Assembly (NCBI GenBank): GCA_951406725.2
Contig: OX597823.1
Span: 114,886,001 to 114,950,000 of the forward strand
Direction: 5' to 3'
DNA: 64,000 nt
Origin: Octopus vulgaris
Taxonomy: Eukaryota
Shown: piece after piece, positions 1-64,000 of the stretch
Layout of the letters: each line of letters opens with the position of its first letter
Numbering within the stretch: the stretch's first letter is position 1
The notes under the pieces: generated by a model
Databases searched by the model: none
The model's input: only the letters and a program-made list of their open reading frames with translations
Told to the model about the DNA's origin: nothing
Position numbers and translations under genes: made by a program

Positions 1-690
1 TTGAGTTTAATGGAAGCCAATAGAAATACTGAGATGCAAAAGCAATAGAAACCAAAGTTGGCTTCCTTATCTTCCATATAATAAAACACAATGTGTTCTA
101 CGTTTCGGTCAAAGCTGGTTGAGAGTGAAGCTAAAACAATGGAATAGGAGAGAGTAACAGAGAAGATAAATACAGGTGAACTATGAAATAACTGGTATTT
201 TAATCAAAATGAAACTGAAAATTTTCTCTCATTGTTTTGAGGCGCCATTTTCTAGTATCAATAAAATCAACGGCATTTTTTTACGACTCCAGCGGGTTAG
301 TGAGCACCATTATGTGAGCACCTCTACCGCACGTCCTGACAATACAGTCTTCACAATCAACATTTTAGTATGTTACACATTTTGTCCAATTCTGCTTTAT
401 CACTGAAATTCAATGAGAGTAAATTTCTAGAATATCTTACCTTCTTGTGAAGGTTGATCTTGTATATGACAATAAAATACAAGCTATATGTTTGTGCGTA
501 TGTATGTGTATTGCACATGCATATGTACGTGTGCGTATGCGTTTATGGACGTAAGAAAGTATGCATATCGTTCGTTCGCTGAGAGCACAAGGCCTGGAAG
601 TCAACTTGCATTGCTTCCTGTCGTTGTGCGGCCACTCAGAGTTATCAGCTGAAATTCTTAAGATATATGCTTTTGTATACATATACACAT

Positions 691-728
<38 letters not shown>

Positions 729-894
729 CACCCTTTCTCTTCTTGCCAGAGCGTCTTTTGATACATTGCGTTCTTGTCTTTTCTTTTTTTTTGGGGGGGG
801 GGATTAGATATTTTCCGCACTCTCACACAGACCCCCGTCCATCCGACTGGCTTTGGAGTACCTAATTCGCGGAATTCTTTCTACCATCAAATTA

Positions 895-1080
895 CATTAC
901 TTTTTTCATTCGGAGTTCATTTCTGCACCTTGATTCCTTTGGTCTTGGACTTTCCTCTGTCTCCTGTTTCTGAAGAAGAAATTTGCCCGAAACGTAAAAC
1001 ACTCCTGTTTTCCTTTTAATACTTTGCATGTACCACGTACTCGCGTTGTTCCCCACCTCTTCGTTTTGGGTGGGATTAAC
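895..1080 (+). mobile_element. (TA)n-flanked PLE/retrozyme-like cassette (family H1) with decayed minimal hammerhead at 966-1000
   Basis: gttt-CTGAAGA-agaaatttgccc-GAAAC-GTA-aaac; stem I pairs, stem II decayed. Ends in ggattaac(ta)n like 33721-33926. Left boundary approximate. Confidence 0.6.
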
Positions 1081-1200
1081 TATATATATATAATTATTAT
1101 TTGAGGAGATATTAATCCTAACTTACAGGGAAAAAATTCAATTTAGAAATACTAAATCAAATTTCACACAATATAATATATATATATATATATATATATC

Positions 1201-1564
1201 AAATTAGAAAGAACCACCTTCTATCAATTCAAAACGAACAATTAAATTACACCATCTAGAAAATTACGTGTAATAGAAATATTAAATTAAAATAACAATA
1301 AAATACCAATAATTAAATAAATTGCAAAAAAATAATAAAAACGTATATAATTGGTAGATTATAATAATAAATAATAAAATAATAATAGATAATAAAAACG
1401 TATATAATATACCAATAATATACGTTTTTATTATTTTTTGCAATTTACTTAAACATTGGTATTTTATTGTTATTTTAATTTAATATTTCTATTATATGTA
1501 ATTTTCTAGATGGTGTAATTTAATGGTTTATTTTGAATTGATAAAATGTGGTTCTTTCTAATTT
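1201..1564. repeat. AT-rich foldback (palindromic) element between (TA)n tracts
   Basis: Arm 1201-~1354 (aaattagaaagaaccac...) is the imperfect reverse complement of ~1409-1564 (...gtggttctttctaattt). Confidence 0.85.
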
Positions 1565-1568
1565 ATGC

Positions 1569-1602
<34 letters not shown>

Positions 1603-1634
1603 TTTACTTAAAAGCAGCAGAAATATAACAAAAG

Positions 1635-1672
1635 CTGTTACTCAGAGTCTCACGTTCCCGTTCGTGGAATAG
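1635..1672 (-). ncRNA. degenerate hammerhead-like motif
   Basis: Minus strand ctat-TCCACGA-acg-ggaa-cgt-GAGAC-tctga-GTA-acag. Stems II and III are intact, the core is mutated. Confidence 0.4.
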
Positions 1673-2164
1673 TTTTGTTAGAATAGAACATAAATAACGA
1701 TATGATCAAAACTAGTTAGAGGATACACTTTTAAAAATAGATTTGTTTCATTGGTCCTTTCAATTAACGATCTTAAGCATGCAATGAACAAAACAAACAA
1801 AATAAATGAATTCAATATAAATTCATCCTATTATAAAAATCGAGGAAAACCTTAAATCGAAGAGTGGATTCAAAATACATATTGCAAATAACCATATTCG
1901 AAATATAATTCAATTAATACATTAAAATTAAATTAAAATTGTCACGCTGCATTACATAAATATTTTACAACAGTATATACGCATACTAGACCATATGTAA
2001 TATACATATATATATCAAAATACACAGATGGATGCACACAGACTACAAAGATATACAAACATATATATTTAAGACATAAATATACGCACAAATACACATG
2101 TACACATGTATACATACGTACGCAATCATGCTCGCATGCGAAAATCTCTTGGTGTATACATATA

Positions 2165-2736
2165 GAAGTTATAACAGATAAGCTTGATGAGAAGTAAATT
2201 TTAAAACGTAGGGAGAGGGAAAGAAAAAGGAAAGGAAGGATCTTAAATGTAACAGTTAACAAGGGAAAGAGGAAAGTAAGGGGGAGAGAAGAGGAACATA
2301 TTGTAAAAAGACGCTATACAAGTAACGCTTAGGGAGAGAAAGGATACTTCCCGTAAGGAAAGAAGAAAGAAAGAAAGATAGATATGTGGGTGGGGGTGGG
2401 TGGGGGTGGGGTGGGAGTCTGGGGTGGAGGTAGGGTGGTTGGGATGAGAGAGAGGGGTGGTATTAAGGAAGAGAGAAGGTGGATACGAGTCAAGAGAGGA
2501 AGTAGGTGTCAGACAAAGAGAGGAGAGGGGGCGAGTCAGATGAAGAGAGGAGAGGAGTTGAGTCCATGAGGTGCAATAGAGGGAAGAGAGAGGATTAATT
2601 TCTGTTCGCGGCGAAGGCGGAAATCCGAATAGCCTCTGTGCAAAGACAATCCGAATACTGACTGGTGTTGTAGTGAATGACCTGTAGAGCGGAAATGGTG
2701 CGAGACCCGGGTGTCATTGCAGAGCCTGATGTCTTG

Positions 2737-2739
<3 letters not shown>
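2165..2739 (-). mobile_element. Penelope-like element 3' fragment: C-terminal half of GIY-YIG endonuclease (2536-2739) plus pyrimidine-rich 3' UTR
   Basis: Translation [67 protein letters not shown] fits the PLE EN end pattern (V..HF...GH ... R..RE..LI..L....P.GLN). 5'-truncated at a (TA)n tract. Confidence 0.8.
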
Positions 2740-2793
<54 letters not shown>

Positions 2794-2905
2794 CATACAT
2801 ACATACATACATATGTATACATACACATATATATACAAAAAAAAACAAACATGCGCAACTCCATTGTCTCCCGAGACAGAAAGGATGCCAATACAATACA
2901 ATACA

Positions 2906-2970
<65 letters not shown>

Positions 2971-3052
2971 TGTATAAATGTATGTATGTATGTATGTATA
3001 CTGTATTTGCTCCATGTATATGCAATTCATATTCTCTATGTATTCATTATGT

Positions 3053-3290
3053 ATTATGGGTTACCACTGGTCGAAATTTTTATTCAACCAATAACTTTAT
3101 TTAGAAACTGAGATACTTCCTGTTACTTGAATGATTCGAGAGCGTCATGTCGGACACTTTGGCTACGTGGCTCGATTTTCCGAGTTGGATCCTACATACC
3201 ATGTCGTCTTCTGAGAATCCAGCATGGCTGACGGCTGGTGTTTGTCGATGATACATCCGCTAGTCACGGTGGATGGTTAAGTATCTCGCT
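3053..3290 (+). mobile_element. RTE-clade LINE fragment (post-RT region), decayed
   Basis: MGYHWSKFLFNQ*LYLETEILPVT*MIRERHVGHFGYVARFSELDP resembles the RTE motif IMGYRW..VSN..L......I...IRERQLR.FGHVARF. Confidence 0.7.
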
Positions 3291-3639
3291 GAGATAGGAA
3301 CTTATCTGTCTATCTATCACTTTCCATCACCCACACCACACACCATCATCCACACCCCCACAGGTTGCAAAGACACAAACACACGAACACATCCACACAC
3401 GTCAAAGTCACTAGCCCCTATCCACACGCATTCTCACATACACAAGCACGTGAACCTTTGTTTTTGGATCACTATTACTTTATTATCTCCCCTTCTTTCA
3501 ACTTCTAGCATTGCCCGGACAAATACAGACAAATAGTGAATGCAGGGACGCCTTGCAGAGGTACATGCCTCCATGTCTCAAACTGAAACCGAATCTATAG
3601 GTGTTACATCCAATACATCTTTTGCTACATATATACTTC

Positions 3640-3928
<289 letters not shown>

Positions 3929-5916
3929 GTTTGTATGTGTTAGTGTATGTGTGTGTAGATATATAATCAACATATATTAATGAATATCCAAATAGGTACA
4001 ATTAGTGTTGTTTTGTACTGTACTGAAAAAATGACATCTATAGTGATTTTCTATTTTCACAGTTATTTTACCATAATAGTTTATAACACCTGCACAAAGC
4101 CATTAGTTTGTTATGAGTGGGTGTGGAACGAAGCTTATGAAACTAAGTCATTTGAATTATCGGTACAACCTCGGCAAATTGAGAATTTAACATCGAGACC
4201 AGAGTGTGAGTAATAATTACTATAACACTAAAATTGTGTTTGGTTTTAGAAGCTCATCAGTATATTGGTACACTTTATTTGGACATCATTTAGCAAAGTT
4301 AAATGATTTAGCCGTATACAGGTCGTATGAATAGAAGACAAAATTTGACATTAGAGTTTCAATTCTGAACATAGAAGTAAGAATAGAGAAATAATTAGTT
4401 CAGAGCTTCGTTGATTATTTATATGTTAGTTTTTTATGGTGTATTTTTCATCTGCCATCATTCCATATCTTCTACTTAATGACTTCTTATGAATGGACAC
4501 ATGGAGCCAGCTGGTAGTTGTTTAGTTCTCAGATTATCTAGCAGACCTACAACCAAAATCATTCAAAGATGCTGTTGACAACATAAGAATTTCGAAACGT
4601 CGCGGGAGATCGTGAAACATTTGTTTTAACGGTGATACTCAAAAGAGTCAAGCTTTAAACAACAGCTTTAAGTAAATAAAAATAAAGCCGTAAATAAATC
4701 TCGGTTTAAAAAAAAAGACAGCGACTGTTATATTTACAGAAGAAGCGGGTTCGTGCCTCACGGAAAACCTTCTACTTTTAACCCAATATTTACTCTCTAC
4801 TATCTATAGCTGTATTTGCTTCGAGCCTCACTGTTCTGAAAAGGACCTGTTTCATATTCAAAGATATGTTTGGGTTCATCTAGAGCCGAATTATTTGGCT
4901 GTCCTTTTCTTTTCCTAAGACATGTAGGTGAAATTCTTTGAAGGCGTTTTAGCTATTATTGCTAGCCTGTCCAGAGACGAGGAAGAAAACAAATAGATAG
5001 ATTGACTGTATCATGATTTCTCAAGAATTTCAGCGCTCAACAAAAACAAAAAAGTGGGAAAAAGAGAACTCAAAACGGTGCTGAAAAGGATGTTTATTGT
5101 AAACATACTGAAAGGAAATTAGAAATTCTAAAGAAGTTAAATCGGTGCCACTCCTGTGTGTCTACCCAATTGGCGTTCTTATCATTCCGCAAATATTTCC
5201 ATTTATATTGAACATAACAGATTCATCAAATTCTTCAAGTCTTCCACAGAATTCCAAACGAAGCAGGAAGTTATTTGTTAACACTTTAATTTCGACAAAA
5301 GTCTTGTACTGACAATAAAAGACAAAAACAAAAAAAAAAACAGACCAAAGATAAACAAAAACAATACCAAAAATAAACAATGACACCACAGAAAATGTTC
5401 AGAACTGGAAAACAGTTCGTCACTTATCTAATTACCACTTTTATTTCACTTTCTGCCTATTATTCCCTTTCTGTTTAATTTTTGAGCGTTATTATTTGAT
5501 TTTTTTTGTTATTATTTTTATTGTAATTTCTATATTATATATGTATATATATATATATATATATAATAAATACATTAACATGTACGTATGTATATATGTA
5601 TATGCATGTGTATGTATGCATTCGTGCATGCATTTGTGTGTGTGCGTGTGTACGTGTGTTGTCATTTTAGGGAGAGGGAAGATTTCAATTGATTTCAGCC
5701 TGATCGATACAAAATGTAATTTGGGTAAAAACCTAATAATTATTTCGTTCATTTTTATTTACGAAGGCTTTTATTTATTTTTTTTTTTTTAGAAATTTTC
5801 TTTTGAAATCACATCATCATCTCACAACTTCTCCATTATTGATAGTGCGTGTGTACATGTGCGCTGGCATTTAGGTATGCGTGTATATATACATGTACAT
5901 ATATATATATGTATAT

Positions 5917-5983
<67 letters not shown>

Positions 5984-6415
5984 CATATATATATACATAT
6001 ATATACATATGTGTGTGTATATATATATGTATATATATATACATATATACGCATATATGTATATATATATATATATATATACATATATACGTATATATGT
6101 GTATACATCTATGTATGTACGTATGAATAAGTCATTGTAAGTGCGTGTGTACTTGTATACACGTGTAGATTGGAATGTTTACATGTTTTTCATTACAATA
6201 TGCTTCACAAGAAGGTATTTGTTGAAGTAAACCTACATGTATATATACATAGTCAGAGAAAAGAGAGACGAATAGACACGCACACACATGCTCACACCTA
6301 CACACTCACACACATACATACATTCATACATACATAACTTGCAAACATACATGTGATGATGTATGTATGCACGTATGTATATATATATGTATATGTATGT
6401 GTAAGTGTATATATA

Positions 6416-6448
<33 letters not shown>

Positions 6449-6483
6449 ATATATGTATGTATATACGCGCGTGTGTGTGTATG

Positions 6484-7697
6484 TTCTCTTTTTTAATTCA
6501 GAGTAAATTTCTACCGGTCACCTGCTTGGTAGCGTGGTTGTGAAAGAAAGCATCTTGTTTTGTTCATCAATCTTTACATCTTTGGAAGGTTTTACAGAAT
6601 GTTATAGTCCCATATATCGTGATCCTTTGCAGCATATAAATTAAGAATTTGCGTTCTCTTCCCATGAACCCAGGTTCAGCTATATTCTGATCGAGACGGT
6701 TCGGTATCTTTCCCGTTGCTCCAATAAAGGTAGATATAAGGCTGAAAGTGTGTATCATGGGCACTGAATTAGAAAACTCTTTATCAATGGTCCACAGATG
6801 TCCTCTTTCTCTTGTACTTTTTCAATCGCATTGGTATCCAGAAGGCGCCTGATTCCTACAACAGAACATTTTTTGTGGTACCGTGTAACAATATGTAGTT
6901 GGGTGTTTTAAGCTGGCGGCTATTTTAATTTTTACGTTCGATCAATATTTTTTTGGCCCATTGGTCTGAGTATAGTTAACTTCGTCTGAAGGTGTTTTCT
7001 ATTTTGGTATCTTGTTCCAGACTGTTCTGGCCACCGCCACCGCATCATGCTTCACGTGAGGAAGATATCTGGAGGAAGATATTCTCTCGTATTTCGCAGC
7101 AATGCGGTTAACGTCTTCAGTTTTGGTCTTGCACAGCCTACGTTTGTTGTCAGCCATTTTTTTTTTACCTTTTATGCTATAAGTACCCTTGTTCTTGAAC
7201 TGCATGGAGGTAGCCTTCGAATTGGTATGTCACAAACTTGTCAGTACTCCAAGCCAAGCTTTTGACTTGATTATTTTTTTCTATAGCTTGTTTATCGAGT
7301 CAAGCACCTAAGTACTATCTTTTCAATGAAATGGTCGTTTTTTTCGCTCTTCTGATAAATAGATTTTACTAATGCTCCCTGAAGAGGGATCTGTATCATT
7401 GGTATCAGCTCTTATTTCAAATATCTCCTCAACTACATTCGCTTTCCTATGCATTGCTCCTACATACCAGAACAGATGAGGTACATTTGTACAATATACT
7501 GTATGTGAAGTCACAGCGTAAGAGATACTTGAAACCTTGCTTAACGTAGCTCTTCAAATTTTAGTTTTTTCTATTATATTTACATCAGTTGGATACTACA
7601 CTCTCTGAAGCCAGCTCTTATTTCTAAAAGATATATATCCTTCCACTTAACGTCGGGAGTTAGATACTACGTACTTATTGTATTACCTATTATACTA
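6484..7697 (-). mobile_element. decayed RLE-type (R4/Dong-like) non-LTR retrotransposon, 3' part
   Basis: Minus frames give DNKRRLCKTKTEDVNRIAAKYERISSSRYLP..KHDAVA (degenerate CCHC knuckle plus RHD motif), CSVVGIRRLLDTNAIEKVQEKEDICGPLI, and FSLISTFIGATGKIP...LQRITIYGTITFCKTF (RLE C-terminus). The short 3' UTR runs into a microsatellite. Confidence 0.8.
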
Positions 7698-7960
7698 TAT
7701 AGCCTTTGATATTCTCTTACTTCTGTGTATGTGTGTGTATGTGTGTGCGTGTGTCCGTGTACGTAGATATATATATATATATATATAAATGCTTGTAGCT
7801 GAGATTAACTCCGTCTCTAGTTGGTGTTTCTGTTTAGAATAATTCAGATGAACTGCTTTTTGTTGCCAGCAAGTGGGCGCGCGCGCGTCTGTGTGAGTAT
7901 GTGTGTGTGTGTGCGTGCGTGAGTGTGTGTGTGCTCGCACGAGCGTTTACGCACGTGTAT

Positions 7961-8020
<60 letters not shown>

Positions 8021-8689
8021 ATTCGTGTGTGTATGTATGTGAGGGCGCGCAAGTACACACATGTGTATGTTCCAATATAGATATATTTTCCTTTCCTGAA
8101 CATATCCTGATATTGTTCTATGTCAGTTTGTCACAATACCTTCTCTTTATTTCCGTCTTTCTCTTTCACCCTCCTCACTTCTTCATACAACAAATATTTC
8201 GGCTGTTTTCGCTACGCTAGCGACTGCCATACGGGCACCAACAGTTTGAAAGTCCGATAGATCTGTCATTTAAATGAATTTTAATTACCTTTTTCTGATG
8301 ATATCTGAAAACAAACAGCAATTTTAGCAAAACGTATTAAGCAACACTAATAATAAATCAAAAACATAAAAATAAACAAGCTTTTGACGGTTTTATAGAT
8401 ATTTCATAATTATGTTGATTATGATGCTAGGTGCTTCCATTATTTTATCCAACCCCTATATATATATAACTCCTGAATATATATATATTAAAATAGTATA
8501 CATTTAAACACAAAAGAAAATTACCTTTTAACAGGTAACTTTTACATGCTAGAAGAAGCAGCCAATACGGCCAAAACCACGATTTAATAGCAATTTTCGA
8601 AGGAAATGAAAAATAAAACTTTTACCTTGTTATTTTTATTTGCGGTTATACCATGGTTTCAAATTTCTTTAGATAATAATAATAATAAT

Positions 8690-8728
<39 letters not shown>

Positions 8729-9244
8729 AGTTTCCATTAAAGGCACAAGGCATGTATCCGTTTGTGCATATGTATATATATTATATATTTTTTTATTCTT
8801 TTAAACTGAAGGCAGGGATTAGGGCAGCATAGACCAACTTAAACAAAGAGAACGTCCAGAAGTGTTGCAGGAGATTCCGAAGTCGTCTGGAGACCGCGGT
8901 TCAAGCCAATGGCGATTTTATTGAATGAATATACTGTTTAGTATTTCAAGATATTTTGATTTAAGTTTTGTAAATATATGTTAAAATGAAATGTCCAAGT
9001 TACTTTCATCTTTGCATAATTTAGACGACAATATATTCACCACATCCTGTATGCGTACATACATACATAATTATACAGTATATATTTATATACACGCACA
9101 CTGACACCCACACCCACACATGTGTGTGTGTATATATATATATATACATGTGTATATATATACATGAGTGTATATATATATAACCATTATAATTTATAAT
9201 GGTTATAATTTATAATAGTGATAAATTATAATGGTTATTGACAA

Positions 9245-9385
9245 TTTGTCTATTTTCGGCTTATTTGGCTTTAGAATTTTTCCTTTTGCTCTTGTTTTAT
9301 TAGTTATTTATAAATTTAACCTTTAGAGATATTTTTTAATATGCTGGCCATTGATAAAATTTTTCGAAAAATTTTATCCTATATA
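9245..9385. repeat. (TA)n-adjacent dispersed repeat, copy 1; carries internal palindrome gataaaattttttcgaaaaattttatc
   Basis: About 9300-9383 is the reverse-complement homologue of 32958-33045. Confidence 0.7.
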
Positions 9386-9460
<75 letters not shown>

Positions 9461-9658
9461 TGTATGTATGTATAAATACATATAAATAATTACATATAGA
9501 GACAAAGAGATATGCATATACAAACATAGAGATACAGATAATGCATATTCAGATACGCTCTTATCTATTATTTTTTTAGGTTATACTTATGTCATATATA
9601 TGACGAATATATAACAAAAATGAATATATATAAAATGTAATTTACATATGCAAAGATT

Positions 9659-9753
<95 letters not shown>

Positions 9754-11727
9754 GTAAGGTTTTCAAGGACCAACGTTAGCCATTCATACTTTTTGTACGG
9801 ATGTGTGAATAATGATTTGTAATTAGATAAGAAAAATGCGCTCACGTGGCAATGTTCCTTTTCATTCCTATTTTACCGTTTTTCTCTTCTATTTTTCTCC
9901 TGTTCTTCTTTAAAACCACCCACACACGCTCACACACACATACGTGTTCTGTTATATTATATTTGATCATTAGAGATATTCTTCTTTGCTCCGTTACTGT
10001 TTCTTTCTATTTGCTCAATATTAAATAATATTCATTTCTTTGGAGTCTTGGAATTCTGACTGAGGAATAATTCATATGTTTGTTACATTGTAGGGAATAA
10101 ATTAAGCAAAGAAATTTGCGTGGGGAATGCGTGTTATTCGTCTTATGTATTTATGTGTCTATGTATGCATGTATCTAGGCATGCATATAAATATACGTGT
10201 ATGTAGGTAGGCATATATACGTGTGTGTGTGTATGTACGTTTGTGTATATATGTGTGCACGCGTATATATGTGTGTACACACACATAGAGGAGCCGTTTT
10301 TATCTTTCCCTATTAATTATTTGAATTCTTCTTATAGAAAATGAGCTAGTTTCCTACAACGAAGAAAGTTTCCATCGTCGGAATTAACACAGCAATAATA
10401 GTCTTGCATGTTTTGATATTTTTCTGCTAACTGGCTGACCTTGTACGTCTTAGTGAGTCACTCTCTTTGCCTCTAACTCGTAGCTATTCGACATTAAATC
10501 TCGGACTCTTAGTAACATATCTAAATACTTCGAGATACTATCTACATGAAAATCATTTGAAAACGGGGTGAATATATTTCAACCAGAGCAAAATAGATAA
10601 TTTAAAGCAGACGTACTTCGAGCTTATTTCAATCACCGTGGCTGAGCAGAGCCATGGAGATGGCATTTCTATGCTGTTACTGTATATTTTTAATGCGCAA
10701 ATTACACTACTTCTACAGTGCTGCTAATGAGATCCAATAAGGGCGAAGTATGCACAAAGTTATCTCCAGTACTTGTCGATATTGATATTATATTAGTCTT
10801 CTATTTTTCGCCACCTTGGTATTTCAAGCTAGATATTTTGATATTCATTACGTTAAACTTCTACTGTCCAAATTAATTCTTTGGGTGTATGTGTATCTGT
10901 GTGCGTACATGTGTGAGTGTGCATGTGTGCGAATGTGTGTCAGAATGACAAATGAACATTTTAACGAGCAAAACTTATTTAATATTTCATCTAAATAGAA
11001 GAAAATACACTTTGTACCCTTAACACGCTTGCTGTGCCAGTCATATCACACCATAGTGTATGGTGTATTGTATAATTCAAATGCTGTGTGTAGTGGTGGT
11101 GGTGGTGGTGGTGGTGGGTATTTGTGAATGTTTGTATGTGGCATAGTCTTAACTTGATGCCGAGTTTGTTTCGAGTATTTTGTATGATAAATGAGGTGAG
11201 CTGTAACACATGTGTATTGAGTAATAAATATGCAATACTTATGTAGTTTTCCGTCGGAATTTGAGAAGTACAGAGTCCGATTCGTTGTAGCGGCATGCTG
11301 GCCACTTATTTCCGTCTATAAGGAGTATTTTACCCAATCTTCTAAGCTGTATTCACAGCTATCCTCCTGCGTTCGATATGTGTCATTTCTAAAATACCCC
11401 TCACTCAGTGTTTTAATGTTTGTTTATGAAAATGTTCTCACATTACAAAAGTTATCATTTTCTACAATAAAAGAGACCCTCGGCTATCCGCGTTCGTTTT
11501 GCTCAATGGTACAGACCGCTAAGATGAATTTCGATGAACAGTGTTCGATTCTCAGCTGCAGCTCGCTGCGCACTTTTTTCTTTTTACTTTGTCTGCCTAT
11601 AAGGATATTTTACCCGTACCTCTAAGCTGTTATCATTGCTATTCTCATGCGTTCGAGATTTCCTTCACTTGTAAAATACTTATGTAATATGTATTTTATC
11701 CTCTATTTGTAGTATGTTTATCCTCTA

Positions 11728-11940
11728 TTTTACTTGTGTCAGTCATTGTTCAGCTACCCTGCTGGAGCACCGCCATGAAGGGTTTAGTCAAACAAATCTA
11801 CCACAATAACTATTTGTTTAGATCCAGTACTTATTTTACCAGTTTCCTTTGACGAACCTCTATCTTATGGAGACGTAAACAAACCAGCATTCGATGTCAA
11901 GTGGTAGTAGGGAACGAACACCAAAACAGAGACACACACA
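11728..11940 (-). mobile_element. SINE family A, 3' half, diverged
   Basis: gctggagcaccgcc ... agtacttat ... gacgtaaacaaaccagcat matches the full copies. Confidence 0.75.
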
Positions 11941-12149
11941 AAAATAAATACGTGTGTGTATTTGTGTGTATATATGTGTGTATATATGTGTGTATATATA
12001 TATGTGTGTATATATGTGTGTGTGTGGATCAAAACAGCTGAATTCAAACTTTAAGTGCCACGGAATTTAAAATCAAACTGTTTTGATCCATACATGTAAC
12101 CCCTAATAAATGTGTTGAGTGCCCTTCTTTCGTTTGTCCACTCATTTTC

Positions 12150-12430
12150 GATCAGGGGGGATGTCGGCCTACTCACCTAGCCAGCAGGGTGGCATCATTT
12201 GAAAGCTAAAACAAGGCAAAAGCGCATTGTGACCAGCGATGTGTAACGGCATCTGATAGCTTGGTCGGTCACTATATATATATATGTATATGTCACAATG
12301 CACTTTTGCCTTGTTTTAGCTTTCAAATGATGCCACCCTGCTGGCTAGTGGGTTAGGTCAACATTACCTCATGGTCGAAATGGGGTCAGCAACAACGTCA
12401 AATAAACTGTTTTGCTCAAGATAACAACGT
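12150..12430. mobile_element. two CORE-type SINE pieces tail-to-tail across (TA)n, forming an ~70-bp inverted repeat
   Basis: 12177-12233 (ctagccagcagggtggcatcatttgaaagctaaaacaaggcaaaagcgcattgtgac) is almost the exact reverse complement of 12292-12348. The minus copy continues into ttgagcaaaacagtttatttgacgttg, a CORE-like segment shared with 38700 and 60920. Confidence 0.7.
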
Positions 12431-12780
12431 TGTTATGTGTGCGTGCGTGCGTGCGTATGTGTGCATGCGTGTGTGTCTGTGTTGATCTGTGCATTCAGCT
12501 CAGCGTATGGCGTGTGGTAAATTATTGTTCTCGTGTTGTGATCAGATTTATGATTATATTCCAAAAGGACTGTTGAAGGAAAAAAGAATAAATATTGGCT
12601 ATGTCAGATACAAAATATATATAACCGCAAATATGTGCACGAGTGCCTATGTGTGTGTGTTTTGGTACGTGTAGGTATTACAGATATATGTGTGCGAGTG
12701 TGTGTGTGCGTATTTAATATATAATATTAAATATATATTTTATATCTTTTTTTATATATGTATATTTATATATTTCGTCG

Positions 12781-13014
<234 letters not shown>

Positions 13015-13386
13015 TCTAATGGCTAAACATGGTAATATCTCACCAATGTCTCTCCTTCAATCTACACTATAAATTATTCCCATTAATATATGCACAAAAG
13101 ACTTTTACTGCCTTACACTAAACAAATACTATAGAAACAATCTAAAAGTTAAGCTCCAACCAAAATCCCCACAAAAGATTTTCTAATATAAGCCCACAAA
13201 CCTACATACACTGGCATAAATATATATTTGTACGCAAGCAAGTTGAAAGAACCTTTTCTATTTTAATTATCCTTTTTTCTTAATCAATGTTTCTAAACTA
13301 AATATTATATCCATTGCTATACATGAGTATGTACACACCTTTTATAATGCCCCCACTTTCGCACATATCCATGGAACTAAAATAAT

Positions 13387-13751
13387 CTCTCTATATAAAA
13401 GTGAAATGGCCGAAAGTTGTATGTTTGCGTATTTCATTTAGAGGTTATGCAGGGTTCAATGGCAGTAGGCGTGTTCGGATTGCGGTGAAAATTTGCAGGG
13501 ACATGTAAAATGAGGCGAGGAAACAACTGGACTAGGTTAGAAATCTCTATCTCAAAAGCTGTGGTTACTAGGGCAACAACACCCAGACTTTGACAAGTGC
13601 TTGTCTTTTCTCTCTTTCGGATATCAACCTGTCTTCCTCGATCTCTCTCTTGCCTCTCTTCCCTTCACATACTAACTATAACGACATTTGACAGCTTCCA
13701 CTCTCATTCCCTCTCTGCCTTCGCCGTCTCTCTGCACTCTTTCTCCCACCT

Positions 13752-13810
<59 letters not shown>

Positions 13811-13950
13811 CGCCTGTCTGTATCTATAGAGAGAAAGCGTTGACAGCCACAAAAGTTTAAATATTCCCGCTACAGGTCTTTTAGAACGGTGAATTATTAT
13901 CGCCCACCACTACCGCACAATCATGGTAACAGATATTATTAATCAGGTAT
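13387..13950 (+). mobile_element. possible non-autonomous Helitron-like 5' fragment
   Basis: Starts tctctctatataaaag, similar to the 5' TC-tatata end of the Helitrons at 23587 and 24641. No 3' CTAG/hairpin found. Confidence 0.3.
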
Positions 13951-14470
13951 TTATTGTGTTATGTCAATTTATATATATATATGTGTGTGTGTGTGTGTAT
14001 ATAATGCGTACACATATATATAATGTGTATACTCTTTTACTGTTTTACTTGATTCAATCATTTGACAGTGGCAATGCTGGAGCACCGCCTGTATATATAC
14101 ACTTTTAAAGTACAAGACTAAAATTTGAACCATTGACCTTTACATTGTCAAGACAAAGGATTAACTCCAACGAAGCCAAATATAATTAAAATTACTGGCA
14201 CATCCTACACTTACTTACATCTCTCTTTTGAACCACTAAAAAGTAATCCTATGCCCTGAAAGGAACACGCCTGCTTACAACGTTCTACACACGTGAATAA
14301 AATCTACACTATAACATAAACCCAAATTAAATCAATAAAAATTTCTACAAAACTCTTCTCCATAACAATCCACTTTACAACCTGATTACCGCTCCACTGA
14401 AACCCACATACCCAAAAGAGATTTTGATTCAACAGAGACAATATAACGTTAAGATTAACTTCAATGCATC

Positions 14471-14515
14471 GCAGTCCAACGATGGGTTAGCTGGCCGAAA
14501 CTTCGAGGTTACTGC
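14471..14515 (+). ncRNA. degenerate hammerhead-like motif at the end of an A/C-rich PLE-UTR-like tract (~14100-14600)
   Basis: gcagt-CCAACGA-tgggttagctggcc-GAAAC-ttcgag-GTT-actgc; perfect 5-bp stem I, mutated core. Confidence 0.55.
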
Positions 14516-14899
14516 CAATAGTATTTTCGTTTTAGAATAATAAATTTGTATTCTACAAAAGTATAGATTAAAGTGAAAGATTTTTCATTATATCCGAACG
14601 TAAAAACAACCACCTAAATATATGTAAATCTCTGTAGAGTAATATATGGATTCATAGAATCATGCGATTGTTAGGGAAAGCTCTTCTTGCAGACCGAATG
14701 CTTCAACTCTGCAGATCACCAGAATTTTCTGGTGATCTGATGAGCTGGCTTTCTATATCTCAACTGATTTGTTAATACTCAATTGCGTTACGTATTGCGT
14801 AACATGCACGTTTATGCTGACAAGTACAATACTATATTATATTTATTATATATATACATACACACACACACACACACAGATATATATATACATACATAC

Positions 14900-14983
<84 letters not shown>

Positions 14984-15035
14984 GGGCAGCAGCCAGCAGA
15001 CATGCAGGCAGGTAGAGAGACAGACAGACAGATTG

Positions 15036-15114
<79 letters not shown>

Positions 15115-15325
15115 GATAGATAGACAGATAGATAGATACATACATACACACATACATACATACATGACTATATTTTGCTTTATTTCCTCTGCTACTTTTC
15201 CTCTGTCAATCTGCGAGGTCTTGTGCGCATGTGCCAGTATCAGTGTGGTTTATGATCTTCTGCGTGGATGGAAAGGTGTCGTTGAAGAGACTGTATGTGT
15301 ATGTGCCAAGATTTATGTACCTCAT

Positions 15326-18137
15326 TGTATGTATGTATGTGTGTGTGTGTATGTATGTATGTATGTATGTATGTATGTATGTATGTATGTATGTATGTAT
15401 GTATGTATGTGTGTACGTATGTACGTATGTGTGTATGTACGTATGTACGTATGTACGTATGTATGTATGTATGTATGTATGTATGTATGTACGTATGTGT
15501 GTATGTATGTATGTATGTATGTATGTATGTATGTATGTACGTATGTGTGTATGTATGTATGTACGTATGTACGTATGTATGTATGTATGTATGTATGTGT
15601 GTATGTATGTGTGTATGTATGTATGTATGTATGTTTGTATGTATGTATGTGTGTATGTATGTGTGTATGTATGTGTGTATGTATGTGTGTATGTATGTAT
15701 GTATGTATGTATGTATGTATGTATGTATGTATGTATGTATGTATGTATGTATGTATGTATGTATGTATGTATGTATGTATGTATGTATGTGTGTATGTAT
15801 GTATGTATGTATGTATGTATGTATGTATGTATGTATGTATGTATGTATGTATGTATGTATGTATGTATGTGTGTATGTATGTATGTATGTATGTATGTAT
15901 GTATGTATGTATGTGTGTATGTATGTATGTATGTATGTATGTATGTATGTATGTATGTATGTATGTATGTATGTATGTATGTATGTATGTATGTATGTAT
16001 GTATGTGTGTATGTATGTATGTATGTATGTATGTATGTGTGTATGTATGTATGTATGTATGTATGTATGTATGTATGTATGTATGTATGTATGTATGTAT
16101 GTATGTATGTATGTATGTATGTATGTATGTATGTATGTATGTGTATGTATGTATGTATGTATGTATGTATGTATGTATGTATGTATGTATGTATGTGTAT
16201 GTATGTGTGTATGTATGTGTGTATGTATGTGTGTATGTATGTATGTATGTATGTATGTATGTATGTATGTATGTATGTATGTATGTATGTATGTATGTAT
16301 GTATGTGTGTATGTATGTATGTATGTATGTATGTATGTATGTATGTATGTATGTGTGTATGTATGTGTGTATGTATGTATGTATGTTTGTATGTATGTAT
16401 GTGTGTATGTATGTGTGTATGTATGTGTGTATGTATGTGTGTATGTATGTATGTATGTATGTATGTTTGTATGTATGTATGTGTGTATGTATGTGTGTAT
16501 GTATGTGTGTATGTATGTATGTATGTATGTATGTATGTCTGTATGTATGTATGTATGTGTGTATGTATGTATGTATGTGTGTATGTATGTATGTATGTGT
16601 GTATGTATGTGTGTATGTATGTATGTATGTATGTATGTATGTGTATGTATGTATGTATGTATGTGTGTATGTATGTATGTATGTATGTGTGTATGTATGT
16701 ATGTATGTATGTGTGTATGTATGTATGTATGTATGTGTATGTATGTATGTATGTATGTATGTATGTATGTATGTGTGTATGTATGTATGTATGTATGTAT
16801 GTATGTATGTATGTATGTATGTATGTATGTATGTATGTATGTGTGTATGTATGTATGTATTTGTGTATGTATGTATGTATGTATGTATGTATGTATGTAT
16901 GTATGTATGTATGTATGTGTGTATGTATGTGTGTATGTATGTGTGTATGTATGTATGTATGTATGTATGTATGTATGTATGTATGTATGTGTGTGTATGC
17001 ATGTATGTATGTATGTATGAATGTGTGTATGTATGTATGTATGTATGTATGTATGTATGTATGTATGTATGTATGTATGTATGTATGTATGTATGTATGT
17101 ATGTATGTATGTATGTATGTATGTGTGTATGTATGTATGTATGTATGTATGTATGTATGTATGTATGTATGTATGTGTATGTATGTGTGTATGTATGTGT
17201 ATGTATGTATGTATGTATGTATGTGTATGTATGTATGTATGTATGTGTGTATGTATGTATGTATGTATGTATGTATGTGTGTGTGTATGTATGTATGTAT
17301 GTATGTATGTGTGTATGTGTGTATGTATGTATGTATGTATGTGTGTATGTATGTATGTATGTATGTATGTGTGTATGTATGTATGTATGTATGTATGTGT
17401 GTATGTATGTATGTATGTATGTGTGTATGTGTGTATGTATGTATGTATGTATGTGTGTATGTATGTATGTATGTATGTATGTGTGTATGTATGTATGTAT
17501 GTATGTATGTATGTGTGTATGTATGTATGTATGTATGTATGTATGTATGTATGTGTGTATGTATGTATGTATGTATGTATGTGTGTATGTATGTATGTAT
17601 GTATGTGTGTATGTATGTGTGTATGTATGTGTGTATGTATGTATGTGTGTATGTATGTATGTATGTATGTATGTATGTATGTATGTATGTATGTATGTAT
17701 GTATGTATGTATGTATGTATGTATGTATGTATGTATGTATGTATGTATGTATGTATGTATGTATGTATGTATGTATGTATGTATGTATGTATGTATGTAT
17801 GTGTGTATGTATGTATGTATGTATGTATGTATGTGTGTATGTATGTGTGTATGTATGTATGTATGTATGTATGTATGTATGTATGTATGTTTGTATGTAT
17901 GTTTGTATGTTTGTATGTATGTGTGTATGTATGTGTGTATGTATGTATGTATGTATGTATGTATGTATGTTTGTATGTATGTATGTATGTATGTGTGTAT
18001 GTATGTATGTATGTATGTATGTATGTGTGTATGTATGTATGTATGTATGTATGTATGTATGTATGTATGTATGTTTGTATGTATGTTTGTATGTTTGTAT
18101 GTATGTGTGTATGTATGTGTGTATGTATGTACGTATG
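15326..18137. repeat. giant (TATG)n microsatellite, ~2.8 kb, with TGTG/TTTG/TACG variants
   Basis: Direct inspection; it explains the 400-990 aa MYVC/YIHT pseudo-ORFs. Confidence 0.98.
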
Positions 18138-18144
18138 AATGTAT

Positions 18145-18559
18145 TCTCTTTTCTCTTTTTACTTGTTTCGGTCATTTTGACTGCGGCCATGCTGGAGCAC
18201 CGCCTTTAATCGAGCAACTCGACCCCGGGACTTATTCTTTGGAATTCTAGTACTTATTTTATCAGTCCCTTTTGCCGAACCGCTAAGTTACGAGGATGTA
18301 AACACATCAGCATCGGTTGTCAAGTGATGTTGGGGGGACAAACACAGACACACAAACATATATACACACATACATTTATATATATAAACATATATACGAT
18401 GGGCTTCTTTCAGTTTCCGTCTACCAAATCCACTCACAAGGCTTTGGTCGGTCCGAGGCTATAGTAGAAGACATTTACCCAAGGTGCCACGCAGTGGGAC
18501 TGAACCCGGAACCATGTGGTTGGTAAGCAAGCTACTTACCATACAGCCACTCCTGCGCC
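18145..18559 (-). mobile_element. SINE family A, full length (tRNA-derived head, CORE-like ccttgggcaagt segment, internal microsatellite, (AAAAGAG)-like tail)
   Basis: Minus strand begins ggcgcaggagtggctgtatggtaag (A box) ... ggttcagtccc (B box-like). More than 10 homologues in the window. Inserted within (TATG)n. Confidence 0.9.
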
Positions 18560-18852
18560 TATGTATGTATGTATGTATGTATGTATGTATGTATGTATGT
18601 ATGTATGTATGTATGTATGTATGTATGTATGTATGTATGTATGTATGTATGTATGTATGTATGTATGTATGAATGTATGTATGTATCTATGTATCTATGT
18701 ATGTAATGTATGTATGTATGTATGTATATATGTATATATGTATGTAAGTATGTATGAATGTGTGTATGTGTGTATGTATTCGTATCTTTTGGAGTGAATT
18801 TGAGTGTATCTGCGAATAAATCTCTTTCTCCACATAATTGAGCTTTTGCGTG

Positions 18853-18953
<101 letters not shown>

Positions 18954-19330
18954 CTGAGTCTGTGTGTGTCCGTGTGTGTGAGTGTGTTTTCTTTTGTTAA
19001 AATATCCCAGCATCATTTCGAAACGGTAACAGCTGTGCTGACGATACGTTGGCACGTAATTACACGGAATATTTTAATACAAGGTCAATATGAAATATAC
19101 CAGATTTTTCTTGCTTCTGTTTTTTTTTATGGACAGACATTTTCCATCACAATATCAATATACGTATTATTGTAACGAGTGCATACTTGGTAAACAGATA
19201 CGTGTGAGTGTGTGTCTGTGTGTACACACACACACATATATATATATGCAATCATTTAAGCGCATAGTCAAGTACATATAACATATATAACATATATGTA
19301 TATATATATAATGTATATCTATATATATAT

Positions 19331-19374
<44 letters not shown>

Positions 19375-19869
19375 TATATATGTGTGTATAGTTGTATACA
19401 TATATAAAATATATATATATGAATGTATACAAACCTATGTGTGTGCGTGTGTGAGCGTGTGTGAGTGTGTGTGTGTAATAAAATATATATATGTATATGT
19501 ATGTATGTATGTATTATGTATGTATGTGTGCGTGTGTATGTATGTATATATAGAAATATATACTTATACACTAACATATAAAAGTTAGATGCAAAAATAA
19601 TGAAAGAATGCTTTTGCGATTAAGATATTTAGATCACAGAGAGTTTCGCGCTACCGCTTTTTCATACGTCTAAAGATTTTGTTATGAGTTACAGATATGT
19701 ATTGGTGATATGTGTGTGCACGCGTGTAAATGGATGTGTGTGTGTGTATGTGTGTGTCTGTGTTTGTGTGTGTGTGTGCGTGTGCGTGCGTGTGTGGGTG
19801 TATTCAGCTACAAGAATGAAAATAAAAAAGAGAGAATGAGAAATCTGTGAGAAACTAAGGTATATTCCA

Positions 19870-20262
19870 TTATTCTTTTATTCGTTTCAATCCCTAGACT
19901 GCGGCCATCATGCGGCCCCGCCTTGAGAAATTTTGGTAGAAATAATCGTCCCCAGTAGTTACTTTTTTTTTACACCTGGTACTTATTCTATCGACGTTTT
20001 TGTCGAACCGCTACGTTACGGGGAAAGAAACACACCAACACCGGTTGTCAAGTGGTGGGTGGGGACAAACACAAGCACAAAGATGCACACGCACCCCCTC
20101 ACCCCCCACCCACACACACACACATCTGTATACGACGTGGTTCTCCATTCACAAGAATTTGGTCGTCTGAATGCTATAGTAGAAGACAGTTGCCCAAGGT
20201 GCTGCGCAATGGGAGTGAAACCAGAACCCTGTGGTTGGGAAGGAAGCTTCATACCACACGGC
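19870..20262 (-). mobile_element. SINE family A, diverged
   Basis: Colinear with 18145-18559. Confidence 0.8.
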
Positions 20263-20456
20263 CAAGTCTGGGAAAGAAAGAAACACAAACAAACAAAGAA
20301 GGAAAGGAAGAGGAGAATCGTTCGCTGAACTTTAAAAGACATTAGATGCCGTAGCACTGTGGACAAATGGTATACATATATATATATGTATAGACAGATG
20401 CCTGTGTGACCACGTAGGCACAGGTGTGGCTACTTGGGCGCAGGTGTGACTACATA

Positions 20457-20618
20457 GGAGCAGGTGTGGCTGTATGGTAAGAAGCTTGCTTCCCAACCAC
20501 ATGGTTCCAGGTTCAGTCCCACTGCGTGGCACTTTGGGCAAGTGTCTTCTACTATAGCCTCGGGCCAACCAGAGCCTTGTCGCTGGATTTGGTAGACGGA
20601 AACAGAAAGAAGCACGTC

Positions 20619-20690
<72 letters not shown>

Positions 20691-20699
20691 ATATATATA

Positions 20700-20772
<73 letters not shown>

Positions 20773-21170
20773 AGAAAACAAAGACAACAACGCAAGGATG
20801 TGAACAAAAGTATCATGTATATATAGAATCGAGGGGAGGACAGAGGAAAAAAATTGCAGGTAGTATTCACGAGGTCACATACTAAAAAGACGGAAGTGGT
20901 AAAAATGGAGGAAAATGTATTTAAAAACATATGTAGATATCTATGTATGCGTGACTTTGTGTCTGTGTTTGTCCACCACCCCATCACCGCTTGAAAACCT
21001 GTGTTGGTGTGTTTACATCCCCGTAACTTAGCGGTTTGACACAAGAGACAGGTAGAACAAGTACTAGGCTTTAAAAAATGAAGCAGTGGGGTCGATTTGT
21101 TCAACTAAATCCCTTGAAGGCGGTGCCACAGCTTGGCCGCAATCAAATAACTGAAACAAGTAAAAAGAAA
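20457..21170 (+). mobile_element. SINE family A with an H1 cassette nested in its internal (TA)n
   Basis: Head 20457-20620, (TA)n, insert 20768-20881, 3' half ~20955-21170. Confidence 0.85.
20768..20881 (-). mobile_element. internally deleted H1 cassette (ribozyme part missing)
   Basis: acaacaacgcaaggatgtgaacaaa and gacagaggaaaaaaattgc...cgaggtcacata match the two ends of 33721-33926 in reverse complement. Confidence 0.7.
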
Positions 21171-21407
21171 TAAAATAAAAAAGTAAAAGTAAAAAGAAAT
21201 AAAATAAAAGAAATAAGAGTTGTTTATCTGGGAAGAGTGTGAATAACAATAAAAGAAATGTGTAAGGTTCGCAGCGAAACACCCAAGGAAAAAGTGTTAT
21301 GGAGGAAATTATAGAGACGTGTGAAACAGGAAAAGTGTAAAGTTTGTGATTAGATAAGTAATTGACTGAATAGAGAGAGAAAGAAAGCAGCAGTAGCAGC
21401 AGCAGCT

Positions 21408-21469
<62 letters not shown>

Positions 21470-21513
21470 TTCGTGGTGTAAAGTCTCTCATGTAGAGTTC
21501 TATGTAGGCTCTG

Positions 21514-21941
21514 TTACTCTCTTTACTCTTCTACTTGCTTCAGTCATTTTGACTGCGGCCATGCTGGAGCACCGCCTTTAGTCGAGTAAATCGTCCCCAG
21601 GACTTACTCTTTGGAAGCCTAGTACTTATTCTATCGGTCTCTTTTGCAGAACCTAAGTTTCGGGGACGTAAACACACCAGCAGCGGTTGTCAGGTGATGT
21701 TGGAGGGACAAACACATACACACAAACACACACACACATACACACACACACTCACACACACTCACACATATACATATATACGACGGGCTTCTTTCAGTTT
21801 CCATCTACATTTTCCACTCACAAGGCTATGGTCGGCCCGAGGCTATAGTAGAAGACACTTGCCCTAGGTGCCACGCAGTGGAACTGAACCCAGAACCATG
21901 TGGCTGGTAAGCAAGTTACTTACCACACAGCCACTCCTGTC
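21514..21941 (-). mobile_element. SINE family A, full length
   Basis: Colinear with 18145-18559. Confidence 0.9.
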
Positions 21942-22296
21942 CAACATTTATCAGATTTTAAAAGATCGATATAACAAAAACAAAAAGAAAAGAAAAGGAA
22001 TAGAAGTAATCAGTAAAAGTTGAAGAGTGATTGTATTATTATATGATCTATCAATAAATTATCGAACTGAATCAATACATGATCCAGGTGAATAGTTCAA
22101 TAACTGATACAGACTTGTGGATATTAGGAATTGATAAATTGAACCACACTTGATTAAACGCTTTATAACTCATTGAATAAATATTCCACTGGAAATGTGA
22201 CAACACGCAACACATACATATTATGCATATACACTCAGATAAGCACGCACACGCACATGCATATATGCATACACATATGCACAAATACACACAAAC

Positions 22297-22331
<35 letters not shown>

Positions 22332-22471
22332 CACGCATAAGCTCGCATACGCCCACGTATGCACAAAATAGAGACAATGCAATTAGGAGTGGATCTTATA
22401 TCACAGAGATTTTAAGATTAAGATGTCTACCAACTGCAATTCCTTTATCTGCTAGCAGCAGCAGCAACAGC

Positions 22472-22536
<65 letters not shown>

Positions 22537-22666
22537 GTGTGGTGGTGATGGTAGATTGGTGATGGCGATGGTGGCAGTGGTGGTGGTTGTCAATGAACTT
22601 CCAAAGTTTTAATGCGAGGCCATGTCTAAAATTAAACACTCGTAACATATGTATGTGTGTTTGTAA

Positions 22667-23055
22667 GGCGGACACGTTAGCACGCTGGGTGAAATGTTTC
22701 GCGGGATTTCGTCTGCCGCTACGTTCTGACTTCAAATTCCGCCGAGGTCGACTTTACCTTTCATCATTTCGGGGTCGATGAATTAAGTACCAGTTACGCA
22801 CTGAGGCGATGTAATCAACTTAATCCGTTTTTCTGTCCTTGTTTGTCCTCTCTGTGATTAGCCCTTTGTGGGTAGTAAAGAAATAGGTATTTCGTCTGTC
22901 TTTTCGTTCCAAGTTCAAATTCCACCGAGATCGACTTTGCCTTTCATCCTTTCGGGTCGATAAATTAGGTACCACTTGCGTACTGCGGTCGATCTAATCG
23001 ACTGGCCCCCTCCCCAAACATTTTGTGCCTTCTGCCCAGAGTAGAAAATAAAAGA
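22667..23055 (+). mobile_element. SINE family B dimer
   Basis: Head gttagcacgctgggtgaaatg...gacttcaaattcc and central ccgaggtcgactttgcctttcatcctttcggggtcgataaattaagtaccag block present twice. Confidence 0.85.
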
Positions 23056-23586
23056 ACATGTGTTTGTGTATGAGTATATGTGTGTGTGTCAGTACACACG
23101 CGTACTTGAGTTTGTGTATTTAAAGTTATTCTCTGCTGATGAATTAGATGAATACTCAATACTTATGAAATATTCAGTTTATTTAAAATTAATTCCCTTG
23201 TCGAGTTTCACAGCATCATGTTTGATAGTGTGTGAAAAGAATGCAGTTTAAAAGAAAAACGTACAATCTTATACACATATATGCACGCATAACTGCGTTG
23301 TGGATATATGCATAAATATATGTGTATGTATGTATGTATGTATGTATGTATGTATGTATGTATGTATGTATGTATGTATGTATGTATGTATGTATCTACG
23401 TATGTATGTATAACAAGGTTAGATAAAAGTTAGGACAACACCACTTATGTTTAACTATTTATTTTTCCGTTGTCAGTATAATAAACTAATCTGTATATAT
23501 TTGTTCATGTTTTAAATGTCCTGTATTTCATAATATAGCCTTCTGCGTTTTTTGCTTCTCTTTCTTGTCTTTTTTTTCCCCAGATA

Positions 23587-23969
23587 CTAGCAGTATAGCC
23601 CAGCATTGCTCGAGTTTGTTTTCTTTTCGACCCTTTAGAATTGGAATTTTTGAAAAGTAAAAAGTTTGCATTATGCATTATTTCTGGTTGAAACACACGG
23701 AAAAATGGCGACACAGCAGTCAAGAAATCGTAAAAAATAGGTATTTTCGTAGAAAAAAAAGCACCTTTTCGATGTAAATAATTTTTGGTGTTAACATGGT
23801 CCGATTTGAATTTTTTCTTCTACGGAATGAAGAGCAAGTCTTCTTTTAACATACTCTCAATTTTGGTCAACTTGCGCCGCAGGGTCTCAGGGGAGATAGT
23901 ATTAGTTGAAGGCTACTAAACCTGCCACACACACACACACAGACAACTTCAGCTTTATATATATATAGA
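23587..23969 (-). mobile_element. non-autonomous Helitron-like element, copy 1
   Basis: Minus strand starts TC and ends CTAG, sits between A and T with no TSD, and has a subterminal GC hairpin remnant. Homologous to 24641-25035. Confidence 0.8.
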
Positions 23970-24640
23970 TTTATATTTAAATACGCTAAAATATATGGCG
24001 TATAAGATGGCTGGATCTTCAGCCACTGAAACGGATGAATTCTTTAATGTTTCAAGAGACACAGTTTCTAAAACCATGTTGGCATTCCAAAACCGAGATA
24101 AAACCAGTTTTGGTAAGTATAATTCTGGACGGAAGGCAAAGATCACAGAAAAAGACCGCGGAGCAATGAAACGTATTGTTTTAAAACCATCAAACTACAT
24201 CAAAAAAGTGACTCCAGAATTAAACAAACACTTTATTAAAACCTGTATCAAGCAAAAGCCAATTGTCATGAGTTCCCAAAAGCTAGATACATGGGAGAGC
24301 TGCAAGTGATGCTACGCCTGTCAGAAGTAGTCAAAGGCTCTGACACACCGTTCTTCCCACTTCGGAGCGAGTTCATTTCCTGAAACAATCCAAATAAAAA
24401 TTCAAACATGAGTGTTTGTATATTATGGAGGAGAATTGTGAATTATGAATTGAGTTTGTCATCCATACAAAACAATTCTTTTGGCCCTTTAGTTTTTCTT
24501 TAGGATATTGTGAACGCCAAGGATGATCGGAGTACTTTGACTGGTTATGTCCATGCTATGGCGTAAAAATTGTTATTCGATGCTAGCATTTTATTGTCGA
24601 ACGATAATACACCGATTCACATGACTAATATTATTCAACA

Positions 24641-25035
24641 CTAGCAGTATCGCCCGGCGTTGCTCGAGTTTGTTTCGACCCTTTAGAATTGGAATTTTTG
24701 AAAAGTAAAAATTTTGCATTATGTAGCTTGTTATTCTCTTTAACTGAACATTTTTCTGGTTGAAATACACCGAAAAATGGCTACACAGCAGTAAAAAAAT
24801 AGTAAAAAATAGGGATTTTCATAGAAAAAAAGCACCTTTTTGATGTAAATAATTTTTGGTGTTAACATGGCCCGATTTGAATTTTTTCTTCTATGGAAGG
24901 AAGAGCAAGCCCTCTTCTATCATACTCTCAATTTTGGTCAACTTGCGCCGCAGGGTCTTGTTGGAGGTGATAGTGTTATTTGAAGGTTACCAAACCTGCC
25001 ATACACAGACAACTTCAGCTTTATATAGAGAGAGA
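24641..25035 (-). mobile_element. non-autonomous Helitron-like element, copy 2
   Basis: Same termini. Removal restores the Tc1 frame att att caa ca|t tgg tac (IIQHWY). Confidence 0.85.
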
Positions 25036-25385
25036 TTGGTACAGAGAGTACAGAAAGTAGAGTAGAACACTTGGATTGGCCCCCGTAATCTATATAATCG
25101 AACATTAATGGTGCCTTTTAGAACAGCGAGGAGATGCTTCCCTCACTTCATCGCTGACAGAGATAAAGCAGGTTTTACTTGAGACATATCTCAAAATACT
25201 CCTAGCAAGCATTCAGAACTTGTACAAGTCAGTTCCTCTAAGTATGGAAACTGTGATTAATGCCAGAGGTGGACCTACTCCATATCAAAGAATAAAACTT
25301 CCATTTGACAAGATGTTTTTATTTTGTTCAACCCTGAACTTAAATATTAATCGTCCCTATATTCACACTATGTATCTTATTACAT

Positions 25386-25455
<70 letters not shown>

Positions 25456-25533
25456 CATATATATATATATACATATATATATATACATATATGTATATAT
25501 ACATGTATGTATGCATATATATTTATGTATATG

Positions 25534-25594
<61 letters not shown>

Positions 25595-25694
25595 ATATAC
25601 ATACATATATATATATGTATATATACATACATATATATATATGTATATATACATATATATATATGTATATATACATACATATATATATATATAT

Positions 25695-25902
25695 AACGGG
25701 AAGCTTTATGAAAATAAACAAAAGACGAAGGCAGGTGGAAAACAAACGAACAATTGTATTAGTATGGCGCTCAGGAAATATAAATAAAACAAGTCTTTAA
25801 CGTTTCGAGCCTACGCTCTTCAACAGAAAGATACACAGAGAGAGAAAAACACAGAAAGAAGGAGAGAAAAAAAATGCGTGCAGTAGCTAACGAATCAACA
25901 TA
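25695..25902 (-). mobile_element. (TA)n-flanked ~200-bp cassette (family H2) with minimal hammerhead-like motif at 25795-25830
   Basis: Minus strand cttt-CTGTTGA-a-gagc-gtag-gctc-GAAAC-GTT-aaag. Homologous to 53727-53922. Confidence 0.7.
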
Positions 25903-25907
25903 CATAC

Positions 25908-25955
<48 letters not shown>

Positions 25956-25979
25956 ATATATATACATACATATATATAT

Positions 25980-26030
<51 letters not shown>

Positions 26031-26227
26031 AAATATTACATTGTGTAAAAGGGCTTAGTAAAATAAATTACTTTGCCACATACTGAACTCATTAGAAATA
26101 GCAGCCAAAAAAGATTTTCTAGCCACTTCTAATACTTAAAGAAAATTTCTCTCAGATAGTGTTTACTCAAAATAACCCACGAAGATATGGGGGTAAAAAC
26201 ATTAAAAAATCACAAGTGCAAAGATTA

Positions 26228-26289
26228 TTTGAGAACGTACGTTTCTAGATCAGCCAAATACAATTCGACATTTCTTTCGTCAGCCCAAA
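26228..26289 (-). ncRNA. type I hammerhead ribozyme candidate (left arm)
   Basis: Exact reverse complement of 27039-27100. Confidence 0.7.
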
Positions 26290-27038
26290 ATTTTCTTAAT
26301 TCGGATTTGGAAACACTGAAAGTAGGAGCATACCCTTTTGGCGACTTTTCACCTCAGAAGATCCGTTCAAACTAACAGTGCCAACAAATTCAAAATATGC
26401 AAGCGAAGAATTCCTGCTCTCCCCTTCCACCCACGTGGGTCAGACTAGTAAACACCATATTTTATCGGTGAAAACCGAGGCTTTAAACAGAGAGAAATGA
26501 ATTATAATTTCAACAATTGAGGGTAAAATTAATTAGTTATTAATCAATTTCACCAAGTATTCAGTATGTAAAGGGACCATTTAAGGCGAATTCAAAATAT
26601 TACATTGTGTAAAAGGGCTTAGTAAAATAAATTACTTTGCCACCTACTGAACTCATTAGAAATAGCAGCCAAAAAAGATTTTCTAGCCACTTCTAATACT
26701 TAAAGAAAATTTCTCTCAGATATATAATATTTTGAATTCGCCTTAAATGGTTCCTTTACATACTGAATACTTGGTGAAATTGATTAATAACTAATTAATT
26801 TTACCCTCAATTGTTGAAATTATAATTCATTTCTCTCTGTTTAAAGCCTCGGTTTTCACCGATAAAATATGGTGTTTACTAGTCTGACCCACGTGGGTGG
26901 AAGGGGGAGAGCAGGAATTCTTCGCTTGCATATTTTGAATTTGTTGGCACTGTTAGTTTGAACGGATCTTCTGAGGTGAAAAGTCGCCAAAAGGGTATGC
27001 TCCTACTTTCAGTGTTTCCAAATCCGAATTAAGAAAAT

Positions 27039-27100
27039 TTTGGGCTGACGAAAGAAATGTCGAATTGTATTTGGCTGATCTAGAAACGTACGTTCTCAAA
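27039..27100 (+). ncRNA. type I hammerhead ribozyme candidate (right arm)
   Basis: tttggg-CTGACGA-aagaaatgtcgaattgtatttggctgatcta-GAAAC-gtac-GTT-ctcaaa. 6-bp stem I, imperfect stem II (aga/tct, gtcgaa/tttggc), palindromic stem III AACGTACGTT. Confidence 0.72.
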
Positions 27101-27380
27101 TAATCTTTGCACTTGTGATTTTTTAATGTTTTTACCCCCATACCTTCGTGGGTTATTTTGAGTAAACACTATCTGAGAGAAATTTTCTTTAAGTATTAGA
27201 AGTGGCTAGAAAATCTTTTTGGCTGCTATTTCTAATGAGTTCAGTATGTGGCAAAGTAATTTATTTTACTAAGCCCTTTTACACAATGTAATATTTTGAA
27301 TTCGCCTTAAATGGTCCCTTTACATACTGAATACTTGGTGAAATTGATTAATAACTAATTAATTTTACCCTCAATTGTTG

Positions 27381-27434
<54 letters not shown>

Positions 27435-27436
27435 CA

Positions 27437-27472
<36 letters not shown>

Positions 27473-27473
<1 letters not shown>

Positions 27474-27925
27474 AATTAGAGATAAAACCACTATTAGGCA
27501 ACTCAAACAGTGATAGACATAAACCAATACATAAATAACAAAAATATAAATATAATTAATATAATATATAATATATATATAAAATATAAATTTTAAAATT
27601 TTACTTTTCAAATTTAAAATTTTTTATATTTTTTAATTTTTTAATTTTAATTTTTTTTTAATAAACCAAAAAGTATTAAAAAAAGACAAATATAATAATT
27701 TAAAAATATAAAAATTTAAAAATTTTAATTTTAATATATATATTATATATTATATTAATTATATTTATATTATTTGTTATTTATGTATTGGTTAATATCT
27801 ATCACTGTTTGAGTTGCATAATAGTGGTTTTATCTCTAATTTAATTTATATTTATACCGTGAAATTTGATTTAATCCTAAATCTAATTTTTCCCTGTAAG
27901 TTTGGATATACTCCCTAATATTATA
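27473..27925. repeat. AT-rich foldback element plus tail, bounded by (TA)n/(GATA)n
   Basis: aaattagagataaaaccactatt... (27473) pairs with ...aatagtggttttatctctaattt (27842). Tail 27859-27925 matches 1100-1168 (reverse complement) and 38340-38366. Confidence 0.85.
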
Positions 27926-27926
27926 T

Positions 27927-27993
<67 letters not shown>

Positions 27994-27999
27994 CATATA

Positions 28000-28036
<37 letters not shown>

Positions 28037-28129
28037 GGGGCTTAGTGGAAGGAATACGAGGGGAGAGTTGTTGAGAAATGAATGATGAAGGAAACAAAAT
28101 ATGAAAACATAGATAAAGACACAGTAATC

Positions 28130-28258
28130 AAGAAGAAGAAGAAGAAGAAGAAGAAGAAGAAGAAGAAGAAGAAGAAGAAGAAGAAGAAGAAGAAGAAGAA
28201 GAAGAAGAAGAAGAAGAAGAAGAAGAAGAAGAAGAAGAAGAAGAAGAAGAAGAAGAAG
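28130..28258. repeat. pure (GAA)n microsatellite
   Basis: Direct inspection. Confidence 0.97.
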
Positions 28259-28979
28259 GAGAAAGGAAGGAAGGAAGGATCGAATGAACGAACGAACGAA
28301 GGCACGCACGAAAGAAAGAAGAGAGGGGGGAGGCGGAGAGAGCCATGATCAATGAAATAAAAGACACGAGACGTTTAAACGGGGCAGAGATAGAGAGTAT
28401 GTGGAAGGGTGGATGGGCGGAGGTATAATGTCTGAATGAAGGGAGGAGCGTGGCGGAGAGATGAATGGATGGGTAGAGTGGCGTTGGCACTGGATGGATA
28501 AATAACTGGGTGGATAGGTGCAGGATGATTAAAGGGACATGCCGGGCGGAGGAATGGAGGGGAGGGTCTGGTTGTATAAGGGATTGTGAAACAGTGTAAT
28601 GGAGTGAAATGACGGGGGCAAATTACTAAATTGGTTCTTCTTCTTGTTGCTCTTGTTGTTTTTGTTGTTTAGCCCTAGGTCACACTTCTGCTTGCACATT
28701 CAACGTGAGCCTTCTCAAATTCCTTTATCCAACACGTGTTTTTCTAAGAAAGTAGAGCGGGATTTGCGATTCAGTGTCCTTCCTCATCATCAACTGGGGG
28801 CCTTATTACAGTACAGTTCCGTTCCGACTGTAGTCTTATGTCAGATTTAGATTTTTGCAGCACTATTTTCATTCAATCGCAACTGAAGCTGGAAAGCGAC
28901 TAAGTGATGGACGGTGGCAGGCAGCGGATGCCTGGGTCGGAGGAAGAGCTGCATTGCCAGACGTTGCCACAGTTATTGT

Positions 28980-29370
28980 GGATGGATGGAAGCACTCCGT
29001 CGGTTACGACGACGAGGGTTCTGGTTGATCCGATCAACGGAACAGCCAGCTCGTGAAATTAACGTGCAAGTGGCTGAGCACTCCACAGACACGTGTACCC
29101 TTAACGTAGTTCTCGGGGATATTCAGCGTGACACAGAGAGTGACAAGGTCGGCCCTTTGAAATACAGGTACAACAGAAACAGGAAGTAAGAGTGAGAGAA
29201 AGTTGTGGTGAAAGAGTACAGCAGGGATCACCACCATCCCTGCCGGAGCCTCATGGAGCTTTAGGTGTTTTCGCTCAATAAACACTCACAACGCTCGGTC
29301 TGGGAATCGAAACCGCGATCCTACGACCGCGAGTCCGCTGCCCTAACCACTGGGTCATTGCGCCTCCACA
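28980..29370 (-). mobile_element. SINE family C (tRNA-derived), full length, tail type 1
   Basis: Head gtggaggcgcaatgacccagtggttagggcagcggactcgcg...ggtttcgattccc; TSD acagttattgt at 28969-28979 and 29371-29381. Confidence 0.92.
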
Positions 29371-29919
29371 ACAGTTATTGTACGCGCAGCAACACAATGT
29401 CCGAAAATCGATTGCTATTACATTTTTATTTATTTATTTATTCATTGTGGTCTTAAGAGTGGATGGTCTTGTCGTAAGTCGAGGAGAAGGCGGTAATCAT
29501 TGGTATCTATCGTACTGATGAAGTGAGTTTTTCGATCGACTCCCCTCGTGAATTACTGCTATTTTTTTTTTTTTTGTATCGATCGTCTATTAATGAAAAT
29601 CAAATTTGAAGTCAGAGGAAATTTTGAAGGTAAAATCTGAAGTGACCCACGTGGTAAGGTTTCTCAGCTGATTCTGCCACACCACCACCCGGAACCATTA
29701 CAGTGCCAATCCTAAACGAAACCTGCCATTTACCCCACTCTACCTCACCTGAGTACCACTCCTCTTTCTATACCATCCTACATAATCCTACCCACCCACC
29801 CTCACACACAACCAATTCTGCTTCTACACCGCCCCAGCACCTCACCGCTGCCGAGATATGAAATAAAAATTATAAGAAAAATAACGAGGAGACTTTGTTT
29901 TTGTTAAATATGAATATAT

Positions 29920-30307
29920 GCGCATGCGTGGCTTTGTGGTAAGACGCTTGCTTCCCAACTGCATGGTTCCGGGTTCAGTCCCACAGTGTGTGGGACGAGT
30001 GTCTTCTACTACAGCCTCGGGCCGACTAAAGCCTTGCGAGTGAATTTGGTAGACGGAAACTGAAAGAAGCCTGTCGTGTATATATATATATATATATATA
30101 TTTGAGTGTATCTTTGTGTCTGTGTTTGTCTTCCCACCATCGCTTGACAACCGATGTTGGTGTGTTTATATTCACGAAACTTAGTGGGAACATAAGTACT
30201 AGGCTTACAAAGAATAAGTACATGGGGTCGATTTGTTCGCCTAAAAGCGGTGCTCCAGCATGGCCGCAGCGAAATGGCTGAAACGTGAGAAAAGAGTAAA
30301 GAGTAAA
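29920..30307 (+). mobile_element. SINE family A, full length
   Basis: Colinear with other copies; (aaaagagt) tail. Confidence 0.9.
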
Positions 30308-30380
30308 ATTAGTTTCGAATTATGAAAAAAAAACAAGCGATTTGATAGCTGTTATCCAGGAGGGGGGTGCGTGCCTGTGT

Positions 30381-30424
<44 letters not shown>

Positions 30425-31131
30425 TATAGATAGGAAAACTGATCTTTGTGTGAGTTACAGATATAGGTATGAGAGATGCTGGAATATGTGTTTGTGCATA
30501 AGAGATAGATATGGATGTGATATAAACAAGAAGATAGATGCGCGTACGTATGTGTGCATGTGCGTAGGGGGAAAAGAGGGGATGAAAGCGAGAGAGACAG
30601 AGAAAGAGAGAGACAGACAGACAGAGAGAGAGAGAGAGAGAGATGAGATATGGATAGGATAATATATGGAGATATATGTGAAAGAAAGAAAGAAAGAAAG
30701 AAAGATGGAAAAAGTAACAAAGATGGTGGGGTTAGGAAGAAATGAGATATACATAGGGTAATATATGTATATATGTATAGGTTACAGATTAAGATATGAT
30801 TAGATAGAGTAAATTATGTACGTATGTATGTATATTCGACATTGATACATGTGTGTGTGCGTATATATTAGTGTGTGTATATATATATGTATATATATGT
30901 ATATATACATATACATGCACACAGGCTCAAACACACACACAAACACACATCCTCACACACATATATATGTATACATATGATAGGTAATATATATTGGGGA
31001 TCGATGAATCACACGTAATATATATGCGTTTTCGTGTGTGTATGTGTGTGTATGTGTGTGTGTGTGAGTGTGTGTTGGTGTGTGTGTGTGTGTGTGTGTG
31101 TCTGTGTACGTATGAATTTATGTATGTATAT

Positions 31132-31358
31132 ATGATGATAGTTGTGATGGTTGTAGCGATGGCAGTGAAAGATAATGTGGTGATGGTGATGGTGGTGGTG
31201 ATGATGGTGCTAGTGCTGAGGATGGTAGTGGTGGTGGTGGTGGTGGTGGTGATGATGATGATGATGATTTTGATGATGATGGTGGTCGTCGTGATGATGG
31301 TGGTCGTCGTGATGAAGATGATGATGATGATGGCGGTGGTGGTGGTGGCGGTGGTGGA

Positions 31359-31389
<31 letters not shown>

Positions 31390-31452
31390 GTAGTGGTGGT
31401 GGTGGCGGTGGTGGCGGCGGTGGTGGAGATGATGATGATGATGATGATGATG
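31132..31452. repeat. compound (GAT)n/(GGT)n trinucleotide tract
   Basis: Direct inspection; source of the poly-H/M/V pseudo-ORFs. Confidence 0.9.
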
Positions 31453-31966
31453 CCGGAATATGGTAGATTGAGTTGTGGAATCCCTATTGGTTGATAATGC
31501 CATGCCATTTAATAGAGAGAATATCGATAAACAAACCGGGTCGGGAGGAGTGAAGGGGGAGGGCTGAGAGGATTAAGTGGGTTTTTTTGTTTTTTTAGTG
31601 GCTTTTGTTTCAATACGCGAGTTACAGGCGGTCTGTGAGGGTCTGTATAATGGTGTATGAGGGTGTGGTTGGCACGGTTGGCGGGTCGCTCTAAAATACT
31701 GTATGTTAATAAGATCGTTGGACGTGGAACACATGTAAATGTTTGAAATGTTTTACGCTCAGTGAACAGGAATACCACCCACCACATCCACCCTTAACTC
31801 CACTGAAACATAATTAAAAATAATAGCATACACACGGCAACAGCATATTACGGATAAACACTTACGCATTAAGACAATCATAAGTACGCATGCACCCAAA
31901 TATATTTCGTACGTTTATAATGACAATTATACATACATATATATATATACATACATATATATACAG

Positions 31967-32001
<35 letters not shown>

Positions 32002-32021
32002 CAAACATAGAAATATACATG

Positions 32022-32142
<121 letters not shown>

Positions 32143-32174
32143 CATATATATATACATATATACATATATATATA

Positions 32175-32250
<76 letters not shown>

Positions 32251-32269
32251 CAGCTCTGAGCTGAAACGG

Positions 32270-32305
<36 letters not shown>

Positions 32306-32377
32306 GTGTGAGTGTGTGTGTGTGTGTGTGTGTACATACATATATAATGACATCTATAGATAGATAGATAGATAGAC

Positions 32378-32445
<68 letters not shown>

Positions 32446-32599
32446 GGGGTAATGGGCGGAGAAAGGGGACAGCAAGTTAAATGAGTTGACTGGCTGCGTA
32501 TGTTATTGCAAGAATTTGAATTTGTACGCTTCTATAATTTTCAGCAGTTCGATAATTCGTGACTGAGAATTCTACGTTTGTTTTATAAGTTACTATGAA

Positions 32600-32790
32600 G
32601 GTGGATCTATGTTGTTCGACGAAGGGGATTCAGATGTCTAATCAACTGAAATACCTGTTAAGGGATTTTAACTTTGTAAGTGGCTGAGAATTCCAGAGAC
32701 GTGTGCTTCTAACGCAATTCCCGAGCAGAATCAGCGTGACGCAATATGTGACAAAGCCCCATCTTTTGCACATTTGGAACAACCCGTGCA
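32600..32790 (-). mobile_element. old, highly diverged family-C-like SINE tail
   Basis: gtaagtggctgagaattccagagacgtgtg...cagcgtgacgcaatatgtgacaa resembles 29068-29147. Confidence 0.6.
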
Positions 32791-32957
32791 ACGGATTTTT
32801 TGTTTTAAAGACTTCTGACGAATCGCAAGGAATCGGTTCACCCGGATCTACAGAAAATGATGTTTAGCCAAGATGCTGCGAAATTAGGTTGAACTCGGGA
32901 ATTGCGAAAGAGCTTTTAACCATTTTAACCTGGTCATGTGTGTATATATATATATAA

Positions 32958-33050
32958 TATAGGATAAAATTTTTCGAAAAAAATTTTATCAATGGCCAGT
33001 ATATTAAAAATACCTTTAAAGGTTAAATTTATAAATAACTTATAAATAAG
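32958..33050. repeat. (TA)n-adjacent dispersed repeat, copy 2
   Basis: Reverse complement of ~9300-9383. Confidence 0.7.
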
Positions 33051-33070
33051 TTTTATATGTTTTATAAGTC

Positions 33071-33138
<68 letters not shown>

Positions 33139-33720
33139 GGTAACAAAAGTAAATTATTATTTACTTATTTATTAATTATTATAATTTACTTTTATTACCC
33201 TATTTACTATGTTTAAATATTGCTCGATAAATTTGCTCGTAAATTTTTATCGGCATCCTCTCTGTTCGCCGGGTATGATTTGCGTCTGCGCACTGGTCTG
33301 AAAAGTTAGGGTATACAGCTCGTTAGATTTGCATTGCTTCTTGCGGTATGTACAGCTCGGATTACAAAGGCTTCCTGCTGACGATTCTGGCCTTGGCAGA
33401 TAAATTCTATTCATTTGTTAAAAAAAAAGATGAAACTGCAGTACAGGATTAGCTGAGATGGTAAACGTTTTTGATTTTCTTTCCATTTCATGAATTTATC
33501 CCCTTTTTGTGTATCTAGCACTCGGTTCTTTATTTTGAAGCCTAGCACTCGGTTCTTTATTTTGAAGCCTTTTAATGTATATATATATATATATATATAC
33601 GTATAAAACTTAATTGGAAGATGATGCGTAGCGTTCAGTCATATAATGGCATAATATATATATATGCATATATACATAAGTGTATATACATACATCTATA
33701 CGTGTATATATATATATATA

Positions 33721-33926
33721 TGTGACCTCGAGTGTACCGTTGGCGATTTTTTTCCCTCTGTCTTCCCTTCTCTGGATCTTTCCTTCTCCTATGTTTCCGA
33801 CGAAGAGCTCCGCTCGGAACGTTAAACCCTCCTTCTTTCCTTCTTTCCTGAGCGTCCAATAATACTATATTTGTTCCATGTCCTCGCGTTGTTGTGTTTT
33901 TTTTGTGCTTTCTTGTTTGGATTAAC
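33721..33926 (+). mobile_element. (TA)n-flanked H1 cassette with minimal hammerhead-like motif at 33793-33827
   Basis: gttt-CCGACGA-a-gagc-tcc-gctc-GGAAC-GTT-aaac; stems intact, two core substitutions. Ends ggattaac(ta)n. Confidence 0.72.
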
Positions 33927-33949
33927 TATATATAAATATATATATATAT

Positions 33950-34545
33950 ATGCATATGTGGGCACAGGACCTCACAAACGTGTACAACAAAAATATACAA
34001 AGTACGAGTACGTGGAATATGAACTACTTTTTCTAACAACGAAAGACACAAATGGAAAACAAGACAAACAACATAAAGAACAACCCTTCATCAGTTGTTG
34101 GTTGTTTTTCTACTCTTGTATTTCGAGCATTTAACAACAATATACACTTTCGATAAAACAGTTGCTCCCGCAAAGCAAATTAAATAAAATTTGGGATTTT
34201 GCGGAGGGTCAATATTGGTAACACAAAAAGGCTGTGAAAACAAACAGGAAAGGCAGTTAGGCATAAATCAAGCTTGGACAGGAGACAGACAAGAACACGT
34301 CTTCCTTGATCCAGCTACAGCAGAGAGAAAGAATCACAAATTAAGAGAAGAAAGATGGTCGCGTTTGAGCCACGTGAGCCAGGAAGGAGGAGTGAGGGAA
34401 AGCGAGTGACAGAGAGAGAGAGAACTTTGAAGGCGAGAGGAAAAAATTGGAGATAGGATGTTCGAAAAATAGTTCATATTCCATGTACTCGTACTTCGTG
34501 TTTTTTTTTTTGTTGTACACGTTTGTGACGTCCTGTGTCCACATA

Positions 34546-34550
<5 letters not shown>
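33950..34550. mobile_element. (TA)n-flanked element with ~90-bp terminal inverted repeats
   Basis: atgcatatgtgggcacaggacctcacaaacgtgtacaac...ggaatatgaactac (33950-34038) versus the reverse complement at 34459-34550. Confidence 0.85.
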
Positions 34551-34604
<54 letters not shown>

Positions 34605-35630
34605 GTATAGATGTATGTACAAATACGTATGTATATATATACATACACACACATACACACACATATAAACAGAAACAGAGACATGTTAATATGCATGCTT
34701 ATATCTGTTATATGTACACACACGCGTATGAATAGGCACATGTACGTATATATACACACATGCACATATATATATATATATGAAACACGTTTAATATGGA
34801 AATATATACAGCTGTTTATTTATTTATAATAGATATGTAGCCATCTTGTCGTCTCTAAACTAAACAATAATATATCCTATAATTTTCTTACACTCTTGTT
34901 TCGGAGACTGTTGTCTCTTTTTCATAGAAAATGCATCCTTGAATCCATGCTTACATAGTAAACAAGTTATCTAAATAACTTAAATTATCTGTTCTAATTT
35001 GCATATAACACTTTAATCGCTTCCGTAGTTTATTATGCAGTATATATTTACATTTAACACAACCGAGCTCATAAAGTCATATTTACAGGCCACAGAAATG
35101 ATTTCCAGCTATGTTTTCATTTACTTAAAAAAAGCATTAGAATGTTTACACATCGATCGAAATCTCATACCCAAGAAGCCTCTCAATAAATAACAGCATA
35201 TATTGCTGCTCTATGTATTGTTTACATATTAAGACTGAAGCTATGTCCAGTATATCTTTTGTGTTTACTTTTTTTAAACATTGGACTATTATGGCCATGC
35301 TGGTGTCCCGCCTTAAAGGGTTTAGTCAAAGAAATCGAAGCAGGTACATATTTTTTAAACATAGTATGTGTCGGGTCCTTTTTTTGTGAACCGCTAGATA
35401 AAGGTTCGTAAACAAACCATCAGACACATGGGTTCGTATAAAGAACTATGACTAATTTGTAGAGAACATGCCGCCTTAACATTGGTCTCTCTCCAGCTCG
35501 TTGAATCTTCACGTCAGTGGTGATGGTCGATGGGTGTCTGGCACTCTCTTCATGCTTCATGCTTATCCTGTCACTTTTAAATTTCTCGATTCACTAATAC
35601 ACCTTTCTACGCGGTAGCTCGCTCTACCCA

Positions 35631-36099
35631 TATTTCTTTACTGCCCACAATTTGAACTCTGAACTTAGCGGCAGACGAAATACCTATTTCTTTACTACCC
35701 ACAAGGGGCTAAATACAGAGGCGACAAACAAGGACAGACAAATGAATTAAGTAGATTATATCGACCCCAATGCGAAACTGGTACTTTATTTATCGACCCC
35801 GAAAGGATGAAAGGCAAAGTCGACCTCGGCGGAATCTGAACTCAGAACGTGACGGCAGACGAAATACCTATTTCTTTATTACCCACAAGGGGCTAAACAT
35901 AGAGGGGACAAACAAGGACAGACATAGGTATTAAGTCGATTACATCGACCCCAGTGCGTAACTGGTACTTAATTTATCGACCCCGAAAGGATAAAAGGTA
36001 AAGTCGACCTCGGCGGAATTTGAACTCACAACGTAACGGCAGACGAAATACCGCTGAGCATTTCGCCCGGCGTGCTAACGTTTCTGCCAGCTCACCTCC
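35631..36099 (-). mobile_element. SINE family B multimer (two full units plus a partial one)
   Basis: Repeated ~175-bp unit with junction gacgaaatacctatttcttt. Confidence 0.9.
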
Positions 36100-36497
36100 T
36101 CTTATACTGAAAACCTGCGATGAGTTTCAGTCCCTGACACACCTTAACATCAGAGAAATCCGATCACTCATCCCTGTTCTTCCTTTCCACTCAGCCAGCA
36201 AAGAGATCATATGTACCACGTGACACAAGAAAGAAAACAGGAGCGATCAAGATTAAACCTCGGTTACTTAATCACAATAATACTACCTTGAAGCAGTCCT
36301 GGTAACCTAAAGAATTATTGTGGCCAAAGTGTAGATAATGTTAGACTTCACCTTCAATATGTCTATATGGCGAGCATTTTCGTTTTCCGCCAACCAAATT
36401 CACTCACAGGCTTTAGTCACTCTGAGGTTATTGCAGAAGTTAAGACCACGTGGCTGGGATGCAAACTTACCCACACAACCGACCCCTACGCCTATAT

Positions 36498-36559
<62 letters not shown>

Positions 36560-36560
<1 letters not shown>

Positions 36561-36840
36561 CTTTATTTGACTGCGGACATGCTGGAGCACCACCTTTAGT
36601 CGAATAAATCGACTCTCAGACTTATTCTTTGTAAGCATAGTACTTCTTCTATCGGTTTCTTTCTGCCGAACCGCTAGTAACGGGCACGTTAACATACCAA
36701 AGTTTTCGTTCACTAAATCCACTCACAAGGCCTTGGTCGGCCCGAAGTAGACGCCACATGCACAAGGTACCACGCAGTGAGATTGAACCCGGAAGTATGT
36801 GGTTAGGGAACAAGCTGCTTACTATACAGCCATTCCTGCG

Positions 36841-36841
<1 letters not shown>
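36560..36841 (-). mobile_element. SINE family A, internally deleted
   Basis: 3' and 5' halves joined without the central microsatellite. A second degenerate head lies at 36378-36492. Confidence 0.8.
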
Positions 36842-36910
<69 letters not shown>

Positions 36911-37190
36911 TAGATAGATAGATAGATATATAGATATATATATGAAATATTTGAAATGGAGGTTGCACCTATGGTGGAGACGTTTGACTATAAAATTGGA
37001 ATGTTAAGATTGGATATGATGTGTGTAGCGTGTAGGGTGGTCAATGTATATTGTGTCTATGTGTGTTTGTATGTGTGTGTCTGTCTGCTCATTGTATGTG
37101 GCCGTGAATGCAAGTGTGTCAGTATGTATGGATATGTGTGCGTGTGTGTGTCTGTCTATGTATACAGAAAGAGATGTATGTATGCGTGTA

Positions 37191-37223
<33 letters not shown>

Positions 37224-37643
37224 TTGTGTGTCTGTGTGTGTGTCTACACACACAAGAGGACACACTTGCCTGCACACACAAAATGAAAAAATACCCACTC
37301 ACACACACACACACACACACACATAGAAACAAACAAACAAGACACATACACACACACACGAGCACAAGTAAGCACTCTCACACCCGACTCAGAAACAGAC
37401 AATGAAAGCGAACAGATAATGGCTTATTTCCCAGTCGGCTTATAAATTCTGTTATGAATCATTACAGAGTTATTGTACATATGTATATATATATATATAT
37501 ACACACACACACATATATATGTTTTTTTTTTCAGACACACACACGCGTAACTGCATATATATGTGTAAGAGTATGACTGTATTGATGATGCAGGCGGTAA
37601 CGGTGGTGGTGGTGATAGTGGCAGTAGCAGTTGAAGTAGTAGT

Positions 37644-37682
<39 letters not shown>

Positions 37683-38116
37683 GATACTCAGTTTTTATAT
37701 TGTAATAAATATGGTTGCTTTAGTTGCTATTTAGCCCCAGGTCACTGTGATCCAGCAGATTAGCAAACCTATGATAAAGAAAAAAAAAAATTCCATGTAC
37801 AGCGACCTCCTATGTTGGTATATATATATGTACTTATTTCTATAGTTATCATCTGCTGTGCATGAGTGATTATTCACGGACCATTTATTCCAAGGTTGTG
37901 GAGACATTTATCGCTTGTTCTCACTCTCTAATCAAATCCTTCTTAACTAATGAAATTGATAAAGGAACTTTGGGGGTTTTTTTATAGCTTTGGACCTTTA
38001 TTATGTGTCAGCTTCGCGATGTACAATTTCAAAAAAATTGTTCCACACTCTCTCGAAAGTTCATAAATTTCTCATGACGTCACCTATACACATACATATA
38101 TATGTATATGTATATG

Positions 38117-38166
<50 letters not shown>

Positions 38167-38178
38167 TATACACATATG

Positions 38179-38213
<35 letters not shown>

Positions 38214-38217
<4 letters not shown>

Positions 38218-38372
38218 TTAGAGATAAAACCACTATTAGGCAAATCAAACAATGAAAAACATAAGCCAATACATAAAATTAATTAATTTATATTATTTTA
38301 AATATATATCAAAAGTATTAATTTTAATAAAAGATAATGAGTAAGTTTGGATTTATTTCCTAATATTTTATT
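38214..38372 (+). repeat. single-arm copy of the 27473 family between (TA)n tracts
   Basis: aaattagagataaaaccactattaggcaaatcaaacaatga ... gtaagtttggattta. Confidence 0.75.
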
Positions 38373-38383
38373 ATATATATATA

Positions 38384-38446
<63 letters not shown>

Positions 38447-38662
38447 GAAAAAATGGAGTTCTTTCATATACTTATAATTTTAAAATAAACATACAAATTT
38501 CCGCACGAAGACACGTAGTCTATGCCCTAGGGACGTAGCTTCAACCGTGTTCTTTCTAATGTGAATTTGCTACGCAGGTATCGGTTATCTTTCGAATTAT
38601 CCTTAATAAGATAATTCATTCAATTACTTATATATATATGTATGTATATATATATTGCAAAA

Positions 38663-38868
38663 TTGTGGTTTCCGTTCCTGGACCGGGTGACGCGTTGTGT
38701 TCTTGAGCAAAACCCTTGATTTCACGTTGCTCTAGTCCACTCAGCTGGCAAAAATGAGTAACGCTGCGATGGACTGGCGTCCCGTCCAGCTAGGGAACAC
38801 ATACGCCACTGAAACCTGGAAACCGGGTCCATGAGCCTGGGTAGGCTCTAAAAAGGCGCATTTATTTT
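38663..38868 (+). mobile_element. 5'-truncated CORE-type SINE with tail type 2
   Basis: gtgttcttgagcaaaaccc..tttcacgttgctctagtccactcagctg is shared with SINE D. Tail gatggactggcgtcc...aaaaggcgcat is shared with 42240-42544. Confidence 0.8.
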
Positions 38869-38873
38869 ATATA

Positions 38874-38909
<36 letters not shown>

Positions 38910-38972
38910 TGTATGTGTATATATATGTGTGTGTGTATGTGTGTGTATGTGTGTGTGTATATATACACATAC

Positions 38973-39373
<401 letters not shown>

Positions 39374-39680
39374 GAAAATACCACGATATGAGATAAATGT
39401 TAATTTTCTGAGAGATTTTACATGTTTCGGTTGCGATTCTAGTCAACGCACAAGACAGCCATCATGCTTCCACGCACAGAACTCCACCACGTGGACTCTG
39501 TTGAGACTAGTAAGAAACAATTATGGACTTTTTTTATTACACTTAATTTTTTTAAATATATATTTTTGACAAGGTTCGTTTTGTTCAAGAAGAACCGAAA
39601 CTTAAATTAAAATTTATCTTATTTAGTGGGGATTTCAAACTTCTTATTTATAAATATATACCCACTCGTACGCCACCTAC

Positions 39681-39747
<67 letters not shown>

Positions 39748-39889
39748 TTATATATATACTTACTTGAAAATGGGTGCGTGGTGTTCAATTAAATAGTAAT
39801 AATAAATAATATATATATACATATATATATTATTTTTTATTATTATGATAATTATTATTATAATTATTATTATTATTATTATTATTATC

Positions 39890-39946
<57 letters not shown>

Positions 39947-39952
39947 TATATA

Positions 39953-40270
39953 GTGGTTGTTTACTCCTTATGCAGAGTCTGACTACCTCTTGTACTTACG
40001 CCTTAAATACATCATGGCGGCCGCAGTGGTTTTTTATAACCAAGTATTGAAAGATACCCACATAGATTGCATGTCTGATATGGATCACCGAGAGCTGCAG
40101 TTAAGTTCTGGTCTTTGCGGATCTTAAAATGTTTGTTGAGGTCACCGTTAGATTTGCAGACCTTATGGCATACACGGCACTGAAAATTTTGCACTGATAT
40201 ATAGGGAAAGTAGTTGGTAGAGGTTCGTTTTTCATGGGTCCGAAAATGAGATTTGAGCCCAGTTGACGAA
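39953..40270 (-). mobile_element. LINE (RTE-like) 3' end with degenerate C2H2 zinc fingers
   Basis: [12 protein letters not shown]...[23 protein letters not shown]...CNLCG; non-TGEKP linkers, last finger broken, flanked by (TA)n. Confidence 0.55.
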
Positions 40271-40303
40271 CATATATACATATATATGCATGTGTATATA
40301 TGT

Positions 40304-40364
<61 letters not shown>

Positions 40365-40443
40365 GAGTAAACACATAAATGTGAAATAAGGTGCAAAAAA
40401 GAGTACTCAAATGCCAGGGGTAGAGTAATATGTATATAGAGTA

Positions 40444-40499
<56 letters not shown>

Positions 40500-40528
40500 G
40501 TATATATATAGGTATATGTGTGTGTATG

Positions 40529-40565
<37 letters not shown>

Positions 40566-41047
40566 GCACGTTGATTTACATAACCACATGAGCATACACA
40601 CACACAGGTATGTATGTGCCTGTATATGGTATTTGCGTTTGTTTATGCATTCGTACATGAGAAAATATGGGGAAGGGTGCATAAGCGTGTGTGTCAGTGC
40701 GCATGTCTGTATATGTCTATACACACACGCACAAACACACACACACACACATCCATATATACATGCCCACAGCCCCGAGCTGAAACTACAGCATAAAGAA
40801 AATGTATGTATGTATGAATGGATTGATGTGTGTGTATGCATTTACATCTATATAATTATACATATATAATACACACACACATATAAATCTATATTAGATA
40901 TTCTCTAATTCTAATGTATATAAAGTGGATCTTACAGGACAGACCATTTCTGTTGCATTCCTGAAGAATTTGTCAGACAGTGACTCCTTCCGTTTCTAAG
41001 GGAATCACCAACTACAATTACGCACACCAATTCATCGCCCCACCCCC

Positions 41048-41078
<31 letters not shown>

Positions 41079-41659
41079 GTGACATCAAACATCACAACAA
41101 ACTTACTTGAATACGGAACATTATTTTCATTGATATGTGAATCATAAACTAATAATTACGCACACAGATGTACCGCCATACATGTGTATATGTGTGTGTA
41201 TATATATGTGTGTATACATGCGTGTGCCTGTGTGTGTACTGGCATGTTGAATGCCATACATGCAACAAAAATTCCTGATCTATTGAAAATGGTTCCGCCT
41301 GCAGAGAATGTCTCATAATCACCAATTAGCAATTGTGACGGGGTCCTCTTCAGAAGAGGAGGTAATCTTAAGTTTCAAGTATTCTCCAAAACTGACAGGC
41401 CATTCAAAAAAGGATAGGCTTATTGTTTGGAGATATGGTGGAGATAGTGGCGGAGGCGTGTTTCTGCCTCAATAGCTTTCGCTCACACGACAATTGGCCG
41501 ATCTCATCTCCAGCGACCAAAGGATTTCGATTTATACAAAACAGAGCAGAAAACAGATATGGCCAAGGTAATTATCTGAATTCAAACGAAAATGAACTGA
41601 GAAATAACTCAAAGTGGACAGTGGCATATATGTGAATAGCTTGAATAAATATCGATTTC

Positions 41660-42093
41660 ATTTCAAAATTGGGCACAAGGCCAGCAACTTCAGGGAAGAG
41701 TGAAAGCCGATTACAGCGACGTCTGTGCTCAACAGACCCCTAAAGGATGAACGGTCACGTTGACTGCGGCAGAATTTGAACAAAATGCTGTTAATCGTTC
41801 TGAACGGCGCACTAGCGATTTCGCCAGCTCGCCGCCTAACTCAAACAAATATTTACATGATAAATAGCATATAATAACAATTCTTGATAAATTGGTTTCA
41901 AATATTGGCACAGAGACCGCAATTTCGAAGGAGTGGGTAAGTTGATTACATCGACCCCTGTGCTCAACGGGTGCATGTTTTATCGATTCCGAAACAGTAA
42001 AAAAGCAGAATTTGAACTGAGATCGTAAAAATGAGGTAAATGCTGAGCGGCATTTTGCCCGGCGCGCCAACAATTCTGCTAGCTTGCCGCCTT
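41660..42093 (-). mobile_element. two diverged family-B SINE monomers in tandem
   Basis: 41660-41836 and 41895-42093, each ttggcaca..gc...gattaca.cgac...gaatttgaac...gccagctcgccgcc. Confidence 0.75.
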
Positions 42094-42239
42094 ATTAAAA
42101 TTAAGACACAATATACCGTCCATTGCAGGAATTTGTAATCAATGTCCGTATGATCGTGAGACGAACAACCCGAGCCACCAGACGACGAGTTTTTACAAAA
42201 TGTGTGATGTAAATATTTGATATTCTCCCTACATAAACT

Positions 42240-42544
42240 GTTTATTTATGCGCCATTTTCAAGCCTAGCCAGGCTCATGGGCCCGGTTTCCCGGTCTCCG
42301 TGGCGTATGTGTTCCCCCCAGCTGGATGCGACACCAGTCCATCTTCCAAGAAACAGGAAGAAAGAGCGAGAGAAAGTTTGTGCGAAAGACTACAACAGGG
42401 GTCGCCACCTATCCCTGCCGCAGCCTCGTGGGGTTTTAGGTGTTTTCGCTCAATAAACACACACAACGCCCGGTCTGGGAATCGAAACCGCGTTCCTCCG
42501 ACCGCGAGTCCGCTGCCCTAACCACTGGGCCATTGCGCACCCCA
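42240..42544 (-). mobile_element. chimeric SINE: family C head plus tail type 2
   Basis: Head matches 29180-29369, tail matches 38768-38862. TSD cta(c/t)ataaact at 42229-42239 and 42545-42555. Confidence 0.88.
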
Positions 42545-43160
42545 CTATATAAACTCTAGTTTAACCATAATCTAATGCAATCCAAGGAAGTAGAAATACC
42601 AAGACATGAACTGAAATGGATAGGAAAAGCAGAGGGAGAGTCTAACATCATTTCAAGTCAGTGTTGTTAAAACTAATATTATTAGAATGCGCCGCAGGAT
42701 GAAATGATCTTATGTAAATAAAGCCGTGACGTACAACTAATTGCAGTCAACAAGGTTACTAATATATGAAAACATTGGATTAATTTGTATAGTTATGTGA
42801 AAACGGGTAAATGAATAGTAAAAACATTGTTAGTGTATAGGGAATGGATTGAATGTGAAATAAATAGCTAAATTCGTCGGAAGAAAACACAGAAAGAGAA
42901 GATAGAATTAAGCATCGGTCAAAATGCACAGTAATTAATGCAGAGAATTGCTCGGATTTGGTCATTGGTCAGCAGATGTATTTTATTGTTGTTAGGGAGT
43001 TGCTGGTCAATTCCGATGGAGCGGGTTTATGATTAAAGATGAGCCGTGGCCTATATCTATCAAAACATATAATGAACCTACCCTCTCATATCCAATGTCT
43101 TCCTTTGAAAGACAACTCAAGTAATTTAGAATAATTTAATTAGGGAAAGGTGAATTCGAA

Positions 43161-43236
43161 GTCTTACAGCCGTTTCTGGGATAACACAAACGGTACGTTA
43201 GTGTGTCCACGCACTGGGTATGCCGTCATCAGAGAC
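43161..43236 (-). ncRNA. type I hammerhead ribozyme candidate with canonical core
   Basis: Minus strand gtct-CTGATGA-cggcata...tatccca-GAAAC-ggct-GTA-agac. Confidence 0.75.
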
Positions 43237-43844
43237 AAAGCATGAATATTTTAGACAGAGAAAGCTTACAGTTTACAAGGAACAAAATTCATAGTTTATA
43301 AGGAATAAAATAGCAGAATAAAGGAGTAAACAGAAGAAAAAAGAGTAAAAGCAGTTAGAAGACTACAGGCAGGAGAATAATGTTCACAATTCATCTTTTC
43401 CAGAGGATTTGGATGTTGATTGGTACTTCTATGAAGAACCGATATTGATGGCATACACCATACCCGCAACTCTAGCACTACAACCAGAATTAACCAAGAT
43501 ACAAACATCTCGAAATGAAGACCGAAATGTAACTGAGGCGAATGTTGATATTAATAGCACCAGCACTAATACTAATATTAATAACTCTTAGACGATTACT
43601 ACCACTACTACTAATACTACTAATATTATTAACATTAATAATTATAATAATACCATCAGTACTACTACTAATAATAATAGTAATAATGATAATAATAATA
43701 CAAACCAATCCTCAAACATTTGATTTTAACTTCTTCATTAATAATACTACATCTTGCCTTTCCACTAACAACACTCGTAGAACTGATAGCTGCAACTGCC
43801 GATCCACGCAGAAATGCCCATTGCGAACCCACTTTAGTAGGTTT

Positions 43845-44218
43845 GGACTGGAAGCACTCCGTCGGTTACGACGATGAGGGTTCCGGTTGATCCGATCAAC
43901 GGAACAGCCTGCTCGTGAAATTAACGTGTAAGTGGCTGAGCACTCCAAAGACACGTGTACCCTTAACGTAGTTCTCGGGAATATTCAGCGTGACACAGAG
44001 AGTGACAAGGCCGGCCCTTTGAAATACAGGTACAACAGAAACAGGAAGTAAGAGTGAGAGAAAGTTGTGGTGAAAGAGTACAACAGGGCTCGCCACCACC
44101 CCCTGCCGGAGCCTCGTGGAGCTTTAGGTGTTTTCGCTCAATAAACACTCACAACGCCCGGTCTGGGAATCGAAACCGCGAGTCCGCTGCCCTAACCACT
44201 TGGCCATTGCGCCTCCAC
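43845..44218 (-). mobile_element. SINE family C, tail type 1, inserted in the PLE ORF
   Basis: Near-identical to 28980-29370 apart from a head deletion; TSD tagtaggttt at 43835-43844 and 44221-44230. Confidence 0.92.
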
Positions 44219-44573
44219 TGTAGTAGGTTTAACGAAGTATACAAATGCATGGTCCACAACATATTGCATAATTCTACTAACTGCTACATCGAGCGTACTA
44301 TTAATTTTAAACAGATATTAGGTGTATATAAACTCAATTAAGTATGAAGAGCATAGCAAAGCTATCTCCCTAGCCAACTATATATACCATCTAATAAATA
44401 GAAAGGTACCATATAGGATATCATGGGCCATAATAGATTCCAGGGTCCATTACCAAGGCCAATGATCCACTTGTGAACTATGCCTCAAAGAAGCCTCCCT
44501 AATATTAATGGATAATTCATCGCAATTATTAAAATAAACAACACGGAGCTTTTTCTACATGTTGTCATAAGTT

Positions 44574-44962
44574 CTTATTTCTTTATTGTCCACAAGGAGC
44601 TAAACATAGAGGGGACAAACAAGGACAGACAAAGAGATTAAGTACTTAATTTATCGACCCCGAGAGGATGAAAGGCAAAGTCGACCTCGGCGGAATTTGA
44701 ACTCAGAACCTAGCGGCAGACGAAATACCTATTTCTTTACCACCCACAAGGGGCTAAACACAGAGAGGACAAACAAGGACAGACAAACGGATAAAGTCGA
44801 TTATATCGACCCCTATGCGTAACTGGTACTTATTTAATCGACCCCGAAAGGATGAAAGGCAAAGTCGACCTCGGTGGAATTTGAACTCAGAACCTAGCGG
44901 CAGACGAAATACCGTTAAGCATTTCGACCGGCGTGCTAACGATTCTGCCAGCTCACCGCCTT
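44574..44962 (-). mobile_element. SINE family B dimer inserted in the PLE ORF
   Basis: TSD atgttgtca(t/g)aagtt at 44559-44573 and 44963-44977. Confidence 0.92.
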
Positions 44963-45068
44963 ATGTTGTCAGAAGTTTTATCACATTTTAAAATTATTCT
45001 ATAGGTTCAAATGCAAACAAAATCAACATGCATAACACATCCATCCATGGTCGTTACAACATATATAT

Positions 45069-45120
<52 letters not shown>

Positions 45121-45148
45121 CACACATATATATATGTGTGTGTATGTG

Positions 45149-45187
<39 letters not shown>

Positions 45188-45690
45188 GTGCACTTATGTG
45201 TGTGTGTGTATGTGTATGTATATGTGTGTGTGTGCGTGTACACTTTCTTCCTCTACCTCTCTACCTCTCTATCAACATAAACATCTTAGAAGCCAGCGAG
45301 TTTCAATTCAGTGATTCTTAGTTTTCGCAGTTTTTATGTTTTATTTTTCTTGGCTTGTAATTTTAGATTTTAATTTTTAATTTTTAATTTTAATTTTATG
45401 TTTTAACTTTAATTCTGAATCCTTTATCTCGTATCATTTAATTGCTATTAAGCTTGAAATATATTTTTAAAGATCCATTCTAACCATTATACTATTGTTC
45501 TTTGAAACCTTGCCTAGATTGGCCTTTCACATCCATTTTACTGAAACTTTAGCTTTTGACCTCTCACCTACCCACTCCCGATGCAATATTGACATATCTC
45601 TATAATTACCTTTACAATTATTTTTATCTTTATTTTTATTCTTATTTTACCCTTTTACCCCTGTCTTAATTTTAATTTCACTCCTTTATC

Positions 45691-45721
<31 letters not shown>

Positions 45722-46138
45722 GCACAAAACTCATTTGTGATATCTCTATCAATGCACCTTTATTTTTTATTCTTATTTTTACCCCTTTACCCCCATCTCT
45801 CTATTTCTACTCTCTCCCCTACATACACCCACTCCCAAGACCCGTTTACTTTCTCGGTCTATATACACATTTACAATTATGAATACACCATTCAAAATAT
45901 CGCCTGGACTTACCTAGGATTTTAACTAAAGACCTGTACCTTCATGGAAGTACCGACCAACATCCATATCCTCTGGAAAAAGATGAATTGTGAACATTAT
46001 TCTCCTGCCTGTAGTCTTCTAACTGCCTTTGCTTTTATTCTTCTATTTACTCCTTTATTCTTCTATTTTATTCCTTATAAACTGTGAATACATTCCTTGT
46101 AAACTGTAAATTTTCCCTGTCTAAAATATTCTTGTTTT

Positions 46139-46214
46139 GTCTCTGACGACGGCACACCCAGTGCGTGGATATATTAACCTACCACTTGGATCATCCCAGA
46201 AACGGCTGTAAGAC
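46139..46214 (+). ncRNA. type I hammerhead ribozyme candidate in the PLE 3' pLTR
   Basis: gtct-CTGACGA-cggcacac...atccca-GAAAC-ggct-GTA-agac. Confidence 0.72.
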
Positions 46215-46291
46215 TGCAAAGTCATCTTACTCTAGCTAAATTATCCTAAATGACTTGAGATACTCGTTCTGCCTTGGTTTTGATTTTTTCC

Positions 46292-46394
<103 letters not shown>

Positions 46395-46460
46395 TAGATA
46401 GATAGATAGATAGATGCACACGCGCGCACATTCACACATATATATATTTATATATATTTT

Positions 46461-46800
46461 TTAAATCTCAGGGAATAATAACTATTCCAGGTTATCAGGA
46501 CATTTACTATTTTACACTTTACGAAAGTAAACAGTTTCATTTAAAATATTAATAATTTGGGGTTTTACCAATAGAACCGTAACTCTAGCGTTGATTAGAA
46601 ATACCTTCTTCCCGCACAGACTAATAACAGGTAAGTTATATATATTTCTTCAAATAACTTTATTGTATTTTATAGTAGGTTTTCTAAATGCTTATATTAT
46701 TTTATTGGATATAACTTTCTATGTATATTCCATAAAATAAGGTTTTCCTGAAATAGGAGTTGTGTTTCTATTGGTAAAATCCCAAATTTGTTATAATATT
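46461..46800. repeat. (TA)n-flanked AT-rich insert with internal inverted repeat
   Basis: aatttggggttttaccaatagaaccgtaactc (46554-46585) versus gagttgtgtttctattggtaaaatcccaaatt (~46757-46787). Confidence 0.6.
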
Positions 46801-46842
46801 ATATATATATATATATATAAATTTGTAATAATATTATATATA

Positions 46843-46995
46843 GGCGCAGGAGTGGCTGTGTGGTAAGTAGCTTGCTTACCAACCACATGGTTTTGGGTTC
46901 AGTCCCACTGCGTGGCACCTTGGGCAAGTGTCTTCTACTGTAGTCTCTGTGAGTGGATTTGGTAGACGGAAACTGAAAGAAGCCCGTCGTATATA

Positions 46996-47030
<35 letters not shown>
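46843..47030 (+). mobile_element. SINE family A 5' half, ending in the internal microsatellite
   Basis: ggcgcaggagtggctgtgtggtaagtagc...gaaagaagcccgtcg. Confidence 0.88.
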
Positions 47031-47032
<2 letters not shown>

Positions 47033-47430
47033 ATTGCAACGTCCCTATCGTTTCCTCTGCTTTTCATCTCTTCGTTTTCCTTTCAAATATATTCCTTCCT
47101 TTTCCCCACCTCTCCTTCTTCGCGCCTTTTTTGCACCTGTTTTCCCAATTCTTTCTCCTGCTGAACTCGTTTTTGCATCCTTTCCTTCCTCCTTATTTCG
47201 ACTTGGTTTCTCATTTTTTACCTCTCACCTGTTTTGTTTTATTTTTTTCCAGTGACTATTTTTCTTCCGTATTCCACTTATCCTTCCCTCTTTCCTTCTG
47301 ACGAAGAACGAACATCTGAAATGTTTAAGGTATTTGCTGTCTCTTTAAGACTTAAATTAACACCAGGTTTGTTAAGATTTGTTTCTTCTGGGCCGTCGCT
47401 TTTATTGTTTATTGTATTTACACTATATTT
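47031..47430 (+). mobile_element. (TG)n-flanked pyrimidine-rich cassette with decayed minimal hammerhead at 47294-47330
   Basis: cctt-CTGACGA-aga-acgaaca-tct-GAAAT-GTT-taagg; same layout as H1/H2. Confidence 0.5.
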
Positions 47431-47607
47431 GTGTGTGTGAGTGTGTGTATGTGTGTGTATAGAATATAGTATGTTTGTATGCATGTTTTCTCTGTGTTTA
47501 TGTATCTGTGTGTATGAATATATATACTTACGTACATATATATCCATATATATACACATACATATATGAATATATATATATAAATATATATTTGTGTATA
47601 TATATAT

Positions 47608-47786
47608 ACTCTCTTTTACTCTTTTACTTGTTTCAGTCATTTGACTGCGGCCATGCTGGAGCACCGCTTTTAGTCGAGCAAATCGACCCCGGGACTTATT
47701 CTTTGTAAGCCCAGTACTTATTATATCGGTCTCTTTTGCCGAACCGCTAAGTGACGGGGACGTAAACACACCAGCATCGGTTGTCA
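47608..47786 (-). mobile_element. SINE family A 3' half
   Basis: Near-identical to 18145-18323. Confidence 0.9.
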
Positions 47787-47787
47787 T

Positions 47788-47887
<100 letters not shown>

Positions 47888-47895
47888 CAGGCAGA

Positions 47896-48055
47896 TCTGA
47901 GTTCAAATTCCGCCTAGGTCGACTTTGCCTTTTATCCTTTCGGGGTCGATAAATTAAGTACACGTTACGCACTGGAGTCGATCTAATCGAATTAATCCGT
48001 TTGTCTGTCCTTGTTTGTCCCCTCTATGTTTAGCCCCTTGTGGGTAATAAAAAAA
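47896..48055 (+). mobile_element. SINE family B, 5'-truncated unit
   Basis: tctgagttcaaattcc...gtcgactttgcc...tagccccttgtgggtaataaa. Confidence 0.88.
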
Positions 48056-49177
48056 CAGGAAACTCGTTTATTTCTGCACCAAATGAAGAAAAGAGTACTT
48101 GCAGAAAGATGCTCACCTATGCAGTTTGTTCGTGTGCGTGGGAGTGTGTGAAAAAGCGTGTGCATGTGTGTGACTCTGTGTGTGTGTGTGTGCGTGTGTG
48201 TGTGTGTGTGCACGTGTTGGTGAAGTTCTGCAGAAGGCGATATTTTTCTCTCAGTTGCTGAAAACCCAACTACAAATGAATATGTTGTAAGACATTTGTT
48301 CGTATGTATACAAGAAACTCTTTCTCACATTTGTTTACCAACGTCCTTGTAAAAACGGGAATATATTAGAATGACCTTTGTCGAGGATTATTATCCACCG
48401 AACAACAATATGTCGGATTATTCATCATCAGAATAGAAATTAAATGATATACGCAAACAAACAGAACATTATTGCTACGATACTTGCGGTTATGGCAAAA
48501 CATAGTATTAATGAAATCAAGCAAACTATACTGACATCATTATTAAGTACAGAAGAAGTACAAGACGAAGGGAAGAGAAAAAAATCCCTTTATATTCTCA
48601 TAAATATATCGATCACATCTAACCGAAATTGTGCACGTAAGCAGGCAGAAACGCAGAAAAAATGGTAGTGAATGCAACAAGGTTGATGGAATTGAAAACA
48701 GGAAGATGCGAGGAATAAAAATGAGCAAGAGATAGCAGCAATAATAATTAACACAGTAGAAATGAAAAGAAGCAAACAAGAGGAAGAAGATGCAAAAGAA
48801 TCGTGCTAGGGTTCAGAACGTTGAACATGTTTAAAAATAATAATGAATAAATAGAAGAATGAGGAAAACTAGGAGAGCAATGAAGACTTGAGGGCGGTGG
48901 AGGAGAGAGAGAGGGGAGATAGAGGGGAGAGTGAGTGAGGGATAGTGAGAGAGAGAGAAAGAGAGAGTTTGTTCTAGAAGCTGAACAACAAACAGGGTAG
49001 GAATTAATATCAATAAGCAAAACAAGAATTAAGAGCATAAACCAGGAATAAAAACAAAAAAAAAAAAACAAGAACAACTGAATATTCAGCAGATTAAACA
49101 AGAGCAGAAAGACGAAAAAAACAAAATTAAGGAAAAAAAACATGGCCGCACACACCTGAGAAAGATGGGAGCTGGAA

Positions 49178-49178
49178 T

Positions 49179-49246
<68 letters not shown>

Positions 49247-49315
49247 GATAATGATAATAATAATAACAATAACAATAATAATAATAATAATAATAATAGT
49301 AATAGCAATAACAAA

Positions 49316-49404
<89 letters not shown>

Positions 49405-49482
49405 TTATGATAATGATAATAATAATAATAATAACAATAACAATAATAATAATAATAATAAGAAGAAGAAGAAGAAGAAGAA

Positions 49483-49513
<31 letters not shown>
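49178..49513. repeat. (AAT)n microsatellite with a (GAA)n block
   Basis: Direct inspection. Confidence 0.95.
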
Positions 49514-49514
<1 letters not shown>

Positions 49515-49956
49515 GAATCTTGTATAGAACTGTTGAAAACATGAAGATAATGATAATGGTGATAATGATAAGAAAATTTAGAGAGAAATGGAAAAGAGGT
49601 GGGGGTGAATTTTGTTTTTCTTTTTTTAAATGTCATGCTAAATACAAATAAATCCTTAGGCTTGTAGAGCTAATTAAATGTCTTAATGAAAGGAAGTGAA
49701 AAACAACGTCATTAACACCGACGGCAACAGTAATAACGATAACAATCTATGTGAGTTGGGTTGGTATAGATTGCCTAAAAATTGCCGAATGGGGAGCTGT
49801 AAGCCAATACAGATATCGCGAATATCAACAATAAGACCAACAACGGAGACAAGAGAAATACAGCAAGAGTAACTGTGATAACAACAACAACAACAACAAC
49901 CACACCAACAGCAAGGGTGACGAGAAATATGCCAACGATGATATCATCGTCAACAA

Positions 49957-50379
49957 CAAGGCGGCGAGCTGGCAGCAGCGTTAGCGCGCCGGGCGAAGTA
50001 CTTTGCGGTATTTCGTCTGCCGCTACGTTCTGAGTTCAAATTCCGCCGAGGTCGACTTCGTCTTTGATCCTTTCGGGGTCGATAAATTAAGTACCAGTTA
50101 CGCACTGGGGTCGATGTAATCGACTTAATACCTATGTCTGTCCTTGTTTGTCCCCTCTGTGTTTAGCCCCTTGTGGGTAATAAAGAAATAGAAATAGGTA
50201 TTTCTACTACCGCTACGTTCTGAGTTCAAATTCCGCAAAGGTCGACTATGTCTTTCATCCTTTCGGGGTCGATAAATTAAGTACCAGTTACGCACTGGGG
50301 TCGATGTAATCGAATTAATCCGTCTGTCTGTCCTTGTTTGTCCCCTCTGTGTCTAACCCCTTGTGGGTAGTAAAGAAAC
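49957..50379 (+). mobile_element. SINE family B dimer
   Basis: TSD atatcatc(g/a)tcaacaa at 49941-49956 and 50380-50395. Confidence 0.92.
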
Positions 50380-50433
50380 ATATCATCATCAACAAAACAG
50401 CAATAACCACCATTACTAGAAGAGCAATTTCAA

Positions 50434-50818
50434 GTGGAGGCGCAATGGCCCAGTGGCCCAGTGGTTAGGGCAGCGGACTCGCGGTCGAAGGATCGCGGTT
50501 TCGATTCCCAGACCGGGCGATGTGTGTGTTTATTGAGCGAAAACACTTAAAGCTCCACGAGGCTCCGGCAGGGGTGGTGGAGACCCCTGTTGTACTCTTT
50601 CGCTCCAACTTTCTCTCACTCTTTCTTCCTGTTTCTTGTCCCCGACTTCCTACGCAACCTGGATGCGCATTCATCCATCCGTCCATGCTCTCGGTGTCGG
50701 GGGTTGACCTGCTTTCTCTTCTGCGGGTCTTACGAATAGCAAAGGACCACGTTTCGGACTTCTCCCACTACAGAGGCGCGATCTTGCGAGTTCTGACGCG
50801 AAGACCACTTCGCTAAAC
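50434..50818 (+). mobile_element. SINE family C head with a third, unrelated 3' segment
   Basis: Head to ...cttcctgtttct (50636) matches family C. 50637-50818 has no match to tails 1 or 2. No clear TSD. Confidence 0.75.
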
Positions 50819-50821
50819 AAG

Positions 50822-51260
50822 CAGAACAACATCAATGGCCTCTGCCGAGTTTCTTAAACTACTAAAAACAACAGCCAATGATTCCTCGTATCACACTGTT
50901 GTCTTTGAAAAAACAGAAGAAACATTTGAAAACGTAGTTCTGGATCCAGTCAAAGATTTGTGCCACTATTACTACTGTGACTACCACCACCACCGCTACC
51001 ACAAACACCGCCACCGCCCTTATCTTAACTATTATTCTTCCCGTTGACTCTTATCAACGCTTCGGCCACCTAGGGTAAAGGGAAATATACCAACGATCAC
51101 ATCATCATCATCAACAACAAAACCAACGATACGAAAGAACAGTAACACCCGTTACTGCGTGGCACCTTGGGCAAGTGTCTTCTACTAAAGCCTCGGCCCG
51201 ACCAAAGCCTTGTGAGTGGATTTGGTAGACGGAAACTGAAAGAATCCCGTCGTATATATG

Positions 51261-51308
<48 letters not shown>

Positions 51309-51792
51309 TCCCCCCAACATCGCTTGACAATCGATGCTGGTGTGTTTGCGTCCCCGTAACTTAGCAGTTCGGCCAAATAGACCGATAGAATAAGTACTGG
51401 GCTTACAGTATAAGTCCTGGGGTCGATTTGCTCGACTAAAAGTGGTGCTCCAGCATGGCCGCAGTCAAATGACTGAAACAAGTAATTGAGTAAAAGAGTG
51501 AAGAAGAGCAACATCAATGGCCAAATGAGGGATGCCTCTGCCAGGATTTATTAAACTACTAGAAATAGCAACCAAAGATTCCTCGTATTACACTATGGTC
51601 TTTTGAAAAAGGAAGAAAAGTTTGATAACGTGGTTCTGAATTCAGAATAAAACTTGTAGCACCATTACTACTGCGACTACCATTACCACCACTCTTACTA
51701 CTGTTGCCATCACCACAACTGCTACAATTACCGCCACCACCCTTATTTTAACTATTATTCTTACCGTTAACTCTTATCAACGCCTCGACCAC
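50822..51792 (+). repeat. old ~250-290-bp direct duplication (50822-51070 and 51503-51792) separated by a SINE A
   Basis: Shared caacatcaatggcc ... gattcctcgtat ... taactattattctt.ccgtt.actcttatcaacgc. Confidence 0.85.
51154..51500 (+). mobile_element. SINE family A, 5'-truncated
   Basis: actgcgtggcaccttgggcaagtgtc ... gactgaaacaagtaa. Confidence 0.9.
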
Positions 51793-51832
51793 CACAACCG
51801 CCTCTATCACCAACATTAACAAAACAATCCGA

Positions 51833-52593
51833 TGGTGGCGAGCTGGCAGAAACGTTAGCACACCGGGCGAAATGCGTAGCCGTATTTCGTTTGCCGTTAC
51901 GTTCTGAGTTCAAATTCCGCCGAGGTCGACTTTGCCTTTCATCCTTTTGGAGTCGATAAATCATGTACCAGTTACGCACTGGGGTCGATATAATCAACTT
52001 AATCCGTTTGTCTGTCCTTGTTTGTCCCCTCTGTGTTTAGCCCCTTGTGGGTAGTAAAGAAATAGATATTTCTTCTGCTGCTACATTCTGAGTTCAAATT
52101 CCGCCGAGGTCGACTTCGCCTTTCATCCTTTCGGGGTCGATTAAATAAATACCAGTTACGCACTGGAGTCGATATAATCGACTTAATACCTATGTCTGTC
52201 CTTGTTTGTCCTCTCTGTGTTTAGCTCTTTGTGGGTAGTATGTTCAAATTCCGCTGAGGTCGACTTTGCCTTTCATCCTAAATTAAGTAGCAGTTACGCA
52301 CTGGGGTCGATGTAATCGACTTAATCCGTCTGTCTGCCCTTGTTTGTCCCCTCTATGTTTAGCCTCTTGTGGGCAATAAAGAAATAGAAATCGTTAGCAC
52401 GCTGGGCGAAATGCTCAGCGGTATTTTGCTAATCGCTACGTTCTGAGTTCAAATTCCGCTGAGGTCGATTTTGCCTTTCATCCTTTCGAGGTCGATAAAT
52501 TAAGTGCCAGTGAAACACGGGGGGGGGGGGGTCGATGTAATCGACAATACCCCCTCCCCACAAAACCCAAGACTTGTGCCTATAGTAGAAAGG
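51833..52593 (+). mobile_element. SINE family B tetramer
   Basis: Four copies of the central block; perfect 18-bp TSD attaacaaaacaatccga at 51815-51832 and 52594-52611. Confidence 0.93.
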
Positions 52594-53691
52594 ATTAACA
52601 AAACAATCCGACCGGGAGGAGTTTTTGTGTGGTCCCTCGGCCTGCTAGAAAGAACAGTTAAATTTCCCCGAAATCTCGATGTTCGTTGAATAATACATCC
52701 TCGGGAAAATCGAACCTGAAAGAGGACTAATAGAGGACTGATAGAGGACTGATAGAGCGCAGCTACTGAAAATATAAGGAAACGTGTTTGCAAAAATAAC
52801 TCGGTGCGTATTTGCAGAATCAACATCTCTGATGAAAAAAACCTGTTCCCACTTGAAGACAGCGAGAGAGTAAGTGAGAGGGATATAGAGAGAGGAGGAG
52901 GAGGAGAGAAAGTGATAGAATGAGATAGAGAAGAGAGACGGAGAGAGGTAGAGACAGAGAGAGTGGTAAAATAAGATAGTGGAGGGAAGAGGGATGAACA
53001 GAAAATAAACATAAGATAAAATGGATAAGTCAGCGTTTCAATTTGTTACTAGACCATGGCTGACTTAAACAGTTAGTTTCCTGCCATCTACTTCCACGAG
53101 ATCAAATTACGCTAATGTATTCAGTGAAGGACCTGCTGATATTGTTGTCATCCTCGTTGTTGTAGCTATTGTTGTCGACCATATTTTTGTAGATGATTTT
53201 ATTTATTTTTATAAGGCTTTGTTTTTCGTTATGTTTTCTGTTGCGTTTTTTTCCTCTCCTCTATTACTGTTCAACAAGATATTTATGCTAGCAAAACATT
53301 AAAAAAATGTATAAGACTTGGGGGCTTGGCGCTTCTATTATATTTGGTTAGGGGAATAAACATAGTCAGCAGAGACGAAAAGTCAGCCAGAGATAATGTT
53401 TCATCCGCACAAAAATGCAAACATATACGCATTAACTTGCACTCATTGACTTCTCACAATAATCACTCATAACCCCCCCTCTCTCTCTCTCTCTCTCTCT
53501 TTCTCTCTTGCACGTGCACACACACATACATACACAAACGCACGTGCACAAAACCGCAAACATACACAAACCTGTCGGTGTAATTATACACAGCACACTA
53601 AAAAAACATCCATACAACCATATAACCAGTACGATACCAATGCGAAGATAAAACGCAAAGACGGGGATATACAATATACGTACACTCATAT

Positions 53692-53725
<34 letters not shown>

Positions 53726-53726
53726 T

Positions 53727-53922
53727 CACGGTGCAAAATTACACAAAAAGAAACAAAAGACGAAGAACAGAGACAGGTGAAGAAACAACAGACAAGGTGT
53801 ATTAGACGTCCAGGTAAATTGGAGAAGTCTTTGATGTTTCAAGTCTACGCTCTTCAGCAGAAAGGAATGAGAGGAGAAAACAGATGGACAGAGAGAGAAA
53901 ATGGAAAGGAAAAAAACAATCA
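53727..53922 (-). mobile_element. microsatellite-flanked H2 cassette with hammerhead-like motif at 53829-53864
   Basis: Minus strand cttt-CTGCTGA-a-gagc-gtag-actt-GAAAC-ATC-aaag; homologous to 25695-25902. Confidence 0.62.
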
Positions 53923-54128
53923 TTCTTTCGTTCTCTCTCTCTATCTCTCTCTTTTTCTCTTTCCCCTCTCTGCCCCCTCCCTCTCTCTCTCTCTCTCTCT
54001 TGATATATTTATATAGACCGACATCTGTGAGTTACGAGATATACACCTTAAACAAAGGCTATATTACATACCGCAGAAGATAAATATTTGATTTACTAAA
54101 ATTACTGCTTCTTCCAGAGAGGACATAG

Positions 54129-54694
54129 TAGAGTTGACCAACCTGAGGCGCGCGGGCCGCATGCGACCCGCTGGGTTTTTATCTTGCGGTCCGCTTGATA
54201 CTTTCTTGAAATGGGTTTATTTAAACAAACATTTTGAAAATTTTGTCAAAAATTCAAAATTGTAATGAAAAGTAAAAAAAGAAAGGTACTACTGTTTTTG
54301 CAACGATAGTGTTTCATGTTAAGGCGGTGTGCTGGCACCCCGGGCGTTAGCACCCCGGGCGAAATGCTTAGCGGTATTTCGTCTGTCTTTACGTTCTGAG
54401 TTCAAATTCCGTCGAGGTCGACTTTGCCTTTCATCTTTTCGGGGTCGATAAATTAAGTACCAGTTGCGTGCTGGGGGCGATCTAATAGACTGGCTCCGTC
54501 CTAAAAAATTTCGGGCCTTATGCCTAGAGTAGAAAAGAATAATATTTCCTGTTGAGTCAACTATCATTCATTCGTTATTATAATAATAACAGGAGAAAGC
54601 AAAATGCTTTCAATTATCTCAGGATACAAGCGGCCTTCAAAAACCCTTCTGCGATTAAAATGGCCCGCAATGTAATTCGAGTTGGCCAGGCCTG
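54129..54694 (+). mobile_element. non-autonomous hAT (Charlie-like) element with a nested SINE B monomer (54322-54543)
   Basis: Left end gagttgaccaacctgaggcgcgcgggccgcatgcgacccg and right end tggcccgc...gagttggccaggcctg match typical Charlie-type termini (from memory). TSD not evident. Confidence 0.65.
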
Positions 54695-55086
54695 GGTTAG
54701 AGCAATCGCTTTGTAACAAATTATACCAACTCTAAATAAATATACGAGATCACCTCAAGAGTCGAGAATTTCTCCAAAATTGATACGCTATCAAACTAAA
54801 AGACAATCCGATTGTCTAGAGACACCATGACAACTGTGGACGCAATTTTCATTTGCTACCTTATCACCAGCAGAGGGGACACTTATACGTACACGAAAAT
54901 AGAGTAGATCACAATATTTGTATTTTTGACAGCACACGCATAGTTGTGTGGTTCAAAAAGCTCGCTTTGAACATGGTTTCAGGCTCAGTCCCACTACACG
55001 GTATCATCAGCAAGTATCTCCTGCCGTGGCTCTGCAGTTGAATAATGCCTTGCAAGTGAAGCTATAGATGGAAACTGTGTAAGCCA

Positions 55087-55245
55087 GGCGTGGCTGTGTG
55101 GTAAGAGGCGTGCTTCCCAGCCACACGGTTCCGGGTTCAGTCCCTCTGCATGTCACCTTGGGCAAATGTCTTCTACTATACCCTTGGGCCGACCAAAGCC
55201 TTGTGAGTGGATTCGGTAGACGGAAACTGAAAGAAGCCCGTCGTA

Positions 55246-55300
<55 letters not shown>

Positions 55301-55343
55301 GTATGTATATGTATGTATGTATATGTATATATGTATGTATATG

Positions 55344-55377
<34 letters not shown>

Positions 55378-55656
55378 TGCATGCATGTATGTAGGTAGGT
55401 ATTTAGGTATGTATGTACGTATGTATGTACGTATGTATGTACGTATGTATGCGTTTGTGTGTCTGTATTTGTCCCCCTCCATCGCTTGACGACCGATGTT
55501 GGTATGTTTACGTCCCCGTAACTTAACGGTTCGGCAAGAGAGACCGATAGAATAAGTACTACGCTTGCAAAGATTAGGTCCTGAAGTTGATTTGTTCCAC
55601 TAGAGGCGGTGCCCCAGCATGGCCGCAGTCAAATGGCTGAAACAAATAAAAGAAAG
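55087..55656 (+). mobile_element. SINE family A with expanded internal microsatellite; degenerate head at 54935-55085 and degenerate 3' half at 55820-56020
   Basis: Colinear with other copies. Confidence 0.88.
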
Positions 55657-56350
55657 ACTATATATATATATATTATACATATATGCACACACACACACAC
55701 ACGCATACATGCATATATATATATACATCTATGTATGTGCATATGAATGTATGCATACATACATGTATGTATATATGTGTATTATATACAAGTGTATGTA
55801 TATGTCGTAGGTCGTAGTATTTATACCCCGCCATCACAGGACAAGTGTAGTTGGTTTGTTTACGATTCGGTGACCTAGAGGTGCTGCAAAAGAGAACGAT
55901 ACAATAATTCCAGACTTAATAAAAGATAAGTATTTGTGGGGTCAGGGGCAGATTTTTTCGGCAACACCCTTCAAGGCGTTGCGCAGCATATCCGCGGTCC
56001 AAGGACGGAAATAGGTAAACACACACACACAGACACAAATGCATACGTCTGCATCAATGTGTGTGTGTGTGTGTGTGTGAGCGTGTGTGTGCGCATGTAG
56101 GAGGAGAGAGAGAGAAGAATTCGAGAATTAAGAAAGGTTTATAGAACTGGATAAACCAAGAGGAACAGAAGCAAGAGGGAGAAAACCTATTCAAGAACAG
56201 AACCTGCCTCGACTCCGATGTCAGCACCTCCTTGAAAAACTACCCCACACACGCGTACATATACACAGACACCCACATAGATACACACATAGACACATAC
56301 AACTGCCTGTGCGTTTGAATATGCATACGCTCATAGTTATATGTATGTGT

Positions 56351-56411
<61 letters not shown>

Positions 56412-56562
56412 TATATGCATCAGTTTTGTTCTGTTGGGTGTATGTTTATATATTATTCTATTGTTGTTTACCCAGAGTGGGATGGGTGGAGGTTAGGCAA
56501 CGCATTGTGCTTTTAGAAGCAATGAAAAGATTCCACTCAAACGGAACATCCAATTAAACTGA

Positions 56563-56565
56563 AGC

Positions 56566-56624
<59 letters not shown>

Positions 56625-56800
56625 CAACAGCAGCAGCAGCAGCTGTAGTAGTGGTGGTGGTGGTGGTGGTAGTAGTAGTAATAGTAGTGGTGGTGGGGGG
56701 TAGGTGGAATTGGTGGTGGTGGTGGTGGTAGTAGTAGTAGTAGTGGAATTGGTGGAGGTGGTGGTGGTCGCGGGCGGCGGCGGTCGTGGTAGCAGTAGTT
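56563..56800. repeat. compound (GTA)n/(GCA)n/(GGT)n tract
   Basis: Direct inspection. Confidence 0.9.
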
Positions 56801-56856
56801 GTCGAGATGCAACAAATGTGTGTGGCCAAAAAACGCCTACTTATCTAATGAATCTC

Positions 56857-56919
<63 letters not shown>

Positions 56920-57075
56920 TGTGCGTTTATATTTGTGTTAACGCACATTCGTGCTAGCACCTGTGTGTGTGTTTATTGAATTAATAAAGGTATATGAATT
57001 AATGAAACCATATAAGTACATATGAGAGTGAGGGAGAGAGAGAGAGTAACATAATAGTGGGACAGGCAGACAAAG

Positions 57076-57163
<88 letters not shown>

Positions 57164-57168
57164 GGATG

Positions 57169-57218
<50 letters not shown>

Positions 57219-57268
57219 AAGATAGATAGATACGTAGCTACCTACACACACACATGTATATATACAGG

Positions 57269-57348
<80 letters not shown>

Positions 57349-57381
57349 CAGTATATAGCATATTGTATATATATGTATATA

Positions 57382-57413
<32 letters not shown>

Positions 57414-57488
57414 ATGCATATGCACAATATGCTATATACTGTATACATATATAAATTTATATATACATATATATTTATATATACATAC

Positions 57489-57555
<67 letters not shown>

Positions 57556-58178
57556 CACACATACACATGCATCTATATATATAAAGTAGATACATTTATG
57601 CGTTGCTTTATTAATTCACTTATCTAAATAGTTCTTATAGAAAATTCTTCTTTTCAGAAATGGAAGAATATGAATTTGTCGTTCCCATCCCAACGTTCTT
57701 TGATAAAATAGCCAGGAAAAAAAAAAAAAAAAACATGCGCTGCTTTTGTCCGTTTGAGGCGAAAAACACCGCATAAACTAAGATTCTGTACTAAAGAAAA
57801 CAATAAATATAAACCCACAATGTTTTTTTGTGTTACAGAAAATTAGGAATTGGTAAGTGCTTTGATATTTTATTTCGTCAAAGCAGAATTGGCGGCTGTA
57901 ATAATTCGGATTGGATAGTGAAGACGTCTGTTTTATGTCTGTAAACTGGGCGAGGCTGCAAGGAGTAACAGAAATTGATGATGATAGCCGTAGCTGTTAT
58001 CAGGTCTGATGTGGAAAAAACCTTAACGTATGGCTGTGGTATTTGCAACAATAGCAACAATAATGACAGGTTCGTAGCCAACAACAACAACAGCAGCAAC
58101 AGCAACAACTTAAGAGGAACGACGGTCGTAAATCTAAAGCAAAATATTTCAACACGTAGATTACAGCAGGAACATGTT

Positions 58179-58186
58179 TAGTAGTG

Positions 58187-58256
<70 letters not shown>

Positions 58257-58337
58257 CGTTACCACCATCGCCTCTGACACTACAATCACCACCACCAGCC
58301 ATCATTTTACTACATCTACAACAGTAGAAACAGCAGT

Positions 58338-58393
<56 letters not shown>

Positions 58394-58601
58394 CAGCAGC
58401 AACAGCAACAGGAGCAGCAGTAATAGTAATAGTAATTGTAGTAGTAGTAGTAGTAGTAGTAGGTGGTGGTGGTGGTACTAGTAGTACTAGTAGTAGCAGT
58501 AACAGCAGTAGCAGTGCTGGTGGTAGTAGTAGTAGTTGCAGCAGCAGCAACAGGAGCAGCAGTAATAGTAATAGTGATTGTAGTAGTAGGTAGTGGTTTT
58601 G

Positions 58602-58649
<48 letters not shown>

Positions 58650-59298
58650 TTGGTGGTGGTAGTGGTGGAAGTATTAGTAGTAGTAGTAGTAGTAGTAGTC
58701 GCGTTGCCACCATCGCCTCTAACACTACAATTCCCACTACTACCGGAACCACAACTACTACAACATCCGCAGCTACTCTCATCATTACCACTGGCATCAT
58801 CGTCACTACCATTACCACCACATCTGCAGACATCGTTAACACCACCACCACCACCACCACCACTGCCAATACTACAAATTCCAACGCAAATACCACCAGC
58901 AACCACGCTACCACCACAATCACTTTCACCACAACTTTCACTAACATTATCATTAGCAACAGCAACGCCATCATTATTATCACCATTGCCACAATTGCAA
59001 CCACCGCCACCATCAACCCCCACCTCCAACACCATCAGCATCACAACCCCATCACCACCAACACCATCACCTCCAACACCAGCATAATCAGAACACCGTC
59101 TCCACCCTCACTAACACCACCAACTATACCAGCACCACCACCAACACCATCACCATTAGAACACCATCTCCACCAACACTAACACCGCCAACACCACCAC
59201 CACCACCATTATCAACACCACTAACACCGGCTCCCCCAACAACACCATAATCGCCACCATCAACACCACTACATACTATCACCTCCACCATTACCACT
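58179..59298. repeat. complex trinucleotide region (GTA/GCA switching to ACC/ACT) with internal higher-order duplications
   Basis: gcgttaccaccatcgcctctgacactacaa (58256) recurs at 58701; gcaacaggagcagcagtaatagtaatagt recurs at ~58405 and ~58547. Confidence 0.85.
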
Positions 59299-60692
59299 GC
59301 TGTTCATCGGACACTTAAATTTTACATGTTCCACATGTAAATATTAATAAGCAGACGTTTTCTGAAAGAACTATATGCGTCCTTCGCAAGAGGACATTTT
59401 CCTTCATCAATTTATTTACGGGTTTGGCGAGAAAGAAGCAGTCAAACAACTAGCATCGTGTTAGAGCATGAGGGTTGAATTGTTGCAAGAATATAGATTA
59501 TATGGGAGAAAGAAATAAGAAGGTGCACAGTTAGTCTCTCACGAGAACGGCGCGGTGATTTACGAAGAGTTAACACTTTATGAAAGCTCTGAGAATAAGA
59601 CTGTAAGAAGGTTTTTCGTAGCTGTATTAAAAGACGCATTTATCTGTGTCATGGCTGGCGTTGAAAGCGGTGAGATTGCTTTAGAGACGAATATGATTGT
59701 GTATTATATATTTTTATAATTATCTCTTTTATAATTATATCTTTTATAATTATCTTTTATAATTATCTCTTTAATCATTATTTCTTTTATCAGTACGATT
59801 ATATTTTTATGATTATATTTTTTATTATTCAATCAAATCAACCACTTTTCCACTTTTCTTCTAAAGAAAGCTTTCCTTCTTCTTCCTTACGTTTCTTTAA
59901 ACTTTTCGATTTTCAATATCTGATCGCTAATTTTTGTAAAATTTATCTAGGTCAACTCTCCATCTTGTCTGTATTTATCTTCCATAATTATTATTTCTAT
60001 TTTTTTAATACAAAACTGCTTATGATCCCTTTATTCTAAATCACACACTCTCTCTCTCTCTCTCTCTCCCTCGCTCTTTCCCCCTCTCCCTCCCTTTGTT
60101 AACGAAGCGTCTACAGAGGAGCATAAACGCTGGTAGACCATCATAGGTGTTTCTTAAAGAATATAACGTGCAAGATGGTTGACAGCGTTGACAATGTTTG
60201 GAATATTGTAAAAGCATCAAGACAATAATATGAATGGCATAAATTGTAGACAACGTTAATACTTAGGTGTACAGCGAGTGAGAGATCCTAGATATGACTA
60301 CAGAAAGTAATGTTTTAAATGAAAAGCAAATTTCATTCCTAATCTAACTAATAATGGCGTCAAAGGTCTTGGCATTTCTGCTGGGCAATAGACGAATATA
60401 GATGACGCCCACATTTCCCGCTATGTAACTTTAAATTCAAACAGTAATGAACATTCTCACGCAATTAAATAGATCTACTGAACCAAACACTTTATTTTAT
60501 CGGCTCTTCGTTAAAATTTGAGTCGATTTTCAGTTAATTCTGAATTTCTCGTTATTAAGCAATCTGTACTTGATTACAGAGTATTTTTAAAATAATATGG
60601 GATGGAGACTTGTTAGGTAATCTGTGTGCGCTAATCGAACTACCGGCTTCCCATTAATCCTGACGATGCTGGATTATTAACGCACGACATAT

Positions 60693-61034
60693 ATGCTGCG
60701 ACTCCCTTCGGTCATGACTGACCATGGGATTGCACCTAGAAAGTTACTCTCTGAGGCACAAGTCCGGGCAAGTTTGTTTGTGAAAGACCAGCAGTCGCCC
60801 ATGGATACCAGCCTCCCCTCTCCAAGCCACCAGTGTTTTCCAAGGGAAAGGCAAAGGGGCCGATACAGCATGGCACCTGTGACGTCGCAACTCATTTCTA
60901 CAGCTGAGTGAACTGGGGCAACGTGAAATAAAGTGTCTTTCTCAAGAACACTACACGCAGCCCGATCCGGGATTCGAACTCACAATCTCACAATCCTAAA
61001 CTCGACGCTCTAACCATTGAGCCATGCGCCTTCA
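60693..61034 (-). mobile_element. SINE family D (tRNA head plus CORE-like segment), full length
   Basis: Minus strand gtgaaggcgcatggctcaatggttagagcg...gagttcgaatccc, then gtgttcttgagaaagacactttatttcacgttg. TSD ca(c/t)gacatat at 60683-60692 and 61035-61044. Confidence 0.88.
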
Positions 61035-61044
61035 CATGACATAT

Positions 61045-61804
61045 TAACGACTCCTTAGTGTCATCCAACAACACCAGAGACCTTGGAATAATCGTTGATA
61101 ATAATTTAAGCTGGAGTTCCCACGTAACCCAACAAGGTTGACTTGGCCCGCAAGATGTGCTCCTGGATTCTGAGAACTTTCTGGTCTAGAGATGCTCACA
61201 CCATCATCCTTCTCTACACTACTTTTGCCCGTATCCGTCTCCATCTTGAATACTGTTGCTCACTGTAGTCTCTCCAGAGGCACTCTAGAGGTCAATAACA
61301 AGAAAAATAGACGGCATGACAGGCATTGACTATTGGGTCAAATAAAAAAACTCAATCTCTACTCTCTCCAACGCCGTCGTGAGTGCTACATCATTTGTGG
61401 AAAATATTCCATCAATATTGCACAAAAGATGTTGGCATCAATTTTATAATTTACCCAAGAATGACCTCCCGTGCTATCAGCCCACAACAAAAATCGAACT
61501 CAAGGCACATAACAACATTACGACACAACTAATTTACCTCAACCTGCCCAGCTCTCCTTAATATTATACCAAAATACATGAAAACGGAAACAGATTCAAA
61601 AGTTCTCTGGGTAAATTTTTCCAAAAATTCCCGGGCCAACCTGAATATGTCTCCATAAATAATACCTTTTTGCTAGAGTATGCTATGATGTCCCATATTT
61701 GACTGAGTTGTGGATCACGAGATCTAAAAGACTTCACCGGGTGGTACTATTAAGTTAGACATGGCCTGGGCCTATAGTGGTCGAAACCTATCTAAGTTAT
61801 CTAA
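61045..61804 (+). mobile_element. CR1-clade LINE 3' fragment (end of RT and C-terminal region), decayed
   Basis: TRDLGIIVDNNLSWSSH / KVDLARKMCSWILRTFWSRDAHTIILLYTTFAR..LEYCCSL / KKLNLYSLQRRRECYII; ends in short repeats tatctaagt-tatctaat. Confidence 0.85.
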
Positions 61805-61914
61805 TTTAAAGGCTGTAACTGGTTGGTTAGGCTTCCAAGAATTACAGCGAACTGGGTCTTCAGTTCTCCAAGTTTCCTTTTAACAAGTTAGGTTCTATGA
61901 GCCCGAAACTTTAG

Positions 61915-62560
61915 GCAATGTTCTTTTAAAAATTATAAAATGCGGAAGTTTTTGTGCCATCAGCGCAGCATTCTAATACAACTGTGTAGTGTGTCTTTTC
62001 ATTGCCACATGTTTTAACAGTCATAGTTTAGCACCCTTGGATTCTACCGTCTTGTTTGATGGTGCATCAGATTTCAAAGGGACTTCCTCCATATTTGCTT
62101 TCTGTGAAAGTTCAAAATTAACTTCTTTTCATGTATTAAGGACATTCCAGTGGAACTTAATAGTTTGATCTTCGTATTCAGGGGATATTTTTGGTCCTAT
62201 TCTTGTCCTAGCCCTCAAACAGAGATTATGTCTCCTCATAAATTTGGAACACCATGATGATGGCCCTTTAAAATCATTGATATCTCTGTTCATTCCAATA
62301 AGTCTTGAATGATACACAATCATTTTAGTGGATACTGAAAAGCCCGATCTTCTTTGGTCTAAAACACAGGATTTTTAATCCTTCTTCTATTTCAGGTCAC
62401 CTTACAACTCCCCCGCGGAGGCAGTGCTTGCTGCGTTTAGCAGCTTTCAGCTGTTCCTGTTTCCTCCAAGTCCTTACTATTTTCTCGGTTGTAGCGGACC
62501 TAAATACTGAGCAGTTGCCCTATTACCGTGGTCTTTTGCGTATGCTACATCTAGTTTAAT
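61915..62560 (-). mobile_element. pogo-family transposase pseudogene fragment (Brinker-type DBD, CENP-B HTH, start of DDE_1)
   Basis: KLDVAYAKDHGNRATA; DFKGPSSWCSKFMRRHNLCLRARTRIGPKISPEYEDQTIKFH; ANMEEVPLKSDAPSNKTVESKGAKTMTVKTCGNEKTHYTVVLECCADGTK. Confidence 0.88.
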
Positions 62561-63065
62561 TTTTTTGTTTTTTTTTTGTTTTTTTAGCCATGGATTTGGA
62601 TTTCAGCCAAGGATCTGTGCGAAATGTACCGTAAATAAACTTACAGGTACGTTATGGAAAACCGTACCCCAACTCTTGTCTCTCATCAGATCAGCTGTAT
62701 AGCTGTTTATACTATGGGAAAAGATATTGCTATACAGGATGAGCTACTCGTATTTCTAGATGTGATGTTTTCTGTTACCGCGACAGGCCACAGTGTGGAA
62801 AAAAGGGAAAAAAAGACTAAAAGAGCCAAATACAAATGAATGACCAAAAAAGGAACACGACAGGAAGGAGACGCTGTGGTAAAAGTGAAGCGTCTGACAC
62901 ATCATCTCATCTGACCGTCACAAATGGCTGCCAGACAGATGAAGGATTATTTTTCATTTAGATAAAGAACAAATACTACTTAAAGTTAACGCAGTCGTTA
63001 AATAATGTAATACATTTATCAGGTGTGATTTATGTATGCTGGAGAAGGAGGTAAGTGAGGAGGAA

Positions 63066-63219
63066 TTTCAACCGTGTTTCGTGGTCTGCTACCACAACAG
63101 CTCCTTTATAGGATCCAGTTAGCTCAAGACATCATCAGGAGGAACCACGGCCGGTTTCGGCCCCTACACTTCTACTGTTTTGACGTGACGCCCCCCCCTT
63201 TCGGAGGTGTCTTCAGCTC
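63066..63219 (-). ncRNA. two abutting hammerhead-like cores
   Basis: Minus strand gag-CTGAAGA-...-GAAACC-ggccgt-GGTtc-ctc-CTGATGA-...-GAAAC-acg-GTT-gaa; stems only partly supportable. Confidence 0.4.
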
Positions 63220-64000
63220 TGGTGTTCGGTGCATTTCTTCCTTCTTCTTTCTTCTGTTCCCTGGCCTCTTCGATGTATCGTCAGCGAGTATCAGCCGGTG
63301 ACTGACTGTCTTGTCAAATTTTCCCCTTGAAATACCTGCCGCATAGGCTCCAGCAGGCAGCCCCAGCAAGTTGTCAAGTGACACTGTCTCACCTTAACTG
63401 ACTAGTTAAGGCGCGTAGTTTTAGCCTTCCCTCATAATTGCTGACGGTATCGTAAGATATTTTTCGTAAATTTATAAAAACAGACTGTGATAATTCGGCT
63501 AGTTTTCAATTTGGCTTGTTTTTATTGTATTATTATTACCAACATTTTTGTGCCTAGAGAACTTACCCGGTATGGTCGTCCGACTCCTTACCCTGTGACG
63601 CTCGGTCTCCGATTCGTTATACGACCGCATTTAACGCAGAGCTAGTTTTTGATACGTTTAAAAATAAGAAAAACGCGTCAAATATGCTGGCAAACACTGT
63701 ACATCAATATGGCTGCCATTGTGATTGGTTCGATATTCTTATTTCGTAATTACTGCTTATATTCTCTAAGTAGAGTTAAACTAAAGAACGCAGATAAAAT
63801 TTCCGACGAATTATTCTACGTTTAAATATTAAATTCAACATACATCATCAAATATAATGTTAACCTGCCACCTATTAAAGCTGTCAGAAATACGAGCAAG
63901 TTCACGAAACCATTCGGAACGATTTTCTTCAGTGTCCGTGCATTGTTGATTTGCTAGATTATTATTATTATTATTATTATGTGTCAGCCCTTCTGGCCAA

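Follow-up and report, generated by a model that had tools for sequence, protein, structure and literature searches.

The stretch of Octopus vulgaris DNA analysed here, a window of 64 kb (64,000 nt), is microsatellite-rich eukaryotic DNA, 4% of which consists of runs of at least six TA repeats. Inside one TA microsatellite, at 26029-27388, lie two inverted arms of a non-coding 564-bp repeat joined head-to-head.

For purposes of description the repeat is treated as a 564-nt circle on which 26029 is position 1, with consecutive blocks A, B and C (primed when reverse-complemented). The left target array is (TA)n/(TACA)n (25896-26028), its final 41 nt being pure TA. It is followed by the left arm (26029-26722, minus strand; 694 bp, 1.23 units), which runs through circle positions 1-564 and then 1-130, giving the order A-B-C-A; on the strand carrying the hammerhead-like motif, here the minus strand, the block order is A'-C'-B'-A' and the 3' end, at 26029, adjoins (TA)n. 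A 2-nt TA filler (26723-26724) separates it from the right arm (26725-27388, plus strand; 664 bp, 1.18 units), which on the minus strand from 27388 covers circle positions 475-564, 1-564 and 1-10. Both arms stop at TA, and the TATATA of the junction is made up of the left arm's last TA, the filler, and the right arm's first TA. The right arm comprises, on the plus strand, an A' stub (26725-26734), C' (26735-26824), B' (26825-27169), A' (27170-27298) and a second C' (27299-27388), the last being a 90-nt one-sided extension by which the right end outruns the left. The right target array (27389-27471) begins with 33 nt of pure TA.

A comparison of the arms indicates that both fit a single 564-bp period, with three substitutions (26644, 26752 and 27143) and two one-base homopolymer indels relative to the circle in 1358 bp. 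The left arm has a single mismatch, at 26644; the right arm has the substitutions at 27143 and 26752, has lost one base in a homopolymer near 27220, and has an additional G near 26907. The fold-back is asymmetric, leaving about 120 nt unpaired at its centre (116 nt in one computation). Neither arm is a substring of the other and both must therefore derive from a longer template; their union measures 784 nt (1.39 units) and contains one predicted cut site. The partial tandem generates pLTR-like direct repeats, A being repeated in the left arm and C in the right. On the hammerhead strand, which was taken as the RNA strand from the motif and the folding asymmetry, both arms have their 3' ends on the outside, against (TA)n, and their truncated 5' ends at the central junction: an inverted 5'-truncated copy is joined head-to-head. 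The flanks outside the TA runs gave no BLAST match to each other and so are not mirror images. We conclude that the insertion is real, likely recent and well preserved.

A preliminary description of this DNA had read the region as A-B-C-A flipped at a TATATA junction into C'-B'-A'-C', with nearly identical arms, each longer than one unit, which start at different points of one circle and merge outwardly into (TA)n. Mapping of the arms to the 564-nt circle, with starts at positions 1 and 475, bears this out in all but one detail: the right arm opens with the 10-nt A' stub before C'-B'-A'-C'.

The unit has a G+C content of 34%, and its longest stop-free frame on the circle is 71 amino acids, in place of the open reading frame with reverse transcriptase (RT) and GIY-YIG domains that marks an autonomous EN+ Penelope element (PLE). 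Among 141 reading frames of the window (the 140 longest of 197 non-repetitive frames of at least 55 amino acids, plus 25109-25378) no Pfam match to RT or GIY-YIG was obtained, and no autonomous partner element was found in the frames scanned.

Other repeats lie in the vicinity. Four diverged fragments (25696-25899, 53720-53930, 33700-33930 and 900-1100; mean column identity 61%) belong to a second family of repeats, whose core (CUGNNGA-A, a 4-bp helix II and GAAAC-GU) resembles a minimal hammerhead. At least three of the four end in TA on the 3' side of the hammerhead strand, and the copy at 25.7 kb occupies the same TA array as the 26029-27388 insertion; these fragments are likely to be pLTR remnants of another PLE family. 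Directly to the right of the insertion is a fold-back element (27465-27850) with inverted arms of ~140 bp, 87-94% complementary, and an almost GC-free centre; a single arm 79% identical to its own is found between TA runs at 38207-38327. This element is either MITE-like or another head-to-head insertion. The broken reading frames at about 23920-25310 gave no Pfam match at E ≤ 0.01; they look like a decayed Tc1-type transposase, with putative motifs at 23920-24309 and near 25250-25290. A fragment of a Tc5/pogo-type transposase DNA-binding domain (PF03221, E 4.8e-07) is present at 62132-62374 on the minus strand, and nearly 3 kb of TATG/TGTG-type simple repeats extend over about 15300-18150, with a GC skew of 0.99 at 16-18 kb. 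The window also contains SINE-like repeats, perhaps of octopus type.

Hammerhead-like motif and predicted RNA fold

Each arm carries one type I hammerhead-like motif, at 26228-26289 on the minus strand of the left arm (predicted cut after 26234) and at 27039-27100 on the plus strand of the right arm (predicted cut after 27094), in agreement with the cut positions, type and palindromic helix III given in the preliminary description. The motif is laid out as a 6-bp helix I, the core CUGACGA, a palindromic helix III of 4+4 nt and a GUU cleavage site. Helix II has a 3-bp base with an unpaired A on either side, constituting an A-A mismatch, and a longer arm beyond. With two descriptors these were the only two matches in the 64-kb window, and one of 20,000 shuffles of the unit matched, a figure that is optimistic since the descriptor was written after the motif had been seen. 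Rfam reported no hammerhead, either at the gathering score or at E ≤ 5. Its matches to mir-2513 and rliE, far below the respective cut-offs, were rejected; the mir-2513 match spans the DNA inversion.

The two copies of the motif are predicted to co-fold via helix III, as expected of dimer-type motifs (PMC4209133). Because there is only one hammerhead-like motif per strand, the locus itself cannot release a unit-length monomer; it lacks the arrangement of an active retrozyme copy, in which two or more units with complete hammerheads follow one another on one strand. As in PLE-dependent elements, the predicted type I motif, on which Rfam is silent, belongs to the sense strand and to the terminal repeat region, 255-345 nt from the ends. 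Published PLE hammerheads cleave poorly or need protein (PMC11167929, PMC4209133).

Folded as a circle the hammerhead strand yielded -153.4 kcal/mol versus -115.5 ± 5.7 in 60 shuffles (z -6.7), and the opposite strand a z of -1.8 (40 shuffles). Among 26 control strands taken from the window, each compared with eight shuffles, one attained z -6.0, so the unit's value is extreme, not unique. The control stretch 43429-43992 (minus strand), which folds far better than its shuffles (z about -6.0, eight shuffles), is perhaps another structured repeat. Family variants from the four sequencing runs treated in the next section were placed on the predicted structure, 26 of the 27 variant rows being used; 26644 was omitted since the unit employed already had the common base. 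Ten of the 26 keep a predicted pair, 11 fall at unpaired positions and five break a pair, against 10.6 ± 2.1 expected to do so (P about 0.007); one converts a G-U pair of helix I to A-U. In terms of this model, family variants tend to spare the predicted pairs of the hammerhead strand, and the RNA would be highly self-paired, as is that of retrozymes.

Circle 470-357 and 117-192 are predicted to pair into a long rod that ends in the hammerhead and is followed by hairpins. A predicted 11-bp A'/C' stem encloses the left start point, while the right start point falls within the last, weak hairpin. When the unit is written linearly as B'A'C' from near circle 471, all predicted helices of at least 4 bp are nested, and ring closure is therefore not needed for the fold. 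Since the rod would also hold together the ends of a hammerhead-cut monomer, the fold favours neither a linear nor a circular RNA.

The repeat family in public sequencing runs

The unit is found wholly or partly in 20 of 24 listed public runs (nine studies, four organism labels), the best of which contains a fraction of 0.63 of its words. One unit (26159-26722) was compared with the contigs of four runs, which may be from other individuals or species; 2652, 1782, 388 and 163 contigs matched, and all 30 bins were covered. In each of the four runs the unit forms a high-copy family.

The contigs listed are at most 135 nt long and display the three block junctions separately, so that no single molecule spans a whole 564-bp period. 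The A-B join occurs in four of four runs, B-C is bridged in run X5 (record 31), and C-A in run X13 (record 16). Contigs that continue into dissimilar sequence make up a share of 0-0.01; inspected by eye, the longer of the loose ends within B are diverged forms of the same sequence. Since all three joins occur and run-on is so rare, the circular block order belongs to the family. The preliminary description had set its reading against copies fixed to an ORF-bearing PLE; in the four runs the unit shows no prevalent extension into a long coding element.

Five bases (G26607, G26609, T26482, C26683 and C26690) are rare in the four runs and common to all local copies, which points to one template or one young subfamily. 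At 26604-26613 (circle 12-21) most copies in the four runs have A at 26607 and 26609, where the window copies have G at both. With the A variants, a self-complementary run of TA near the left terminus resembles a TATA box; by analogy with the pLTRs of Adineta (PMC3846280) this could be a promoter, or else a self-target site.

In two contigs of X13 a loose end flanked by TA lies at 26510, no more than 7 nt from the right-hand terminus, a hint that the right-hand end recurs in the family. Summed contig depth, which cannot serve to rank parts of the unit, rises 15- to 90-fold between bins 26463 and 26501 in all four runs. Such a step is expected if many copies end there, 5'-truncated, and diverged B blocks would give the same picture; it is at best a weak hint. 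No strand-switch joint is among the joints listed for the four runs, for which a single unit was compared; this speaks neither for nor against the inversion, because rare forms drop out of contigs. None of the 24 runs listed is an RNA run containing the unit, the RNA labels being guesses, and for the same reason X13 is not proof of expression. Two exact-pattern scans of metagenome contigs gave no match.

Comparison with Penelope elements and retrozymes

The features of the locus have close counterparts among PLEs. PMC8557442 describes PLEs with partial tandems, an adjacent inverted 5'-truncated copy, a one-sided tail of 30-40 bp, a bias towards (TA)n and non-autonomous members forming multimers, and its File S1 includes octopus Naiad and Hydra elements with (TA)n targets. 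The head-to-head form was the most frequent one observed in PMC3846280, where self-priming was proposed. In common with the complex EN+ PLE insertions of these two reports, the locus has a partial tandem, pLTR-like repeats, an inverted 5'-truncated head-to-head copy, an extension at one end only, a (TA)n target lacking a readable target duplication and a hammerhead in the repeat. It differs from them in having no RT/GIY-YIG frame, in that both arms exceed one unit, and in the length of the extension (90 nt, not 30-40). Biochemical work on the anole PLE (PMC11167929) provides a parallel for the staggered ends: the purified protein cuts AT-rich DNA and extends it on both strands in vitro, and reverse transcription begins at two internal RNA sites, the gap between which corresponds to the genomic tail. 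By analogy, the 90-nt C' extension is likely to be the equivalent of the PLE tail. The anole enzyme uses mainly uncut RNA and hammerhead cleavage is not needed.

Hydra-clade PLEs (Hydra-1_Obim, Penelope-13_HM) share with the locus the unpaired flanks of helix II, the palindromic helix III, GUU, the sense-strand position and (TA)n. By our own count of File S2 of Craig 2021 (PMC8557442), helix II is flanked by an unpaired base on either side in 15 of 25 Hydra-clade elements, and nine of the 25 are cut after GUU; (TA)n is given as the target in 26 of the 27 elements of the Hydra sheet, and the motif is on the sense strand, mostly near the 3' end. In Penelope-13_HM a truncated inverted copy is attached at the 5' end and each strand bears a hammerhead (PMC8557442), the same two-strand arrangement as at the locus. 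On the other hand, the helix II mismatches of File S2 are mostly U-U, with no A-A among its rows, whereas the locus has A-A, along with a longer helix II arm and a motif 255-345 nt from the ends. The likeness to the Hydra clade is one of hammerhead shape and target, in an element lacking RT. Five 16-18-nt probes from the unit were absent from the Craig 2021 supplement (PMC8557442), and the 3' end of Hydra-1_Obim, as compared by eye, is unlike the unit. A 10-mer (26920-26929) and an 11-mer (26993-27003) of B' recur by eye within the first 60 nt of the Hydra-1_Obim consensus in the opposite order, either by chance or as a shared cis motif.

The unit also resembles animal non-LTR retrozymes (PMC7229834; preprint 10.64898/2026.07.22.740005), being short, non-coding, low in GC (34%), strongly self-paired by prediction, high in copy number and periodic, with one type I hammerhead; its 564 bp fall within the 51-972 bp range of the preprint, which derives animal retrozymes from PLE pLTRs. 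Mobilisation by PLEs is proposed for retrozymes as it is here. In contrast to these elements the locus, known here from DNA, is inverted and lacks two same-strand hammerheads, and so falls outside the preprint's definition of an active copy. Non-autonomous Chlamys elements such as MRC1 (PMC8557442) are likewise non-coding PLE dependants with pLTRs and head-to-tail multimers, but are algal, mostly have no canonical hammerhead and have known autonomous partners.

The literature searched contained no description of this family, though Repbase/Dfam, the supplement to the Octopus vulgaris repeat annotation (PMC13282606) or the preprint supplements may include it. We regard the locus as a new, likely non-autonomous member of a PLE/retrozyme-like family in an already documented arrangement, departing from the published cases in its 90-nt tail, in both arms being longer than one unit, and in its A-A hammerhead variant.

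Origin of the insertion

The locus is probably the product of a recent single insertion into (TA)n, made by the enzymes of an autonomous PLE, which would have cut the target and used each of the two resulting ends to copy an uncut, longer-than-unit linear RNA of the non-coding repeat. The RNA would have come from a source locus with the unit in partial or full tandem, transcribed on the hammerhead strand, and a PLE GIY-YIG endonuclease would have cut both strands of the (TA)n array. Each free 3' end may then have primed reverse transcription internally, the left one at circle 1 and the right one at circle 475, leaving the 90-nt one-sided tail. Both cDNAs would pass through the uncut hammerhead, stopping after 694 and 664 nt, and be joined via TA microhomology with the element's 5' ends left in the middle. 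Several points count against the PLE reading: no partner enzyme was found in the reading frames scanned, the tail is 90 nt long, the hammerhead has an A-A mismatch, and Rfam is silent.

The preliminary description had proposed a recent retrozyme-like insertion derived from RNA, with reverse transcription proceeding more than once round a ribozyme-generated circle or along a tandem pLTR. A recent RNA-derived insertion of this type is supported, and its template was indeed longer than one unit, neither arm being contained in the other. The tandem alternative gains support as well. The circle is not needed, because an uncut linear RNA of 784 nt with one hammerhead accounts for both arms. As to the "circular permutation" of that description, the staggered starts are real, and likely mark two reverse-transcription start sites, not random permutation; the former are preferred because the arm starts match the known PLE tail (PMC11167929).

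The same PLE-driven insertion could have had as template a 564-nt circular RNA produced by hammerhead cleavage and ligation, as in non-LTR retrozymes, with each cDNA going 1.2 times round. In its favour, each arm is longer than one unit and runs through the predicted cut site with no scar, and the predicted rod, ending in the hammerhead, would place the cut ends side by side. Mussel retrozymes yield abundant, highly self-paired circles (PMC7229834), although those cloned from invertebrates, at 170-400 nt, are shorter than the 564-nt unit. The route was proposed for PLEs in 2014, with circles as templates for more-than-unit copying (PMC4209133, which also reports dual hammerheads 100-700 bp apart on opposite strands); yet PLE insertion in vitro is unaffected by hammerhead mutants (PMC11167929), and of nine predicted Xenopus retrozyme dimers eight failed to cleave (preprint 10.64898/2026.07.22.740005). 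Given a single hammerhead per strand at the locus, no predicted helix of 4 bp or more requiring ring closure, and the linear 784-nt RNA explaining both arms, we consider a circular template unlikely; it is similarly doubtful that high-copy, ribozyme-made 564-nt RNA circles were copied by a Penelope enzyme from both cut microsatellite ends at two fixed start sites. The near-identity of the arms and their common rare variants would be explained directly if one 784-nt cDNA, begun at circle 475, had snapped back around a loop of ~120 nt to serve as its own template, 90 nt of the left end then being removed at an AT-rich site on integration. Self-priming has been proposed for PLE inversions (PMC3846280) and the tail has been ascribed to endonuclease resolution (PMC8557442), but the turn would offer only ~2 nt of pairing with a terminal mismatch, the junction differs from the short palindrome of PMC3846280, and the trimming is an additional step. 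This makes snap-back a rather improbable route. A single locus does not separate a linear multimer from a circle, nor two primed cDNAs from one snap-back cDNA.

Two separate insertions of one young subfamily, back to back in the same (TA)n array with the central TA as left-over target, would have a strand-symmetric target in a region that has accepted further inserts (25696-25899 and 27465-27850). They would have to lie within 2 bp of each other, each exceed one unit and each carry the same rare variants, and we give this very little credence. An inversion created in the reads or in assembly, or by simple DNA fold-back duplication of a single insertion, is just as hard to credit: two of the five arm differences are homopolymer indels, as in long-read errors, but the flanks are not mirrored, and copying of one arm cannot yield the other when neither is a substring of the other. 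For this last reason a plain fold-back copy or mirror artefact of a single arm is excluded. A MITE or other DNA transposon was rejected, the arms being permuted multimers with a strand-specific fold and variant pattern, and a tandem satellite formed by unequal crossover explains neither the inversion nor the (TA)n ends.

The mechanism of tandem and inverted PLE insertions and the role of their hammerheads are stated to be open questions (PMC8557442). The arrangement seen here is already documented and the locus alone changes little. It is a convenient test case, in that the family is short, young and high in copy number and both arms extend past the ribozyme site and beyond one unit. Transcription through the locus would yield about 570 bp of double-stranded RNA, like any inverted PLE copy. 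Were the template a circle after all, the locus would be a frozen record of rolling reverse transcription upon it, and would tie the retrozyme circles of animals directly to the unexplained tandem and inverted insertions of Penelope elements.
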